Positions 1 to 55,678 of a DNA stretch of 55,678 nt are shown here, piece by piece; the first letter of the stretch is position 1, and every line of letters starts with the position of its first letter. Both the position numbers and the translations under genes were made by a program. A model generated the notes under the pieces. That model had not been told where the DNA came from and ran no database searches. It saw only the letters and a list, made by a program, of their open reading frames with translations. Where the stretch lies: NCBI GenBank assembly GCA_005223125.1, contig NJBH01000025.1, forward strand, positions 1 to 55,678. The letters are read 5' to 3'. This stretch comes from Promethearchaeota archaeon Loki_b32. Its GTDB lineage: Archaea > Asgardarchaeota > Lokiarchaeia > Sigyniarchaeales > SOKP01.

Positions 1-15
1 ACTCAATGTGGATTA

Positions 16-923
16 GTGTTAGATACTAGTTTCAAAGAATCGGTATTTATTCATAACAATGAAAACGATAAAAATAATTTAAGCAAACAATTTGTAGCTC
101 TTGGGAAATGTCAGGATTTTGTAGGTGGCTTAGGTTCTTTTATGGATTATGAAAAATCCAAATATTTGAGAGACAGAAAGGGTAGACTTCTATCACCAAA
201 TGGACAAAAATTATATAGACGGTTAAAGAAAAATTATAACCAATTTTCACGGATTAAAAATCAAGAAACCGAAGATCGAATTTTTAATATCTTAGATAAA
301 ATTGCTGGTTATCTGAATCTTAACAAAAATATACGGAATAATGCTGCGTATTATTATAGAAAAATTTTAAAAAATGAAAAGAAGATTCTCAATAATATAT
401 CTTTAATAGGTTTTTGTATTTTCTTTGCTGTAAGGGAGGAATATCACAATGCCCCAATAACTATTAATGAAATCTCTAACGCATTCCAAAATTTCGGTCA
501 TCGCATTACTCCTCTTTTAATTCTGAGGGATGGAGTAAGATATAAGCATTATCTTAATAATAATTCTATTCCACATAAAAGTGAAGATTATCTCACCAGA
601 TTAGTAGACCAACTCATCAAGCATAAAGCTTTAAATGAACGATTACAGTATAAAGGTGTGTCTTGGTCATTAACGGAATACCAAAATAATATTATTCTGA
701 AATACTGTAAAATATTAAAAAAATTATCTTCGGAGCAAAGAGGGGGAGAAATCCCTTTTTCTTAACAGGAGCTGTTATATATCTTGCTGATTGGCTCTTG
801 GCAAAAGAATTTTTTCAAAAAGCAATACTAACTCAGAAAATTATATCTAAAGCTACAGAGATTGTGGAATACTCAATTAGAGACCATTATGTGAATTTAT
901 TAAAACCTATATTTATAAAATAA
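16..923 (+). CDS. Transcription initiation factor IIB (TFB)-like cyclin-repeat protein, frameshifted at a G5 run (742-746); the 5' end may lie outside the window
   Basis: ORF 16..765 contains the first cyclin repeat (LDKIAGYLNLNKNIRNNAAYYYRK...APITINEIS). Adding one G at 742-746 continues it as GGRNPFFLTGAVIYLAD...LTQKIISKATEIVEYSIRDHY, the TFB second-repeat motif, to TAA at 921-923. Confidence 0.7.
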
Positions 924-1172
924 TATTTTTTTAAAAAATTGAGTTTTTCTAATATTACTGACAATGACATTTAAAATTATTGATAATATAATATTTTTTT
1001 CAATATTATTGACAATGGTGGTGAGTGAACTCTAATTAATAGATGGAACTTTTTTATGTGACTCTTCTTATTACATTAGTATTTTATAATTTAATGAGAA
1101 AATCATTCTACTCTTTATTGAATAATCAATACTTTTAAATATTTTATTTACATTATTTATTATGAGAAGATA

Positions 1173-1209
1173 ATGATGAGGATGGAGCCCACCGGTTTCT
1201 ACTCATCAC
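1173..1209 (-). ncRNA. Candidate structured RNA directly downstream of the DUF3800 gene
   Basis: Minus-strand stem GTGATGAG...CTCATCAT encloses a GC-rich 21-nt loop, 6 nt after the stop codon, in very AT-rich surroundings. Confidence 0.4.
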
Positions 1210-1215
1210 TCGAAT

Positions 1216-1977
1216 TTATTCCTCAATACTTATATTGGGGAATATCTTCAAACCTTTACCTATAAAAGATGGATGTCCTGAAAATTTTTTAGAAACATAT
1301 TCATTAAATATTTCTATTGTATTTAATTCTTCACCGTGTTCATTATATATCTTCTTCTCCAAGTATCTTTTCACATTATATGCTGTAAAATCAGATAATT
1401 GAACACCTTCACTTAATCTTGAATCAATAAAATAGATTGCTGGAAGAACTCTTTTAAATTTTATTTTTGTACTTTGCAAGATGATATCTTTGACTAATTC
1501 TTTTATTCTCATGTCCTTTTTTAAGTCTTCTGTATCTCTTATAATAATACCCATTGTTTGGTATTCATCCCGTAAAGTCATTTCAATCCTTTCAAGTAGC
1601 ATTGTATAATTCCAATATTTAATATTGTCCTGTTGAGTGACTTTATCTTTTAAAATGGCAACAGAGATGACTTTAAATTGAGTATTAGAATATACATTTA
1701 TCATTATTGAACGATATAATTCTATTGCATAATTAAAATCTAACTTCTTTCCTAAACTAGTCATACCTTTCTCTTGGCTAAATAAATTTGATGCGTGAAG
1801 TTCAAAATTCGAGCTTTTTAAATTATACTTGCTAGCAATTCTTTCTTTCTCTTTGAAGATATTTAGATAAAAATTCAAAAAGTCTTCTTCTTTAAGTAAA
1901 ATGGCATTAAGAAGGTAAATATTAGTCCCATCAGTATAATCTATACTTCCTGATTCATCAATAAAAATTAAGACCAT
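1216..1977 (-). CDS. DUF3800 family protein (RNase H-like fold)
   Basis: N-terminal LIFIDESG, ELHAS, and C-terminal FIDSRLSEGVQLSDFTAY motifs. Confidence 0.85.
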   Translation of the reverse strand: MVLIFIDESGSIDYTDGTNIYLLNAILLKEEDFLNFYLNIFKEKERIASKYNLKSSNFELHASNLFSQEKGMTSLGKKLDFNYAIELYRSIMINVYSNTQFKVISVAILKDKVTQQDNIKYWNYTMLLERIEMTLRDEYQTMGIIIRDTEDLKKDMRIKELVKDIILQSTKIKFKRVLPAIYFIDSRLSEGVQLSDFTAYNVKRYLEKKIYNEHGEELNTIEIFNEYVSKKFSGHPSFIGKGLKIFPNISIEE

Positions 1978-2060
1978 ATAAAAATCTAATATTTATTGTA
2001 AATAAACATATAAGTAATTCTCTTTAAATGACCTAATTGTTTAAATAAAAATTAAAAAAA

Positions 2061-2246
2061 TTATTCTTCCTCACAAATTTGTCCCCATCTAAATGAATAT
2101 ATCCCTTTTTTTCCATTCTTAGTATTTTCTACTTTAAATTTCAATTTATTATCAAGTAAAGTTTTAACAGCTAAACTAGGGCGCTTTTCATCAATCAGTT
2201 CTTCCTTATTTAAATTACCAAGTTGTTTTATTTTGTATATTGGCAT
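2061..2246 (-). CDS. Small hypothetical protein
   Basis: 61-aa ORF co-oriented with the ParB cluster; no recognisable motif. Confidence 0.35.
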   Translation of the reverse strand: MPIYKIKQLGNLNKEELIDEKRPSLAVKTLLDNKLKFKVENTKNGKKGIYSFRWGQICEEE

Positions 2247-2280
2247 TTTATTTTTCCCTTTTTTGATTTAACTTTTTTTA

Positions 2281-3627
2281 TTATTTAGAATTTTCAATAC
2301 ATTTGTCTTTTTGAAATTCTTTAAGCTTTTCTATTTTGATATTTTTTTCTTCAATCTTTTTATATAAATCCTTATTTTCTTTTAATAACTCGTCAACAAT
2401 TTTCTGCTGTAATATATATTCTTGTGTCTTTTTTATATCAATTTGATTATTATCATCAAATTCTATTCTTAAACTATTTAAAAAATTTTTTAGATACTGA
2501 GGAAGACTTGAGTATCGATTCCAAGCTCTTTGAACAATTTCACTATATGAGAAATGTGTAGATGGAGTACCTTCAATACTAATAATTGGAGTTCCAGAAA
2601 CTTGAAGTACATTAATGGAATAATTTCCTCTTTTAAAAGAGATTTCTTTTATTTTTTTATTCTCTCCCTGTGCAGGTGCATGTATTAGAATAGAATGTTT
2701 TCCTGTTGATAAAAGCCATCTTTCTATTAATTCCTTTATGAATGTTTTAGTTGAGATAAATCTTGAGGCAACATATTCTACTATGGTTTGCTTCAAATTT
2801 GGATCTTTAAAAATAAAATCGCCAACATGTAAAATTCTATCTGTTTCATAACCTTTTTCAATTTTTTTTATAATTTCATGAGGATCTTTATCTGGATTCT
2901 GAGATATTCGCTCAATTGCTTTCAGAGCATCTCTACTATTCATTCCCAATACATCAACAGCTATCTCACAAATCGTATCGTGAGGAAATCCTTTAAGTTT
3001 CAATGCCATCGAATGTGTTATTTTAATTCCTAATTTTTTATGTCTTAATTTTATCATATTATCATATTTTTGCAATTTTTTCATTTCCTTTTCGCAAATA
3101 TTTCTCTCTTCTTTCATTAATGATAATACTGGTGAAGGAAGATCAAAAATATTTAAATATCGTAAAAGAACTTTCTCGTTAATAGGATTATCTTTTATAG
3201 TTCGCTTAATTGCTTCATGATGTGTCATACCAGATTCTATACAAGTATCATAAAAATTTTTATAATGTGTATAATTTTGAAAGTCAGTCCAAGGATTTAC
3301 TATACTTGCTTGTTTTGCCGCTTTTAACGCTTTAATATGATCTTTATAAACACGACAAGGAAATTTAGTTAAACCCGCTTGAAAACCTGCTTGGTATCTC
3401 TCCCAGCCATCAGATATCCAATACTTACCGTTATCATACCAAGTAATTAAAGACTTATCATGATCATATTTTTCCTTTATAGAATCAACTAATTCATCAC
3501 TAGGAATTTCTTGACGAGGATTCATTGGATCTAATTCTAAATCATTAATAGAAACATCTTTTATGATATAATCTGATGCTTCATGTTTCTTTACCATCCT
3601 TCTTTTTTTGCCTCTTTTTCTAACCAT
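2281..3627 (-). CDS. ParB/Srx N-terminal domain protein (degenerate GxRR motif)
   Basis: VSINDLELDPMNPRQ...ELVDSIKE...YWISDGWERYQA; likely start is MVKKHE, near 3597. Confidence 0.7.
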   Translation of the reverse strand: MVRKRGKKRRMVKKHEASDYIIKDVSINDLELDPMNPRQEIPSDELVDSIKEKYDHDKSLITWYDNGKYWISDGWERYQAGFQAGLTKFPCRVYKDHIKALKAAKQASIVNPWTDFQNYTHYKNFYDTCIESGMTHHEAIKRTIKDNPINEKVLLRYLNIFDLPSPVLSLMKEERNICEKEMKKLQKYDNMIKLRHKKLGIKITHSMALKLKGFPHDTICEIAVDVLGMNSRDALKAIERISQNPDKDPHEIIKKIEKGYETDRILHVGDFIFKDPNLKQTIVEYVASRFISTKTFIKELIERWLLSTGKHSILIHAPAQGENKKIKEISFKRGNYSINVLQVSGTPIISIEGTPSTHFSYSEIVQRAWNRYSSLPQYLKNFLNSLRIEFDDNNQIDIKKTQEYILQQKIVDELLKENKDLYKKIEEKNIKIEKLKEFQKDKCIENSK

Positions 3628-4604
3628 TGTATATATACTTGTCGAACTAATTGGGCGGTTTTCATATGTGCTCGACTTAAAGCGGTTCTATGCCAATAAT
3701 TATATTCAGAAGGAATTTTAAATGCAACAGAAGGAATATCACTCATTGTAGGAGTCTGAATATTATGTTCCTCTTTGACTTCTTTCATTACTATTTCAAA
3801 AGTTTTTTCTTTATCTTTAAGTTTATCTCGAATATCTCGTAAAATGATTTCCTGTTCTTTCCATGGTTTTTCTTTATCGAGAGAAAAATCTTGAATCATT
3901 TCAAAAATCTTATCAACTTTTTCTGATGGTGGGATTTCTCCAAGATGATCTGTTATTTTTTTTATAATTGAAAGTGTTTGAAAATTCATTTTAAAATCTG
4001 GTTTAATATCATATTGCTCAAGGATTAATCTTTCTGCATCAGTTCTTTCTTCTGGTTTTTTGATTAAAATTTGAAGCTCTTTTGGAAGTTTTTCTACCGT
4101 TAATATCTTATTTATATATGTAGTATTTCCTTTATAACATTTATCAGCTATCTCTTTTTTTGCATTTTTTTTTCTTTCTTCTTCTGTTCCTTCTGTATAT
4201 TTTTCATTTATTAATATCTCAAGCCAATTAAGAACTGAAATCATTTTTTGAGATTCAGTAAGATCTTTTCTTCCTATATTCTCACTAAAAGACATTGCTA
4301 TTGCATCAGGATCAGAAAGTTCTAATATCTTACATGGAACTTCACTATATCCTGCTCGAATTAAAGCATTGAATCTCCGCCATCCCGCTACAATAGCATA
4401 AGGTTTATCAGTATTTCCACCATATTTTTCACTATTTGTTGATCTGACGATTATATTATAAATTAATCCAATTCCTTTGATTGAATTTATCAATTCCTCA
4501 TCTTTTTCATCCTCTATCCATTCACCGCCTCTCGCTTGAGTAGTATCTATAGCAATATCATCAATGGAAATCATTTTTATTACATTTTTCTTTATTTCAT
4601 TCAT
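3591..4604 (-). CDS. ParB/RepB/Spo0J family protein with a C-terminal RHH-like segment
   Basis: ELINSIKGIGLIYNIIVR, AGWRRFNA and SENIGRKDL motifs; C-terminal VAFKIPSEY...TAQLVRQVYIQWL. Confidence 0.85.
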   Translation of the reverse strand: MNEIKKNVIKMISIDDIAIDTTQARGGEWIEDEKDEELINSIKGIGLIYNIIVRSTNSEKYGGNTDKPYAIVAGWRRFNALIRAGYSEVPCKILELSDPDAIAMSFSENIGRKDLTESQKMISVLNWLEILINEKYTEGTEEERKKNAKKEIADKCYKGNTTYINKILTVEKLPKELQILIKKPEERTDAERLILEQYDIKPDFKMNFQTLSIIKKITDHLGEIPPSEKVDKIFEMIQDFSLDKEKPWKEQEIILRDIRDKLKDKEKTFEIVMKEVKEEHNIQTPTMSDIPSVAFKIPSEYNYWHRTALSRAHMKTAQLVRQVYIQWLEKEAKKEGW

Positions 4605-4710
4605 TTTAAATCATTTTATATATTTAATATATTTAATATATTTTTAAATAAAAAAAAAGAGCGCTCCTAATAAAAAAGCTCTTATTAAAAGTAATTGTAT
4701 TCATAGATAT

Positions 4711-4995
4711 TTATTTATCGTTGGGTAACCAACCCATTGCAATATCTTTCCAGCTTACACCTTCAACATCAAAACTTCCTTTTCCACTTATGTCAGAATA
4801 AACGATCTCAGCAATAGTAGCATCTCCATTTTCAGGTAATCTCTCTCTAAGTCCCTTAATAGCCTCTGTTTTATCGGCATATAGATATAACTGTTCTATA
4901 TCTATTAATACCCAAAATTTTCTTACTTTTTTTGTTATTACTTTTCCTTTTTCTTCAACTTCAATTTCAGTTTCATTTACTTCCAAATAACTCAT
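4711..4995 (-). CDS. Hypothetical protein
   Basis: 94-aa ORF tightly coupled to the upstream gene, with a GGAGG SD-like motif. Confidence 0.65.
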   Translation of the reverse strand: MSYLEVNETEIEVEEKGKVITKKVRKFWVLIDIEQLYLYADKTEAIKGLRERLPENGDATIAEIVYSDISGKGSFDVEGVSWKDIAMGWLPNDK

Positions 4996-4996
4996 T

Positions 4997-5914
4997 TTAA
5001 CGACCTCCTATATTAAAGCCATCTAATTCCAATATATTTTCTTTTGTAATAAAGTATGTTTTTATGCAATCATATTTAGTAGGTAAATAATTCAGATAGA
5101 TATATTGAGCTACTTCTCTAGGTGCTTTTGGTGTTAAATCTTGCTTTGTATAACCTTTCCAATACATCGTACTCACTCGTCTTTCCATTCTTTTAGGTTC
5201 TTCTTTCTTTGTTCTCTCTATTAATTGGTGTAAATTAAGATTTCTTATTCCCCATTTACGGTAATAAACACCTAAATCTTTATTGAGTTCATGTATCCTA
5301 CTTCTAATATCTTTATTTTCTGCTTTTTCTGATATAAATGTCACTTCAAAAAGATTTGTCTTTGTTCCAGCTATTTTTTGAAGTTCATCATCTTCTATTG
5401 TAACTACTAAGAAATCAACAGGAATATCTGCATCGTACTCTATGTCTTTCTTTGTTGGATGTGGCTTCTTTGGCAATTTTTCATCTAAATAATCAATTAT
5501 TTCACCAATTTTACTGTTATCTAATGGATTTAAAACTGTTCCATCAATATCATGAACTCGTTTATAATTGATCTCTATTTCAGTACTACTTCCTGTATGA
5601 AAAGTAATGCCGTAATGTTTATCAACATCTAATTTCTCATCGGATTTTAGTCCACCTTTTCCTTTTAATATATAAATAGATTCCCTATAAAAATTTAGAA
5701 TCATTCTTAGACTTTGTGTTAAAATTGAAGGAATGAAAGCGACTATTTTTTCTTTTGTTATACTTGATTTTTTTGAATCGGTTTTTTCTTGTTCTGAATT
5801 TATTTCTCCATTTATAGTATTTTTTGCGATTTCCATTTTGTTCTTTTCTAATTCATGAATTTTTTGATCTAATTCTATTGCTTCTTTGTTTAATTTTTCT
5901 TGATTTTTACTCAT
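4997..5914 (-). CDS. Hypothetical protein (N-terminal coiled coil)
   Basis: Long ORF; ATG at 5914 (MSKNQEK) overlaps the end of the upstream RHH gene (ATGAGTAA). Confidence 0.7.
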   Translation of the reverse strand: MSKNQEKLNKEAIELDQKIHELEKNKMEIAKNTINGEINSEQEKTDSKKSSITKEKIVAFIPSILTQSLRMILNFYRESIYILKGKGGLKSDEKLDVDKHYGITFHTGSSTEIEINYKRVHDIDGTVLNPLDNSKIGEIIDYLDEKLPKKPHPTKKDIEYDADIPVDFLVVTIEDDELQKIAGTKTNLFEVTFISEKAENKDIRSRIHELNKDLGVYYRKWGIRNLNLHQLIERTKKEEPKRMERRVSTMYWKGYTKQDLTPKAPREVAQYIYLNYLPTKYDCIKTYFITKENILELDGFNIGGR

Positions 5915-6065
5915 CTTTTTTTTCACCACCTTGATTTATCCAATTTCTTATTGCTTCTTGAATTGCTTTATTTATATTGCCCCTTCTCAAACCAAAACGC
6001 TTAAAGATCTCTGTTCGGAAGCTCTCCTCTAAATCATCAGGTAAAGCAACACTTATTCTTCCCAT
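5907..6065 (-). CDS. Ribbon-helix-helix (CopG/MetJ-like) regulator, not in the ORF track
   Basis: Manual translation MGRISVALPDDLEESFRTEIFKRFGLRRGNINKAIQEAIRNWINQGGEKKDE*; first gene of the minus-strand operon. Confidence 0.8.
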   Translation of the reverse strand: MGRISVALPDDLEESFRTEIFKRFGLRRGNINKAIQEAIRNWINQGGEKKDE

Positions 6066-6147
6066 ATTCATTTCCATTTTTCAATCATTTTTTTTTTATT
6101 TTTCAATGATAATAAACACATAAACATTTAAAAAGTTTTGTGCCTAA

Positions 6148-6759
6148 ATGTTTATGCAACATATTATGAATTTTGAAAGAAATTTTAAAATTGAAATGGT
6201 TAAACCATTAGTCTTTAAAATTTATTCTAAATTGTCAAAAGAAACATTTGAAGTCATAAATTATATTACCGATTGGCATTGTAAATGTCCAGAGCACATT
6301 GAAACAAGTAGTGAATGTAAGCATATTAAGCTTATAAAATCATGGTTGGGTTTTAAAAAGAATAGTAGAATAGCACAAGAGAGTAAGTTTAAGTGTGATA
6401 AATTTGAATATAATTTGGATAATAATAATTTGATTAAACCACTTCCAACTCATCCCCCTCCTGATCCAAATGAAAGTTTAGGGAAATGGATTGAAAAGAT
6501 TGGCAATACCAATCTAATTGAATTTAACATTATAATGGATTATATTATGAATTATATTGATAAAATTGGATTTGAAAAAACACTTCATCTTTTAACCAGA
6601 TGTCCAATTGACAAAATAATTGATTTAGAAAATGAATTTAAAGATGGATTCTGGAAAAATCGTAAAGAATGTCCAATTAAAGGTTGCAAGTATATTAGTC
6701 ATAATAAAACTAATATTATTTATCATTTAGCAACTCGCCATCATTTAGAAGGAAAATAA
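6148..6759 (+). CDS. SWIM zinc finger + TniQ-like module + single C2H2 finger
   Basis: WHCKCPEH...ECKHI (SWIM); PLPTHPPPDPNESLGKWIEKIGNTN (TniQ N-terminal-like); CPIKGC-x12-HLATRH. Confidence 0.7.
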   Translation: MFMQHIMNFERNFKIEMVKPLVFKIYSKLSKETFEVINYITDWHCKCPEHIETSSECKHIKLIKSWLGFKKNSRIAQESKFKCDKFEYNLDNNNLIKPLPTHPPPDPNESLGKWIEKIGNTNLIEFNIIMDYIMNYIDKIGFEKTLHLLTRCPIDKIIDLENEFKDGFWKNRKECPIKGCKYISHNKTNIIYHLATRHHLEGK

Positions 6760-6761
6760 TT

Positions 6762-7967
6762 TTAAAGTTTATATTCTTCAAATAATATTTTATGTTTATT
6801 TATTATATGTCGCTTTAAATCCGATTTTTGCTTTGACTTATAATCACATAAGGAACATTTATACCAGATTACACCAATATCATGTTTATTTGCCAAATGT
6901 CTATTAAGATTTGATTTTAATTTAGACTTATAATCACATTTGGAACATTTATACCATTTAACACCAATATTATGCTTATTGGCTAAATGTTTGGTTAAAT
7001 TACTACTTATTTTTACCTTATATTCACAATGAGGACATTGATACCACTTAACATTTATATTATGTTTATTAGCTAAATGCTTATTTAAATCGCCTTTAAT
7101 TTTAGATTTATATTCACAATTGGGACAATGATACCATTTAACGCCAATGTCGTGCTTATTGGCTAAATGTTCTGTTAATACTTTCTTATATTTGGTTTTG
7201 AAGTCACAGTAATTACATTTATACATCTTTACATTAGGATTATGAAGATAATTAATATGTTCCTTTAATTTATGCTTTTGTTTTGCCTTATATTCACAAT
7301 GTGGACATTGAAACCATTTAACATTTATATTATGTTTTAATGCTAAATGTCTTTTTAAAGAAGTAGAATGTTTTGATTTATAATCACATTTGGAACATTT
7401 ATACCATTTAACACCAATATCATGAGTAAAAGCTAAATGTTGAGTTAGATTTGTAGATAATTTTGTTTTGTAATCACAGTGAGGACATTTATACCATTTT
7501 GAGTTAATATCATGAATATTTGCTAAATGAATTGCTAACGCTTGTTTCTCTTTTGCTTTATAAACACAATGAGGACATTTTTGCCATTCTATTCCAAGAT
7601 TATGAATTAAAGAAATATGACGAAACATTCCTGAATCGGATTTACTTTCATATTTACAACTTTCAATAGGACAAAGCTTTTTGTTTTTCCAAAAGTCTTT
7701 CTTAAATTTATTTTTTATTTTTGCATTAATCTCAATAGGAGATCTTGTTAAATAGCTTAAGCATTCTAAAAATCCTGCCTTTTCAGTATAATCAATTATA
7801 TGCTTTAACATGATTCCAAAACTGATTTTATTTTCTTTAGCTAACTTTTCAATCCATTTACCAATACTTTCATTTTGTATCGGTGGTGTTAAATTATACC
7901 CTAAATATAATATAACAATGAATCCATAAGGTAATTTAATTGTCATATTTTCAAAAAAATTACTCAA
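6762..7967 (-). CDS. TniQ-like module fused to ten tandem C2H2 zinc fingers
   Basis: PPIQNESIGKWIEKLAKEN, then ten fingers at 30-aa period: nine C-x2-C-x12-H-x4-H, and a first one with C-x4-C. The start codon is uncertain. Confidence 0.85.
   Translation of the reverse strand: MSNFFENMTIKLPYGFIVILYLGYNLTPPIQNESIGKWIEKLAKENKISFGIMLKHIIDYTEKAGFLECLSYLTRSPIEINAKIKNKFKKDFWKNKKLCPIESCKYESKSDSGMFRHISLIHNLGIEWQKCPHCVYKAKEKQALAIHLANIHDINSKWYKCPHCDYKTKLSTNLTQHLAFTHDIGVKWYKCSKCDYKSKHSTSLKRHLALKHNINVKWFQCPHCEYKAKQKHKLKEHINYLHNPNVKMYKCNYCDFKTKYKKVLTEHLANKHDIGVKWYHCPNCEYKSKIKGDLNKHLANKHNINVKWYQCPHCEYKVKISSNLTKHLANKHNIGVKWYKCSKCDYKSKLKSNLNRHLANKHDIGVIWYKCSLCDYKSKQKSDLKRHIINKHKILFEEYKL
6792..7673 (-). repeat. 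90-bp coding tandem repeat (zinc-finger minisatellite, about 10 units)
   Basis: Recurring blocks such as taatcacattggaacatttataccatttaacaccaatat and gctaaatg at 90-nt period. Confidence 0.9.
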
Positions 7968-10867
7968 AAATCGATCTTACACCAGACTCAGAAACGAAAG
8001 TACAGTTAAGAAGACCTCAGATAGGTGCGATACATTCCATAGCATCATATTTCACGAGAAGTTTAGAAAGAAATGATTTGGATCCTGCAATTATCGTTTT
8101 ACCAACAGGTAGTGGAAAAACTGCAGTTTTAGTATTATCACCTTTTTTATTGAAAGTAAAAAGAGTATTGATAATCACTCAAAGCCAAATTGTCAGAAGA
8201 CAGATTTTTAGAGAATTTAGTGAATTACTATTATTAAAAAAGTTGAAAATTTTACCAGAGAACATGCCATCTCCAAGAGTATATGAATTAGATAAAATGC
8301 TTAAATCTGAGAAACAATGGCAAGAATTAATGAAGAATGACGTTATAATATCTACACCTGCTTGTATTAGTCCGCAGTATAAAAAAATTTACCAGGCACC
8401 CAAAGAAGCATTTGATTTGATTTTATACGATGAAGGTCATCATTTACCAGCTATAACTTGGTTTGGTATTTCCAATTATTTCGATAGTATGGAAATATTA
8501 TTTACTGCAACTCCATTTAGGAATGACAAAAAAAGTATTTACGGAAAAATTATATATGAATTTACTATAAGTGAAGCCTACAAAGACGAGATTTTTGGAA
8601 ACATCAATTTTATTCCTGTAGAAGTATCATCAATAGAACCCAACGATATCGATGTTGCAATTGCGAAAAAAACAGAAGAAATTTTTAAACAAGATAGGGA
8701 TGACGGATATGAACACCTAGTCCTAGTTAGGTCTTCTAAGATTGAAAAATCAAAAGAATTACTTGAAATATATAACAATAATACTGATTTATCTCTAAAA
8801 TTGATAAATAGTCAGCATTCACAAAAAACTGTCCAATCAATATTAAAAGAACTTCAAGAAGGAAAAATAGATGGTGTAATTGCTGTTGATATTATGAACG
8901 AGGGGGTTGATATCCCCAATCTCAAAATTGCTGCAATTCATTCTACATATAAATCCTTGAGCATCTTGCTGCAATTTATAGGAAGATTTGCAAGAACTGG
9001 TCATGAGAAAATTGGTGATGCGAAATTTATCGCAACTCCACAGAATGTGACTATAAATGCAATCGACTTATACCGAGAAGACAAGAAGTGGCAAGAAATA
9101 ATTCCTAAACTGTATGATAGCAAGATTCAAGGAGAGGTGAAGTTACGTGATGATATTTATTCATTTAATGCAATTGAAATTGAAGGGGTCACTCTTGATG
9201 AAACAATTACAAGACTTTCATTATTTGAGTTTAAACCGAAAAAACATGTGAAAGTTTACCAAATTGAAAATACGGTAGATTTACAGGCTAATTTAGAGCT
9301 AAAGGGATGGTCAATCGTTAAAAAGGATTTTAGCTCCGAATTGTCTTGCGTAGTATTTCTTATTAAAAGGATAGAAAAACCAAAATGGGCAACAACAAAT
9401 ATTCTTAGTAATATTGAATATCAATTAATTGTAATTGTTTATTTTGAGGCAACAAAACTTCTTTTCATTAATTCTTCCATTAAATCAGATTTCATCTATG
9501 ATTATATTGTTGAACAAATATCAATTGGAGGATATTACACATTATCTACGAACGAAATAAATAGAGCTCTAACATATCTAGAATCTCCAGAATTCTATAA
9601 TATAGGAATGAAAAGAAGAACTTTTGGAACTAGTTCAGAATCTTATCGGATGATAACTGGACCAAGAGTTGAAAATGCTATAAAGAGTAACGATGGCTAT
9701 GCGTTTGAGAGGGGTCATGTTGTTGGCAAAAGTCGTTCTATAGGAGAGAATAATACACTAGGTGTTAGTAGTTCATCTAAAATTTGGACTAGTGGTCGTG
9801 GTTTAATCCCTGAATTTGTTGATTGGTGTCATATATTTAATGATATCTTGTCAGATAATACCATTGATATTGATACAGGTACAAATTTAGATAAAATAAA
9901 AACCGGAAGTAGATTATTAGAGATACCTAATAATGTAGTTGCTGTAAATTGGAATGATGAGATCTACAAACATACTGCATTAGGAAAATATGAGATTTCT
10001 GGAGAATTAAAGGAAATCAACTTACTAGATTTCTCACTTGAAGTAATTGATCAAGATGATGATGATGACAGTATTCAATTTGAAATCAATAATAACGAAA
10101 TAGAATGGAAATGCTATTTTCGTTTACAATCGCCATTATTTATTCAAGATAATTCAAACCCAAGAATTTTAATTGAATTCAATGAACAAGAATGTGAATT
10201 GTTAGAGTTTATTAAATCTTATCCAGTACAGTTCTATACTAGAGATTTATCAATTATAACTGGAAATAATATTAGTAAAATGCCCTCAATTAATGAGAGT
10301 TATGACACTAGAAATATTGATACAATGGATTGGGATAATAATAATGTCGATATTACTTCAGAAGAGATTGGATCTTCAGAAGATGGATTATCTATCCAAG
10401 AATTTTTACTTAACTATTATCATGGATCCTCAGAAATTGTATTCTTTGATCATCGTAAAGGAGAAATTGCTGATATACTCCTTTTTAATATGAATCAAAG
10501 AAATGAACTTTTAATTGACTTCATTCATATCAAAAGTTCTTCTCAATCTAATCCTGGTCAAAGAATGAAGGATGTTGATGAATTAATCGGTCAAATATTA
10601 AGATCAATTAAATGGACACAAATTGAAGACCTAATTTCAAGAATTGAATACAGAATGGAGGGTAGTAGTTATTTTTATCACGGAACTTTTGATGAATTAA
10701 AAGAATTAAAAGAAAATTATGATAGCGTTACATTTCGAATTATAGGAGTACAACCAGGTCTTTCAAAAAATAGATTGAACGATCGCGTTTTAATTCCATT
10801 TCAAGCTTTATCAGTTTTTGTATCTTCATTTAATATCGAATCAGTTAAATTACTTATTTCTGAATGA
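7940..10867 (+). CDS. SF2 DEAD/DEAH (restriction-subunit-like) helicase fused to a C-terminal PD-(D/E)xK-like nuclease; putative defence protein
   Basis: LPTGSGKT, DEGHH, TATPFR, EGVDIP and QFIGRFAR; C-terminal DHRKGEIADI...FIHIKSS. Confidence 0.8.
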   Translation: MSYFQKNYSKIDLTPDSETKVQLRRPQIGAIHSIASYFTRSLERNDLDPAIIVLPTGSGKTAVLVLSPFLLKVKRVLIITQSQIVRRQIFREFSELLLLKKLKILPENMPSPRVYELDKMLKSEKQWQELMKNDVIISTPACISPQYKKIYQAPKEAFDLILYDEGHHLPAITWFGISNYFDSMEILFTATPFRNDKKSIYGKIIYEFTISEAYKDEIFGNINFIPVEVSSIEPNDIDVAIAKKTEEIFKQDRDDGYEHLVLVRSSKIEKSKELLEIYNNNTDLSLKLINSQHSQKTVQSILKELQEGKIDGVIAVDIMNEGVDIPNLKIAAIHSTYKSLSILLQFIGRFARTGHEKIGDAKFIATPQNVTINAIDLYREDKKWQEIIPKLYDSKIQGEVKLRDDIYSFNAIEIEGVTLDETITRLSLFEFKPKKHVKVYQIENTVDLQANLELKGWSIVKKDFSSELSCVVFLIKRIEKPKWATTNILSNIEYQLIVIVYFEATKLLFINSSIKSDFIYDYIVEQISIGGYYTLSTNEINRALTYLESPEFYNIGMKRRTFGTSSESYRMITGPRVENAIKSNDGYAFERGHVVGKSRSIGENNTLGVSSSSKIWTSGRGLIPEFVDWCHIFNDILSDNTIDIDTGTNLDKIKTGSRLLEIPNNVVAVNWNDEIYKHTALGKYEISGELKEINLLDFSLEVIDQDDDDDSIQFEINNNEIEWKCYFRLQSPLFIQDNSNPRILIEFNEQECELLEFIKSYPVQFYTRDLSIITGNNISKMPSINESYDTRNIDTMDWDNNNVDITSEEIGSSEDGLSIQEFLLNYYHGSSEIVFFDHRKGEIADILLFNMNQRNELLIDFIHIKSSSQSNPGQRMKDVDELIGQILRSIKWTQIEDLISRIEYRMEGSSYFYHGTFDELKELKENYDSVTFRIIGVQPGLSKNRLNDRVLIPFQALSVFVSSFNIESVKLLISE

Positions 10868-11074
10868 CGGAGATAAAGGTAAAGGCTCCGTTCCGCTGAA
10901 ATGTCACAACCAAATGTGAGAATGTTATTAATTAAGATGAATATTGTTCCTACAATTGATATTCGCAAAAAATATGTCTTGATGGATCCGCATATAAAGC
11001 TTCCGCCCTCTAAATTATAAATTCTTCGTCTAAAGGATTGTTGCGCTTAAATTCTTCGTACTCTGTATTTCTGG

Positions 11075-11386
11075 CTATTCTTTTGTTGCTTTATTTATGA
11101 TGTGTTCGATTTCCACTTCAAATCCTACCACCTTGTAGGGGTTATGTCCCTTTTTAAACGTGCCTTCTTTCCAATTCCACCAATTCTTTTCAAGCCTATG
11201 AGAGCCTAAATTCCAAACTTCAAGGTCTTCAATACCTTCTAATATCTGAAATACCCGATACCCTCTCGCGCCTTGCTGCAAAATAGCCAAGAACTTTTTA
11301 AGAATTTTTACGCCTTCTGAATATTCCTCCACGCTCATAAGGTTATTCGATGCTTCCGTTGATTTAAGATTTATCGTTACAACCAC
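11075..11386 (-). CDS. Hypothetical protein
   Basis: 103-aa ORF in a block that is more GC-rich than its surroundings. Confidence 0.45.
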   Translation of the reverse strand: MVVTINLKSTEASNNLMSVEEYSEGVKILKKFLAILQQGARGYRVFQILEGIEDLEVWNLGSHRLEKNWWNWKEGTFKKGHNPYKVVGFEVEIEHIINKATKE

Positions 11387-11700
11387 GAGTCTAAGATCTG
11401 GTTCTTTACAGGGTGCTTCATTCTTCGCTTTGGTTTTCTGGGGAAATATCGCTTTTGAGTGGTTTCGGGAAGGAACGGGTGTTGAACCAGAGAATACAAC
11501 ACATAACGCTCTAAGGTTTCAATAGATGCCAATACGTGTCCGAAATGAGAGAGAATCTTTCCGCTCGTAGGTCTAAACTCCGAATTTGGGTGCATCGGCG
11601 CAGATATTAATATCAAGGGAATTTGTTGCTTCAAGCACTCCTTTAGTCCGCTAATGGCGTGCAGAAGCACCCTAAACGTTTTTTGCTCGTAATTGGGAGT
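11377..11700 (-). pseudogene. C-terminal fragment resembling an inactivated RadA/RecA-like protein
   Basis: RPTSGKILSHFGHVL...YSLVQHPFLP resembles the RecA-fold C-terminus (GG-x2-L-x-H...L-x2-HP); an in-frame stop lies at 11701 and there is no Walker A. Confidence 0.35.
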
Positions 11701-11754
11701 TTATATGTTTTCGTCGATGAAGGTAGATTAAAAATTATCTATCAGGAGGGACGA

Positions 11755-12978
11755 AAAAAGATTGCGAAATTTATGGAACCCTTTGATTTCAAGGAAGATG
11801 AGAACAAATTCCGAATAAATGGTTTATTAGGGCATCCTCAAATCGCTAAAAAAAACAGAACTTATTCAAGTCTATTTATTAATCAACGCTATATTATTAG
11901 TGATGTCTTATTTAGAGCTATAAGTGAAGCTTATGAAGGAACTTTAATGGTGAGTAAATACCCTTTCTTTATTATATTTCTTGAGCTTGATCCCTCTGTT
12001 ATTGATTTCAACGTTCATCCAAAGAAACTTCATGTTAGATTCGAAAAAGTGGATTCAATTTATAATAAAGTTTATAATGTTATCAAAGGTTTTGTGGAAG
12101 ATAAATTTATTATAAAAGAGGCAAAATATATATCCGCTGAATTACATGATTTTATACCTAAAGAAGAGAAAAAATTTGCCGAAATTACAGAAACTATAAC
12201 AGAAATTCGAGAAAAAGAAGTTAAAGATATCAACTCAACGCAAGAACTGCCAATATTACCTGAAGAAAGTGTACAATTAAACTTAGATGATCAAGTAATT
12301 AGAGATAAATCAAATAAAAAATTACCTCCTGAGGCATTTTTACGGGGTAAGTATATTATTTCAGAAAATTTTCCAAAGCTCCGTTTAATCTCTCATACAG
12401 GTCAATTAAATAATAAAATTTATGTAGTTTTAGAGGGTATTAACGAAAATAATGAAGAGGGCTTATTTATTTTAGATCAACATGCAGCATCAGAACGGAT
12501 AAGTAAAGAAAAATTCTTGGATGCGTTTGAAACATCAAAAATGAGTAAGCAAAAATTAATATCTGCCTTAAAAATTGAAGTATCTCCAAGTGAAAGGATA
12601 TTTTTAGATTCTAACTTACGTGAAATCCAAAAGTTGGGATTTAGTTTTGAATACTTTGGAGGAAATACATTTATTTTGAGAGAAATTCCTACAATCATGG
12701 GAAAACTTCCAAATATAAATATCATAAAAGAAATAATTAGTGATATTTCTAAAATTGGCAAGGATAAAAGTTTTTCAGATATGAAGGAAGAAATTATTAA
12801 CTATTTATCATGTCATAAAAGTATTAGAGGAGGGGATGATCTCTCCTTAAAAGATATTAGAGGATTATTGACTGAATTAGCGGAATGTAAAGATTCATAC
12901 CATTGCGCTCATGGAAGACCTACTTTAAGATTTTTCTCTTATAGAGAATTAGATAAACTATTTAAAAGAATAGTATAA
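11755..12978 (+). pseudogene. mutL: mutL, 5'-truncated (GHKL ATPase domain missing)
   Basis: Transducer motif IDFNVHPKK; endonuclease motifs DQHAASERISKE, SCHKSIR and CAHGRP. Homology begins only at KKIAKFM (about 11755). Confidence 0.85.
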
Positions 12979-13000
12979 TAAAAATTAAAATTATTCATTC

Positions 13001-13267
13001 CTATGCTTTTGAAAAAGCAATACCATCAATTCCTTGGATACCTTCAATTTGCCCAAATAATTCTTCAAGTTTATCTGTTCCTCCCCATTCTTCAGGATAT
13101 CTTACTCGAACTCTAGCTTTTTTCAAACCAAAAGCTATAGGTAATATCTCATATGTTTCTATAGCGCATATATCAGGAAGAACATTTTTTAACTTATCAA
13201 CAAATTTCTCAAAGTTTACATCGATATCTTCTGGAACAACATCAATTAACGCAATAAAATCTCCCAT
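13001..13267 (-). CDS. ef1b: Archaeal elongation factor 1-beta
   Basis: PIAFGLKK and GGTDKLEE motifs; 88 aa. Confidence 0.93.
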   Translation of the reverse strand: MGDFIALIDVVPEDIDVNFEKFVDKLKNVLPDICAIETYEILPIAFGLKKARVRVRYPEEWGGTDKLEELFGQIEGIQGIDGIAFSKA

Positions 13268-13325
13268 ATTAAATAACTCTTTTTGAACTTATTCTAACGA
13301 CTTGAAAAGTGTTTTTCTCCTTCCT

Positions 13326-13502
13326 CTAAGGGCCTTCGAAATCGCAACGGAGACATCTATAAATTTTACCCATTTCTCTACACCGCTCACATCGCCAAAT
13401 TGTAACATCTCCACAAGAAGGGCATGGAAAATGAACGGCGCCTTCATACGGGGCTATAGGACGTCCACAACCGAAGCAAACGTTCTTTTTAAATGTACTC
13501 AT
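13326..13502 (-). CDS. Double zinc-ribbon protein (DUF1610/HVO_2753-like), not in the ORF track
   Basis: MSTFKKNVCFGCGRPIAPYEGAVHFPCPSCGDVTIWRCERCREMGKIYRCLRCDFEGP*; this family normally sits upstream of EF-1beta in archaea. Confidence 0.9.
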   Translation of the reverse strand: MSTFKKNVCFGCGRPIAPYEGAVHFPCPSCGDVTIWRCERCREMGKIYRCLRCDFEGP

Positions 13503-13747
13503 TGATATATCATCACTGCTTTATCAAATCTTAGATTTTAAAATCTATTATAACTTTAATTATTTTTGGTTTTAAAAATTGAACCAAAATGAAATTTATT
13601 GCTTTCTTTTAAGTGATTAACTGGTTTATTTAAATTATTTTATTCATTATAGAAAGAACAAGTAAATTAAATTTTAAATTGATAAACACCTTAATTTGCA
13701 TATAAATTAACAAATGAAATAAAAATACACCTTTAAAGAGAACTGCG

Positions 13748-14278
13748 ATGCCAGAAAATAAAGTGAAGAAATACTTCAGACTTATTGAAGCATGGGCTTG
13801 GTGCGATATATGTGATGACATGATAGCACTCAGAATAAATAAGGAAGAAATAATTGATGGTCTTAAGATGGGAATTTATATGAAAGAATATAAGCATTCT
13901 AACCAATCTCCGGACGTTGAGGATCCTGATGATGTTTCAGGAAACGAACATACAATCTATGTTTATATAAATGATAATTATGATATCACCGGTGTAAAAG
14001 CTTTTTTTGGAGAATCTCCTACTACTGAGGAAATAGGGGCTCAAACTATTCAAGAAGGTGGTGAAGTGAGAATTCCGATTGTAGTAAAAGAGATCCCGCC
14101 TATGGCTGTTCAATTTGGGATGTTGAATAAAGACCAATTTAAAGTTCTAAAAATATGTGATGGAATGAATACAATTGAGCAAGTTGCCTCAATAGCGCAG
14201 ATGAGTGTAAAAGATATCGAAAAAATGATGGAACAGCTCAGAAAAAAAGGTTTGGTTAAAGTTATAAAAAGAACATAA
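13748..14278 (+). CDS. Conserved hypothetical protein with an N-terminal CxxC and a C-terminal winged helix
   Basis: WCDICDD; QFKVLKICDGMNTIEQVASIAQMS...LRKKGLV. Confidence 0.7.
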   Translation: MPENKVKKYFRLIEAWAWCDICDDMIALRINKEEIIDGLKMGIYMKEYKHSNQSPDVEDPDDVSGNEHTIYVYINDNYDITGVKAFFGESPTTEEIGAQTIQEGGEVRIPIVVKEIPPMAVQFGMLNKDQFKVLKICDGMNTIEQVASIAQMSVKDIEKMMEQLRKKGLVKVIKRT

Positions 14279-14358
14279 AAATCTTTTTATTTAATTCGCT
14301 AATTTTAAATTCTATTGTTATGTATAATAGATTAATTTTAAGTGGTAAAATAATGGTG

Positions 14359-14886
14359 TTATTTGTTCTCTATCATTTTTTTTGCTATAGATTCAAATAT
14401 CTCTTCCACATTCTCACCAGTTTTGGAAGAGCATTCAAGATAACCATGTAATTTATATTTATTTACTAACTCGATTGCCTCTTCAATTTGTACTGATCTA
14501 TTATCCTCGAGGTCTGATTTCCCTCCAACCATAATAATTGGGATTTCAATTTGTGATTCCGCAACAAAATATTCGAAAATTGATAACCAATCCTCAATTT
14601 CTTTTACACTTGAATATCGCGTAATATCAAACATAAAAATTCCTCCATCTGCTCCCTTTGCAAAGCTAGGTAAAAGAACTCTGAACCGTTCTTCTCCCGC
14701 AAAATCCCATATTCGAAGTGTGATTTTTTTACCCTCAACTGTCACGTTTTTAATACTGAAATCCGCTCCAATTGTCATCTTAATATCTTCCTCGAAGATT
14801 TTAGTCACAAATCTCCTTATCATTGTTGTTTTACCGACACCACCAGCTCCAAAAATGCACAGTTTGAAAGCTAACTTTTGTGCTAT
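14359..14886 (-). CDS. Rab-like small GTPase with a probable ATA start
   Basis: The frame extends upstream of the track ORF to (I)AQKLAFKLCIFGAGGVGKTT (P-loop); also TIGADF, WDFAGEE, GGKSD and CSSK. Confidence 0.9.
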   Translation of the reverse strand: MAQKLAFKLCIFGAGGVGKTTMIRRFVTKIFEEDIKMTIGADFSIKNVTVEGKKITLRIWDFAGEERFRVLLPSFAKGADGGIFMFDITRYSSVKEIEDWLSIFEYFVAESQIEIPIIMVGGKSDLEDNRSVQIEEAIELVNKYKLHGYLECSSKTGENVEEIFESIAKKMIENK

Positions 14887-15141
14887 ATTTTAACACCTTG
14901 TTTGAGATAGAAAAATTATCGTTGTAATCTTTAAATATTTTTTTAAAACTAAAGTAATTTAATTTTTATTATTTATTTTATTTATTTTTTATGTTCTTTA
15001 AGGATATATTATAGTTTTTGCTTATTCTTGCAAAAGCTTATTGGGATAATTTATCCTAAAATATAATGAATTTGATTTTAGATAAAAATTTTATATTTAA
15101 GAACGTAAATTTTTGAAAGTAAGAGCCAAATTGAATGAACC

Positions 15142-15570
15142 TTACTTGATGATATCGGTTATAAAGCACGTTTCAATTATCTTAATTCCCATTATTTGTG
15201 ATATTTTATCCTCTATTAACGGATTAAATTTTTCTATTGACTCAATATCAACTTTCAAAAGTAAACCACAATCACCTGATAACCGCCAAATATTTGAAAT
15301 TTCCTTAATATTAATTAATTCTTTCAATATCCTTTTGATCTCCTTGAAATCAGGTTCAATTTTAATGGTTGCGTAAAGTTTTTGCTTTAAATCAATTTTA
15401 TAATCAATAGTAAATTTCTTTATTATGCCCTCATCAACAAGTCTTTTCACACGTCTTCTAACTGTTGCTTCTGTTTTCTGCACACTTTTGGAAATATCAT
15501 TATAAGAGATTCTACCGTTTTCTTTAAGTATATCCAAAATTTTAAGGTCAATTATATCCATTTTGGTCAA
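15142..15570 (-). CDS. Lrp/AsnC family transcriptional regulator
   Basis: DIIDLKILDILKENGRISYNDIS...TVRRRVKRLVDEGIIKKF HTH plus a RAM domain. Confidence 0.92.
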   Translation of the reverse strand: MTKMDIIDLKILDILKENGRISYNDISKSVQKTEATVRRRVKRLVDEGIIKKFTIDYKIDLKQKLYATIKIEPDFKEIKRILKELINIKEISNIWRLSGDCGLLLKVDIESIEKFNPLIEDKISQIMGIKIIETCFITDIIK

Positions 15571-15921
15571 ATCGAAAAAATTCGAGATATTAAATTCAAA
15601 AGTTTATATGATTCTAGTTTTAGAATATGATGTTTCATTTATTAATTCATTGTTACTGATAAGGATATACAAAAATAGAGAGTATTTTAAAAAGAACAAT
15701 AAACAGAGTTATCTATTTTTCTAAAGTTAGGATTTCTAGTTATTATTGGATATTTAACAAATAAATGATCGAAATTAGTATTTAAATGATCTAATTTTAA
15801 AAAAAGATTAATATTTTGAATATTTTTATAACATAGAAGAATTTTAAATTAAAATTATTTTTAAATTTTATAGTTCTAAATTTAATTTGAAAAATAAAAT
15901 ACAATTATTATTGATGATAAA

Positions 15922-17403
15922 ATGAGTGAAAATCAATATGATTTAGCTATTATTGGTGGGGGACCCGGGGGTTATCATGCGGCTATTAGGACTGCTCAAT
16001 ACGGAGCAAAAGTCGCTTTGATTGAAAAAAACAAATTGGGGGGTACTTGTCTTAACTGGGGTTGTATCCCTACGAAAGCTCTATACGCTTCTGCTCATTT
16101 AGTTGAAAAAATTAAAGAAGCTCATGAATTTGGAATAGAAATATCTGAGTATAATTTAGATTTTGCTAAAGCTGTCGAAAGAAAAAATAAAATAGTAGAA
16201 GAGCTGGTTGGAGGAATTGAACAATTAGAGAAGGCTTGGAAAAATGATGTGTATAAAGGTCATGGCAAAATTATAGGGGGAGATATTAATAATGGATTTG
16301 AGGTCTCGGTTGAAGGCGAAAATAATGTAGTAATTAAAGCAAAAAGAGTAATTATCGCAACAGGCTCCTCACCTGCTCTAATTCCCGCATTTAATATTGA
16401 TCATGAACGGATTTTAACAAGTGATGATATTTTACATCCTGATTTTAAAACTGTACCTAAGAGACTTTTAATCATTGGCGCAGGTGTTATTGGCTGTGAA
16501 TTTGCTAATATTTTTACGAGATTTGGTAGTAAAGTAAGTATACTTGAATATCTTCCCTCCGCAATTGCTACAGAAGAACCTATGATTGTAAAGGTTTTAA
16601 TGAAAAAGATTGAAAAATTGGGAATTGAACTATATACTTCGCAAAATGTCTTATCTGTAGAAAACACGGGTTCTGGAGTAAAAGCGACAACCTGTGATGC
16701 ATCCATTCCACGAGATCAAACAGATTCTGCTGAAAAATCTATCTATGAAGCTGATTTATGTCTAGTATCCATTGGACGAGCAAAAATATCAAAAGATCTT
16801 GGATTAGAAACACTTAGTATAGAAACTGACCGTGGCGCTATAAAAGTCAATAAAGATACATTAGAGACTTCTGTGAAAGGAATTTATGCAATCGGAGATG
16901 TCACAGGAGGACTTATGCTTGCTCATGTAGCCAGTTATGAAGGTGATATCGCAGTTGCAAATGCTTTAGCCAGTATTGGAGGCTTTCCTGTTAATGATAT
17001 GAAAACTGATTACACTGTAGTTCCAGCAACAATTTTCACATCCCCAAATATAGGGTCTGTAGGCTATAGAAGAAAAGTTGCTAAAGATATGGGAATTGAT
17101 GTCTTGATGGGTCAATTTCCTTATCAATCACTCGGTAAAGCTAAGTGTATGGGTGAAGAAGAAGGTTTTATTATGGTGCTTGCCGATAAAAACACACATA
17201 AAATCATTGGTGCTTCTTGTATTGGAACTGAAGCACCCGAATTAATATCTGAAATTGCTCTAGCAATGCAACATGGATTAACAATCCATGATGTCGCAGA
17301 GACCATCCATAGCCATCCTACAATATCTGAAATGGTGTTGGAAGGATCTGAGTCTGTCGTAGGTAAAGCAATCCATAAGAAAGGACGCCCTATTCACCAC
17401 TAA
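15922..17403 (+). CDS. lpdA: Dihydrolipoyl dehydrogenase
   Basis: GGGPGG, GGTCLNWGCIPTK, GAGVIG and HPTISE. Confidence 0.95.
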   Translation: MSENQYDLAIIGGGPGGYHAAIRTAQYGAKVALIEKNKLGGTCLNWGCIPTKALYASAHLVEKIKEAHEFGIEISEYNLDFAKAVERKNKIVEELVGGIEQLEKAWKNDVYKGHGKIIGGDINNGFEVSVEGENNVVIKAKRVIIATGSSPALIPAFNIDHERILTSDDILHPDFKTVPKRLLIIGAGVIGCEFANIFTRFGSKVSILEYLPSAIATEEPMIVKVLMKKIEKLGIELYTSQNVLSVENTGSGVKATTCDASIPRDQTDSAEKSIYEADLCLVSIGRAKISKDLGLETLSIETDRGAIKVNKDTLETSVKGIYAIGDVTGGLMLAHVASYEGDIAVANALASIGGFPVNDMKTDYTVVPATIFTSPNIGSVGYRRKVAKDMGIDVLMGQFPYQSLGKAKCMGEEEGFIMVLADKNTHKIIGASCIGTEAPELISEIALAMQHGLTIHDVAETIHSHPTISEMVLEGSESVVGKAIHKKGRPIHH

Positions 17404-17677
17404 ATTGAAATTAGGATTTCTTTTTTTTTTTTTTACGGAATTAGTTTTTATTCCTTTGTGTCTATTTTTTTAAAATAAAATTTTTCATAAGTAGAGGCTT
17501 CCTATTCATCATCAACTTTATTTTTTAGTTCTGTTTTTGATAAAAAGTCAATATTAGTTGAATGATTTCGCAACTTTTGGTCGCTTTTCGTTATTCAAAT
17601 TATGGTAATTTAACATATTATCCCTTAGTTTTTTCATAAGTGACTACTTTCAATAATTTTCAATGGTTATTATCGTC

Positions 17678-17703
17678 GTGGGGTGACTGATCCCACCTTT
17701 TTT
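17678..17703 (+). terminator. GC-rich hairpin followed by a T tract
   Basis: GTGGG-GTGACTGAT-CCCAC followed by CTTTTTT. Confidence 0.35.
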
Positions 17704-17790
17704 GTGTCCGTTATATTGCATTGTAATAAGCGAGAATCGTCATATTTATATATGAAAATTCACATAATACTATTGAGGTGAGTAAGTTAA

Positions 17791-18057
17791 ATGAACAGTT
17801 TCAAATCGAAAGAAAAAGCAGAAAAGAATTTTAAAAATATAAAGGCCGCCGTAAAAGGTTTATATGAGATTTTAGATCTTTCCCTAAGTGAAGACGATTT
17901 TTATTATGAAGCGGGTAAAGATAATATTACAGCAATTTATAAGAATCTCATCGAGTTATTGTTAAACGAGTATGGGCTTCGTCAACTTTTAAAGAAGATC
18001 CAAAACTCAGAAGTAGATTTAAACATCGTGCTAAACGAATATTTAGCTAATGCGTAG
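17791..18057 (+). CDS. Hypothetical 88-aa helical protein
   Basis: Strong SD-like TGAGGTGA at 17774; the substitutions in the duplicated 3' end (20602) are all synonymous. Confidence 0.8.
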   Translation: MNSFKSKEKAEKNFKNIKAAVKGLYEILDLSLSEDDFYYEAGKDNITAIYKNLIELLLNEYGLRQLLKKIQNSEVDLNIVLNEYLANA

Positions 18058-18192
18058 ATTATTTTTCTTTTTTGATTATTTTTTCAAATTACACATTTAT
18101 TTTATACTAATACCAGTTCCCTGACTTCGTCCGTTGAATACTCACCTCACTCATTGTACTATTTTTTTCAAGGAGATATCAGGGAGCTGACC
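17971..18192 (+). repeat. 222-bp direct repeat, copy 1
   Basis: Matches 20602-20823 with 6 substitutions by manual count and no indels. Confidence 0.95.
18114..18189 (+). ncRNA. Structured element (long hairpin), copy 1
   Basis: Outer stem CAGTTCCCTGA/TCAGGGAGCTG (one U-G pair on the + strand); inner TCC-G-TTGAA/TTCAA-GGA; T tract downstream. Confidence 0.55.
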
Positions 18193-18486
18193 TTTTATAT
18201 TTATTATTCTTTTCTCACGGTGGTGCCAGCCAATTAGCCCTGACATATTAGATGGGATACTGGACCAGAAAGTATAGTATCACTCTTGTCCATCCAACCT
18301 TGAAGAAACCTATAGAATTTCTGTTTACATTCGGTTTTCAGGGCATTTCAAGAATACTACCGATATGTACATATTATGGACTCTGTTGTAAAATCTCTGG
18401 AATGGAAATAATTATCCCACACGATAGGTTTATTCTCAATCAGGTGTTTATTAATTCTCGAAATTAAAAAATAAATTGCTTCAAAA

Positions 18487-18681
18487 TTAATTATCTTTTT
18501 TCATTCTTTTATAGTCAGCAATACAATAATGCCAGATTGCTTCGATTAAAAAAAATAAAGTAAGAAAACCAAACACGGAGGCCCACCATTCTAAAATGTA
18601 ATAAGACCAGATCAGAACCAATATCATGCCCGTAATCAATAAAATTGAGCCATGTATCTCTAATTTCATTATATCATCCAT
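18487..18681 (-). CDS. Small two-TM membrane protein
   Basis: Two hydrophobic segments; GAGG SD-like motif upstream. Confidence 0.65.
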   Translation of the reverse strand: MDDIMKLEIHGSILLITGMILVLIWSYYILEWWASVFGFLTLFFLIEAIWHYCIADYKRMKKDN

Positions 18682-19088
18682 TTTAAAACCTCAAGATTAT
18701 TTATTATATATAAATTAGTACTTGATTAAATGATCATACACACCATTATTTTTAATGCTTCTTCTCTACATAATTCTAAATTAGGCAGGTCAAATCCGAT
18801 CTATATCCATAAAAGCGAATAGAAAATATCCCGAAGATATAGTCAAAAATATGCCTTAGGTTCTTTTTTCTGCCAGATCTTCTTTTTATAAAGAAGAATA
18901 TTGGAGAAATAATTTTTTTCAGACAATATGACTTTACTCACTCGCTTCTCTTTCAGAGAACCACTCAACTTTTTTAAAGTTTAATTATAAATCGCTCCCA
19001 AATTATCTTGAAAGTTCACTTTATAAATTTTAATTCCCTATAATGGTTTTAATAATGTAGGAAAATGTTTAACTTCAAGAAAAATGGG

Positions 19089-19165
19089 ACTAATTTTTTC
19101 AAGGGGATATCAGGGAACTGACCTTTTTATTTTTCCTTGGAAGATCTAGACTTCAATGAAAATTA
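19089..19165 (+). repeat. Partial third copy of the hairpin's right arm plus its downstream flank
   Basis: actaattttttcaaggggatatcagggaactgacctttt...cttcaatgaaaa aligns with 20789-20865. Confidence 0.8.
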
Positions 19166-19191
19166 GCTTATAAACTGGCTAAATATCTTAT

Positions 19192-20463
19192 CTATAGATA
19201 TGAGCCAAATCGACTTTTCTTTTTTGGAAACATGGTTTCAATCAATGCTTTTAAGGGAATGTTTACTATAGCATCTTTGATGATGTAATTAATTTCATCA
19301 ATTGTTCTATCTCCCAGTAATAGTTTAAATAAAAGAGCTCCTGGAATACTGAGATCGGTAATTTTTGGGTTCAGATAATCTTTTTTAATTTCAATATTCT
19401 CAATTTTTCCATTATTAAAATCTAATTCGATAGTTTCATGATAATTGCTAATTCTTATAGTCTTAGTTAGTCCTTTAAATTCAGAATGTTTTACTCTATT
19501 TTCAATTATTTTCTTTATTAGATAAAAAAATTTTTCCAAATTTGGAATTTTTACTTGCCACCCATAAGTTGAAACAGTTTTTCCTCCTAAAGATTTGATA
19601 TAACTATACAATGGTGAATGTTCACTGATACTAAGAGTGATGATATCATTTTCATTATAATTTCCCATAGTTTTGATGAATTGAAGTAAAGTTATCATTT
19701 CTCTTTTGCTTAAGTCTAGACTAATAATTTCATAGTTTTGATTATCATAACTCATTCCAAAAGAAAAGTAATTTTTAGGTACACCAGCCTTATCAAAAAT
19801 ATTAGTAGATCGGACTTCTGAATTAAATTGTTCCTTTAAATATTTAAACTTAAAACATTTTGGATCAAATCTGTTAAAGATATAGAAGTTCCTATGGAAT
19901 TGAGTATATTTTGATTCAATAAAGGGAATATCGTTAGAATTAGCTTTTCTAATGTTTATACTTTCATATTTCTTAATAGGGATTTTGGATGCTGGAATCG
20001 TTATTCTCTCATCGAGAGATGACACATATTCATATCCTAAAGTACGGTAAAAATATGGTATCCCTTTAATAACTGAAAGAATATAGCCATTTTGATCAAT
20101 TATCTTTTCGTAAAGCTCGTTTAAAATTTTAATAAAGCCTTTTCCTCTATATTTTTCAAGAGTTCCAACAAACTCCATTTCGCATACGGGTAATGTAGTG
20201 TCTTCAATTTGCCATTCTAAAGGAGCTAAACAGATAGAAGAGACAAGTTTGTTTTCCTTATCATCTCTAATATAGAACCATAAAGTCTCACTTTTTCTGG
20301 GATGTTCTAAAAATATTTGACGAATAAAAGTTTCTAATACCTCATCTTGATGAACTTCCATATTTAAATTAACAATAGCTTTTAATTCCTCTTCATAATC
20401 TTCAGCAATATGAATACTGAAACGATCGTCAACTTTAGCACTATATCCTTTTCCAAATTCCAT
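19192..20463 (-). CDS. GNAT (Eis-like) acetyltransferase
   Basis: EFVGTLEKYRGKG and GIPYFYRTLGYE; the C-terminal domain is SCP2-like. Confidence 0.85.
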   Translation of the reverse strand: MEFGKGYSAKVDDRFSIHIAEDYEEELKAIVNLNMEVHQDEVLETFIRQIFLEHPRKSETLWFYIRDDKENKLVSSICLAPLEWQIEDTTLPVCEMEFVGTLEKYRGKGFIKILNELYEKIIDQNGYILSVIKGIPYFYRTLGYEYVSSLDERITIPASKIPIKKYESINIRKANSNDIPFIESKYTQFHRNFYIFNRFDPKCFKFKYLKEQFNSEVRSTNIFDKAGVPKNYFSFGMSYDNQNYEIISLDLSKREMITLLQFIKTMGNYNENDIITLSISEHSPLYSYIKSLGGKTVSTYGWQVKIPNLEKFFYLIKKIIENRVKHSEFKGLTKTIRISNYHETIELDFNNGKIENIEIKKDYLNPKITDLSIPGALLFKLLLGDRTIDEINYIIKDAIVNIPLKALIETMFPKKKSRFGSYL

Positions 20464-20601
20464 AATTTTGAAAATTTTTAGTTTTATTTCAATCTTTTTA
20501 AATTAAGGGGTTTATACTACCAAAAGACAAAAATCATAATATTAGAAGAAACAGTTTTTTCTAATAGTTAAAAATTTATTATAAGATAAGAGATTTTTAA
20601 A

Positions 20602-20823
20602 TATGGGCTTCGTCAACTTTTAAAAAAGATCCAAAACTCAGAAGTAGATTTAAACATCGTCCTAAACGAATATTTAGCTAATGCGTAAATGGTTTTTCTT
20701 TTTTAATTATTTTTTCAAATTACACATTTATTTTATACTAATACCAGTTCCCTGACTTCGTCCGTTGAATACTCACCTCACTCATTGTACTATTTTTTTC
20801 AAGGAGATATCAGGGAGCTGACC
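20602..20823 (+). repeat. 222-bp direct repeat, copy 2 (3' fragment of the 88-aa gene plus the hairpin at 20745-20820)
   Basis: See copy 1; the hairpin portion is identical. Confidence 0.95.
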
Positions 20824-20883
20824 CTTTTCCATTTTCTCGGAATACTTTAGCTTCACTGAAAAATAAAATCAATTAAAAAATTT

Positions 20884-21153
20884 TTACTCAGAGCCTAATT
20901 GCTTATCTAAGTCAATGATTAATGGAACCACTTTATCATCCTTTCTAACAACAACTTTTAAAACTCCATCTTCAATTGTAGCGCTCACAGGTTCAATCTT
21001 AGACACTTTCCCCTTTGTCCTCGATTCTAAACAAGTATGCACCTCGTTATAAAGATAGCATTTAGTACAACAGAATCCTACAGGCATGTATCCTACTATG
21101 GAACATTGGTCATATGCCTCACAATTACAATTATTACACATTTTTTTTATCAC
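20884..21153 (-). CDS. Small Cys-rich protein with an Hsp20-like C-terminal strand motif
   Basis: CNNCNC...C...CCTKC...HTC; SATIEDGVLKVVV. Confidence 0.6.
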   Translation of the reverse strand: MIKKMCNNCNCEAYDQCSIVGYMPVGFCCTKCYLYNEVHTCLESRTKGKVSKIEPVSATIEDGVLKVVVRKDDKVVPLIIDLDKQLGSE

Positions 21154-21248
21154 TTATTTATTTTTTATTTACTTTTTGTGAAATTTTATTTTATTTTATA
21201 AGTGGTTATTTCCACATTATTATAATATAACGTTTTCATATTTAAAGA

Positions 21249-21487
21249 TGATCATTCTTCGACACTTTCTGTTTCGAAAAGAATATATTCGTAAAGATTC
21301 GATCATGTGATGCTGTTTTCAACACATCAATTCTTAAAATTGATCATTCATAGCTTAAAAGAATACTTTTATCGAGATTTGTTAGTTGAAATTGCTGTAA
21401 TCGATCATTACTATTTTTATGATCGATCGTCAAAACTATATCTGAAAAATTACAACATTTTAAGGAGGTTTTGATCACCCTTGATCA
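21249..21487. promoter_or_regulatory. Cluster of eight YGATCR sites upstream of the hdr operon
   Basis: GATC at 21250, 21301, 21342, 21403, 21421, 21425, 21473 and 21483. Confidence 0.5.
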
Positions 21488-21718
21488 TCAAACCTATTTT
21501 TAATTAATTTTTCCAAAAATTAGGTAATAAGAAATTATTAAGAATAAAAGAAATACATAAGGAGGGAAATTAGGTGCTCAAAATAGAACTTAATAAGTGC
21601 GATTTTGATAATGTAAAACAAAAATAAAAGATTTGGTTATTGAAATTTACTAAAAAATTTATTAAATCTCTTTTATTTTCCTAACCATCTAGTAGATGGA
21701 TAAAAAAAACTTTTAGAC

Positions 21719-22216
21719 ATGTCTGTAATAAATTTTGAGTTTCGAAATGAAGTATTAAAACATAATGCTTCTTTAAGCTACTGCTATCAGTGTAGTACGT
21801 GTAGTGGTGGTTGCCCTGTTGCTCTGATAACTCAAGGTAGATATAATCCTCGGAAAATTATTGAAGAAGCGATTTTAGGGTTGCAGGATAAATTGATAGA
21901 AAAGCAAGATCCTAATCCTTGGCTTTGTTCAACCTGTCAAACATGCGTTGAGCTATGTCCTCAAAAGGTTGAGATTACTGAAATTTTTATATTAATAAAA
22001 AATAAGTGTTTTAATACTGGCAATGTTCCTGAAGCGTTTATTTCACAGGGGAGAGCTGTTTTAGAAAATGGAGTTGCACTTCCATATTCAAAAGCCATTA
22101 TTACCAGACGGGAGAAATTAGGACTTCCTTCGATAAAAACAGCACCGGTTGATGAAATAAAGAAAATATTAAAAGAGACTAAATTTGAAAATAAAATTCC
22201 AAAGGAGGGAGCATAA
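21719..22216 (+). CDS. hdrC: Heterodisulfide reductase subunit C
   Basis: CYQCSTCSGGCP and WLCSTCQTCVELCP. Confidence 0.92.
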   Translation: MSVINFEFRNEVLKHNASLSYCYQCSTCSGGCPVALITQGRYNPRKIIEEAILGLQDKLIEKQDPNPWLCSTCQTCVELCPQKVEITEIFILIKNKCFNTGNVPEAFISQGRAVLENGVALPYSKAIITRREKLGLPSIKTAPVDEIKKILKETKFENKIPKEGA

Positions 22217-22219
22217 ATT

Positions 22220-23083
22220 ATGTCTTATGATTTATTTTTAGGGTGTGTAATTCCGGCAAGGCTTCCATTCTTAGAAGCATCTTCAAGAAAAATATTTGAA
22301 AAACTTGGTATTAAATTGAATGATGTTGATGGGTTCAGTTGTTGTCCTGATCCTACAGGAATTGAACTTATAGATCATAAAACTTGGTTAGCTTTAGGAG
22401 CAAGAAATTTAAGTTTATCAAATAATAATGGAGGAATTATCTCTTTTTGTTCGGGTTGTGTTGAAACTCTTAAAGGAGTTAATTACTATATAAACAAGGA
22501 TCCTGAAGTAAAAAATGATGTAAATAAAATTTTAAAGAGTGTTGGCAAGAAATATGAGGGTAAAACTGAAGTAAAGCATTTTGCTCAGGTTCTTTATGAA
22601 AATCTTGATAAAGTAAGAGAGAATGTGGAACATCCTTTAATTGGTTTTAAAGTTGCCGTTCATTATGGATGCCATTATTTGAGACCTTCTGAGATAATTA
22701 ATTGGGATGATCCTTTTGAACCAACCACTATTGATGAAATTGTTAGAGCTATAGGAGCTGATTCTATAGATTATGAATTAAAGATGGAATGCTGTGGAAA
22801 TCCTCTTGACAAATCAGATAAAGAAATTTCTCTTCAAATGATAGATAACAAATTTAAATCAATTCAAAAATCTGGAGCGAATTGTGTTAGCTTAGTATGT
22901 CCTGCATGCTATCAACAATTTGATTTCAATCAACGAGAACTGAGTAAAGGAAAAGAAAATGGTTATAATTTCCCTGTTTTTTATCTCTCAGAGTTAGTAG
23001 CACTCGCATTTGGGTTTAAACCTGAAGAATTAGGATTGAATTTTCATCGAGTTCGACCTAAAGAATTATTGGAAGGATTTTAG
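22220..23083 (+). CDS. hdrB: Heterodisulfide reductase subunit B
   Basis: FLGC, SCCP, HYGCH, CCG and CPAC motifs (CCG domains). Confidence 0.93.
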   Translation: MSYDLFLGCVIPARLPFLEASSRKIFEKLGIKLNDVDGFSCCPDPTGIELIDHKTWLALGARNLSLSNNNGGIISFCSGCVETLKGVNYYINKDPEVKNDVNKILKSVGKKYEGKTEVKHFAQVLYENLDKVRENVEHPLIGFKVAVHYGCHYLRPSEIINWDDPFEPTTIDEIVRAIGADSIDYELKMECCGNPLDKSDKEISLQMIDNKFKSIQKSGANCVSLVCPACYQQFDFNQRELSKGKENGYNFPVFYLSELVALAFGFKPEELGLNFHRVRPKELLEGF

Positions 23084-23140
23084 AATTTAAAAAAAATATA
23101 AAATAAATTTATAAACTTAAAAATAAGAATTGGTAAAAAA

Positions 23141-24235
23141 ATGGGATTAGCAGATATAAAAACATTCAAAAATTTGGAAGATGATGTAATCTCGGTTAAT
23201 AGATGTTGTGCTTGTGGCGCCTGTATAGCATATTGTGAAAACCAGGCATTTAATGTTATTGAGATTGAAAATTATACTCCAAAGTTTAAAACTGATAAGA
23301 GCGTTGAAAATTGTTTAGAATGTGGATATTGTTATTATATTTGTCCGCAAACAGAACCTTTATTAGATAAATTAAGAGAAGCACATTTAGTTAAAGATGA
23401 ACTTGGGAACATCATTGATATTTTTGCTGCAAAAACCACAAATGCGAAGATTAAAGAAGTCGGACAAGATGGAGGTATTGTATCAACTATTTTAACATAT
23501 TTATTTGATACTAATAATATTGATGCCGCAATTGTATCAGAATATGATGATAGTTTTAAACCAATACCCAAAATAATATACAGTAAAGATGATTTAGTAA
23601 AATCAGCAGGTACTCGATATTCGATATCATCTAATATACTACCATTAAAAGATTTAACTCAAATCGCAGAAGATATAATTTCTCAAAAGAAACGTATTTA
23701 TGATCCCGATCAATTACGAATTGCTTTTATTGGAACACCATGCCAATGTAGAGCTATTAGTAAGATGAAACTTTTGAATATTAAACCTGCACATGTTATA
23801 AGTATAGTAATTGGTCTTTTTTGTTTTGAAAATTTTGATTATGATAAATTGATGGATATTTTAAAGTCAAAAACACAAACAAATCCTTCAGATATAAAGA
23901 AAACAAATATTAAGAAGAACTTTTTTGTCACATCGAAAGATGACTCTGTGAAGGAAGTAAGTATTAAGGATCTTGATGCTGCTGTAAGGAATCATTGTCA
24001 TGAATGTGATGAATTTGTAGGGAGATATTCAGATCTTAGTATTGGAGCCTCTGGCGCGCCTACTGGTTATTCAATGATTCTTACTCGAACTGAAAAGGGA
24101 CATAGTTTAATAGATTCTTTACTCGCCACAGGATATATAGATCGATTTATTATTCCAGCAGATCAGATTTCAGAATGGCAACCTAAAAAAATCAATTGGT
24201 TAAAAAAAATGACTTCACTAAAAGTGAAGAAATAA
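23141..24235 (+). CDS. F420-dependent hydrogenase/dehydrogenase beta subunit-like (FrhB/FpoF family)
   Basis: Two ferredoxin motifs, GQDGGIVS, GTPCQ and IGLFC. Confidence 0.88.
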   Translation: MGLADIKTFKNLEDDVISVNRCCACGACIAYCENQAFNVIEIENYTPKFKTDKSVENCLECGYCYYICPQTEPLLDKLREAHLVKDELGNIIDIFAAKTTNAKIKEVGQDGGIVSTILTYLFDTNNIDAAIVSEYDDSFKPIPKIIYSKDDLVKSAGTRYSISSNILPLKDLTQIAEDIISQKKRIYDPDQLRIAFIGTPCQCRAISKMKLLNIKPAHVISIVIGLFCFENFDYDKLMDILKSKTQTNPSDIKKTNIKKNFFVTSKDDSVKEVSIKDLDAAVRNHCHECDEFVGRYSDLSIGASGAPTGYSMILTRTEKGHSLIDSLLATGYIDRFIIPADQISEWQPKKINWLKKMTSLKVKK

Positions 24236-24247
24236 AAGGTGATATGA

Positions 24248-25552
24248 TTGGAAAAAAATTCTAAAAGTGCACTAATTATTGGAGCCGGTATTGCTGGTAT
24301 TCAAGCAGCTTTAGATTTAGGAGATATGGGAATAAAAGTTCATTTAATTGAGAAAAATCCTGTAATTGGAGGAAAAATGGCACAGTTAGATAAGACATTT
24401 CCTACTTTAGACTGTTCAATTTGTATTTTAGCACCTAAATTATCAGAATGTTATAGGCATGAAAATATTACTCTTTACACACTTTCAGAAGTAAATTATG
24501 TTGAGGGTACAAGTGGGAATTTTACAGTAGATATCCTTAAACGTGCACGTTATGTTAAAGAAGATGTTTGTACTAATTGTGGTGATTGTGCTACAATTTG
24601 CCCAGTAAGAGGAGTTCCAAATTATTTTGATGCTAATTTGAAAAATATGGCAGCAGTATACATTCCTTTTCCCGCAGCAGTTCCTCCAGTCTATATAATT
24701 GATAAAAACACATGTGTTTACTTAAATTATGGAATTTGTGGACTATGTGCAAATATTTGTGGAGCTGAGGCAATTGATTTCTCACAAAAAGATGAAATTT
24801 TAAAAATTGATAATGTTGGTTGCATAATTGTCGCTCCAGGATATGGCTTATTGGAAGATGTCTCTCCGCTTACAAATTATGGTTATGGGAAATATAAAAA
24901 TGTAGTAACAGCCTTAGAATTTGAACGATTAATATGTGCTTCTGGACCATTAGAAGGACATCTAAAACGATTATCTGATGGTAAAGATCCTAAGAAACTT
25001 GCTTTTCTACAATGTATAGGATCACGTTCAGATAGAGATAAGAAGTATTGCTCTTCTATTTGTTGCATGTATAGTACGAAAGCAGCAATAATTGCTTATG
25101 AACATAATAACGATTTAGAATCATATGTTTTTTATATTGATATGAGAGCTGGAGGAAAAGGGTTTCAAACTTTTCTCCGTAGAGGAGTAGATGAATATAA
25201 CATTAAATATATTAAAAGTAAAATATCCCATATTGATGTTGACGAGGATGATACTCCTGTTATAACTTATGAAGATTATGATACATCTGAAATAAAACAG
25301 ATGAAAGTAGATTTAGCTGTTTTAGCAACGTGCATAATCCCATCACAAGGGATTGAAAAATTAGCAGATGTATTAGGAATTGAATTAAATAATTATAATT
25401 TTGTAAAAACAAATCCATTTTTACCAGTAGAAACGAGTGTGGAGGGAATTTTCACATGTGGTTGTGCTCGTGAACCAATGGATATTCCTCGTTCTGTTGC
25501 TGAAGCTAGTGGAGCAGCAGCAAGAGCAGCGGAAGTAATTAAAGGAGGTTAA
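24248..25552 (+). CDS. hdrA: HdrA-like protein, N-terminal module
   Basis: GAGIAG, LDKTFPTLDCSIC and YCSSICC; TTG start. Confidence 0.9.
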   Translation: MEKNSKSALIIGAGIAGIQAALDLGDMGIKVHLIEKNPVIGGKMAQLDKTFPTLDCSICILAPKLSECYRHENITLYTLSEVNYVEGTSGNFTVDILKRARYVKEDVCTNCGDCATICPVRGVPNYFDANLKNMAAVYIPFPAAVPPVYIIDKNTCVYLNYGICGLCANICGAEAIDFSQKDEILKIDNVGCIIVAPGYGLLEDVSPLTNYGYGKYKNVVTALEFERLICASGPLEGHLKRLSDGKDPKKLAFLQCIGSRSDRDKKYCSSICCMYSTKAAIIAYEHNNDLESYVFYIDMRAGGKGFQTFLRRGVDEYNIKYIKSKISHIDVDEDDTPVITYEDYDTSEIKQMKVDLAVLATCIIPSQGIEKLADVLGIELNNYNFVKTNPFLPVETSVEGIFTCGCAREPMDIPRSVAEASGAAARAAEVIKGG

Positions 25553-25559
25553 AGCGAAA

Positions 25560-27242
25560 ATGTCTGAAAAAGAAAGTGAAGATGTTAGAATTGGCGTCTT
25601 TGTTTGCTCTTGCGGGACGAACATCGGTGGTTTAATAAATGTTAAAGAAGTAGCAGAATATGCTAAATCTTTACCCAATGTTGTATTTACTGAAGATAAT
25701 TTGTATACTTGTTCAGAAACAGGATTAACACAGATTAAGAATGGAATTAGAGAGCATAATTTAAATCGAGTAGTTGTTGCTTCATGCACTCCGAGAACCC
25801 ACGAGCCTCTCTTTCGTGATTGCGTCAAGGATGAGGGCCTTAACGAGTATCTCTTTCAATTTGTAAATATTCGTGACCAATGTACCTGGGTTCATATGAA
25901 ACACCCTAAAGAAGCTTTTGAAAAGGCTAAAGAGGTGATTCGAATGGGTGTGGCAAAAGCTGCTAAACTTGAAGCTCTTGAAAATATTGTGGTTGATGCA
26001 ACTCCTACTGCTATAGTTATAGGAGGGGGTGTCACAGGAATGACAGCTGCCCTTAGCTTGGCAAATCAAGGATTTGAAACACATTTAGTAGAAAGAGATG
26101 ATAAATTAGGTGGACAGTTAAATATTATCAATAAATTGTTCCCTACAGGTCAAGATGCCTCTGAACTTTTAGGAAGTTTAAAGAAAAGAGTTGAGAGCAA
26201 TCCTAATTTGACTGTTTATACTTCAGCTAGTGTGAAAAATATTGAAGGTTTTGTAGGTAATTTTGAGATAGAAGTTGAACAAAAGGGTAAAAGTATTGAT
26301 TTAACTATAGGAGTTATTGTTGTTGCTGTCGGAGCTTCTTTATTAACGCCAACTGGAAAATTTGGCTATGATGGTAATATAAGAATCACTCAATATGAAT
26401 TAGAAAAGAAATTAAAAAATAATGAAGTTAAAGCTAAAGATATTGTAATGATACAATGCGTAGGAGCTCGTAATGATGAAAGAAAGTATTGTTCAAATGT
26501 TTGTTGTATGACAGCTTTGAAAAATGCTTTATTAATTAAAGAAAAAAATCCTCAAGCTAATATAACAATTTTATTTAGAGATTTGTATACTCCCGGAACT
26601 CATTATGAAGAATATTATAGAAGAGCTAGAGAAGCTGGAATTCTTTTTCTGAGTTATAAGCTCGAAAAGGAGCCTATTGTAGAAGAGAATAACGTAAAAG
26701 TATTCAATGAATATATTGGAGAAGAAATGAGTATTCCCTACGATTTACTAGTATTATCTACACCTCTGATCGCAAATAGTGATAACAAAGAGCTTGCTCA
26801 AATGTTAAAAGTTCCATTAGAAGAAAATAAATTCTTTTTAGAAGCTCATGTGAAATTAAGACCTATGGATTTCGCAACTGATGGTATTTTTATATGTGGA
26901 GCAGCAAAATGGCCTGTAGATCTTACAGAATCCATAACTCAAGGGTATGCAGCAGCAGGAAGAGCAAGTACAATTATATCTCATGATACTATAGAAGTAG
27001 AGGGCGCAACATCATTTCTACCGGAGTATAATAAGAATTTATGCACTGGATGTGAAATCTGTATAACTGTTTGTCCATATAAAGCGATAAGTAAGAATGA
27101 AAATGACGAGATTGAAATAACTCAAGTTCTTTGTAAAGGTTGCGGAGTTTGCGGAGCAACTTGTACTAGTCACGCTATAATAATAAGGCATTTTACAGAT
27201 GAGCAAATTTTATCTGAAATATATGCATTTGGAGGTATTTAA
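25560..27242 (+). CDS. hdrA: HdrA-like protein, C-terminal module
   Basis: RIGVFVCSCG, SCTPRTHE, IRDQC, EAHVKLRP and a C-terminal 2[4Fe-4S] domain. Confidence 0.9.
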   Translation: MSEKESEDVRIGVFVCSCGTNIGGLINVKEVAEYAKSLPNVVFTEDNLYTCSETGLTQIKNGIREHNLNRVVVASCTPRTHEPLFRDCVKDEGLNEYLFQFVNIRDQCTWVHMKHPKEAFEKAKEVIRMGVAKAAKLEALENIVVDATPTAIVIGGGVTGMTAALSLANQGFETHLVERDDKLGGQLNIINKLFPTGQDASELLGSLKKRVESNPNLTVYTSASVKNIEGFVGNFEIEVEQKGKSIDLTIGVIVVAVGASLLTPTGKFGYDGNIRITQYELEKKLKNNEVKAKDIVMIQCVGARNDERKYCSNVCCMTALKNALLIKEKNPQANITILFRDLYTPGTHYEEYYRRAREAGILFLSYKLEKEPIVEENNVKVFNEYIGEEMSIPYDLLVLSTPLIANSDNKELAQMLKVPLEENKFFLEAHVKLRPMDFATDGIFICGAAKWPVDLTESITQGYAAAGRASTIISHDTIEVEGATSFLPEYNKNLCTGCEICITVCPYKAISKNENDEIEITQVLCKGCGVCGATCTSHAIIIRHFTDEQILSEIYAFGGI

Positions 27243-27246
27243 TACC

Positions 27247-28008
27247 ATGAGTTTTGAACCGAAAATTTTAGGATTTTTATGTAATTGGTGTTCTTATGCG
27301 GGAGCAGATTTAGCTGGAGTTAGCAGAATGCAATACCCCCCAAATATTAGAGTAATAAGGGTTATGTGTAGTGGTCGAATAGACCCCAAATTTATTGTTG
27401 AAGCGCTCCGAGTTGGGGCTGATGGTGTAATTGTTTTGGGGTGCCATTTAGGAGACTGTCACTATCTTGAAGGAAATTACGAGGCAGAGAAGAAATTTGA
27501 CATGGTTAAAAAATTCCTTAAACTGATTGATTTTGATAATAGAGTAAGACTGGATTGGGTGTCTGCCTCAGAAGGTGCCAGATATGCTTCAATGATAACA
27601 GAATTTACAGATCATATTAAAACACTTGGGCCATCTCCTGCGGGTGGAGATAATCCAGATGATGAAATTCTTGAAGAATTAAAAGCTATTGAAGAAGCTG
27701 CTGGAAGTGACAGAATGAGGGCACTTGTTGGAAGAGAAAGAAAAATTACAGAACAAGAAAATGTATATGGAGAAACTGTATCACTTGATAAATTTAATGA
27801 AATTTTTGATCTAGCAATCAAAGATGAATATAATCGGCATAGAATTTTAGGATTATTGGAAAAAGAGTCTAAGTCTGTAAAAGACTTAGCAAAAGAATTA
27901 AAAATAGATTCAAGTATTGTTTTAGAACATATGATAACTTTAAAAAGTCGAGGTCAAGTTGACTTCGGAGAATTATTAGGAATTACACCAACGTTTCACA
28001 AACTGTAG
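27247..28008 (+). CDS. mvhD: MvhD [2Fe-2S] subunit fused to a C-terminal helical/winged-helix extension
   Basis: FLCNWCSYAGAD, CSGR and GCHLGDCHY; C-terminal SVKDLAKELKIDSSIVLEHMITLKSRG; ATG at 27247. Confidence 0.88.
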   Translation: MSFEPKILGFLCNWCSYAGADLAGVSRMQYPPNIRVIRVMCSGRIDPKFIVEALRVGADGVIVLGCHLGDCHYLEGNYEAEKKFDMVKKFLKLIDFDNRVRLDWVSASEGARYASMITEFTDHIKTLGPSPAGGDNPDDEILEELKAIEEAAGSDRMRALVGRERKITEQENVYGETVSLDKFNEIFDLAIKDEYNRHRILGLLEKESKSVKDLAKELKIDSSIVLEHMITLKSRGQVDFGELLGITPTFHKL

Positions 28009-28021
28009 AGGGGATAAAAAA

Positions 28022-31000
28022 ATGGAAAAAGTTGGAGCTGTTATGGTTGTAGGTGCTGGAATAGGGGGCTCCCAAACATCACTAGATTTAGGAGATTCTG
28101 GTTATAGAGTTTATTTAATTGAGTCCACAACAAGTATAGGAGGGGTAATGGCTCAATTAGACAAAACATTTCCTACTAATGACTGTGCAATGTGTATAGT
28201 AAGCCCAAAATTAGTTGAAACTGGACGTCATCAAAATATTGATTTAAGTATTAATTGTGAAATTTTAGATGTTTCAGGAGAAGCAGGAAATTTTACAGTT
28301 AAAGTTAAAAAAAAATCTTTATACATCAATCCAGATATATGTACTGGATGTGGGGTTTGTGGCCGAAATTGTCCTGTGGAAGCAATTGATATTTTTAATG
28401 AGGGTATAGCTAGATATGCTGCTACATTTGTAAAATATCCTCAAGCTGTTCCACTCGTTTATGCAATTAATAAAGAATGTTGTATTGGTTGTGGAGTGTG
28501 TGCTGGAGTTTGTAAAGCAAAAGCAGTAGAATATGAACGAGAGGATGAAGAAGTAGATATTAATGTAGGGTCAATAGTTCTTGCTCCTGGATTTGATGAA
28601 TTTATCCCTCAACAAGCTAATAAATATGGTTATGGTAAATATAAGAATGTTGTCACCAGTATTGAGTTTGAACGTATATTAAGTGCAAGTGGACCTTATG
28701 CTGGAAGAGTACTCAGACCTTCTGATGGTGATATTCCAGAAAAAGTTGCTTTCCTTCAATGTATAGGATCTCGGGATTATACGGGAGAAGGGCAACCTTA
28801 TTGTTCTTCTGTGTGTTGCATGTATACAGCAAAAGAAGCTGTGATTGCTCATGAACACCAACATGAAGTAAAACCTACCATTTTCAGTATGGATATAAGA
28901 GCTTATGGAAAAGATTTTGATAAATATATTATTAGAGCTCAAGAAGAATACGGTATCCGGTATATTAGAAGCAGAATTTCTTCGATTACAGAAGTTTCTG
29001 AGACAAAAGATTTAAAACTCCGTTATGAAACTGAGGATGGGAAAGTGATTGAAGAAGATTATAACATGGTTGTCCTTGGTGTTGGATTAAATCCACCAGA
29101 TGATGCAAAATATCTTGCGGAGAAATTTGGAATTGAATTAAACGAATTTGGATTTGCAAAAACGGATGTTTTTAATCCAGTACAAACCTCAAGACCCGGT
29201 ATTTTTGCTTGTGGTGCTTTTTCTCAACCAAAAGATATCCCTGAAACAGTCACTCAAGCAAGCGCGGCAGCTGGATGTGTCCATCAAATATTATACGAAA
29301 AGAGAGGTACATTAATTACAGAAAAAACATTACCCCCAGAAATTTTCGTGGCAGGACAACCTCCTAGAATTGGTGTATTTGTTTGTCATTGCGGAATTAA
29401 TATAGGTGGATATGTGGATGTTCCAGAAGTGACTAGATATGCAAGTACTCTCCCAAATGTTGTTATGGCAGATCGTAATTTATATACTTGTTCTGCTGAT
29501 ACTCAAGGGATAATAAAAGAAAAAATAGAAGAATATCATCTTAATCGAGTTATTGTAGCATCATGCACTCCAAGAACTCATGAACCCTTATTTCAAGAGA
29601 CAATTAGAGAAGCAGGGTTGAATAGATATTTATTTCAAATGGCGAATATTCGCGATCAATGTAGTTGGGTTCATATGAAACAACCTGAGGAAGCTACTCA
29701 AAAAGCAAAAGACCTAGTGAGGATGGCTGTGAATAAAGCAAGGCGATTAGCTCCAATAGATAGAATAAAGTTAGAAGTAACACAAAAATCCATGGTAATT
29801 GGTGGAGGAATAAGTGGTATGGTCGCTGCTCTTAATTTTGCGAGCCAAGAAATCGAAACTCACTTAGTTGAAAAAGAAACAGAATTAGGAGGTTTTGCCA
29901 AACATATTTATCATACCCTTGAAGGAGGAGATGTTCAAGCTTATTTAAAAGATCTAATAGAACAAGTTAAATCTAATAAATTTGTTCATGTATATACTAA
30001 TGCTGAAATAGAAAGTCTAGATGGATATATAGGAAATTTTAAAACTTCAGTTATTCATGGTCCGAAAAAAGAAAGAGCAGAATTTGATCATGGAGCGGTT
30101 ATCGTAGCAACAGGAGCTAAAGAATATAAACCAAAAGAATTTCTCTATGGCCAATATAAAAATGTAGTCTTGCAATCAGAGTTAGAAGAATTATTAAACA
30201 CAGATAGTGTTATTAAGAATAAAAAATCAGTTGTTATGATTCAATGTGTTGGTTCAAGAAACGATGAACATCCTTATTGTAGTAAAATGTGTTGCACAGA
30301 AGCTATTAAGAACGCCTTGTTAGTTAAAAAATTATATCCATCTACGGAAGTTACTATTCTATTTCGAGATATTAGAACATATGGATTTAAAGAAAAATAT
30401 TATAGAAAAGCAAGAGAAGAAGGAATCATTTTCCTTCGATATGATGAAGATAATCCTCCAGAAATTATTACTGAGGACTCTTCATTAAATGTAAAAGTTA
30501 AAACTGCAAAAGCGGGAGACTTATCAATCCCCACAGATTTATTAGTATTAAGTGCTGGAATTGTTGCATCTCACGAGGAAAATGAAGAACTTGCTAAAAT
30601 GCTAAAAGTACCTTTAAATGATGATAATTTTTATTTAGAAGCCCATGTTAAGCTTCGTCCTGTAGACTTCGCTACAGAAGGAATATTTGTTGCTGGATTA
30701 GCTCACTGTCCAAAAACTATTGAAGATTCAATATCACAAGCTAATGCCGCTGTTTCAAGAGCATGTACAATTCTCTCTAAAGATGAAATTGAAGTAGAAG
30801 GAAAAACTGCAGTAATTGATATGTCTCGTTGTATAGGGTGCGGTATGTGTGTAGAGAATTGTGCATATAATGCGATAGAGCTAATTGAAGATAGGCATTT
30901 TGGATTAGTAGCATCAATTAATCAAGCATTATGTAAAGGTTGTGGAGCTTGCAGTGGAAATTGTCGATGTAGTGCCATTGATATTTTAGGTTTTACCTCT

Positions 31001-31036
31001 GAACAAATTTATTCAATGATAACTGCAAGATTATAA
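28022..31036 (+). CDS. hdrA: Large two-module HdrA (1004 aa)
   Basis: LDKTFPTNDCAMC, YCSSVCC, RIGVFVCHCG, YCSKMCC and a C-terminal ferredoxin. Confidence 0.93.
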   Translation: MEKVGAVMVVGAGIGGSQTSLDLGDSGYRVYLIESTTSIGGVMAQLDKTFPTNDCAMCIVSPKLVETGRHQNIDLSINCEILDVSGEAGNFTVKVKKKSLYINPDICTGCGVCGRNCPVEAIDIFNEGIARYAATFVKYPQAVPLVYAINKECCIGCGVCAGVCKAKAVEYEREDEEVDINVGSIVLAPGFDEFIPQQANKYGYGKYKNVVTSIEFERILSASGPYAGRVLRPSDGDIPEKVAFLQCIGSRDYTGEGQPYCSSVCCMYTAKEAVIAHEHQHEVKPTIFSMDIRAYGKDFDKYIIRAQEEYGIRYIRSRISSITEVSETKDLKLRYETEDGKVIEEDYNMVVLGVGLNPPDDAKYLAEKFGIELNEFGFAKTDVFNPVQTSRPGIFACGAFSQPKDIPETVTQASAAAGCVHQILYEKRGTLITEKTLPPEIFVAGQPPRIGVFVCHCGINIGGYVDVPEVTRYASTLPNVVMADRNLYTCSADTQGIIKEKIEEYHLNRVIVASCTPRTHEPLFQETIREAGLNRYLFQMANIRDQCSWVHMKQPEEATQKAKDLVRMAVNKARRLAPIDRIKLEVTQKSMVIGGGISGMVAALNFASQEIETHLVEKETELGGFAKHIYHTLEGGDVQAYLKDLIEQVKSNKFVHVYTNAEIESLDGYIGNFKTSVIHGPKKERAEFDHGAVIVATGAKEYKPKEFLYGQYKNVVLQSELEELLNTDSVIKNKKSVVMIQCVGSRNDEHPYCSKMCCTEAIKNALLVKKLYPSTEVTILFRDIRTYGFKEKYYRKAREEGIIFLRYDEDNPPEIITEDSSLNVKVKTAKAGDLSIPTDLLVLSAGIVASHEENEELAKMLKVPLNDDNFYLEAHVKLRPVDFATEGIFVAGLAHCPKTIEDSISQANAAVSRACTILSKDEIEVEGKTAVIDMSRCIGCGMCVENCAYNAIELIEDRHFGLVASINQALCKGCGACSGNCRCSAIDILGFTSEQIYSMITARL

Positions 31037-31057
31037 CGATAATGAGGTTTTAAAGAA

Positions 31058-31513
31058 ATGACAGAAACAGTATTAGAAGAAAAAAAAATTGATGAGAAAT
31101 GGGAACCAAAGATCATTGCTTTCTTATGTAATTGGTGTTCTTATGCCGGAGCTGATCTAGCTGGTGTAAGTAGGATTCAATATCCGCCAAATATAAGAAT
31201 AGTAAGAGTTCCCTGTTCTGGACGGGTTAATCCCTATTTTATTATAAAGAGTTTGGTTGATGGATGGGATGGTGTAGTCGTGAGTGGCTGCCACCCTGGA
31301 GATTGCCATTATATTAGTGGAAATCTCGTTGCAAGGAGACGATTTGCCATTTTAAAAGAACTTCTTGAGTTTTTTGGGATTGAACCAGGTAGAGTAAATT
31401 TTATGTGGGCTTCTGCCGCCGAAGGAGAACGTTTTGCTGTGCTTATTAGGAAAGTAACCAAAATTGTTAAAGAATTAGGACCAAATACTAAATTTCAAAA
31501 GGAGTGGTGTTAA
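31058..31513 (+). CDS. mvhD: MvhD/FlxD
   Basis: FLCNWCSYAGAD, CSGR and GCHPGDCHY. Confidence 0.92.
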   Translation: MTETVLEEKKIDEKWEPKIIAFLCNWCSYAGADLAGVSRIQYPPNIRIVRVPCSGRVNPYFIIKSLVDGWDGVVVSGCHPGDCHYISGNLVARRRFAILKELLEFFGIEPGRVNFMWASAAEGERFAVLIRKVTKIVKELGPNTKFQKEWC

Positions 31514-31515
31514 AA

Positions 31516-32526
31516 ATGGGAATTGAAACAGATAATAAGGAAATAATAAGCTCAATAAGAGAAAATGCTAAATTGTTGCTCAGTGAAAACCAAGTTGATG
31601 TAATTATTGGATATTCTGAAGGCACTGTGCCTTTAAGTTCCACACCAATTATCATTAGAAAAGAAGAAGATGTAGATAAATTAATTTGGAATAATTTATG
31701 TTATATCAATTTAGCTAGATATTTAGCTCCTTTAATGCCTCAACTTTGTGATTCAGAGGGTAATTCTTTGAAAATTGGGATTGTTGCTAAAGGTTGTGTT
31801 GGTAGGGCAGTAAATCTTTTAGCTGTGGAAAAACAGATAGATCTAGATAACATAAAAATGATAGGATTTAATTGCAATGGAATTGTTAACAGGAGTAAAA
31901 TTGATCTGGAAATTGGTGAAAAGGAGATTCTAGATGTGTCTATATCTGGAGATGATATAATTGTAAAAGGACACAATTGGGAGAAAAAATTTCCTTATGA
32001 TCAATATATTAATGAGTTGTGTAAAGTGTGTCAAATAAAATCTCCTTCTGCTACTGATGCAAATTGCATAGGTGAATGTCAAGAACTAGAATCTATACAT
32101 GATGAATTCTCAGATATTGCTGAGTTTGAATCGAAATCAGCTGATGAGAAATGGGCTTATATTAAAGATGCTTTACAAGTATGTACTCTATGCTACAGCT
32201 GTCGTCAAGCCTGTCCTATGTGTTATTGTAATCTTTGTTTTGTGGATCAAAATATGCCAACATGGTTTGGTAAAACTACTCAATTTACTGATATATTTAC
32301 ATTTCATTTAATACGTGCTCAACATTTGGCAGGTAGATGCGTAGCGTGCGGGGCTTGTTCATCAGTATGTCCAGTTGGCATTGATCTGAATATTATCACT
32401 AGAAAGTTGGAAAAAATTGCGAAAGAAAGATTTGATTACACTTCAGGCCTTAATGCAGAAACTATTCCCCCAATGATGGATTTTAAAATGGAGGATGAAG
32501 AAGAATTTATGTTGGAGGAAGATTAA
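31516..32526 (+). CDS. FlxC/FdhB-like iron-sulfur subunit
   Basis: CTLCYSCRQACPMCYC and HLAGRCVACGACSSVCP. Confidence 0.85.
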   Translation: MGIETDNKEIISSIRENAKLLLSENQVDVIIGYSEGTVPLSSTPIIIRKEEDVDKLIWNNLCYINLARYLAPLMPQLCDSEGNSLKIGIVAKGCVGRAVNLLAVEKQIDLDNIKMIGFNCNGIVNRSKIDLEIGEKEILDVSISGDDIIVKGHNWEKKFPYDQYINELCKVCQIKSPSATDANCIGECQELESIHDEFSDIAEFESKSADEKWAYIKDALQVCTLCYSCRQACPMCYCNLCFVDQNMPTWFGKTTQFTDIFTFHLIRAQHLAGRCVACGACSSVCPVGIDLNIITRKLEKIAKERFDYTSGLNAETIPPMMDFKMEDEEEFMLEED

Positions 32527-32542
32527 AAAGGTGAATTAAGAA

Positions 32543-33604
32543 ATGGATCAAAAAAGATTGAAAAAGGATCAAATTGGAAAATTATATAATGAACTTGTAG
32601 GAGAGTATGACTTTTATGCTCCTATTAATAAAAAAGGAAACATTGCTTTTGAGAAGATTGAAAATCCAGAAGATATTGTTTTGGATTACTTAAATTCAAA
32701 GATTCCACCGAAATCCGTTTTATTTCCTCAAAATGAAGTGTTATTTGAATACACTTTAGATGAAAAAGATGTTGAAATAACTGATAGACAGGATTTAGAG
32801 CAAAAAATCTTGATTTTTGGAATTCGACCGTGTGATGCTTATAGTTTTGAATTATTTGCTAATTTCTTTTCTTTTCATGGAGATTGGAAGGATGATATCT
32901 ATTTAAAGAAAAAAGAAAATACAACACTCATAGGAATCGGTTGTAATACTCCAAAAACTACATGTTTTTGCACATCTGTTAATGGAAATCCTTTCAAAAA
33001 AGATAATATGGATGTATTTCTAACTGATTTAGGAGACACTTATTTAGTTGAAGGAATTAGTGATAAAGGTAAAGGGATGGTTCAAAAGTTATCTTGGCTT
33101 TCTGATGCGTCTAAGGATGATTTGAAAAAAGCTGAAGAGTTAGCAAAAATAGCAGAGGAATCAATAACTACAAAGATAGATGTTGATACTGTTGTAAAAA
33201 ACTTAGAAACATGTTTTGAACACCCGGTGTGGGACGAGATTAGTGAATCTTGTATAGGGTGTGGTTCTTGTGCTTATTTATGTCCAACATGTACGTGTTT
33301 TGATGTTATTGATGAGACTGATCATTATAATAATCGAGGTAGAAGAATTAGAATTTGGGATACATGTCAATCGTGCCTTTATACACTTGAAACTAGCGGA
33401 CATAACCCTCGAGATACTAAAATCCAACGTTGTCGAAATCGTATAATGCATAAGTTCAGCTATTATCCTACAAATTATGATTTATTAGGTTGTGTTGGTT
33501 GTGGTAGATGTGTTTATGTTTGCCCTGCTAATAATGACCTTCGAGTAATATTAGATAAAATAAATAAAATAGAAGAAAAGGAGGATGAGAAAGTAGTTGC
33601 CTAA
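32543..33604 (+). CDS. FlxB/AsrA-like iron-sulfur subunit
   Basis: GIRPCD, CFC, CIGCGSCAYLCPTCTC and CVGCGRC. Confidence 0.88.
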   Translation: MDQKRLKKDQIGKLYNELVGEYDFYAPINKKGNIAFEKIENPEDIVLDYLNSKIPPKSVLFPQNEVLFEYTLDEKDVEITDRQDLEQKILIFGIRPCDAYSFELFANFFSFHGDWKDDIYLKKKENTTLIGIGCNTPKTTCFCTSVNGNPFKKDNMDVFLTDLGDTYLVEGISDKGKGMVQKLSWLSDASKDDLKKAEELAKIAEESITTKIDVDTVVKNLETCFEHPVWDEISESCIGCGSCAYLCPTCTCFDVIDETDHYNNRGRRIRIWDTCQSCLYTLETSGHNPRDTKIQRCRNRIMHKFSYYPTNYDLLGCVGCGRCVYVCPANNDLRVILDKINKIEEKEDEKVVA

Positions 33605-34436
33605 TCCTTATATACCATATATTACTAAAGTGAAATCGATAATATCAGAAAATAAAGTTAATGATATTAAAACTATCGAGTTAGAGTTTAAGAATGAAGA
33701 AGATTACAAAAAATTCGATTATGTTCCTGGACAATTTGCTGAAATTAGCTTAATTGGAAAAGGTGAATGCCCTATAGGGATAGCTTCATCTCCAACTGAA
33801 GAAGGAACTATTAAGTTTACTATTAAGAAAATGGGGACTGTTACATCAGGATTTCATAATTGTGAAGAAGGAGATATAGTTGGGGTAAGAGGTCCTTATG
33901 GAAACGGCTGGCCAGTAGAAGAAATGAAAGGAAAAAATATCGTGGTCATTGGAGGAGGATTTGCATTCTCAACACTCCGATCACTGGTAATTTACTTGCT
34001 AGATGAGAAAAATCGAAAAGATTATAGTAATATTACTGTAATTTATGGAAACCGTGACCCCGGAGAAGTATTATACCAAGAAATATTAGAGGAATGGAAA
34101 AAACGAGATGATATTAAAGTAGTTTTAACCATTGATCGTGAAGCAGAGGGATGGACTGAAGAAGTAGGGTTTGTTGCACCCATTGTTAAAAAGGTTGGCC
34201 CAAGTTCGGATAATGCTGTTGCAGTTATCTGTGGACCACCAATAATGATTAAAACTACAATTGCAGTTATGGAGGAACTAAATTGGGGTCCAGAAGCGAT
34301 TCTCAACAGTCTAGAAGCCAGGATGAAGTGTGGAATTGGAAAATGCGGGCGCTGTAATATCGGAAACAAGTTTATATGTACTGATGGACCCGTATTTTCT
34401 CTTGCTGAGCTCAAAGAACTACCTGATGAATATTAA
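33597..34436 (+). CDS. FlxA/AsrB/PyrK-like FAD/NAD(P)H-binding subunit
   Basis: PGQF, RGPYGNG, CGPP and MKCGIGKCGRC...CTDGPVF. Confidence 0.9.
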   Translation: MPNPYIPYITKVKSIISENKVNDIKTIELEFKNEEDYKKFDYVPGQFAEISLIGKGECPIGIASSPTEEGTIKFTIKKMGTVTSGFHNCEEGDIVGVRGPYGNGWPVEEMKGKNIVVIGGGFAFSTLRSLVIYLLDEKNRKDYSNITVIYGNRDPGEVLYQEILEEWKKRDDIKVVLTIDREAEGWTEEVGFVAPIVKKVGPSSDNAVAVICGPPIMIKTTIAVMEELNWGPEAILNSLEARMKCGIGKCGRCNIGNKFICTDGPVFSLAELKELPDEY

Positions 34437-34485
34437 ATTAATAAAAAAATAATTGTTTAAATTAATAAAAAATAGGTGATAAAAA

Positions 34486-35601
34486 TTGGCCGATATGGCA
34501 ATCACAAAAACCTTTGAAGATTTAATAAAAGAAGTTCATGAACCAGGATTATGTGGAGAGTGTGGGGGATGTGTTAGTTTTTGCTCAGCTGGGGAATTAA
34601 AAGCTATTGAAATGTCGGAATCAGGACCCCCAAAATATATAGATAAAGATAAATGTCTTAAATGCGGTATTTGTTATTTTGTATGTCCTCAAACACATGT
34701 ATTAAACGATCAATTAAATAAGAAATTTAAATATGAAGCTCCTATTGGAAATCACATAAAAGTTGCTTCGTGTCATGCTACTTCTGAAGAACTTAGAAAG
34801 CAAGCTACTGATGGTGGTGCTGTTACAGCAATTCTAAGTTATTTATTAGACAATAAGTTAATAGATGGAGCAGTTGTGTGTAAAAGAAAAGGTCCATTCA
34901 ATAGAGTTCCATTTTTTGCTACAACGAAAGAAGACTTAATAGAAGCCGCTGGGTCTCATTATGACGTTTCGAGTCAGGTTGTTGGATTGGAAAATTATAA
35001 TACTTTTATTGCTGCCAATATTACGTTGAAAAAAGTTATGAGTCCTGATTTATTAAATATAGCTGTTGTTGGAACTCCTTGTCAAATTAATTCAATTAGA
35101 AAAATGCAAGAATTAAGCATACTTCCAGCACATATCGTTAAATACACATTAGGTTTATTCTGTTATTTAAATTTTTCATTTAACGATGAGGATAGAAAAA
35201 TGCTCGAAGAAAAATTTAAGTTTTCATTTGAGGATGTTGATAGTATGAATATAAGGGAAGATCTTATTCTATATTTTAAAAATGATGAGGTATTGCATAT
35301 ACCTTTTTCAGATATATACGAAATTGGACGACCAGCTTGCTTTGCATGCCCTGATTTTGCCAATATTTATTCAGATATATCTTTTGGAGGCCTCGGATCA
35401 GAAGAAAAATTAACCACAGCGATTATTCGAACTAAGATTGGTGAAGAACTCTATAGAAACGCTATAAATAAAGGATATATTAAAGAACCAACAGAATTAA
35501 ATAAACCAAACAAAAAAGATGAAATGCTGGTAAAAATTAAAGAATTCAGTAAGAAGAAAATTGAACGCGCAGAAACCACATTAAAAGGTAAAAAAACTTA
35601 A
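34486..35601 (+). CDS. Second FrhB/FpoF-like subunit
   Basis: CGECGGCVSFC, ATDGGAVT, GTPCQ and LGLFC; paralogue of 23141..24235. Confidence 0.88.
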   Translation: MADMAITKTFEDLIKEVHEPGLCGECGGCVSFCSAGELKAIEMSESGPPKYIDKDKCLKCGICYFVCPQTHVLNDQLNKKFKYEAPIGNHIKVASCHATSEELRKQATDGGAVTAILSYLLDNKLIDGAVVCKRKGPFNRVPFFATTKEDLIEAAGSHYDVSSQVVGLENYNTFIAANITLKKVMSPDLLNIAVVGTPCQINSIRKMQELSILPAHIVKYTLGLFCYLNFSFNDEDRKMLEEKFKFSFEDVDSMNIREDLILYFKNDEVLHIPFSDIYEIGRPACFACPDFANIYSDISFGGLGSEEKLTTAIIRTKIGEELYRNAINKGYIKEPTELNKPNKKDEMLVKIKEFSKKKIERAETTLKGKKT

Positions 35602-35612
35602 ATAGTTAAATT

Positions 35613-36092
35613 TTAAGTATTATTAATTTTCCTCCTACTTTTTTTTTCATTTTCTATACTATAAGTTTCTGCTAAATGTGGTATTAGATAGTATACCACT
35701 ACTAAATAGAGTGGAATTAGTGATAATTCAACAAAAATTGAAATAACAAATGGAAATTTAGGACCTATAAAATCCCAAACTATACCACCTAGAATTGGTC
35801 CAATTACACTTCCTAAGAATGTAAAGAATTCTCCTGTACCTAAGATTTTTCCTCGATGTTCTACAGTGATTCTACTTACAAGATTTTGAAATATTAGACT
35901 AGCAGTAATCATAATAGTCATATCAACTAACGATAAGGCGGCAAAAATCCAAATATTCCCAGAATTAATTAATAACCACGTAACTAAAGCACCCAAGAAA
36001 CTTACAATTGTTATCCCAATTGAAGGCCGAAGTTTATCTACAATTGCGCCTAATTTTGGAGCAAAAAGAGTTGCTAAAATTCCAGTTATTTG
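35613..36092 (-). pseudogene. MFS transporter, C-terminal fragment
   Basis: The frame extends to ITGILATLFAPKLGAIVDKL...HRGKILG...GPILGG; the N-terminal half is absent. Confidence 0.7.
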
Positions 36093-36120
36093 ATAGTAAT
36101 GGATTTACTACTCTTAGTAA

Positions 36121-36270
36121 TTAAAAATAACTTTTCTTATAGTGTTTCCTTGGTTGATTGATTTCTTTAGCCTCTAGTTTTTCTAAGTATCTCTTCTTTA
36201 TAGGTGCTTGTCTATATAGTCTGAAATATTCCCAATCTTCACGTTTCATTTCTAATTTTTCATTCTTCAT
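36121..36270 (-). CDS. Small basic hypothetical protein (49 aa)
   Basis: Manual translation MKNEKLEMKREDWEYFRLYRQAPIKKRYLEKLEAKEINQPRKHYKKSYF*. Confidence 0.35.
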   Translation of the reverse strand: MKNEKLEMKREDWEYFRLYRQAPIKKRYLEKLEAKEINQPRKHYKKSYF

Positions 36271-36366
36271 TTTAAGCGGTTTTGTGTTTTTTTCTTATTG
36301 AATGAAAAATAAAGACTAAGTTATATATTCTTTAATGAGACCAATTTTTATGAATAATCTTTAAAA

Positions 36367-37341
36367 TTAAATTTCAAAGATGTTTCCCGTATTATAGATA
36401 GTGTTATCTAAATCGAGAATAATCTGCCCGCCCGATGCAATTTCTACAGCATAATTTATGCCTTCTAAAACTCTATGCATCATAAATTCATAGGCTCTAA
36501 AACAATCCTCTAGTTGCGGTATATGCTTTTCTGCATAACATTGTGAGATTGCAGGAATTAGTTCTGGAATGAAATCTTGACTTATCATCATCTCTTCAGC
36601 ATCTATATCTGTTTCTTTTGCTAACGTAAAGGGATTATAAACATCCATTTGTGCAAACATTACTCTACAAACAAAAAGTGAAGCCTTAATCTCTTTCATA
36701 ATAAATTTGATTCGATTTTTATCATCGAGGAACTTTTTAAAAGTAATGGCATTGACTATATCTTCATTTGTAATTGTTTTAGAAGTATCCATTAATTTAC
36801 TCACTCTCTCTGACATCCTCTTTGAAGATAACATCAATTTAAGATTCATTTTATTTTTTTTATAATAATCCCTATAAAAAGCGGAAAGAAACGTATGAGC
36901 TCCCAAATGTTCTTGTTCTTCAGAAGAATCTAAATTATAATTAGCCTCTTTAAATTTATCCATAAAATTCTTAATAACCAAGAATTTCAACTTTAATCGA
37001 TGTAAAGCAAAAAATAGACATAATCTAGTCTTAGCGTATGCTTCTACATTTCCCATCCTGAATCTATCATGATGATCTCTTTCATACATAACAATAGGTT
37101 TCAGTTTATTAACAATAATATGGATGAAATATTCAATGATGTGTTCAAGGGGTTCGCAATCTATTACATGGAATTTTTCTATTAATCTTTCGCTAGATGG
37201 TTGACTTTGTGGTAATTCCTTAATTTCATCATAATTATAATATTCAAGAAATAGAGAAGTCAAGGCTTCCATTTCTAGAACAGTTCGACAAGGAATAAAA
37301 ACCCTGTTTAAATCATATAAAATTGGATTGCTTTCTGGCAT
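36367..37341 (-). CDS. Hypothetical helical protein
   Basis: 324-aa ORF with an AGGAG SD; no motif recognised. Confidence 0.7.
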   Translation of the reverse strand: MPESNPILYDLNRVFIPCRTVLEMEALTSLFLEYYNYDEIKELPQSQPSSERLIEKFHVIDCEPLEHIIEYFIHIIVNKLKPIVMYERDHHDRFRMGNVEAYAKTRLCLFFALHRLKLKFLVIKNFMDKFKEANYNLDSSEEQEHLGAHTFLSAFYRDYYKKNKMNLKLMLSSKRMSERVSKLMDTSKTITNEDIVNAITFKKFLDDKNRIKFIMKEIKASLFVCRVMFAQMDVYNPFTLAKETDIDAEEMMISQDFIPELIPAISQCYAEKHIPQLEDCFRAYEFMMHRVLEGINYAVEIASGGQIILDLDNTIYNTGNIFEI

Positions 37342-37890
37342 ATTATAAAACTCCTATTTAATTAAATTTTATGTAATATGGGATAAACCCTCTTTCTTAT
37401 CAAGTAACATTTAAATCTTCATCTATAATAAGTTTATTATTGAATTTACAATGGAAAAATAATTTTTGTTTTCACATTTATGAAAAAAAAAAAATATTTG
37501 AAATTGAACGTAAAATTTGTTGTCCTAAGTGACTAAAAAAATTTAGTTTCTATAAATTTGTACACAATTTGTTATAAGATCATAATATGACGGAAATATG
37601 GTTAGATCGCAATACGTTAATTTACCAATCGAAAACTTTACAATATTTCTTAATTTATTTATAAATCCTTAAAAAATAAGGTAGTTTTTGATTCTTGTTT
37701 AAAAAAATTTATAAATACATAATATATTAGATTATTAAATTTTGTATTTTACACATTAATTGTTCTTTTAAAAACAATTTTTTGATAAAAATATAAAAAT
37801 TAAAATTACCACAAGTAATATAAAAATATAATACACGTAAAAATATAATCCAAAATAATTAAAATTAAAATTAAGAGCTGAATTAGAAAT

Positions 37891-39036
37891 ATGGCAGAGG
37901 AAGAAAGCTTTTTAAACGCAAAAGCCCTGGTTGTTGACAATGGAACCGGAATCTCCAAGAATGGATTTGCTGGTGAGGATCAACCAAGGTCAGTCTTCCC
38001 TACACTAATTGGATATCCTAAGTATGAAAGCATCATGACTGATGTTGAGCATTATACTCGGGAATACTATATTGGTGAGGAAGCTATGCAATTAAAAGGC
38101 GTTTTAAAGTTAATGTTCCCTGTTGAACATGGTATCATTGAAGACTGGACAGCTATGGAGAAAATCTGGCATTATACATTTTATACTGACTTGCGTATCG
38201 ATCCAAGTGAACATCCAGTTCTCTTAACAGAAGCACCATTAAATCCACGACCAAATCGTGAGAAAATGGCTGAAATTATGTTCGAGACTTTTAATACTCC
38301 TGCTTTGTATGTAGCGATGCAAGCAGTATTGAGTCTTTATGCTTCTGGTCGTACTACCGGATGTGTTATAGATATTGGTGATGGAGTTTCCCACGTTGTA
38401 CCAATTTTCGAGGGATTCGCCTTAAGCCATGCTATCCAGAGAATCGATCTAGCAGGCCGAGATATTACAACCTATTTACAGAGGTTATTAAGGCAGAAAG
38501 GGTATTCTTTCACAACATCTGCCGAAAAGGAGATTGTGAGAGATATAAAAGAGAAACTTTGTTATGTTGCAATTGACCCTGAAAAAGAGATGATGTTGAG
38601 TAAGAAGGTTGCTGGAATGGAGAAAAGCTACATGCTTCCTGACGGAGAGACCATCAACGTTGGTGTAGAGCGATTTTTAGCACCAGAATGCTTCTTTAAC
38701 CCAAGCGTAATCGGTAAAGAATTAGAGCCTCTTGATGATGTAATTGTTGGTGCCATTTCAGAGTGCGACGTTGATTTGCGACGGGATCTCTATAGCAATA
38801 TCGTTCTATCGGGCGGGAGCACTATGTTTCCGGGGATCAAGGAAAGGTTAACGAAGGAGATAAAGGAACAAATCCCAGAGAGCGTAGACGTCAAAATAAT
38901 TGCCCCACCTGAGCGTATGTATTCTGTCTGGATTGGTGGCTCAATTTTGAGTTCATTAAAGACATTCCATCGAATGTGGGTCACAAGACGCGAATATAAG
39001 GAGATGGGTCCACAAGTCATCCACCGATGCTTCTAA
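37891..39036 (+). CDS. Lokiactin (Asgard actin)
   Basis: [48 protein letters not shown] and [10 protein letters not shown], ending in HRCF. Confidence 0.97.
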
Positions 39037-39196
39037 AGTGTCAAATATGTTTACCAAAAATCGAACAGGAATAAATATTTTAAGTTTTTTATTTTTCTTT
39101 TTTTATAGTAATCTTACAGAATAGATTTATACCTATTTTATCATATGTGATTAATTAAGGTAGTGTTGAAAAATTTAGGATTGGTAAACACTTAGA

Positions 39197-40639
39197 ATGG
39201 AATTACATCCGAATTTCATAAGGGAAAATTTAGATCAAATTGGACGTAAGGAAGGATTGGCTCTTTTAAGGGAATGGATTGATAACTCAAGCAATCCAAT
39301 CTTACGCCAAGCAGCATTAAAGAATTTTAGTCTAATTGAGCAAGGTAAAAATTTTAAATTTTTCGAACAACTGTTTCTTTCGGATGAAGATCTCAATATG
39401 AGAATAATTGCGGGGGAAATATTGAAAGAGAAATATTCGAACAATAAGAAACTAATCATATTATTAGAATATACTTTAAAAAAAGTGGACAATGTTGAAC
39501 TAAAACTTTTCGCAGTAAAAACCTTAAATTCAATAAGTAACATGAGAGCACGAATAATTTTAATAGATTTTCTGAAGGATATAGTAAAAAAGGAATTTAA
39601 AGATAAAACTAATAAATTCCAAAAAGAAATAAGCACTCTTAATCATAAAAGCACTATCCCTGAGTCATTTCTAGAAGTCTGTATTAATTTAATTTTAAAT
39701 GAGTGTTATACAAATGAATGTGGATATCATGTGACTTTGAGAAAAGGGAAAATTATCTCATTAAATTGCGAGAGCTCGCAAATAAATTCAATTTCTGAAA
39801 TTATACAGTTAATTAGTTTAAATAATTTAGAACATCTTTATTTACAAAGGAATAACCTTAGGAAAATAGATGGATTTTATTTTCTAAAAAATTTGCGAAC
39901 ATTAGATTTATCTTATAATAAAATTGAGAAAAGTGAAAATTTAGAGTTTTTAATAAAAATAGAAGAATTAAATTTATCAAATAATAAAATTCAAAAAATT
40001 GAAGGGATAGAATCTTTAAAAAATCTGAGGAAGTTATTTATAAACAATAATTTCATAGGAGAAATCGAAAATCTAAGTGGTTTAGGTAATTTGGAAGTAT
40101 TAAATTTAAGTCATAATCAAATTTCTGAAATAAAAAATCTTGATAATTTAGTCAAATTAAATAGATTAAATCTCTCTTTTAATCAAATCGAGAAAATTAA
40201 GTCTTTGCAAACTTTAAAAAATCTAATGTGGTTATATCTTAACGACAATAGAATCTCCCAGATTGAAGGATTATTGCCTTTTGAAAATTTAAAGGGATTA
40301 TACCTTTCACATAATTTAATCGAAAGGATTGAATCTCTTGATAACTTAATAAATTTAAAAAAATTAGAACTCTCAAATAACAAAATCAGAAAATTCGAGG
40401 GGCTACAGAATCTATTAGAGTTGCAAGAATTGTATTTAGATAATAATAACTTAACAAAATTAGAAAATTTGGACAATTTACATAATTTAATCATGTTGCA
40501 TTTAGGGAGAAATAATATTTCAGAATTCAGAAAAGAAGATATTGAAAATTTACATAATTTAAATTTCATATTTTTAAATGAGAATCCTCTCGATCCACAA
40601 GGCTTTAAGGATTACCATAAAAGGTTAAAATTCCCATAA
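39197..40639 (+). CDS. HEAT-like N-terminus + SDS22-type leucine-rich-repeat protein
   Basis: About 12 repeats of 22 aa (LxxLxLxxNxIxxIExL). Confidence 0.9.
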   Translation: MELHPNFIRENLDQIGRKEGLALLREWIDNSSNPILRQAALKNFSLIEQGKNFKFFEQLFLSDEDLNMRIIAGEILKEKYSNNKKLIILLEYTLKKVDNVELKLFAVKTLNSISNMRARIILIDFLKDIVKKEFKDKTNKFQKEISTLNHKSTIPESFLEVCINLILNECYTNECGYHVTLRKGKIISLNCESSQINSISEIIQLISLNNLEHLYLQRNNLRKIDGFYFLKNLRTLDLSYNKIEKSENLEFLIKIEELNLSNNKIQKIEGIESLKNLRKLFINNNFIGEIENLSGLGNLEVLNLSHNQISEIKNLDNLVKLNRLNLSFNQIEKIKSLQTLKNLMWLYLNDNRISQIEGLLPFENLKGLYLSHNLIERIESLDNLINLKKLELSNNKIRKFEGLQNLLELQELYLDNNNLTKLENLDNLHNLIMLHLGRNNISEFRKEDIENLHNLNFIFLNENPLDPQGFKDYHKRLKFP

Positions 40640-40651
40640 ATAATATAATTC

Positions 40652-41230
40652 TCATTCTGTCTTTGGGTTTTTTTCATTAAGATAGTCATCAATCCACAGT
40701 TCCATCATTACTTCGTCAATGTAGTTTGATTCCATAAAGAATTGTTTTTTTCTGATACCTAACACTTTAAAACCTATTTTTTTGAAAAGATGGAGTGCTC
40801 TATCGTTAGTTGAAAAACTACTCAGGATAATTTTCTCTTTATTATTTAATTTTTTAGATTCTCGAATAGCAAAGTCAATTAGAGTTCTTCCAACAGATAA
40901 GTCTCTATATTTTTTCCTTACAATAATACCTAATGCTCCTACATGAGTTGCTGCGTCCCAATTGGTATTTGAGATTTCACATTGTCCAATTATATTATTT
41001 GGTGCCTTTAAAAGAGGATTTTCAGCTACGATACAGATTTCATTTTCTTTTTTAACATTGAGATACCATGTATCTTTTTCTAACTGAGTTTTTACAGGAA
41101 GAAATACGGGTAAATAAATTCCCTCCTCTATTACTTCATTGAAATTATGCCAAACACCTTCAGCATCTGATTTTGTTAAATGTCTTATAATTACTGTTTC
41201 TCCGTTTTTTAACTCTAGGACCTTTTTCAT
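40652..41230 (-). CDS. GNAT (RimJ/RimL-like) acetyltransferase
   Basis: LGIIVRKKYRDLSVG and NDRALHLFKKIGF. Confidence 0.85.
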   Translation of the reverse strand: MKKVLELKNGETVIIRHLTKSDAEGVWHNFNEVIEEGIYLPVFLPVKTQLEKDTWYLNVKKENEICIVAENPLLKAPNNIIGQCEISNTNWDAATHVGALGIIVRKKYRDLSVGRTLIDFAIRESKKLNNKEKIILSSFSTNDRALHLFKKIGFKVLGIRKKQFFMESNYIDEVMMELWIDDYLNEKNPKTE

Positions 41231-41275
41231 TATTTAAATATAAATTTTTATAATTAAATTCCTTATGGTAATATT

Positions 41276-41713
41276 ATGGAAAATAAAAATGATGAGTCTA
41301 TTGAAAAAGATAATGAAGATAAAGAGGAGACCTCAGAAAAGAAAAAGAAACCAGTTGCTAAGGATTTAGTTACACTGAAACATGTTGAAGTGAAAAAGCA
41401 AGAAATAAGCCCTGAAACAAGAAATCTCGCACAAACTTTAAAGGAAAGATACTTGGAGCATGATCAATTTGAACAGCTTTCAAATGATGAGATCACCATT
41501 CTTGAAACATTCATGGGTAAAAGATTATTTTTAGAACGAATCGCAATAATAGCCAATCAATCAAGAATGCCATTAGGGATTCCTGGATTTAAAAAAGCAG
41601 AATTAGAAAAAATTCTTGACGATTTAAATTCTAAGGGGTATATAGTGTCTGAATTGGTTGGGGACAAATATGTATATTTCCTAACTGAGAGAGGTAAATA
41701 TCGAGTCCAATAA
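41276..41713 (+). CDS. Hypothetical protein with a C-terminal winged helix
   Basis: LEKILDDLNSKGYI...YFLTERG. Confidence 0.65.
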   Translation: MENKNDESIEKDNEDKEETSEKKKKPVAKDLVTLKHVEVKKQEISPETRNLAQTLKERYLEHDQFEQLSNDEITILETFMGKRLFLERIAIIANQSRMPLGIPGFKKAELEKILDDLNSKGYIVSELVGDKYVYFLTERGKYRVQ

Positions 41714-41727
41714 TGTTAAATGATAAT

Positions 41728-42030
41728 TTAATCCTTTTTTAAAATTAGCTGATTTATCAGTATATCTTGAAATTCCCCACTTGGATAATCTCTTCTGATA
41801 GTTAACGGTAAGATTTTTGATTTTAACTCTAACTGGGCAATTTTTATTGGATCTATCATGTCTATTGGTTTGTCTACAAGAATTGGGGCTCCATAGCTTA
41901 TCTGTAAGGCTCTTGCGCCTACAATTCTGGCTTTTTCATATCTAGTTAGAAAAATTGGTCCAATTTTGACATACTTTCTTACCTTTTTATACTTCTTCCG
42001 TAATTCTCGAGATTCTAAGAAGCTAGACAT
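41728..42030 (-). CDS. rpoK: RNA polymerase subunit K (Rpo6)
   Basis: [22 protein letters not shown]...LPLTIRR. Confidence 0.96.
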
Positions 42031-42156
42031 AATCCAACTAAAAAAAAGAGTAATTTAAAATTTTTAAATGTAGGATTTCATATAACTTTTGTGTTTTTCG
42101 CCATTTTAAGACATATTTAAAGATTCTATATAAATAAAACATTGGAGGTTTAATAA

Positions 42157-42260
42157 TGCGCAGGAGGGGAATTGAACCCCTGATTTACACGGTGTGAGCG
42201 TTTGGCGTTTTGCATGCTATTAGCATAATAAATGTCGTCATACCACTAGACCACCCGCGC
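42157..42260 (-). tRNA. tRNA-Val(CAC) with a 32-nt intron at position 28/29 (42233-42202)
   Basis: Acceptor GCGCGGG/CCTGCGC-A, D arm GTC...GAC, T arm AGGGG-TTCAATT-CCCCT. Splicing restores ACACG-CT-CAC-AC-CGTGT; the mature length is 72 nt without CCA. Confidence 0.88.
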
Positions 42261-42450
42261 TTGCTTTAATTTATAATAAATGAGTAATAAGAATTAAATT
42301 TTACTTCCTCTTAGTAAAAACTTAATTATTAAATAATTAGTAAATCGATTTAAGAATTTTAGTGTTTTTTAAAGATCTTGTAAAGTCTGTTAGTTTAAAT
42401 AATTCAATTGCATGTTTTTATAAAATGGTCAAATATTCTAATATTTCCTG

Positions 42451-44796
42451 GTGATTTTTGTAACTGTGAATAAAGAATTTATATCTCACCCTCTAATTAA
42501 GCAAAATATAATCTCTCGACGGGAATACCAAGAGAATATTTTTATTAATTGCTTAAATAGAAACTGTTTAGTTGTCATTCCTACAGGTTTAGGGAAGACT
42601 ATTATAGCTCTAATGCTTGTCATACAAAGATTAACAGAAATTAAAAATTCTAAAGTAATAATATTAGCCCCTACTAAACCTTTAGTGGAACAGCATTATA
42701 AATCTTTCTTAGAATTGACTAAACTTCCTCAAGAATCACTTAAATCTCTTACAGGTACGATTGCTCCTGAAAAAAGAAAGGAATTATGGGCAGATTTAAG
42801 AGTTGCCTTCATGACACCTCAAGTACTTCAAAACGATCTTATTTCAAGGTTATACTCAATTAAGGATGTTTCATTAATAATTTTTGATGAATGTCATAGA
42901 GCCGTTGGAGATTATGCGTACTGCTTTATTGCTAAAAAGTATATAGATATCGCAAATAATTTACAAATTTTAGGTCTTACAGCAAGCCCAGGTTCGACTG
43001 AAGGTAAAATTAATGAGATTAAACAAAATTTATACATTGATCACATCGAAATTAGGACAGAAAAGGATTTAGATGTGAAACCCTATATCCATAAAGTGGA
43101 TAATGAATGGATAAAGCTTAAACTACCAAGCGAATTTTTAGAAATTAAAAGAATTTTAGAAGAGAAGTTAAGAAATAACTATAAAATATTAAAGGAAAAT
43201 GATTTGCTTGCTTCATATGATATACTTAAAATCACCAGAAAGGATTTATTAAAATTAAATAATTTAATTAATCGCCGGATTTCTACGGCTAGAGATGATA
43301 ACGAAAAATTCCAGATGTTTAATGCAAAAAAAATAGCGGCTAACGCTATTAGATTATCTCATATGACGGAATTAATAGAAACTCAAGGTATAAGTACTCT
43401 TAAAGACTATTTTAAAAAAAATGAAGAAAAGATTAAGAATAACACTGCAAATAAGTCTTTAAGAGAATTGTTTGCCGATAAAGATTTTAAACGAGTTCAA
43501 AAATTAACTTATGAATTACATTCTAAAGGATTAGTTCATCCAAAAATAGAAAAACTAAAAGAAATCTTAACAAAACAAATAATTGAAAATTTTAATTCGA
43601 GGATTCTTGTTTTTTGTCATTTTCGTGATTCTGTTAACAATATAGTGAATTATTTTAAAGAAAATGAAACAATAAAAATGCATAAATTTGTAGGACAAGC
43701 AACAAGGGGCTCAGATAAAGGCTTAACTCAAAAAGAACAAATTAATTTACTAAAGGAATTCAAGGAAGGAATTTATAATACCTTAGTTGGTACAAGTGTT
43801 GCAGAAGAAGGATTAGATATAGAAGAATGTGATTTAGTAGTTTTTTATGATGTTGTGCCCAGTGCTATACGTTCTATTCAACGTCGTGGTCGTACAGGAA
43901 GAAAGAAAGATGGAAAAGTTTTTGTTCTGATGGCAAAAGGTACTCGAGATGAAGGTTATTATTGGGCTGAAAAAACTAAGGAAAAAAATATGAAAGTCAG
44001 TTTAGAAAAAATAAAAAATTCTGAAACTCAATCGAAAGGAGAGCAATCAAATCTTTTGAATTTTATAAACTCTGAAGAAAATGATGGAGCTGATTCATTA
44101 GAACAAAACATATCAGAGCTAGGTTTAATTAAGAAGATTGAAGGTGCTGAAGAATATGAAATCATCTGTGATAATCGTGAAACTGCTTCTCCAGTTGTAA
44201 GAAATCTATCATTGATTGGAATGAACATAAAATTAGAGCAATTACCTGTCGCTGATTACATTGTTTCGGAAAGAGTAGGAATTGAAAGGAAATCTGCTAA
44301 AGATTTTAATGACTCTATCATTGATGGAAGATTATTTACCGAATTAAGTGAGCTTAGAGAACATTTTTTAAGGCCAATTCTCATTTTGGAGGGAAATCCA
44401 TTTAAAAGTTTAAATATTAGCGAAAACGCTCTTTATGGTGCAATAACTTCGATAATTGTTAACCTAGGTATCTCAATCTATAAAACAGAAAACTCAATCG
44501 AGACAGCTCAATTTATCTATCAACTAGCTAAAAAAGAGCATTCAACTAAAAAATCTTCCCTAAAGTTAAGATTTGATAAAGCGCCTATTGAAACTTCTCG
44601 CTTATTGGAATATATAGTTGCGGGAATTCCAGGTGTAAATACACTTCGAGCGAAAAGCCTATTGAAAGAATTAAAGACATTACAAAATGTTTTCTTATCA
44701 GATATTCCAGATTTGACAAAAATCGAGAATATTGGAAAAAAAATTGCTCAACAAATTTATAAAATTAGCCGATATAAATATAAAAACAGCCAATAA
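42451..44796 (+). CDS. hef: Hef (FANCM-like helicase + ERCC4/XPF nuclease + HhH)
   Basis: PTGLGKT, DECH, TASPG, QRRGRTGR and ERKSAKDF..SIIDGRL. Confidence 0.95.
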   Translation: MIFVTVNKEFISHPLIKQNIISRREYQENIFINCLNRNCLVVIPTGLGKTIIALMLVIQRLTEIKNSKVIILAPTKPLVEQHYKSFLELTKLPQESLKSLTGTIAPEKRKELWADLRVAFMTPQVLQNDLISRLYSIKDVSLIIFDECHRAVGDYAYCFIAKKYIDIANNLQILGLTASPGSTEGKINEIKQNLYIDHIEIRTEKDLDVKPYIHKVDNEWIKLKLPSEFLEIKRILEEKLRNNYKILKENDLLASYDILKITRKDLLKLNNLINRRISTARDDNEKFQMFNAKKIAANAIRLSHMTELIETQGISTLKDYFKKNEEKIKNNTANKSLRELFADKDFKRVQKLTYELHSKGLVHPKIEKLKEILTKQIIENFNSRILVFCHFRDSVNNIVNYFKENETIKMHKFVGQATRGSDKGLTQKEQINLLKEFKEGIYNTLVGTSVAEEGLDIEECDLVVFYDVVPSAIRSIQRRGRTGRKKDGKVFVLMAKGTRDEGYYWAEKTKEKNMKVSLEKIKNSETQSKGEQSNLLNFINSEENDGADSLEQNISELGLIKKIEGAEEYEIICDNRETASPVVRNLSLIGMNIKLEQLPVADYIVSERVGIERKSAKDFNDSIIDGRLFTELSELREHFLRPILILEGNPFKSLNISENALYGAITSIIVNLGISIYKTENSIETAQFIYQLAKKEHSTKKSSLKLRFDKAPIETSRLLEYIVAGIPGVNTLRAKSLLKELKTLQNVFLSDIPDLTKIENIGKKIAQQIYKISRYKYKNSQ

Positions 44797-44932
44797 ATTC
44801 TGGTTATATTGAAATCTCTATTTTATTTAAACAATAAAAAAGATTTTTAATAACTTCAATAATAATTTATAGTAATATTGACTTTTATTGAGTAAGGATA
44901 CAAGTTCAAAAAAAAGCTGAGCGAAGAAAGAT

Positions 44933-45517
44933 ATGATAAAATTTAAAGTGGTTGTTGCTGGTGCTAAAAATGTGGGAAAAACTAGTTTACTTCGGCGTTT
45001 TGCTACTGGTAAATTCGAAAAATCTACGTTATCTACAATTGGTGTTGATTTTGAAACGAAAAAAGTAGTCGTTGATGATACGGAGATACTTCTAAATATT
45101 TGGGATTTCGCAGGTGAGAAAAAGTTTCGACTTCTTTTTCCTTCTTATATTTCTGGCGCTTCTGGTGCTTTAATGTTATATGATATAACAAATAAAGAGT
45201 CTTTGAATGATCTTCTTGACTGGATAAATGTTATTTCTTCGGTTCCTAATCCACCTAAGACTAAAATATTAATCGAAGCAAAAATCGATTTAAAAAGAAA
45301 GGTGCAAAGAGAAGACGCTCAAAAATTATTTGAAAAAAATAAATTTAAAGGAGAAATATTAAGTACTTCTTCAAAAACTGGTGAAAATGTTGAAAAAGCT
45401 TTTGAAATGCTGGGAAGAGAAATTCTTAAAACTTCTTTAAAGAAATGTCCTAATTGTGAAAAGTTATATCCACTAGAATTAAAATTTTGCCAATATTGTG
45501 GTACCAAAACAAGTTAA
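44933..45517 (+). CDS. Rab-like small GTPase with a C-terminal zinc ribbon
   Basis: GAKNVGKT, TIGVDF, WDFAGE and TSSKTG; CPNC...CQYCG. Confidence 0.9.
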   Translation: MIKFKVVVAGAKNVGKTSLLRRFATGKFEKSTLSTIGVDFETKKVVVDDTEILLNIWDFAGEKKFRLLFPSYISGASGALMLYDITNKESLNDLLDWINVISSVPNPPKTKILIEAKIDLKRKVQREDAQKLFEKNKFKGEILSTSSKTGENVEKAFEMLGREILKTSLKKCPNCEKLYPLELKFCQYCGTKTS

Positions 45518-45693
45518 ATTTTAATCTTCCCTTTTATTTTCATCATTTTTTTAAAACTCATTCTGTTTGAAAACATAAAATTGAGATTTGTTGTTAAAAT
45601 TGATTTTATGAATCAGTTTTCTTTCTTAAAGTAAAATTTATTTATAACAATAAATAAGAGAAGATATATTATAACGTACCAAGGTTGTAAAAA

Positions 45694-46053
45694 TTGAACT
45701 ATAATATCAATCAAGATATTCAAGAGATAGTAAAAAGACTTAAAAACGAGAATATTTCTTTTGAAGACAAAAAAGTTTTAGTTACTGGGGGGGCTGGTTT
45801 TCTAGGTTCTTGGGTATGTGATGTTTTAATTGAACAAGGAGCCTATTGTATATGTTTAGATAATCTTTCCTCAGGACGCCCTGAAAATGTACTACATCTC
45901 ATGGAAAAGGACAATTTCCGCTTTATTAATCATGATATCTCTTACCCTATATATTTTGGAATGAGTTATCACCCGTTAGGAATTTGCATAGGTGACATTA
46001 AGAAAATTGATATTGTTATGCACATGGCTAGTAGAGCGTCCCCATTCGAATTT
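45694..46053 (+). pseudogene. NAD-dependent epimerase/dehydratase (UDP-glucuronate decarboxylase-like), 3'-truncated
   Basis: VTGGAGFLGS, LDNLSSG and HMASRASP; the YxxxK motif and C-terminal half are absent. Confidence 0.85.
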
Positions 46054-47255
46054 AAAGAAGAATTAATTAATCGCAAGAAGGAGATAAGTAATCTTCCATC
46101 ATTCTCATCTAACAGAGATTCTTGATTTTGATTTGAAACAGCGATTCCTTCTTTCAATAAAGCGTTTTTTATCACCTCTGAAAAATTTTGATTACTATCA
46201 ATCCGTAAAAGTATTAAAATATCACCTTCAGAATAATTTTTCTTCTGAATTAATGCTTTACAAATTTTAGCAATACCTTTTGCTTCGTAATTTTGATTTT
46301 TAAAACGATACAAATGAATCTCTCCATCTTCTGCATCTTCTTTTGGCTTTAATTCCTTTGGAACTCGATCCTTATCAAGATTTGCAACAAATTGAGAAAG
46401 TTTTATTATTTTTTTATCACATCTTTGACATATCTTTAAATCATACACATCTGCCGATGAAAAATTTTCTTCAAAGCTCCTTATTCCATCAGGATAAGCA
46501 AATCTAAAGCCATAAATACTTTGATCATCATCTCCTATTCCATAAATGTTTGATCCTTGATCTCTTAAAGCATAGATTAAAGCTAAATCACAACGATTTA
46601 AATCTTGAAACTCATCAATCAATACAAATTCAAAATCCCTTTCTAATTTAAAATCACCTATCTGCTCAATTGATTTCTTCACTTGATAAACAAGTTCAGA
46701 TCTCAAAATGTAAGTATATATTTTTCGATGTGATCCCCATGCTCCAAGAAAATTGGATGTAAATCGATCATCATCATTACTATCTTCATCTGCTTTTAAT
46801 GTATCCCAATCAGCTGACAATTTTCGGAAATAATCTCTAATCTTTTTCTTTTCACTTTTTAATATCACTTTTAATTCTTCAAAAACTAAATTATTTTCCT
46901 CCCAATCATCAACTACTCGTATTGGTGTGGGTAATTGATGATTAGCGATTAGTTCTTGATTTCGTATTAATTGTCTAAATGCAAATGAGTGTAAAGTTGA
47001 AACATAGAGCATTTTTTCTTCTCCTCTCAAAAATTCTTTTAAACGTTGAGAAAGTTCTGCAGCGGCGGCTCTAGTAAATGTTACAATTGGTATATCTTCT
47101 GGAGATATATTCTTTTCAGATATCATATAAGCAATCTTTCTTATAATAGTAAAAGTTTTTCCAGTTCCAGGACCAGCTATTAAAACAGAATGTCTATCTA
47201 AATCGCATGAGGCATATAACTTTTGTTCATCAGTTAGATTTTCGTCCCAACTCAT
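46050..47255 (-). pseudogene. UvrD/PcrA-like SF1 helicase, 3'-truncated
   Basis: AGPGTGKT, STLHSF, DEFQD and GDDDQSIYGFR; motifs V and VI are missing, and the ORF tail runs antisense into the epimerase. Confidence 0.85.
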
Positions 47256-47411
47256 TTTTCTAAACTCTTTAAGATTATCTTATCCCAATTATAAAAAAAT
47301 TAAAAACTCATTTTTGTCTTATTATCTTAAGTCTCTAATACTTTAAAGGAACTTATATTAAATAAATAAAACCTTTTATATAACAATATTAGCTGCTTAG
47401 TAGATGAATTA

Positions 47412-47999
47412 CTATTGAAAAAATTGAAAATAACCGAGTTTATACATTTTAAATAATATTTTTGCTTCATGAAAAACATCATCTACCGCTCTATGCGCCT
47501 CTTTGTAATTAATGTTTGGAAAAAAGAAATTCCATGCTTCTTCTACTTTTGGCCATTTATAATCTTCCAGATCTTCTTTCCAAAATGATTTAATTTTTAC
47601 ATGATTAGTAGCTGTTAACATGATACATGGTAATTCTTTTGGAATTTTAAAATTTCGAGTCTTTAAAAAGCTGAGGTCAAATAGTTTATTAAAAGCAGTA
47701 ACATGATACTTATTGAAAATTGCTTGTAACTCTTGAGCAACCTCATCAAATGTTGGAGCTTTTTCTACTTCTTCGAAGGTTAAATTTGAATTCTTAAAAA
47801 TCCAAGAATCTCGAAATCTTTCAGTAAATGAAGATTCTTTCACTAGTGAATTAAAAATAACTTTTATCAAGCCAGTCTCTAAATCTAATTCTACAATTCC
47901 AATTTCAACGATTAAATCGTATTCTGGATCTAATCCTGTTGTTTCAATATCAATAACAGCAATTTTTTTAGGTTTTATTGATTTTGTAAAATCTGTAAT
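47412..47999 (-). CDS. DEDDh (DnaQ-like) 3'-5' exonuclease, non-canonical start likely
   Basis: The upstream in-frame extension has IAVIDIETTGLD (ExoI); also AFNKLFD (ExoII) and HRAVDD (ExoIII). Confidence 0.85.
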   Translation of the reverse strand: MTDFTKSIKPKKIAVIDIETTGLDPEYDLIVEIGIVELDLETGLIKVIFNSLVKESSFTERFRDSWIFKNSNLTFEEVEKAPTFDEVAQELQAIFNKYHVTAFNKLFDLSFLKTRNFKIPKELPCIMLTATNHVKIKSFWKEDLEDYKWPKVEEAWNFFFPNINYKEAHRAVDDVFHEAKILFKMYKLGYFQFFQ

Positions 48000-48491
48000 A
48001 TCACGAAAAATTTAAAACATCCCAGTTAACAGGTATTTAATATTTTTGTACTCATTATTTTAAATATTCTCTATTTAAAATAATTTAGACATAGATTCAA
48101 TACGTTAAATAATAAAAATCTTGTAAGATATAATAGATATTTGGGTAATTAGAGCATATACAATTGATATCCAAATTTTTATTATTTATAAGCGTTTAAT
48201 ATCTCTTATATAAGAAAATGTAAATTAGAGAAATGATTTTATCAATATTTTATAAGCCAATTAAAGATGGGAGTCTTAAAAGAGAAAAAATAATTTAATA
48301 TTCAAAATATGAAACTTGAAGATACAAATTCTATTAAATAATCAATTGATTAAAAAATTTTCTTCTTTAAATTGGATTTACTCGAACTAAGAGGATTCCA
48401 GCACTAAATCATCAATTTATGTTAGTTTATGGTTAAGCTCCTTAATAAAGAATATCCTTCTTCTTCACGTTGGATCAATTTTAATTAAGAC

Positions 48492-50576
48492 TTAGATTGT
48501 ATTCCAGAATAATTCTAAATTCCTCCCTAATTCGCCCGGATTATCTCCAATAATCTTTAGCACATCTTCATTATTAATCCAGTCAGAAAGATGTTGTTTT
48601 ATATCATAGTCATTATAACGATAATCTAAAAAAATAATTGCTCCTTTATCTTCCAATCTTCTTATCGGGCGACCAGCAGCTTGGTTTGCTTTTCTTATAG
48701 CAGGTTCGATATATCCGAAGAATTTTCCTTTACTTTCAAATTTTTGGTTAAAGTATGATATTTTTCTTCGAATATATGCATTCATAGGCGCAAAGGGGAG
48801 CCCAATAATGATTACATGTTCCATATCTTTACCGGGGAAATCTTCCCCTTCAGAATTCCTACCTCCTAAAACACCCAATAAGACAGCTCCTTTATTGCCT
48901 GATTTTGCTTTAAATCCTTTAATCATTTTTGCATTATCAATGTTTCGTCCTTCCCTAAATATTTCTCTTCCGTTTCTTCTAATAATTTCTTCCAATCTAT
49001 CTTGCTTTAATATTTTGGAATTCAATTTATGCAAGAAATCATAAGATACACAGAAAATGCCAACATTTCCATTTTTTACCTTGAGCATTTCATTTATTTT
49101 TTGATTTATTTTTCTAAAATTCTCTAGATTCTCTCTTTGGTGATATGCGGAAGTAACTCCTAAAACAATACAAGCTTTTATATTCTCTTTTCTAAATGGA
49201 GATTCAATTTTCTCTAAATGAAACTTTTTAGAAGAATTGCTTATCCCTGTTAAGCTTAAATAAACTTCTGGTATTAGTGTACCTGACATATGTAAAGTAC
49301 AGTAAGTTAAGTTCAAGATAGGTTGAATAAATTCTTGAGGATCTAAAGGTTTGATTTCTAACCTGGATTCAAATGCATTCTTTGTTTTTTCAAGAAAATG
49401 ACCAATAAAATGAGTTTTAGATAAGCTGTTATCTAATGTAATTCTTATGAAATTTTTCCAAAATTCTATAAAAGTTAACAACCAATTTCTCACAACTTTC
49501 TTTTTAAAAACTTGTTCTGACGTGTGTACAGAAAAGGCAAATTCCTGAGCACTTTCTAGAATATTATTTAACTGTAATGTGTCTGAAATATTAGTTCCCA
49601 TAAGTAATTCATTTAATAATTGGCTTGGAATTAACGGATATAAAAATTCTGTTACCTTTTTATTTTTTATAGTGAAATTATTAAATTCTGACTCTTGGTT
49701 TTTAAAATATTTTTCAACTGTTTTAAAAAATCTCTCAAATGGTCTGAAATAATCCTTATTGATGTATCCTTTACGATATTGTTTAATGAGGACGTCACTA
49801 TGGATTAATACACGTTCTGATAATCTTTTTTCATTTACTTCTAAAACTGTATCTGTTAGATTATGGCATTCATCTACAATTAGTATACATTCAGATAAAT
49901 CCTTTTCAACATCAGGAAGTAGAACGTTACTAAGAATAAACGGATTGAATACCCAAAGATAATTGCATATAATAATTTTCATAAATCCTAATAATTTCTT
50001 CACAAAATAATAGGGACAAATTTCATTTTTTTTACAAATCTCTATAATTTCATTGATATCTACTACCTTTTTTTTAAATTCAAGAAATAGCTCAGATAAC
50101 AAAGGTTTATCATGAGCCGGAATGTTTTTGTCTTCCTCATTAAATTCTTCGAGATTTTTAAATGGTTCATAATATTTACATCCATTCTCTTCTTTCCTTA
50201 AACTAGCACAGAGTTTTGTCAATTCTTCCAAATTGGGTTTTTCTTTAATAATTTCTGACTGAATACACATATTTTTTCTTCCACGGAGAGAAATACCATT
50301 GACTTCAGGACGAATTTTATTGATTTTTTGTAATTCATTAATAATTCTATCATTCTGTTGGTATGTTCTACACAGGTATATTAATTTGAAATTTTTATTA
50401 TAAAGAAAAGGTAAGACACTGGATAATCCTATTATACTCTTTCCAGTTCCATTTGGAGCGATTAGAATAAAATTATCTCCTTGAGAACATGATTTCTTAA
50501 TTTTTTCAATAATGGTCTTTTGTCCTTTCCTATATGTTTGATATGGGAAAAAATCAGTGAAATCCAAATCTTTCAT
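48492..50576 (-). CDS. XPD/Rad3/DinG-family Fe-S helicase
   Basis: FPY..YRKGQ, APNGTGKS, four Fe-S Cys (MC, LC, GC, ICPY), DECHN, MSGTL and QAAGRPIR. Confidence 0.92.
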   Translation of the reverse strand: MKDLDFTDFFPYQTYRKGQKTIIEKIKKSCSQGDNFILIAPNGTGKSIIGLSSVLPFLYNKNFKLIYLCRTYQQNDRIINELQKINKIRPEVNGISLRGRKNMCIQSEIIKEKPNLEELTKLCASLRKEENGCKYYEPFKNLEEFNEEDKNIPAHDKPLLSELFLEFKKKVVDINEIIEICKKNEICPYYFVKKLLGFMKIIICNYLWVFNPFILSNVLLPDVEKDLSECILIVDECHNLTDTVLEVNEKRLSERVLIHSDVLIKQYRKGYINKDYFRPFERFFKTVEKYFKNQESEFNNFTIKNKKVTEFLYPLIPSQLLNELLMGTNISDTLQLNNILESAQEFAFSVHTSEQVFKKKVVRNWLLTFIEFWKNFIRITLDNSLSKTHFIGHFLEKTKNAFESRLEIKPLDPQEFIQPILNLTYCTLHMSGTLIPEVYLSLTGISNSSKKFHLEKIESPFRKENIKACIVLGVTSAYHQRENLENFRKINQKINEMLKVKNGNVGIFCVSYDFLHKLNSKILKQDRLEEIIRRNGREIFREGRNIDNAKMIKGFKAKSGNKGAVLLGVLGGRNSEGEDFPGKDMEHVIIIGLPFAPMNAYIRRKISYFNQKFESKGKFFGYIEPAIRKANQAAGRPIRRLEDKGAIIFLDYRYNDYDIKQHLSDWINNEDVLKIIGDNPGELGRNLELFWNTI

Positions 50577-51089
50577 ACTTTTTGTCGGTACTCCTGAATT
50601 CTTTTTTTAAATGATTACCATGAAAATAATTTATTCTATATGCCCCAAAATTATTGTATTTGAATATTTAAAAATATTATTATTCATAATATCTTTTAAC
50701 TTATTGGTTCTGTAAGTTTAACCAGTTAAGGATTTCTTATCATAATTTTCCTAAGAAATGAAATCTTACAGAAATAACTTATTTATAACAATACTTTTAT
50801 AAATCACCTTTTGATAATTTAGGGATTCACTCTACTTTTCTTTCTTGCTTAAAAATGAATCGAATCCATCCTCGCTAGTACCATTTTTTGCTCATGTTCT
50901 ATATTTCCAAGAAAATTTAATATTTTAGAAAAATTCATTATATTTTAAATTTAGAGAGAATTTTTCTATTAGAGAAGAATTAACAGACTGAATTTAATTT
51001 AATAATAACTTCTTATTTCCTTCATTCTAATTCTTTAACTGATTTAGGGAAGAAATCTCAAAGCTAAAAGCATAAAAACACATTGTAAT

Positions 51090-51491
51090 TTATCCAATTT
51101 TAGAAGAAAGGTTTTCAGCAAAATGAACAATCCAAGCTTCATCCATAGTCGGTTCAATTGGAGAACCCCAATCTTTTAGGTTATGATGACTAGCTATTAT
51201 ATGTATTAAATCATCTAATTTTTTTGATTTAATTTCTTGACTTATTATTTTGATACCATTAATAATATGTTCTTGTTTTAAAAAAGTCTCAGTGATTTCA
51301 AAAAATCCATTCTCAGTTCTGTAGCAATTAATTTTACCAATATCATGTAAAATTGCTCCCGCTATTATTAAATCTTTATCAAGAATAATGTCTTTATTAT
51401 CTAAATTTGAAATTATTGCCAATGAAAATTTGATTGTTTGAACTGTATGTTCTAATAATCCAAAATAAAGATGAAAGAATTTAGTGATCAA
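51090..51491 (-). pseudogene. HD-domain (YhaM-like) protein fragment
   Basis: GLLEHT, LHDIGK and IASHH...WGSP; the N-terminal region is absent or degraded. Confidence 0.7.
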
Positions 51492-51671
51492 TATAAAAAT
51501 TCTACCTCAAATTTATAATTCAAATGAAAATCTATCTTTTGGATGAAAATCAATTGATAAGGAAATTGAGATAGCTATGATAAATTTTTAATTTTCTAAT
51601 ATAATTTATTAAGTTCTAACTGTCTATATAAATAAAAATCTAATGATTGGTCTTAATCATTATTAATAAGT

Positions 51672-52085
51672 TTGTTATTATTATTATATAGAATGAATAA
51701 TGAAAAATCTTATCAAACATTTTTAGCCCAAAAGTTAAATTCTAATGAATGTAAAGTAATTCTGGAAGCACCGTATAAACATAAGAGAGTTGATATTGTC
51801 AAAATTGAGGAAAAAAAAATAATTTGTATTGAAGTAAAGATAAATAATTTTTCTAATTTACTATTTCAAGCAGCTCAGAATCTAGTTTTTTCTGATTTCT
51901 CATACATAGCAATCCCTGAAAAAAAATATTCAAATAAGATATATAAAAAAGCTAAAGAACTATCTTTAGGAATAATTTTAATAACAGACAAGAATTACAA
52001 TACAATATTGACTCCAAAACAAAATCCATATAAAATCCTAAGTTTCTATAATTATTTTAAAAACAGTCTTATGAGATGTCATTGA
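51672..52085 (+). CDS. Small PD-(D/E)xK nuclease-fold protein
   Basis: RVDIV...CIEVK...QAAQNLVFSDFSYIAIP...LGII; the start may be MNNEK. Confidence 0.75.
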   Translation: MLLLLYRMNNEKSYQTFLAQKLNSNECKVILEAPYKHKRVDIVKIEEKKIICIEVKINNFSNLLFQAAQNLVFSDFSYIAIPEKKYSNKIYKKAKELSLGIILITDKNYNTILTPKQNPYKILSFYNYFKNSLMRCH

Positions 52086-53291
52086 ATGAAATATAATTTT
52101 TATATTAATTCTAAATCTGCACTTGATAAATTAAGAATTTTATTTAAAAGACTGAGAATTATCGGTGATAATCATATTATCGATAATATTAATGAATTGT
52201 ATATTGATTCAAAATTGTTATTCTCTAATATTAATGATGAAAAGGTTTTTGCTAATATTTACAAAATCAATAAAGATATTAACATCATACCTAATAGCCA
52301 ATTGTTATATAATGAATTTACGGAAGAAGATTTCACCAATGATGAGCCTTCACTTCAATTTCAACAAAAAATAAATTATTTACAGAATTTTTATGAAGAA
52401 TGTGAGGATTTTGAAGTAGTTTATTATAATTTTTCAAAAAATTCTTATTTGAAATACTCTAATTTCTTTGACAAAATGATTGATAAAATAAATAAAGATC
52501 CATCTGTCTTAAACTCTTCATTGTTAAGATACTTAAAGATTACCCTTCCTCAGCAAATTCACTTATCAAAAAAAATTTCACCTTTTATTTTTCTTGAAAA
52601 TTCAAGACTCAGAAATATTAAAACATTTGATAATTTTTTTGAAATATATGATAAGATTCCTGATCTCTTTGATACATTTATTCTCTATTCTCCCCTGAAT
52701 TATATTAAAAATATAAAACGATTTCGAAAAAAAAAAAAAATTTCAGAATTTAAAAATATTCTGTTATGGTTTCCAGATTTTAATGAAATAACAGCTAGTT
52801 ATGATGAAATTAAAGATTTAAGAAACACATTGAAAATAATATATGAATTAAATAATAACCTAATTTATTTATTTGGAGGAATGATGATAGGTAAATATTT
52901 ATCAGATTATATAAAAGAACTTATCTGTAGAAAAGACATATACCCTGGCTATAGGATAATACCAACAATAGAAACTTTTGGAAGAAGAAAGAAAAATTTA
53001 TTTTTTCCTCAATATGGAAGAATAACCAAATTAGAGACAATTGCATCACCTCCTTTTATTGATATGTATGATTGTAATTGTCTATCTTGCTCAGACTATC
53101 AGAAAGGAATTTCTTTTAACAAAAAATTATGTTTAGAAACCTTGGAAGAAAGTTCTACAAGAAGATATTACCATAATTATCATTCATTTTTAATAAAATT
53201 GGGTAGTAAGGAAGATATTGAACTTTATCCTAAAATTAGTTTAGATAATATAAAATTGGAGGTAAAATGGAGGAGAGCATTAAATGAATAA
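52086..53291 (+). CDS. Hypothetical protein with a TGT-like zinc motif
   Basis: C-x-C-x2-C-x27-HN near the C-terminus. Confidence 0.6.
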   Translation: MKYNFYINSKSALDKLRILFKRLRIIGDNHIIDNINELYIDSKLLFSNINDEKVFANIYKINKDINIIPNSQLLYNEFTEEDFTNDEPSLQFQQKINYLQNFYEECEDFEVVYYNFSKNSYLKYSNFFDKMIDKINKDPSVLNSSLLRYLKITLPQQIHLSKKISPFIFLENSRLRNIKTFDNFFEIYDKIPDLFDTFILYSPLNYIKNIKRFRKKKKISEFKNILLWFPDFNEITASYDEIKDLRNTLKIIYELNNNLIYLFGGMMIGKYLSDYIKELICRKDIYPGYRIIPTIETFGRRKKNLFFPQYGRITKLETIASPPFIDMYDCNCLSCSDYQKGISFNKKLCLETLEESSTRRYYHNYHSFLIKLGSKEDIELYPKISLDNIKLEVKWRRALNE

Positions 53292-54213
53292 TGAACCAAT
53301 ACAGCTTATTAAAGATCCTTTAGACTTCTTAATTTGGTTTTTATATAATAAGAAAAGGAAAACAGGAATAACCAAGATAATGAAATCATTTCAATTATTT
53401 ACACTTTTTGATAAATTTCAAGATATTGGTAACTTTAAAGCTGATAAGTTTGGTGCAAGAGATACCCATTTAGATGCGTTAATCTGTAAATTTGATGATA
53501 TCTTATTAGATGTTGAAGAAGAAAATATAGCTCAAAGTGAAGAGAAATATGATTTTATAGAAGTGAGTCTTAAACAATACTATAAAGAAGAATTGAACAA
53601 CAACTTAAGAAAATTTCTTTTTAATGAAGAAAATCTGGGTGATTTTAATTTAATTAAAGCAATAGCATATTTATCAGATAAATATTATTATGAACAATTT
53701 TTGAGATTCGCATATGCAATAATTCCAGAATTAACAGAAAAATCAATAATCAAGCCTAAAATTTTATTAGTTCCGGATGAAATCGTTAGGATTGAAATGT
53801 TAGACTTATTAGAGCGATTACCTTTAAATTATGCATTTGAATTTATGGAGAAAAAGCTTGATATTGTAATTAAATTAAGTATAATTCAAACAGAACTTAA
53901 AGAAAATCTCAAAAAAATCTTAAGTGAATTATTAGCTTCTGACATAAATTCTTCGATACTTATAAAGATCAAGGAAGATTTATTAACAATTATAGAGAAG
54001 TGTGAATTAGACAATTATAAGATAATATTTCGGAATTTTCTAGATCTTTTGGTTGAAAATGAGAATTATAGACTCACAAAAACTGAAAAATTACATCTTT
54101 TCAAATTTCTCGTTTTATTCAAAAATATTAATCAAAGTGATTTAAAGAAATACTACGAATACTGGAATGATTCAACTTTAAAAGTTATTTTCGGAAGTGA
54201 GATTGAAAAATAA
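53284..54213 (+). CDS. Putative SocA/Panacea-like (wHTH) antitoxin
   Basis: TGITKIMKSFQLF...FKADKFGARD...PELTEKSII. Confidence 0.5.
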   Translation: MNNEPIQLIKDPLDFLIWFLYNKKRKTGITKIMKSFQLFTLFDKFQDIGNFKADKFGARDTHLDALICKFDDILLDVEEENIAQSEEKYDFIEVSLKQYYKEELNNNLRKFLFNEENLGDFNLIKAIAYLSDKYYYEQFLRFAYAIIPELTEKSIIKPKILLVPDEIVRIEMLDLLERLPLNYAFEFMEKKLDIVIKLSIIQTELKENLKKILSELLASDINSSILIKIKEDLLTIIEKCELDNYKIIFRNFLDLLVENENYRLTKTEKLHLFKFLVLFKNINQSDLKKYYEYWNDSTLKVIFGSEIEK

Positions 54214-55054
54214 ATATTTTAAATAGCTTTATTCTTGATACTACTATTTTAATTGATTATTGTTTTGGTTCTAAAAAAAAAAAAAGTTAATTAGAAACAA
54301 AGTAAAGGATTCTCAAATATACATGACTTATTTGATTTTAGGAGAGTTTAATAGGACTATATTAGAAACTATTAGAAAGTTGCTAAATACTTTTTTAAAA
54401 AATGAAGATATAATAAATAATTTTGAAAGTATTGATATCTTCATTAATGATGTTATAAAAGATATCTATTTTTTTTCTAATCAAGAAGCAAGTCGAATTA
54501 TCAAATTAATACCTTATTTAAGAAAAGAGATTGAATTGAAAGTTGAAAAATACCAAAAATTCGACATTGGTTTAAAATATCCAATACAAAAAATTATTGA
54601 TGATGCGAATGTGTATAGATTGACATTTTTAAAAGAATTCAAAATTTTAAAAGAATCCTATGAATGTCAAAATATTATTAGAAGATTAACCTTTAATCAC
54701 AAAGAACATAGAGTTAGTTTTGAAAAACCATATTGTTCTTTGTGTGAAAAAAAGATATTAGAATATTTTAAAAGGAATTATATTTGTGAGATAAAATTAT
54801 TCCAAAATAATATTACGTCACTAACACTTCGATATAGACAGGATGAAAAAGAAAAATTAGTAAAGTCATTAACATTTCTTTTAGAATTTGATAATGGAAT
54901 TAAATTAGATGGAAGACACCATATTTGTTGGAACTTAATAGATATTTTTTTAGTTCTTGAAGCACCAAAAAATTCAGTAATTCTTACTACTAACATGAGA
55001 CATCAAGGACCATTTGCAAAATGTATATATAAACAGATCTCCGATCTTAGTTAA
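54210..55054 (+). CDS. PIN-domain protein, frameshifted at an A13 run (54273-54285)
   Basis: Upstream frame FILDTTILIDYCFG joins the 243-aa ORF if the run is 14 or 11 A; C-terminal LIDIFLVLEA...ILTTNMRH. Confidence 0.65.
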
Positions 55055-55477
55055 GTAAAATCATCAGAAAAAGATGGAGTTATCAGAAAGGAGAACTAAA
55101 GAATATCCCATTAAGGTAAATGGGCAAAATTTCGTTTTTAATTTTATTAAAGTTCGATATATTAACAATAATAATCTAATGGCCCTTAATTAATTTTAAT
55201 ATTCGTGAAACAGCGCTTTCACGTTCCTACTAATTAATTTCTTTTAGAATAAGGCAATATAAAAAGACTAGTTAAAATTGATTTGATCCATTTATATTTT
55301 CAATAATGAGAATGCTTAAATGTAATTTTTATTATTGTTAATGGGCGGAAGAGGTTTTAAGCATATGGGTATATCAATCGCTATAGTTTATTTTATTCTC
55401 GTAGCACTATATGGATTATAAACGGGCGTGAAATCTTTCCGAATTTGAAAATTCTAAGATTTATTTATAAGAAAGGG

Positions 55478-55678
55478 ATGAATATGAGAGAAAATTGGGA
55501 AGATTATCCAATTCAGAATTTAAATGAATATGAATTGGATATGGATTCACTGTTAAATTTAACTCCTTTCAATAGAAATTTCGTTTTTTCTTTAAATACT
55601 TTAGATATTACACTTGAATATTATAATTTCAAATTAACTAGATGATAGTGAAAACATGGAAAAAGAAGAAGTTTTTCA
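55478..55678 (+). CDS. Hypothetical protein running toward the window edge, possibly frameshifted
   Basis: MNMRENWEDYPIQ...; another frame stays open to the end of the window. Confidence 0.3.

Follow-up and report, generated by a model that had tools for sequence, protein, structure and literature searches.

The locus and its island

The two genes considered here, A and B, lie near the start of a 55.7-kb contig, the whole of which (55,678 nt) is referred to below as the window, in a genome bin of 4.13 Mb that is 95.5% complete with 4.6% contamination. The start of the contig falls within an island. Reading inwards from that edge, the relevant features are:

1..922, + strand: second copy of a TFIIB-like gene, its start lost at the contig edge and with a frameshift near 760
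864..887, + strand: predicted binding site for fingers 10 to 3 of B, within the TFIIB-like gene, at its 3' end and in codon register (codons V/A-E-Y-S-I-R-D-H)
940..1020, + strand: candidate transposon end, with a TGA (940) followed by three imperfect repeats of 22 bp (948, 970 and 999)
1216..1977, − strand: DUF3800 gene, cargo
2281..6077, − strand: cargo operon divergent from gene A, comprising an RHH-like gene (5907-6077), unknowns of 310 and 94 aa, and two ParB_N genes
6148..6759, + strand: gene A, with a SWIM-like N-terminus, an intact minimal TniQ module and one C2H2 finger
6762..7967, − strand: gene B, with an N-terminally clipped TniQ module and ten C2H2 fingers
7940..10867, + strand: SF2 (ResIII/DEAD-like) helicase gene, in the place of tnsC/tnsAB of intact relatives
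11753..12978, + strand: 3' part of the native mutL gene, the cut at 11752/11753 being the right edge of the larger island

A and B stand tail to tail with their stop codons 2 bp apart, and share a module, as a first-pass annotation of the bare sequence had described; the module shows about 49–50% identity over 74–77 aa (tblastn E 4e-21) and occurs nowhere else in the genome. The contrast drawn there between one finger in A and ten in B is also borne out (for B, Pfam zf-C2H2 E 6e-23 and zf-H2C2_5 E 2e-49).

Two genes at the margins of the island, TFIIB-like and mutL, are each present twice in the bin, at 75% identity (in the case of the TFIIB-like gene, 75% DNA identity between the window copy and the native copy on contig C61). 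The TFIIB-like copy in the window is probably the attachment gene of the element to which A and B belong. The repeat pattern of the candidate end at 940–1020 was derived post hoc, and a search for a second end matching it found no partner. At the other side, alignment with relatives from the genus begins exactly at the mutL cut, and EF-1beta comes next; the rest of the contig carries EF-1beta as a single copy in its genus-wide position. On contig C6 (77100-78950), the 5' part of the native mutL reads in frame into a 3' part that is more distantly related and would seem to restore the gene. We considered mutL as a Tn7 target and rejected it, there being no transposon end between the two parts of this in-frame hybrid, a structure that fits a recombinase island instead; neither flank yielded an integrase gene. 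We infer that a larger, recombinase-type island, which cuts mutL, carries the remnant of the element along with part of the former target gene.

Some minor features of this region may be recorded. About 10 bp from the mutL break, 45 bp (11700-11743) match the end of a multi-copy IS-like element, which is present at contig ends in two further species of the genus and as a single occurrence on contig C58. Two short minus-strand frames occupy 11075-11670. The one at 11377-11670 shows 53% identity to the C-terminus encoded by a 266-aa gene on contig C24, RecA/RadA-like in appearance. The last c. 500 bp of contig C6 (G000:C6) differ from the rest of that contig, show recurrent AAGGTCAAGGTCA words, and are possibly a foreign or chimeric tail.

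The shared module is a minimal TniQ

The first-pass annotation had likened the shared module to the N-terminal part of TniQ/TnsD, the target selectors of Tn7-like transposons. The module is indeed a minimal TniQ of about 75 aa, and the family is that of target selectors of Tn7-like elements in which a C2H2 array is the predicted DNA-binding part. The strongest evidence for this comes from the genomic context of homologues. Among 1.8 billion representative sequences, the module was found in 52 clusters (at 50% identity), nearly all of which consist of an N-terminal module followed by C2H2 fingers; within the class, it was matched in six of 161 genomes, one of the matches being a fragment in the same genus, and it was not found in viral contigs. 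In loci chosen from the best and longest matches rather than as a random sample, the expected association with transposition genes was found: the module gene lies behind tnsC in 11 independent loci (L009, L011, L053, L054, L055=L062-64, L065, L066, L067, L072, L073 and L076), mostly with a fused tnsAB. Pfam detects the TnsA-like N domain fused to the transposase in L009, L011, L055, L066 and L072, and the TnsA–TnsB fusion is present where the contig extends that far. In L053 and L054, tnsC overlaps the start of the TniQ gene. Five loci have two module genes, tail to tail in L055 as in the window. Another eight loci, including the window, show no tnsC in the DNA examined; four of these are near ParB genes and several are fragments.

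Comparison with profiles gives a fainter picture. Pfam TniQ (PF06527) is matched by 19 of 45 homologues (best E 9e-7), A and B themselves being unscored, and eight homologues that were scanned again fell under the 27-bit Pfam cut-off and covered at most positions 1–68 of the 142 in the profile, the second half of which is unmatched by the module. A search of the genome with Pfam TniQ gave nothing above cut-off, a word-based protein search with the B module gave no match, and a PDB sequence search with the family alignment retrieved C2H2 fingers only. The signature that had been read in both genes (L-P-x-x-P-x-P-x-x-E-S...W) is present in A and nearly all homologues, but B has lost its first half, the near-invariant L-P-x-H-P that precedes the P-x-P-x-ES box. 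The zinc finger and Hel2 that follow Hel1 in TniQ are missing, and the module passes straight into a C2H2 finger.

Fold searches lean the same way, though weakly. An AF2 model of the module (pLDDT 94) retrieved TniQ/TnsD-containing entries as four of the top five hits of VIA-align (best 8fcu_P, Z 4.9, rmsd 2.7, 64 residues aligned) and as ranks 1, 2 and 4 of Foldseek (all non-significant, best E 0.8), scores that lie under the tool's own reliability level. When the A module was modelled on two L053 TnsC chains with ATP, it scored 0.61 (best control 0.00), with 90% of contacts agreeing between runs and a partner pLDDT of 86; the mark set for such scores was reached by 58 of 80 solved pairs and two of 110 mismatched ones. 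TniQ–TnsC complexes have already been solved, so that this modelled pair shows likeness only, and may reflect memorisation by the model. The modelled interface would involve residues 1–9 and 24–40 of the module, and residues 1–9 are missing in B.

Several of the loci have further features of interest. L062 (18878-21041; also L055, L063 and L064) has an Argonaute (Piwi) gene about 3 kb upstream of tnsAB, possibly as cargo. In L009, the element follows a DNA methylase gene that is truncated, and includes another with 66% identity to it (317-883 and 7954-8784); the element has a TGT start at about 850 and three repeats. In L072, a host helicase gene is separated from tnsAB by some 450 bp (3210-3670) of short tandem repeats, the core of which is TGTCAGCT. 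Finally, P0029 (from L073), P0018, P0055, P0032 and P0046 are module homologues with an extra N-terminal domain or with C-termini other than a C2H2 array, and represent more domain swapping in the TniQ family.

Gene B and its zinc fingers

The 401-aa product of B contains ten C-x2-4-C-x12-H-x3-5-H repeats of the kind found in Krüppel-type arrays: one finger that is shared with A, and nine more at a 30-aa period, all ending in HxxxxH. None of the nine linkers is TGEKP; seven are of a DIGVxW type, 8 residues long. A six-frame search of the genome turned up no other multi-finger C2H2 array. The TniQ module of B is without its first c. 8 conserved residues. The first c. 28 codons of B, which overlap the start of the helicase gene and its upstream region, match no homologue, the helicase upstream region standing in for the 5' end of B.

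The nearest relatives of B are the first TniQs behind tnsC in L053 and L054, to which it is 62–63% identical. The identity is 67–68% in fingers 3–10 and 46–51% in the module, while L053 and L054 are 79–81% identical to each other throughout. At the recognition positions of fingers 3–10, 24–25 of 32 residues (75–78%) are the same in B as in L053/L054, compared with 59–61% at other non-structural positions; non-orthologous fingers share 0.5 of 4 recognition positions, and other elements differ from B. Relaxed selection on the B module was sought but not shown.

A predicted target site

Two elements, that in the window and that in L054, adjoin a TFIIB-like gene at its 3' end; they have the same orientation, with the long TniQ pointing towards that gene, which normally adjoins a tRNA gene with nothing between. 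In L054, 11 bp at one edge of the insert match those at the other in inverted form (found in six of 300 random pairs), and T5 lies on either side; taking the insert out brings the spacing back to the native one (184 vs 189 bp). Its termini start with TA, not TG.

The textbook zinc-finger recognition code was used to score possible sites for fingers 3–10, a 3-bp register being assumed in view of the non-canonical 8-residue linkers. Of the pairings in this code, Arg-G and Asn-A are borne out by PMC3668361. In every one of the ten TFIIB-like gene ends tested, the code selects the same eight codons, on the strand that puts the TniQ module towards the insertion, so that the N-terminal fingers of B would sit nearest the element. 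Permutation of the finger order equalled this in none of 3000 trials over the ten homologous (and thus non-independent) gene ends, and in seven of 3000 for the native copy alone, for a match that had been spotted by eye ahead of scoring. The native site ranks 334th among 8.3 million positions genome-wide, and 43 of 2489 gene ends in the genome (1.7%) score as high; the site in the window copy scores 8.9, against 13.1 for the native one. The distance from the predicted site to the edge of the element is 52 bp in the window and 49 bp in L054, which are independent insertions. On this sequence evidence, we would put the chances that the 24-bp run is the site of the B lineage at roughly even, or slightly better. 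The same code, applied to the other elements scanned, gave no convincing site. With a matched array and a predicted 24-bp site at two independent insertions, the aiming rule is directly testable.

Copies of the TFIIB-like gene away from the tRNA locus, with the predicted finger site kept, are present in several species (L077, L078, L081, L082 and L085), and some of them adjoin another TFIIB-related gene. A tRNA-Glu-like gene at G000:C61:107625-107737 and at L054 6105-6208 has an apparent non-canonical intron, and ARAGORN made no call in L054.

Gene A

The 203-aa product of A comprises a SWIM-like zinc-binding part (about aa 9–70), the TniQ module (aa 96–173) and a single C2H2 finger. The SWIM finger that had been read at its N-terminus is only SWIM-like: the CxC-x10-CxH motif is present, but Pfam SWIM does not score A itself, and matches only one of five A homologues (E 0.025); the motif, as CxC-xn-CxH, is invariant in five homologues of the A N-terminus. 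The Atlas neighbours of this domain are the N-termini of SWIM-bearing IS6 transposases (TM <0.4), and a fold search with the domain (model pLDDT 70) gave no clear match. It is common to proteins with other C-termini, one of them IS-like; in P0005, it is joined to a region that appears integrase-like by eye. A link through P0005 to TnsF/Tsy was considered and dropped, searches of Pfam, PHROG and PDB with it having given nothing. Most likely, A acts as a second selector in need of a partner, like other short TniQs; it could possibly have a role in the absence of a transposase.

A probable remnant of a Tn7-like element, and the alternatives

The preferred explanation, to which we assign a probability of about 0.8, is that A and B are the two selectors of an Asgard Tn7-like element whose remnant in the window has a probable site in the final part of the TFIIB-like gene, has undergone a replacement by the helicase gene, and is carried in a larger island. 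In full, such an element would consist of a fused TnsAB, TnsC, and one or two TniQs. In intact relatives, the C2H2 array would read conserved sequence where a host gene ends, while the N-terminal c. 75-aa TniQ module would recruit the AAA+ ATPase TnsC, which would bring TnsAB, with insertion some 50 bp further on. For the B lineage, the site would most likely be the TFIIB-like 3' end, read at about one finger per codon. In this genome, a helicase cassette would have replaced tnsAB and tnsC, at the same time clipping the putative TnsC-binding tip of B, and the remnant, along with part of the former target gene, would travel within the island that cuts mutL; this is the course of events that we find most plausible.

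The element in the window is most likely broken and not a working system. Wherever tnsC and a B-type gene are both visible in relatives, tnsC closely precedes the latter, and in the window the helicase gene is there. The first-pass annotation saw no TnsA, TnsB or TnsC in the window, and this extends to the 95.5%-complete genome, in which clade-specific tblastn and HMM searches of all six frames gave no match to TnsC or TnsAB under E 0.1. The single above-cut-off match to Pfam TniB was a gene of 401 aa whose chromosomal position is conserved, and which would seem to read like Cdc6. The proposal of a selector that takes its specificity from a zinc-finger array stands for the family, but not for the window copy, which has no detected TnsAB or TnsC and in which B is clipped at its predicted TnsC-contacting end.

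As the contig starts inside the island, and the assembly is 95.5% complete, the tnsABC genes could lie in the gap to its left, and the element might then be complete and active; alternatively, with the TFIIB-like and mutL genes each present twice and 4.6% contamination, the neighbourhood might be a chimera of assembly. We regard either as improbable. The place that tnsC should have before a B-type gene is taken, and B is clipped; moreover, the tail-to-tail join of A and B recurs, at 74% DNA identity, in an independent assembly (L014), and the rest of the contig is tied to the genus by EF-1beta. Slightly more improbable still is the notion that B is now a free-standing poly-C2H2 regulator, in the manner of eukaryotic transcription factors, that binds the TFIIB-like gene. 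The frame of B has stayed open for 401 codons, and its fingers are closer to those of relatives than is its module, but this contrast is partly one of saturation, since any two fingers of the TniQ-array family share about half of their residues. An otherwise intact module fits with a recent clip, the start of B overlaps a helicase gene on the opposite strand, and none of 53 further species in the genus has B.

A more serious competitor, though on balance an unlikely one, is that the A lineage has been kept without a transposase of its own, as a TnsC-binding decoy, as an adaptor acting in trans, or as a regulator of the RHH–ParB operon in an island that is not of the Tn7 type. A forms a supported clade (98/92) with its homologues in L014 and L018, all three of which adjoin ParB genes and have no tnsC in the DNA examined; its rough dN/dS is 0.17 in the SWIM-like part and 0.24–0.26 in the module; the module is intact and, in the model, would fit onto TnsC; and downstream of A in L018 there is a start in the same direction instead of B. 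Yet the selection on A may predate the loss of tnsABC, and L014 is itself decaying, with the SWIM-like part gone and B reduced to a four-finger stump. ParB is cargo in the intact element L053 too, and the L018 contig stops 34 bp after A, where tnsC could follow. The partition or transcriptional role that had been held equally possible is not needed for the family as a whole, but may apply to the A lineage.

Relation to known systems

In E. coli, the TnsD protein of Tn7 reads the last codons of a conserved gene, glmS, and insertion takes place just past that gene at a fixed distance and orientation. TnsD does so by means of helix-turn-helix domains. The B lineage would resemble TnsD–glmS in reading the end of a gene, whereas TnsD does not have a repeat array with a readable code.

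The fusion of TniQ to C2H2 fingers in Asgard Tn7 elements is, in kind, already published. According to the accessible text of Thesier et al. 2025 (bioRxiv 10.1101/2025.07.27.667033), C2H2 arrays are present in five archaeal TniQs, mostly from Asgard; Tn7-like clades VII–X, from Asgard and Hydrothermarchaeota, carry C2H2-ZnF TniQs; and a clade VIII element from Heimdallarchaeota was reconstituted and transposed in E. coli, site-specifically and with a 5-bp duplication. These clades are like the family described here in having TniQ with tandem C2H2 fingers, fused TnsAB and TnsC (in relatives of A and B), an Asgard distribution and, probably, a fixed-gene site, and our L009, with its truncated DNA methylase gene and homologue of it, resembles clade VIII, so that the two datasets may overlap. 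The survey in that text was by Pfam TniQ, with some orphans set aside, and its five C2H2 TniQs compare with 52 clusters here, the eight scored members of which were all under the Pfam cut-off. By all appearances, the family is several times the size that a Pfam search would suggest. Two-TniQ layouts, the SWIM-like fusion, a TFIIB-like target and a finger-by-finger reading of the site are found here and are not reported in the accessible text, which leaves the choice of site by the fingers unexplained. What is new here is a larger, Pfam-faint family with a half-size TniQ, its frequent pairs, and a testable reading from finger to site.

Dual TniQ–TnsD loci are known among Tn7-like elements (Faure et al. 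2023; PMC10293859), and resemble A and B in having duplicated selectors, one long with a DNA-binding part of its own and one short that may need a partner. The bacterial TniQ core, of about 300 aa, has Hel1, a zinc finger, a linker and Hel2, or in V-K Hel1 and the zinc finger (PMC10293859); the module here is unlike it, having only the first half of Pfam TniQ before the C2H2 fingers. Aloposons (PMC8813620) were also considered and rejected, as the paper makes no mention of Tn7, TniB or C2H2.

Tentatively, and with odds a little short of even, we suggest that the arrays obey the textbook code at about one finger per codon, and that the clade retargets Tn7 through changes in helix residues or the shuffling of fingers. 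It would then be a natural protein-programmed integrase built on a c. 75-aa TniQ, with a type of finger that is shared with giant-virus-like proteins and is not that of animal TGEKP arrays. If the code holds true, fusing designed fingers to a very small TniQ could direct a Tn7 transposase to its site with no need of CRISPR components.

Origin of the fingers

The type of finger bears on the source of poly-C2H2 arrays in Asgard archaea. The closest relatives of the arrays are given as metazoan proteins in the accessible part of Thesier et al. 2025; in our word-based search, in which likeness means similarity of the repeats, the closest arrays outside the TniQ family include two (P0058 in L087 and P0060 in L088) on contigs that we read as giant-virus-like from their gene content. 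These two contigs, the only ones that were read, are gene-dense, with genes for D5 helicase, capping enzyme, TBP and ribonucleotide reductase. A search of viral contigs with the B array gave one weak GVMAG match. P0058 and P0060 differ from B in having no TniQ module, and their C-terminal domain resembles a PD-(D/E)xK nuclease by eye, with no Pfam match. Their fingers are like those of B in the 30-aa period, the HxxxxH ending and DIGVxW-type 8-residue linkers, with TGEKP absent from all, and finger units of P0058 and P0060 are 45–49% identical to those of B, compared with 36–38% for three insect proteins.

Follow-up and report, generated by a model that had tools for sequence, protein, structure and literature searches.

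The zinc-finger reading frame described here probably encodes a TnsD-like target selector from a Tn7-like transposon of Lokiarchaeia, in a copy that is orphaned and damaged at its N-terminus; its fingers would read one fixed site. It lies in the window, the whole 55,678-nucleotide stretch of DNA that was analysed, which is contig C38 of a 4.13-Mb assembly that is 95.5% complete. In intact elements of the family, ordered tnsAB-tnsC-selector, the fingers would read one fixed chromosomal site of ~30 bp at one triplet each, and a TniQ-like module in front of them may recruit the TnsC ATPase, which would bring TnsAB; gene order, a weak likeness of fold and a weak complex score point to this recruitment step. 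Reading one triplet per finger would lead to contacts that differ between fingers yet are conserved between orthologues. The features on which the argument is built are collected in Table 1.

Table 1 Selector gene, its neighbours and the candidate target site in the window.
Feature	Position	Strand	Remarks
TFIIB-like gene, second copy	1..923	+	Frameshifted (break near 740); 3' end is the putative attachment site; intact copy on contig C61
Predicted binding register, F10 to F2	864..890	+	Codons x-E-Y-S-I-R-D-H-Y
Two 16-bp direct repeats	951..1017	+	951-966 and 1002-1017; candidate transposon-end remnant
RHH and two ParB-like genes	2281..6065	-	Between TFIIB-like copy and selector genes; probable cargo
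Convergent paralogue	6148..6759	+	N-terminal part SWIM-like (by eye); second TniQ-like module at about 6436-6750; single finger
Whole reading frame of the array gene	6762..7967	-	401 aa counted from TTG, with the first ATG at 7946; tnsC absent upstream
C2H2 array, ten fingers	6792..7673	-	F1 at 7673, F10 ends 6792
Compact TniQ-like helical module	7674..7888	-	About 70-80 aa; homology to orthologues starts near 7888

The window protein has the tandem C-x2-4-C-x12-H-x3-5-H pattern that marks C2H2 arrays, in the form C-x2/4-C-x12-H-x4-H in each of its ten fingers, and F2-F10 repeat at an exact spacing of 90 bp. Across F2-F10 all cysteine and histidine ligands as well as K-4, K-2 and L+4 are invariant, while variability is concentrated at columns -1, +2, +3 and +6, where mean entropy is 2.38 bits vs 1.02 bits in the other columns. 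Out of 14,950 possible sets of four columns, this one is the most variable. Reading these columns as the DNA-contact positions of a sequence-specific array is supported, and paralogous fingers have just 11% of their contact residues in common. The linkers have eight residues of the form xIxVxWxx, and the TGEKP linker of Krueppel-type arrays is absent from the array. Much of the first-pass annotation stands on these points: its ten fingers in 90-bp units, its list of contact residues from SSGR to QSDR (an exact match when the reading frame was re-read), its nearly fixed framework with varying helix positions, and its H-x4-H spacing with a linker other than TGEKP. Its label of a minisatellite overstates the likeness of the units, whose mean nucleotide identity is 65% and reaches 77% in the best pair.

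The module was modelled with high confidence (pLDDT 96) as four short helices that lead directly into the first finger. Unlike the TniQ core of Hel1, zinc ribbon and Hel2 (PMC10293859), it has neither zinc ribbon nor Hel2, and the window protein has no Pfam TniQ (PF06527) match at the curated cut-off; for these reasons we call the module TniQ-like instead of filing it as TniQ. Among 52 family members, 20 match Pfam TniQ weakly, at E values up to 1 and 1e-6 at best, and a profile search with the module found about 60 relatives among 1.8 billion representatives. In a structure search over 48,161 PDB representatives the five best matches were Tn7/CAST complexes at Z scores of 5.2 to 3.4, below the tool's reliable level; the top match had a Z of 5.2 and an rmsd of 2.2 over 63 aligned residues, and the matched chains in these five complexes are of TniQ/TnsD size. 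Foldseek gave E values of 0.56 or worse, a PDB sequence search found no TniQ, a word-seeded search for homologues of just the N-terminal region had no matches, and the ESM Atlas returned only generic C2H2 clusters. Prediction of a complex between TnsC and the module of L016, one of the related loci (numbered here with L), gave a weak score of 0.52 vs 0.01 for the best control, in a range where passing scores are more often wrong than right unless the pair is likely beforehand: the mark for this score is reached by 58 of 80 solved pairs and 2 of 110 mismatched pairs, and passing scores of 0.60 or less come from only 7 of the 80 solved pairs but from both mismatches. Runs share at least 89% of contacts, with a partner pLDDT of at least 87, and the score may reflect the TniQ-TnsC complexes that have already been solved. 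In L037:7041-7592, from a more distantly related Asgard genome, the same module precedes TGEKP fingers of Krueppel type, so that the module has captured fingers of two types.

In nine related loci the selector gene lies directly behind the gene for the TniB/TnsC ATPase (tnsC), as the gene that follows tnsC in a tnsAB-tnsC operon, which suggests that the selector works like TnsD, the Tn7 target selector. Upstream of tnsC, TnsA-N and rve/integrase domains were confirmed in several loci, where tested. Elements carry up to three selectors, the number of fingers across the family ranges from 0 to 15, and the codes of different members are unrelated. Duplicated units in L026 and L022 are 92-98% identical; retargeting by finger duplication occurs between elements, and new specificities would arise through such duplication followed by divergence. 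The finger blocks of L026:764-1906, duplicated at 97-98% DNA identity, are the true minisatellite-like case of the family. In L022:4791-9838 a tandem behind tnsC comprises three module-plus-array genes (15, 12 and 8 fingers) and one degenerate finger-only reading frame, with a tyrosine recombinase further downstream. ParB genes also accompany the family in L012, L016, L019 and L023. Two orthologues of the window protein, at 60-62% identity, lie in L016 and L017; they are 11-finger selectors from sediment metagenomes with which F1-F10 of the window align finger for finger.

Which site would such an array read? For the group formed by L016, L017 and the window the likeliest site is the final run of conserved codons in a TFIIB-like gene; F1 and the module would then face an insertion point about 45 bp further on, at the stop codon. 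The element in L017 (7569-17677, with an internally deleted tnsAB) is bounded by an 11-bp inverted repeat and by a TTTTT target duplication on both sides, at the stop codon of the TFIIB-like gene; its ends are TAG, not TGT, a tRNA gene lies on its other side, and it is the only one of the orthologous elements with both flanks. In 30 of 30 relatives the TFIIB-like gene is followed by the tRNA without an insertion, as an empty site. The window island begins directly after its TFIIB-like copy, and its selector has the same orientation as in L017. The direct repeats of Table 1 lie just past the position that matches the start of the L017 element, and no inverted partner for them was found nearby. 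Further TFIIB-like copies occur on other islands in relatives (L068-L071; G181:C69, G206:C7), four of them in one genome, so that the TFIIB-like gene itself travels on mobile DNA.

The published finger code applied here is that of PMC12264921. F10-F7 (QSDR, QSNR, SxNK, SGDx) predict GCA GAA (G/T)An nCn, and the conserved codons of the TFIIB-like gene are GCN GAR TAY TCN. With the published code, the TFIIB-like site comes out as the top register in 600 bp, over 30 genomes, for all three orthologues, in a test that was not blind because the match was first noticed by eye. Finger-order shuffles reach this site 17, 2 and 0 times in 600 with the published code, and 3-7 times in 1000 with a wider one. 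Scanning the genome with the predicted motif, as the first-pass annotation had proposed, did not put the site first: among 8.3 million positions it came 14th-99th with the wider code and 527th-4773rd with the published one. F3, F4 and F6 fit the predicted site poorly, and adding E/Q at +6 to the wider code lowered its rank. In this register the fingers lie antiparallel to the site, the expected orientation, and thereby turn F1 and the module towards the insertion point, which is 73 bp away from the 5' edge of the site. Another element, in L009:317-8784, has inserted into a dam methylase gene, with a TGT end at 861, and brings along an intact replacement methylase that is 71-74% identical, a parallel to the published Clade VIII methylase case with a different class of methylase. 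For this dam-inserted element the best register over 29 dam genes is at the DPPY codons in the expected orientation; as good a register was reached by 93 of 1000 shuffles (p about 0.09), and it was not counted. When the loci of other elements were scanned with the code of their own fingers, no clear sites emerged.

The selector might have this same role at another target: its fingers could read the tRNA gene next door, which contains an intron, or some other site, as in published Clade VII TniQ-C2H2 elements. In Tn7 the target site is at the tnsA end, where its selectors usually bind, and in L017 about 140 bp separate the tnsAB end from the tRNA gene; the predicted TFIIB-like site is at the cargo end. 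The 3' end of the tRNA in L017 also gives a partial code match of 11-12 bits, and tRNA targeting has been proposed by Thesier et al. (bioRxiv 10.1101/2025.07.27.667033). However, this partial match is oriented away from the insertion and extends into DNA that is not conserved, the window island, which follows the TFIIB-like copy, has no tRNA gene nearby, and the TFIIB register beats the tRNA across the 30 genomes, which makes the tRNA an unlikely target. This tRNA is missed by Rfam and by ARAGORN run without introns, and the intron option found it in two empty-site loci with differing isotype calls. Aloposons were considered and dropped, as the Aloposon paper mentions neither TniQ nor zinc fingers.

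Returning to the window copy as an orphaned selector, tblastn and profile searches found neither tnsAB nor tnsC in the 95.5% complete assembly, where the sole match of the TniB profile over its cut-off is Cdc6. A helicase gene occupies the expected place of tnsC, the near-invariant N-terminal H-P motif of the family is replaced by unrelated sequence, and F11 is missing, lost at the junction with the inverted paralogue. The module of this paralogue is 45% identical to that of the array gene, 78% to the L019 copy and 68% to the L023 copy. In L019 a short tandem repeat of about 22 bp (2690-2800) lies upstream of an orphan module gene, with a three-finger remnant facing this gene in a layout that resembles the one in the window. 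The helicase gene (7940-10867) overlaps the 5' end of the array frame head to head and encodes a 975-aa SF2 (ResIII/DEAD) protein with a long C-terminal part and weak matches to restriction/defence helicases. Beyond it, a patch of higher GC (10870-12978) joins a RadA-like C-terminal fragment to a 5'-truncated second mutL, with intact copies on contigs C24 and C6; these fragments indicate a rearranged island. The 41 bp at 11700-11740 show 85% likeness to an intergenic site of contig C58. Contamination with a eukaryotic contig was dropped as an explanation, as the contig has Asgard-type genes and the orthologues lie in Lokiarchaeia DNA.

Because the frame of the array gene is open and all 40 of its zinc ligands are kept, loss of function in the window copy appears to be recent or incomplete. 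The same integrity in a genome that has lost the transposase genes, together with the recurrence of orphan modules beside RHH-ParB genes (L019, L023), could mean that the copy now serves the host or the island as a domesticated, free-standing regulator of transcription. We consider this quite improbable: apart from one remnant broken by a stop, the gene is absent from the 53 other genomes of the genus that were searched, and the copy is truncated at both ends with gene fragments all around.

If the fingers read one fixed site, how do they evolve? Contact residues of the window array are identical to those of the two orthologues at 25 of 36 and 26 of 36 positions, vs 56-60% identity in the rest of the unit, and finger-order shuffles match this conservation once in 200,000. 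At the contact codons dN is about 0.2 vs a dS of 1.5 or more, within ranges of 0.07-0.22 for dN and 0.65 to saturated for dS, in a rough Nei-Gojobori comparison with dS near saturation. Since dN is far below dS between orthologues, the contact codons are under purifying, not diversifying, selection, and variation that separates the fingers but is long fixed within each is as expected for a reader of one non-repetitive site. Twenty read runs contain small shares (at most 0.25). The first-pass annotation had envisaged a recombining, retargetable array under diversifying selection. Diversifying selection fails here, since dN/dS at the contact codons does not exceed 1, and active recombination is at odds with the dissimilar units and with a finger order kept in both orthologues; retargetability describes the family, with its unrelated codes and recent duplications, but not the window array. 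An actively recombining PRDM9-like array, which would fit the variability at contact positions and the recent duplications elsewhere in the family, is thus largely refuted and very improbable for the window, as its units are not near-identical and homogenised, its order and contacts are conserved, and any multi-finger protein on a non-repetitive site is expected to vary in this way within the array.

The first-pass annotation considered the array relevant to the origin of eukaryotic C2H2 arrays; outside the family, the closest finger type found is on giant-virus-like contigs, not in animals. Since 30-aa units are too short for phylogeny, finger types were compared by linker counts: strict xIGVxWxx linkers make up 72 of 96 in giant-virus-like proteins, 54 of 97 in the TniQ-like family and 0 of 48 in animal-like matches. 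The giant-virus-like proteins (P0072-P0093) have the same 30-aa finger and linker, with the array at the N-terminus, no TniQ module and, at the C-terminus, a putative endonuclease domain that resembles Nucleocytoviricota clusters; a motif and one cluster name suggest that it may be a nuclease. Their contigs are gene-dense, with genes for RNA polymerase, PolB and ribonucleotide reductase. L024:8001-9551 and L107:4392-5570 combine this finger type with the putative endonuclease domain and may be natural zinc-finger nucleases; the L024 gene follows a split RNA polymerase subunit gene.

We tentatively propose, with slightly less than even credence, that a widespread Asgard family of Tn7-like transposons owes its natural programming to C2H2 arrays that obey the standard code at one finger per host codon, that its landing site is changed by duplication and swapping of fingers from a pool shared with giant-virus proteins, and that replacement of fingers would redirect integration. 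For a prokaryotic C2H2 array there is now a definite task, and its target has a name and can be tested. Should the finger-to-codon map prove right, the system would be a natural zinc-finger-guided integrase with a very small adaptor and an obvious scaffold for retargetable DNA insertion. The finger type held in common with giant-virus proteins marks a possible route for arrays between Asgard mobile elements and eukaryotic viruses, in either direction, and surveys with TniQ profiles miss a whole branch of Asgard Tn7 elements.

Like TnsD of E. coli Tn7 at attTn7 (glmS), the selector described here would be a protein that guides its element to the conserved 3' end of a host coding sequence, for insertion just past it; Tn7 inserts just beyond the 3' coding end of glmS. 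Unlike TnsD, which has HTH domains, the selector here has a C2H2 array, and its predicted site is at the other, cargo end. The array resembles PRDM9 and KRAB-ZNF proteins in its tandem C2H2 fingers that vary at -1/2/3/6, and differs from them in having no SET, KRAB or TGEKP, in units that are not homogenised and in contacts under purifying selection.

Archaeal TniQ-C2H2 fusions are already published, and the kind is therefore known: Thesier et al. found C2H2 arrays in five archaeal TniQs with PF06527 (for example MBD3216128.1; Clades VII-X), in proteins of 479-729 aa where listed. The present elements share with theirs the Asgard hosts, the tnsAB-tnsC-tniQ order, a tandem C2H2 DNA-binding part and gene targeting with a replacement methylase copy (here L009). 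They differ in a module of about 80 aa that is mostly below the Pfam cut-off, in fingers with an 8-residue xIGVxWxx linker and H-x4-H where the published ones are TGERP-like, and in having up to three selectors per element. Two named assemblies with the compact-module family are not in Table S2 of that study (bioRxiv 2025.07.27.667033), which did not map fingers to target bases. New relative to it are the compact module, the finger type, the multiple selectors, the range of 0-15 fingers, the recent duplications and the finger-to-codon map of the target.
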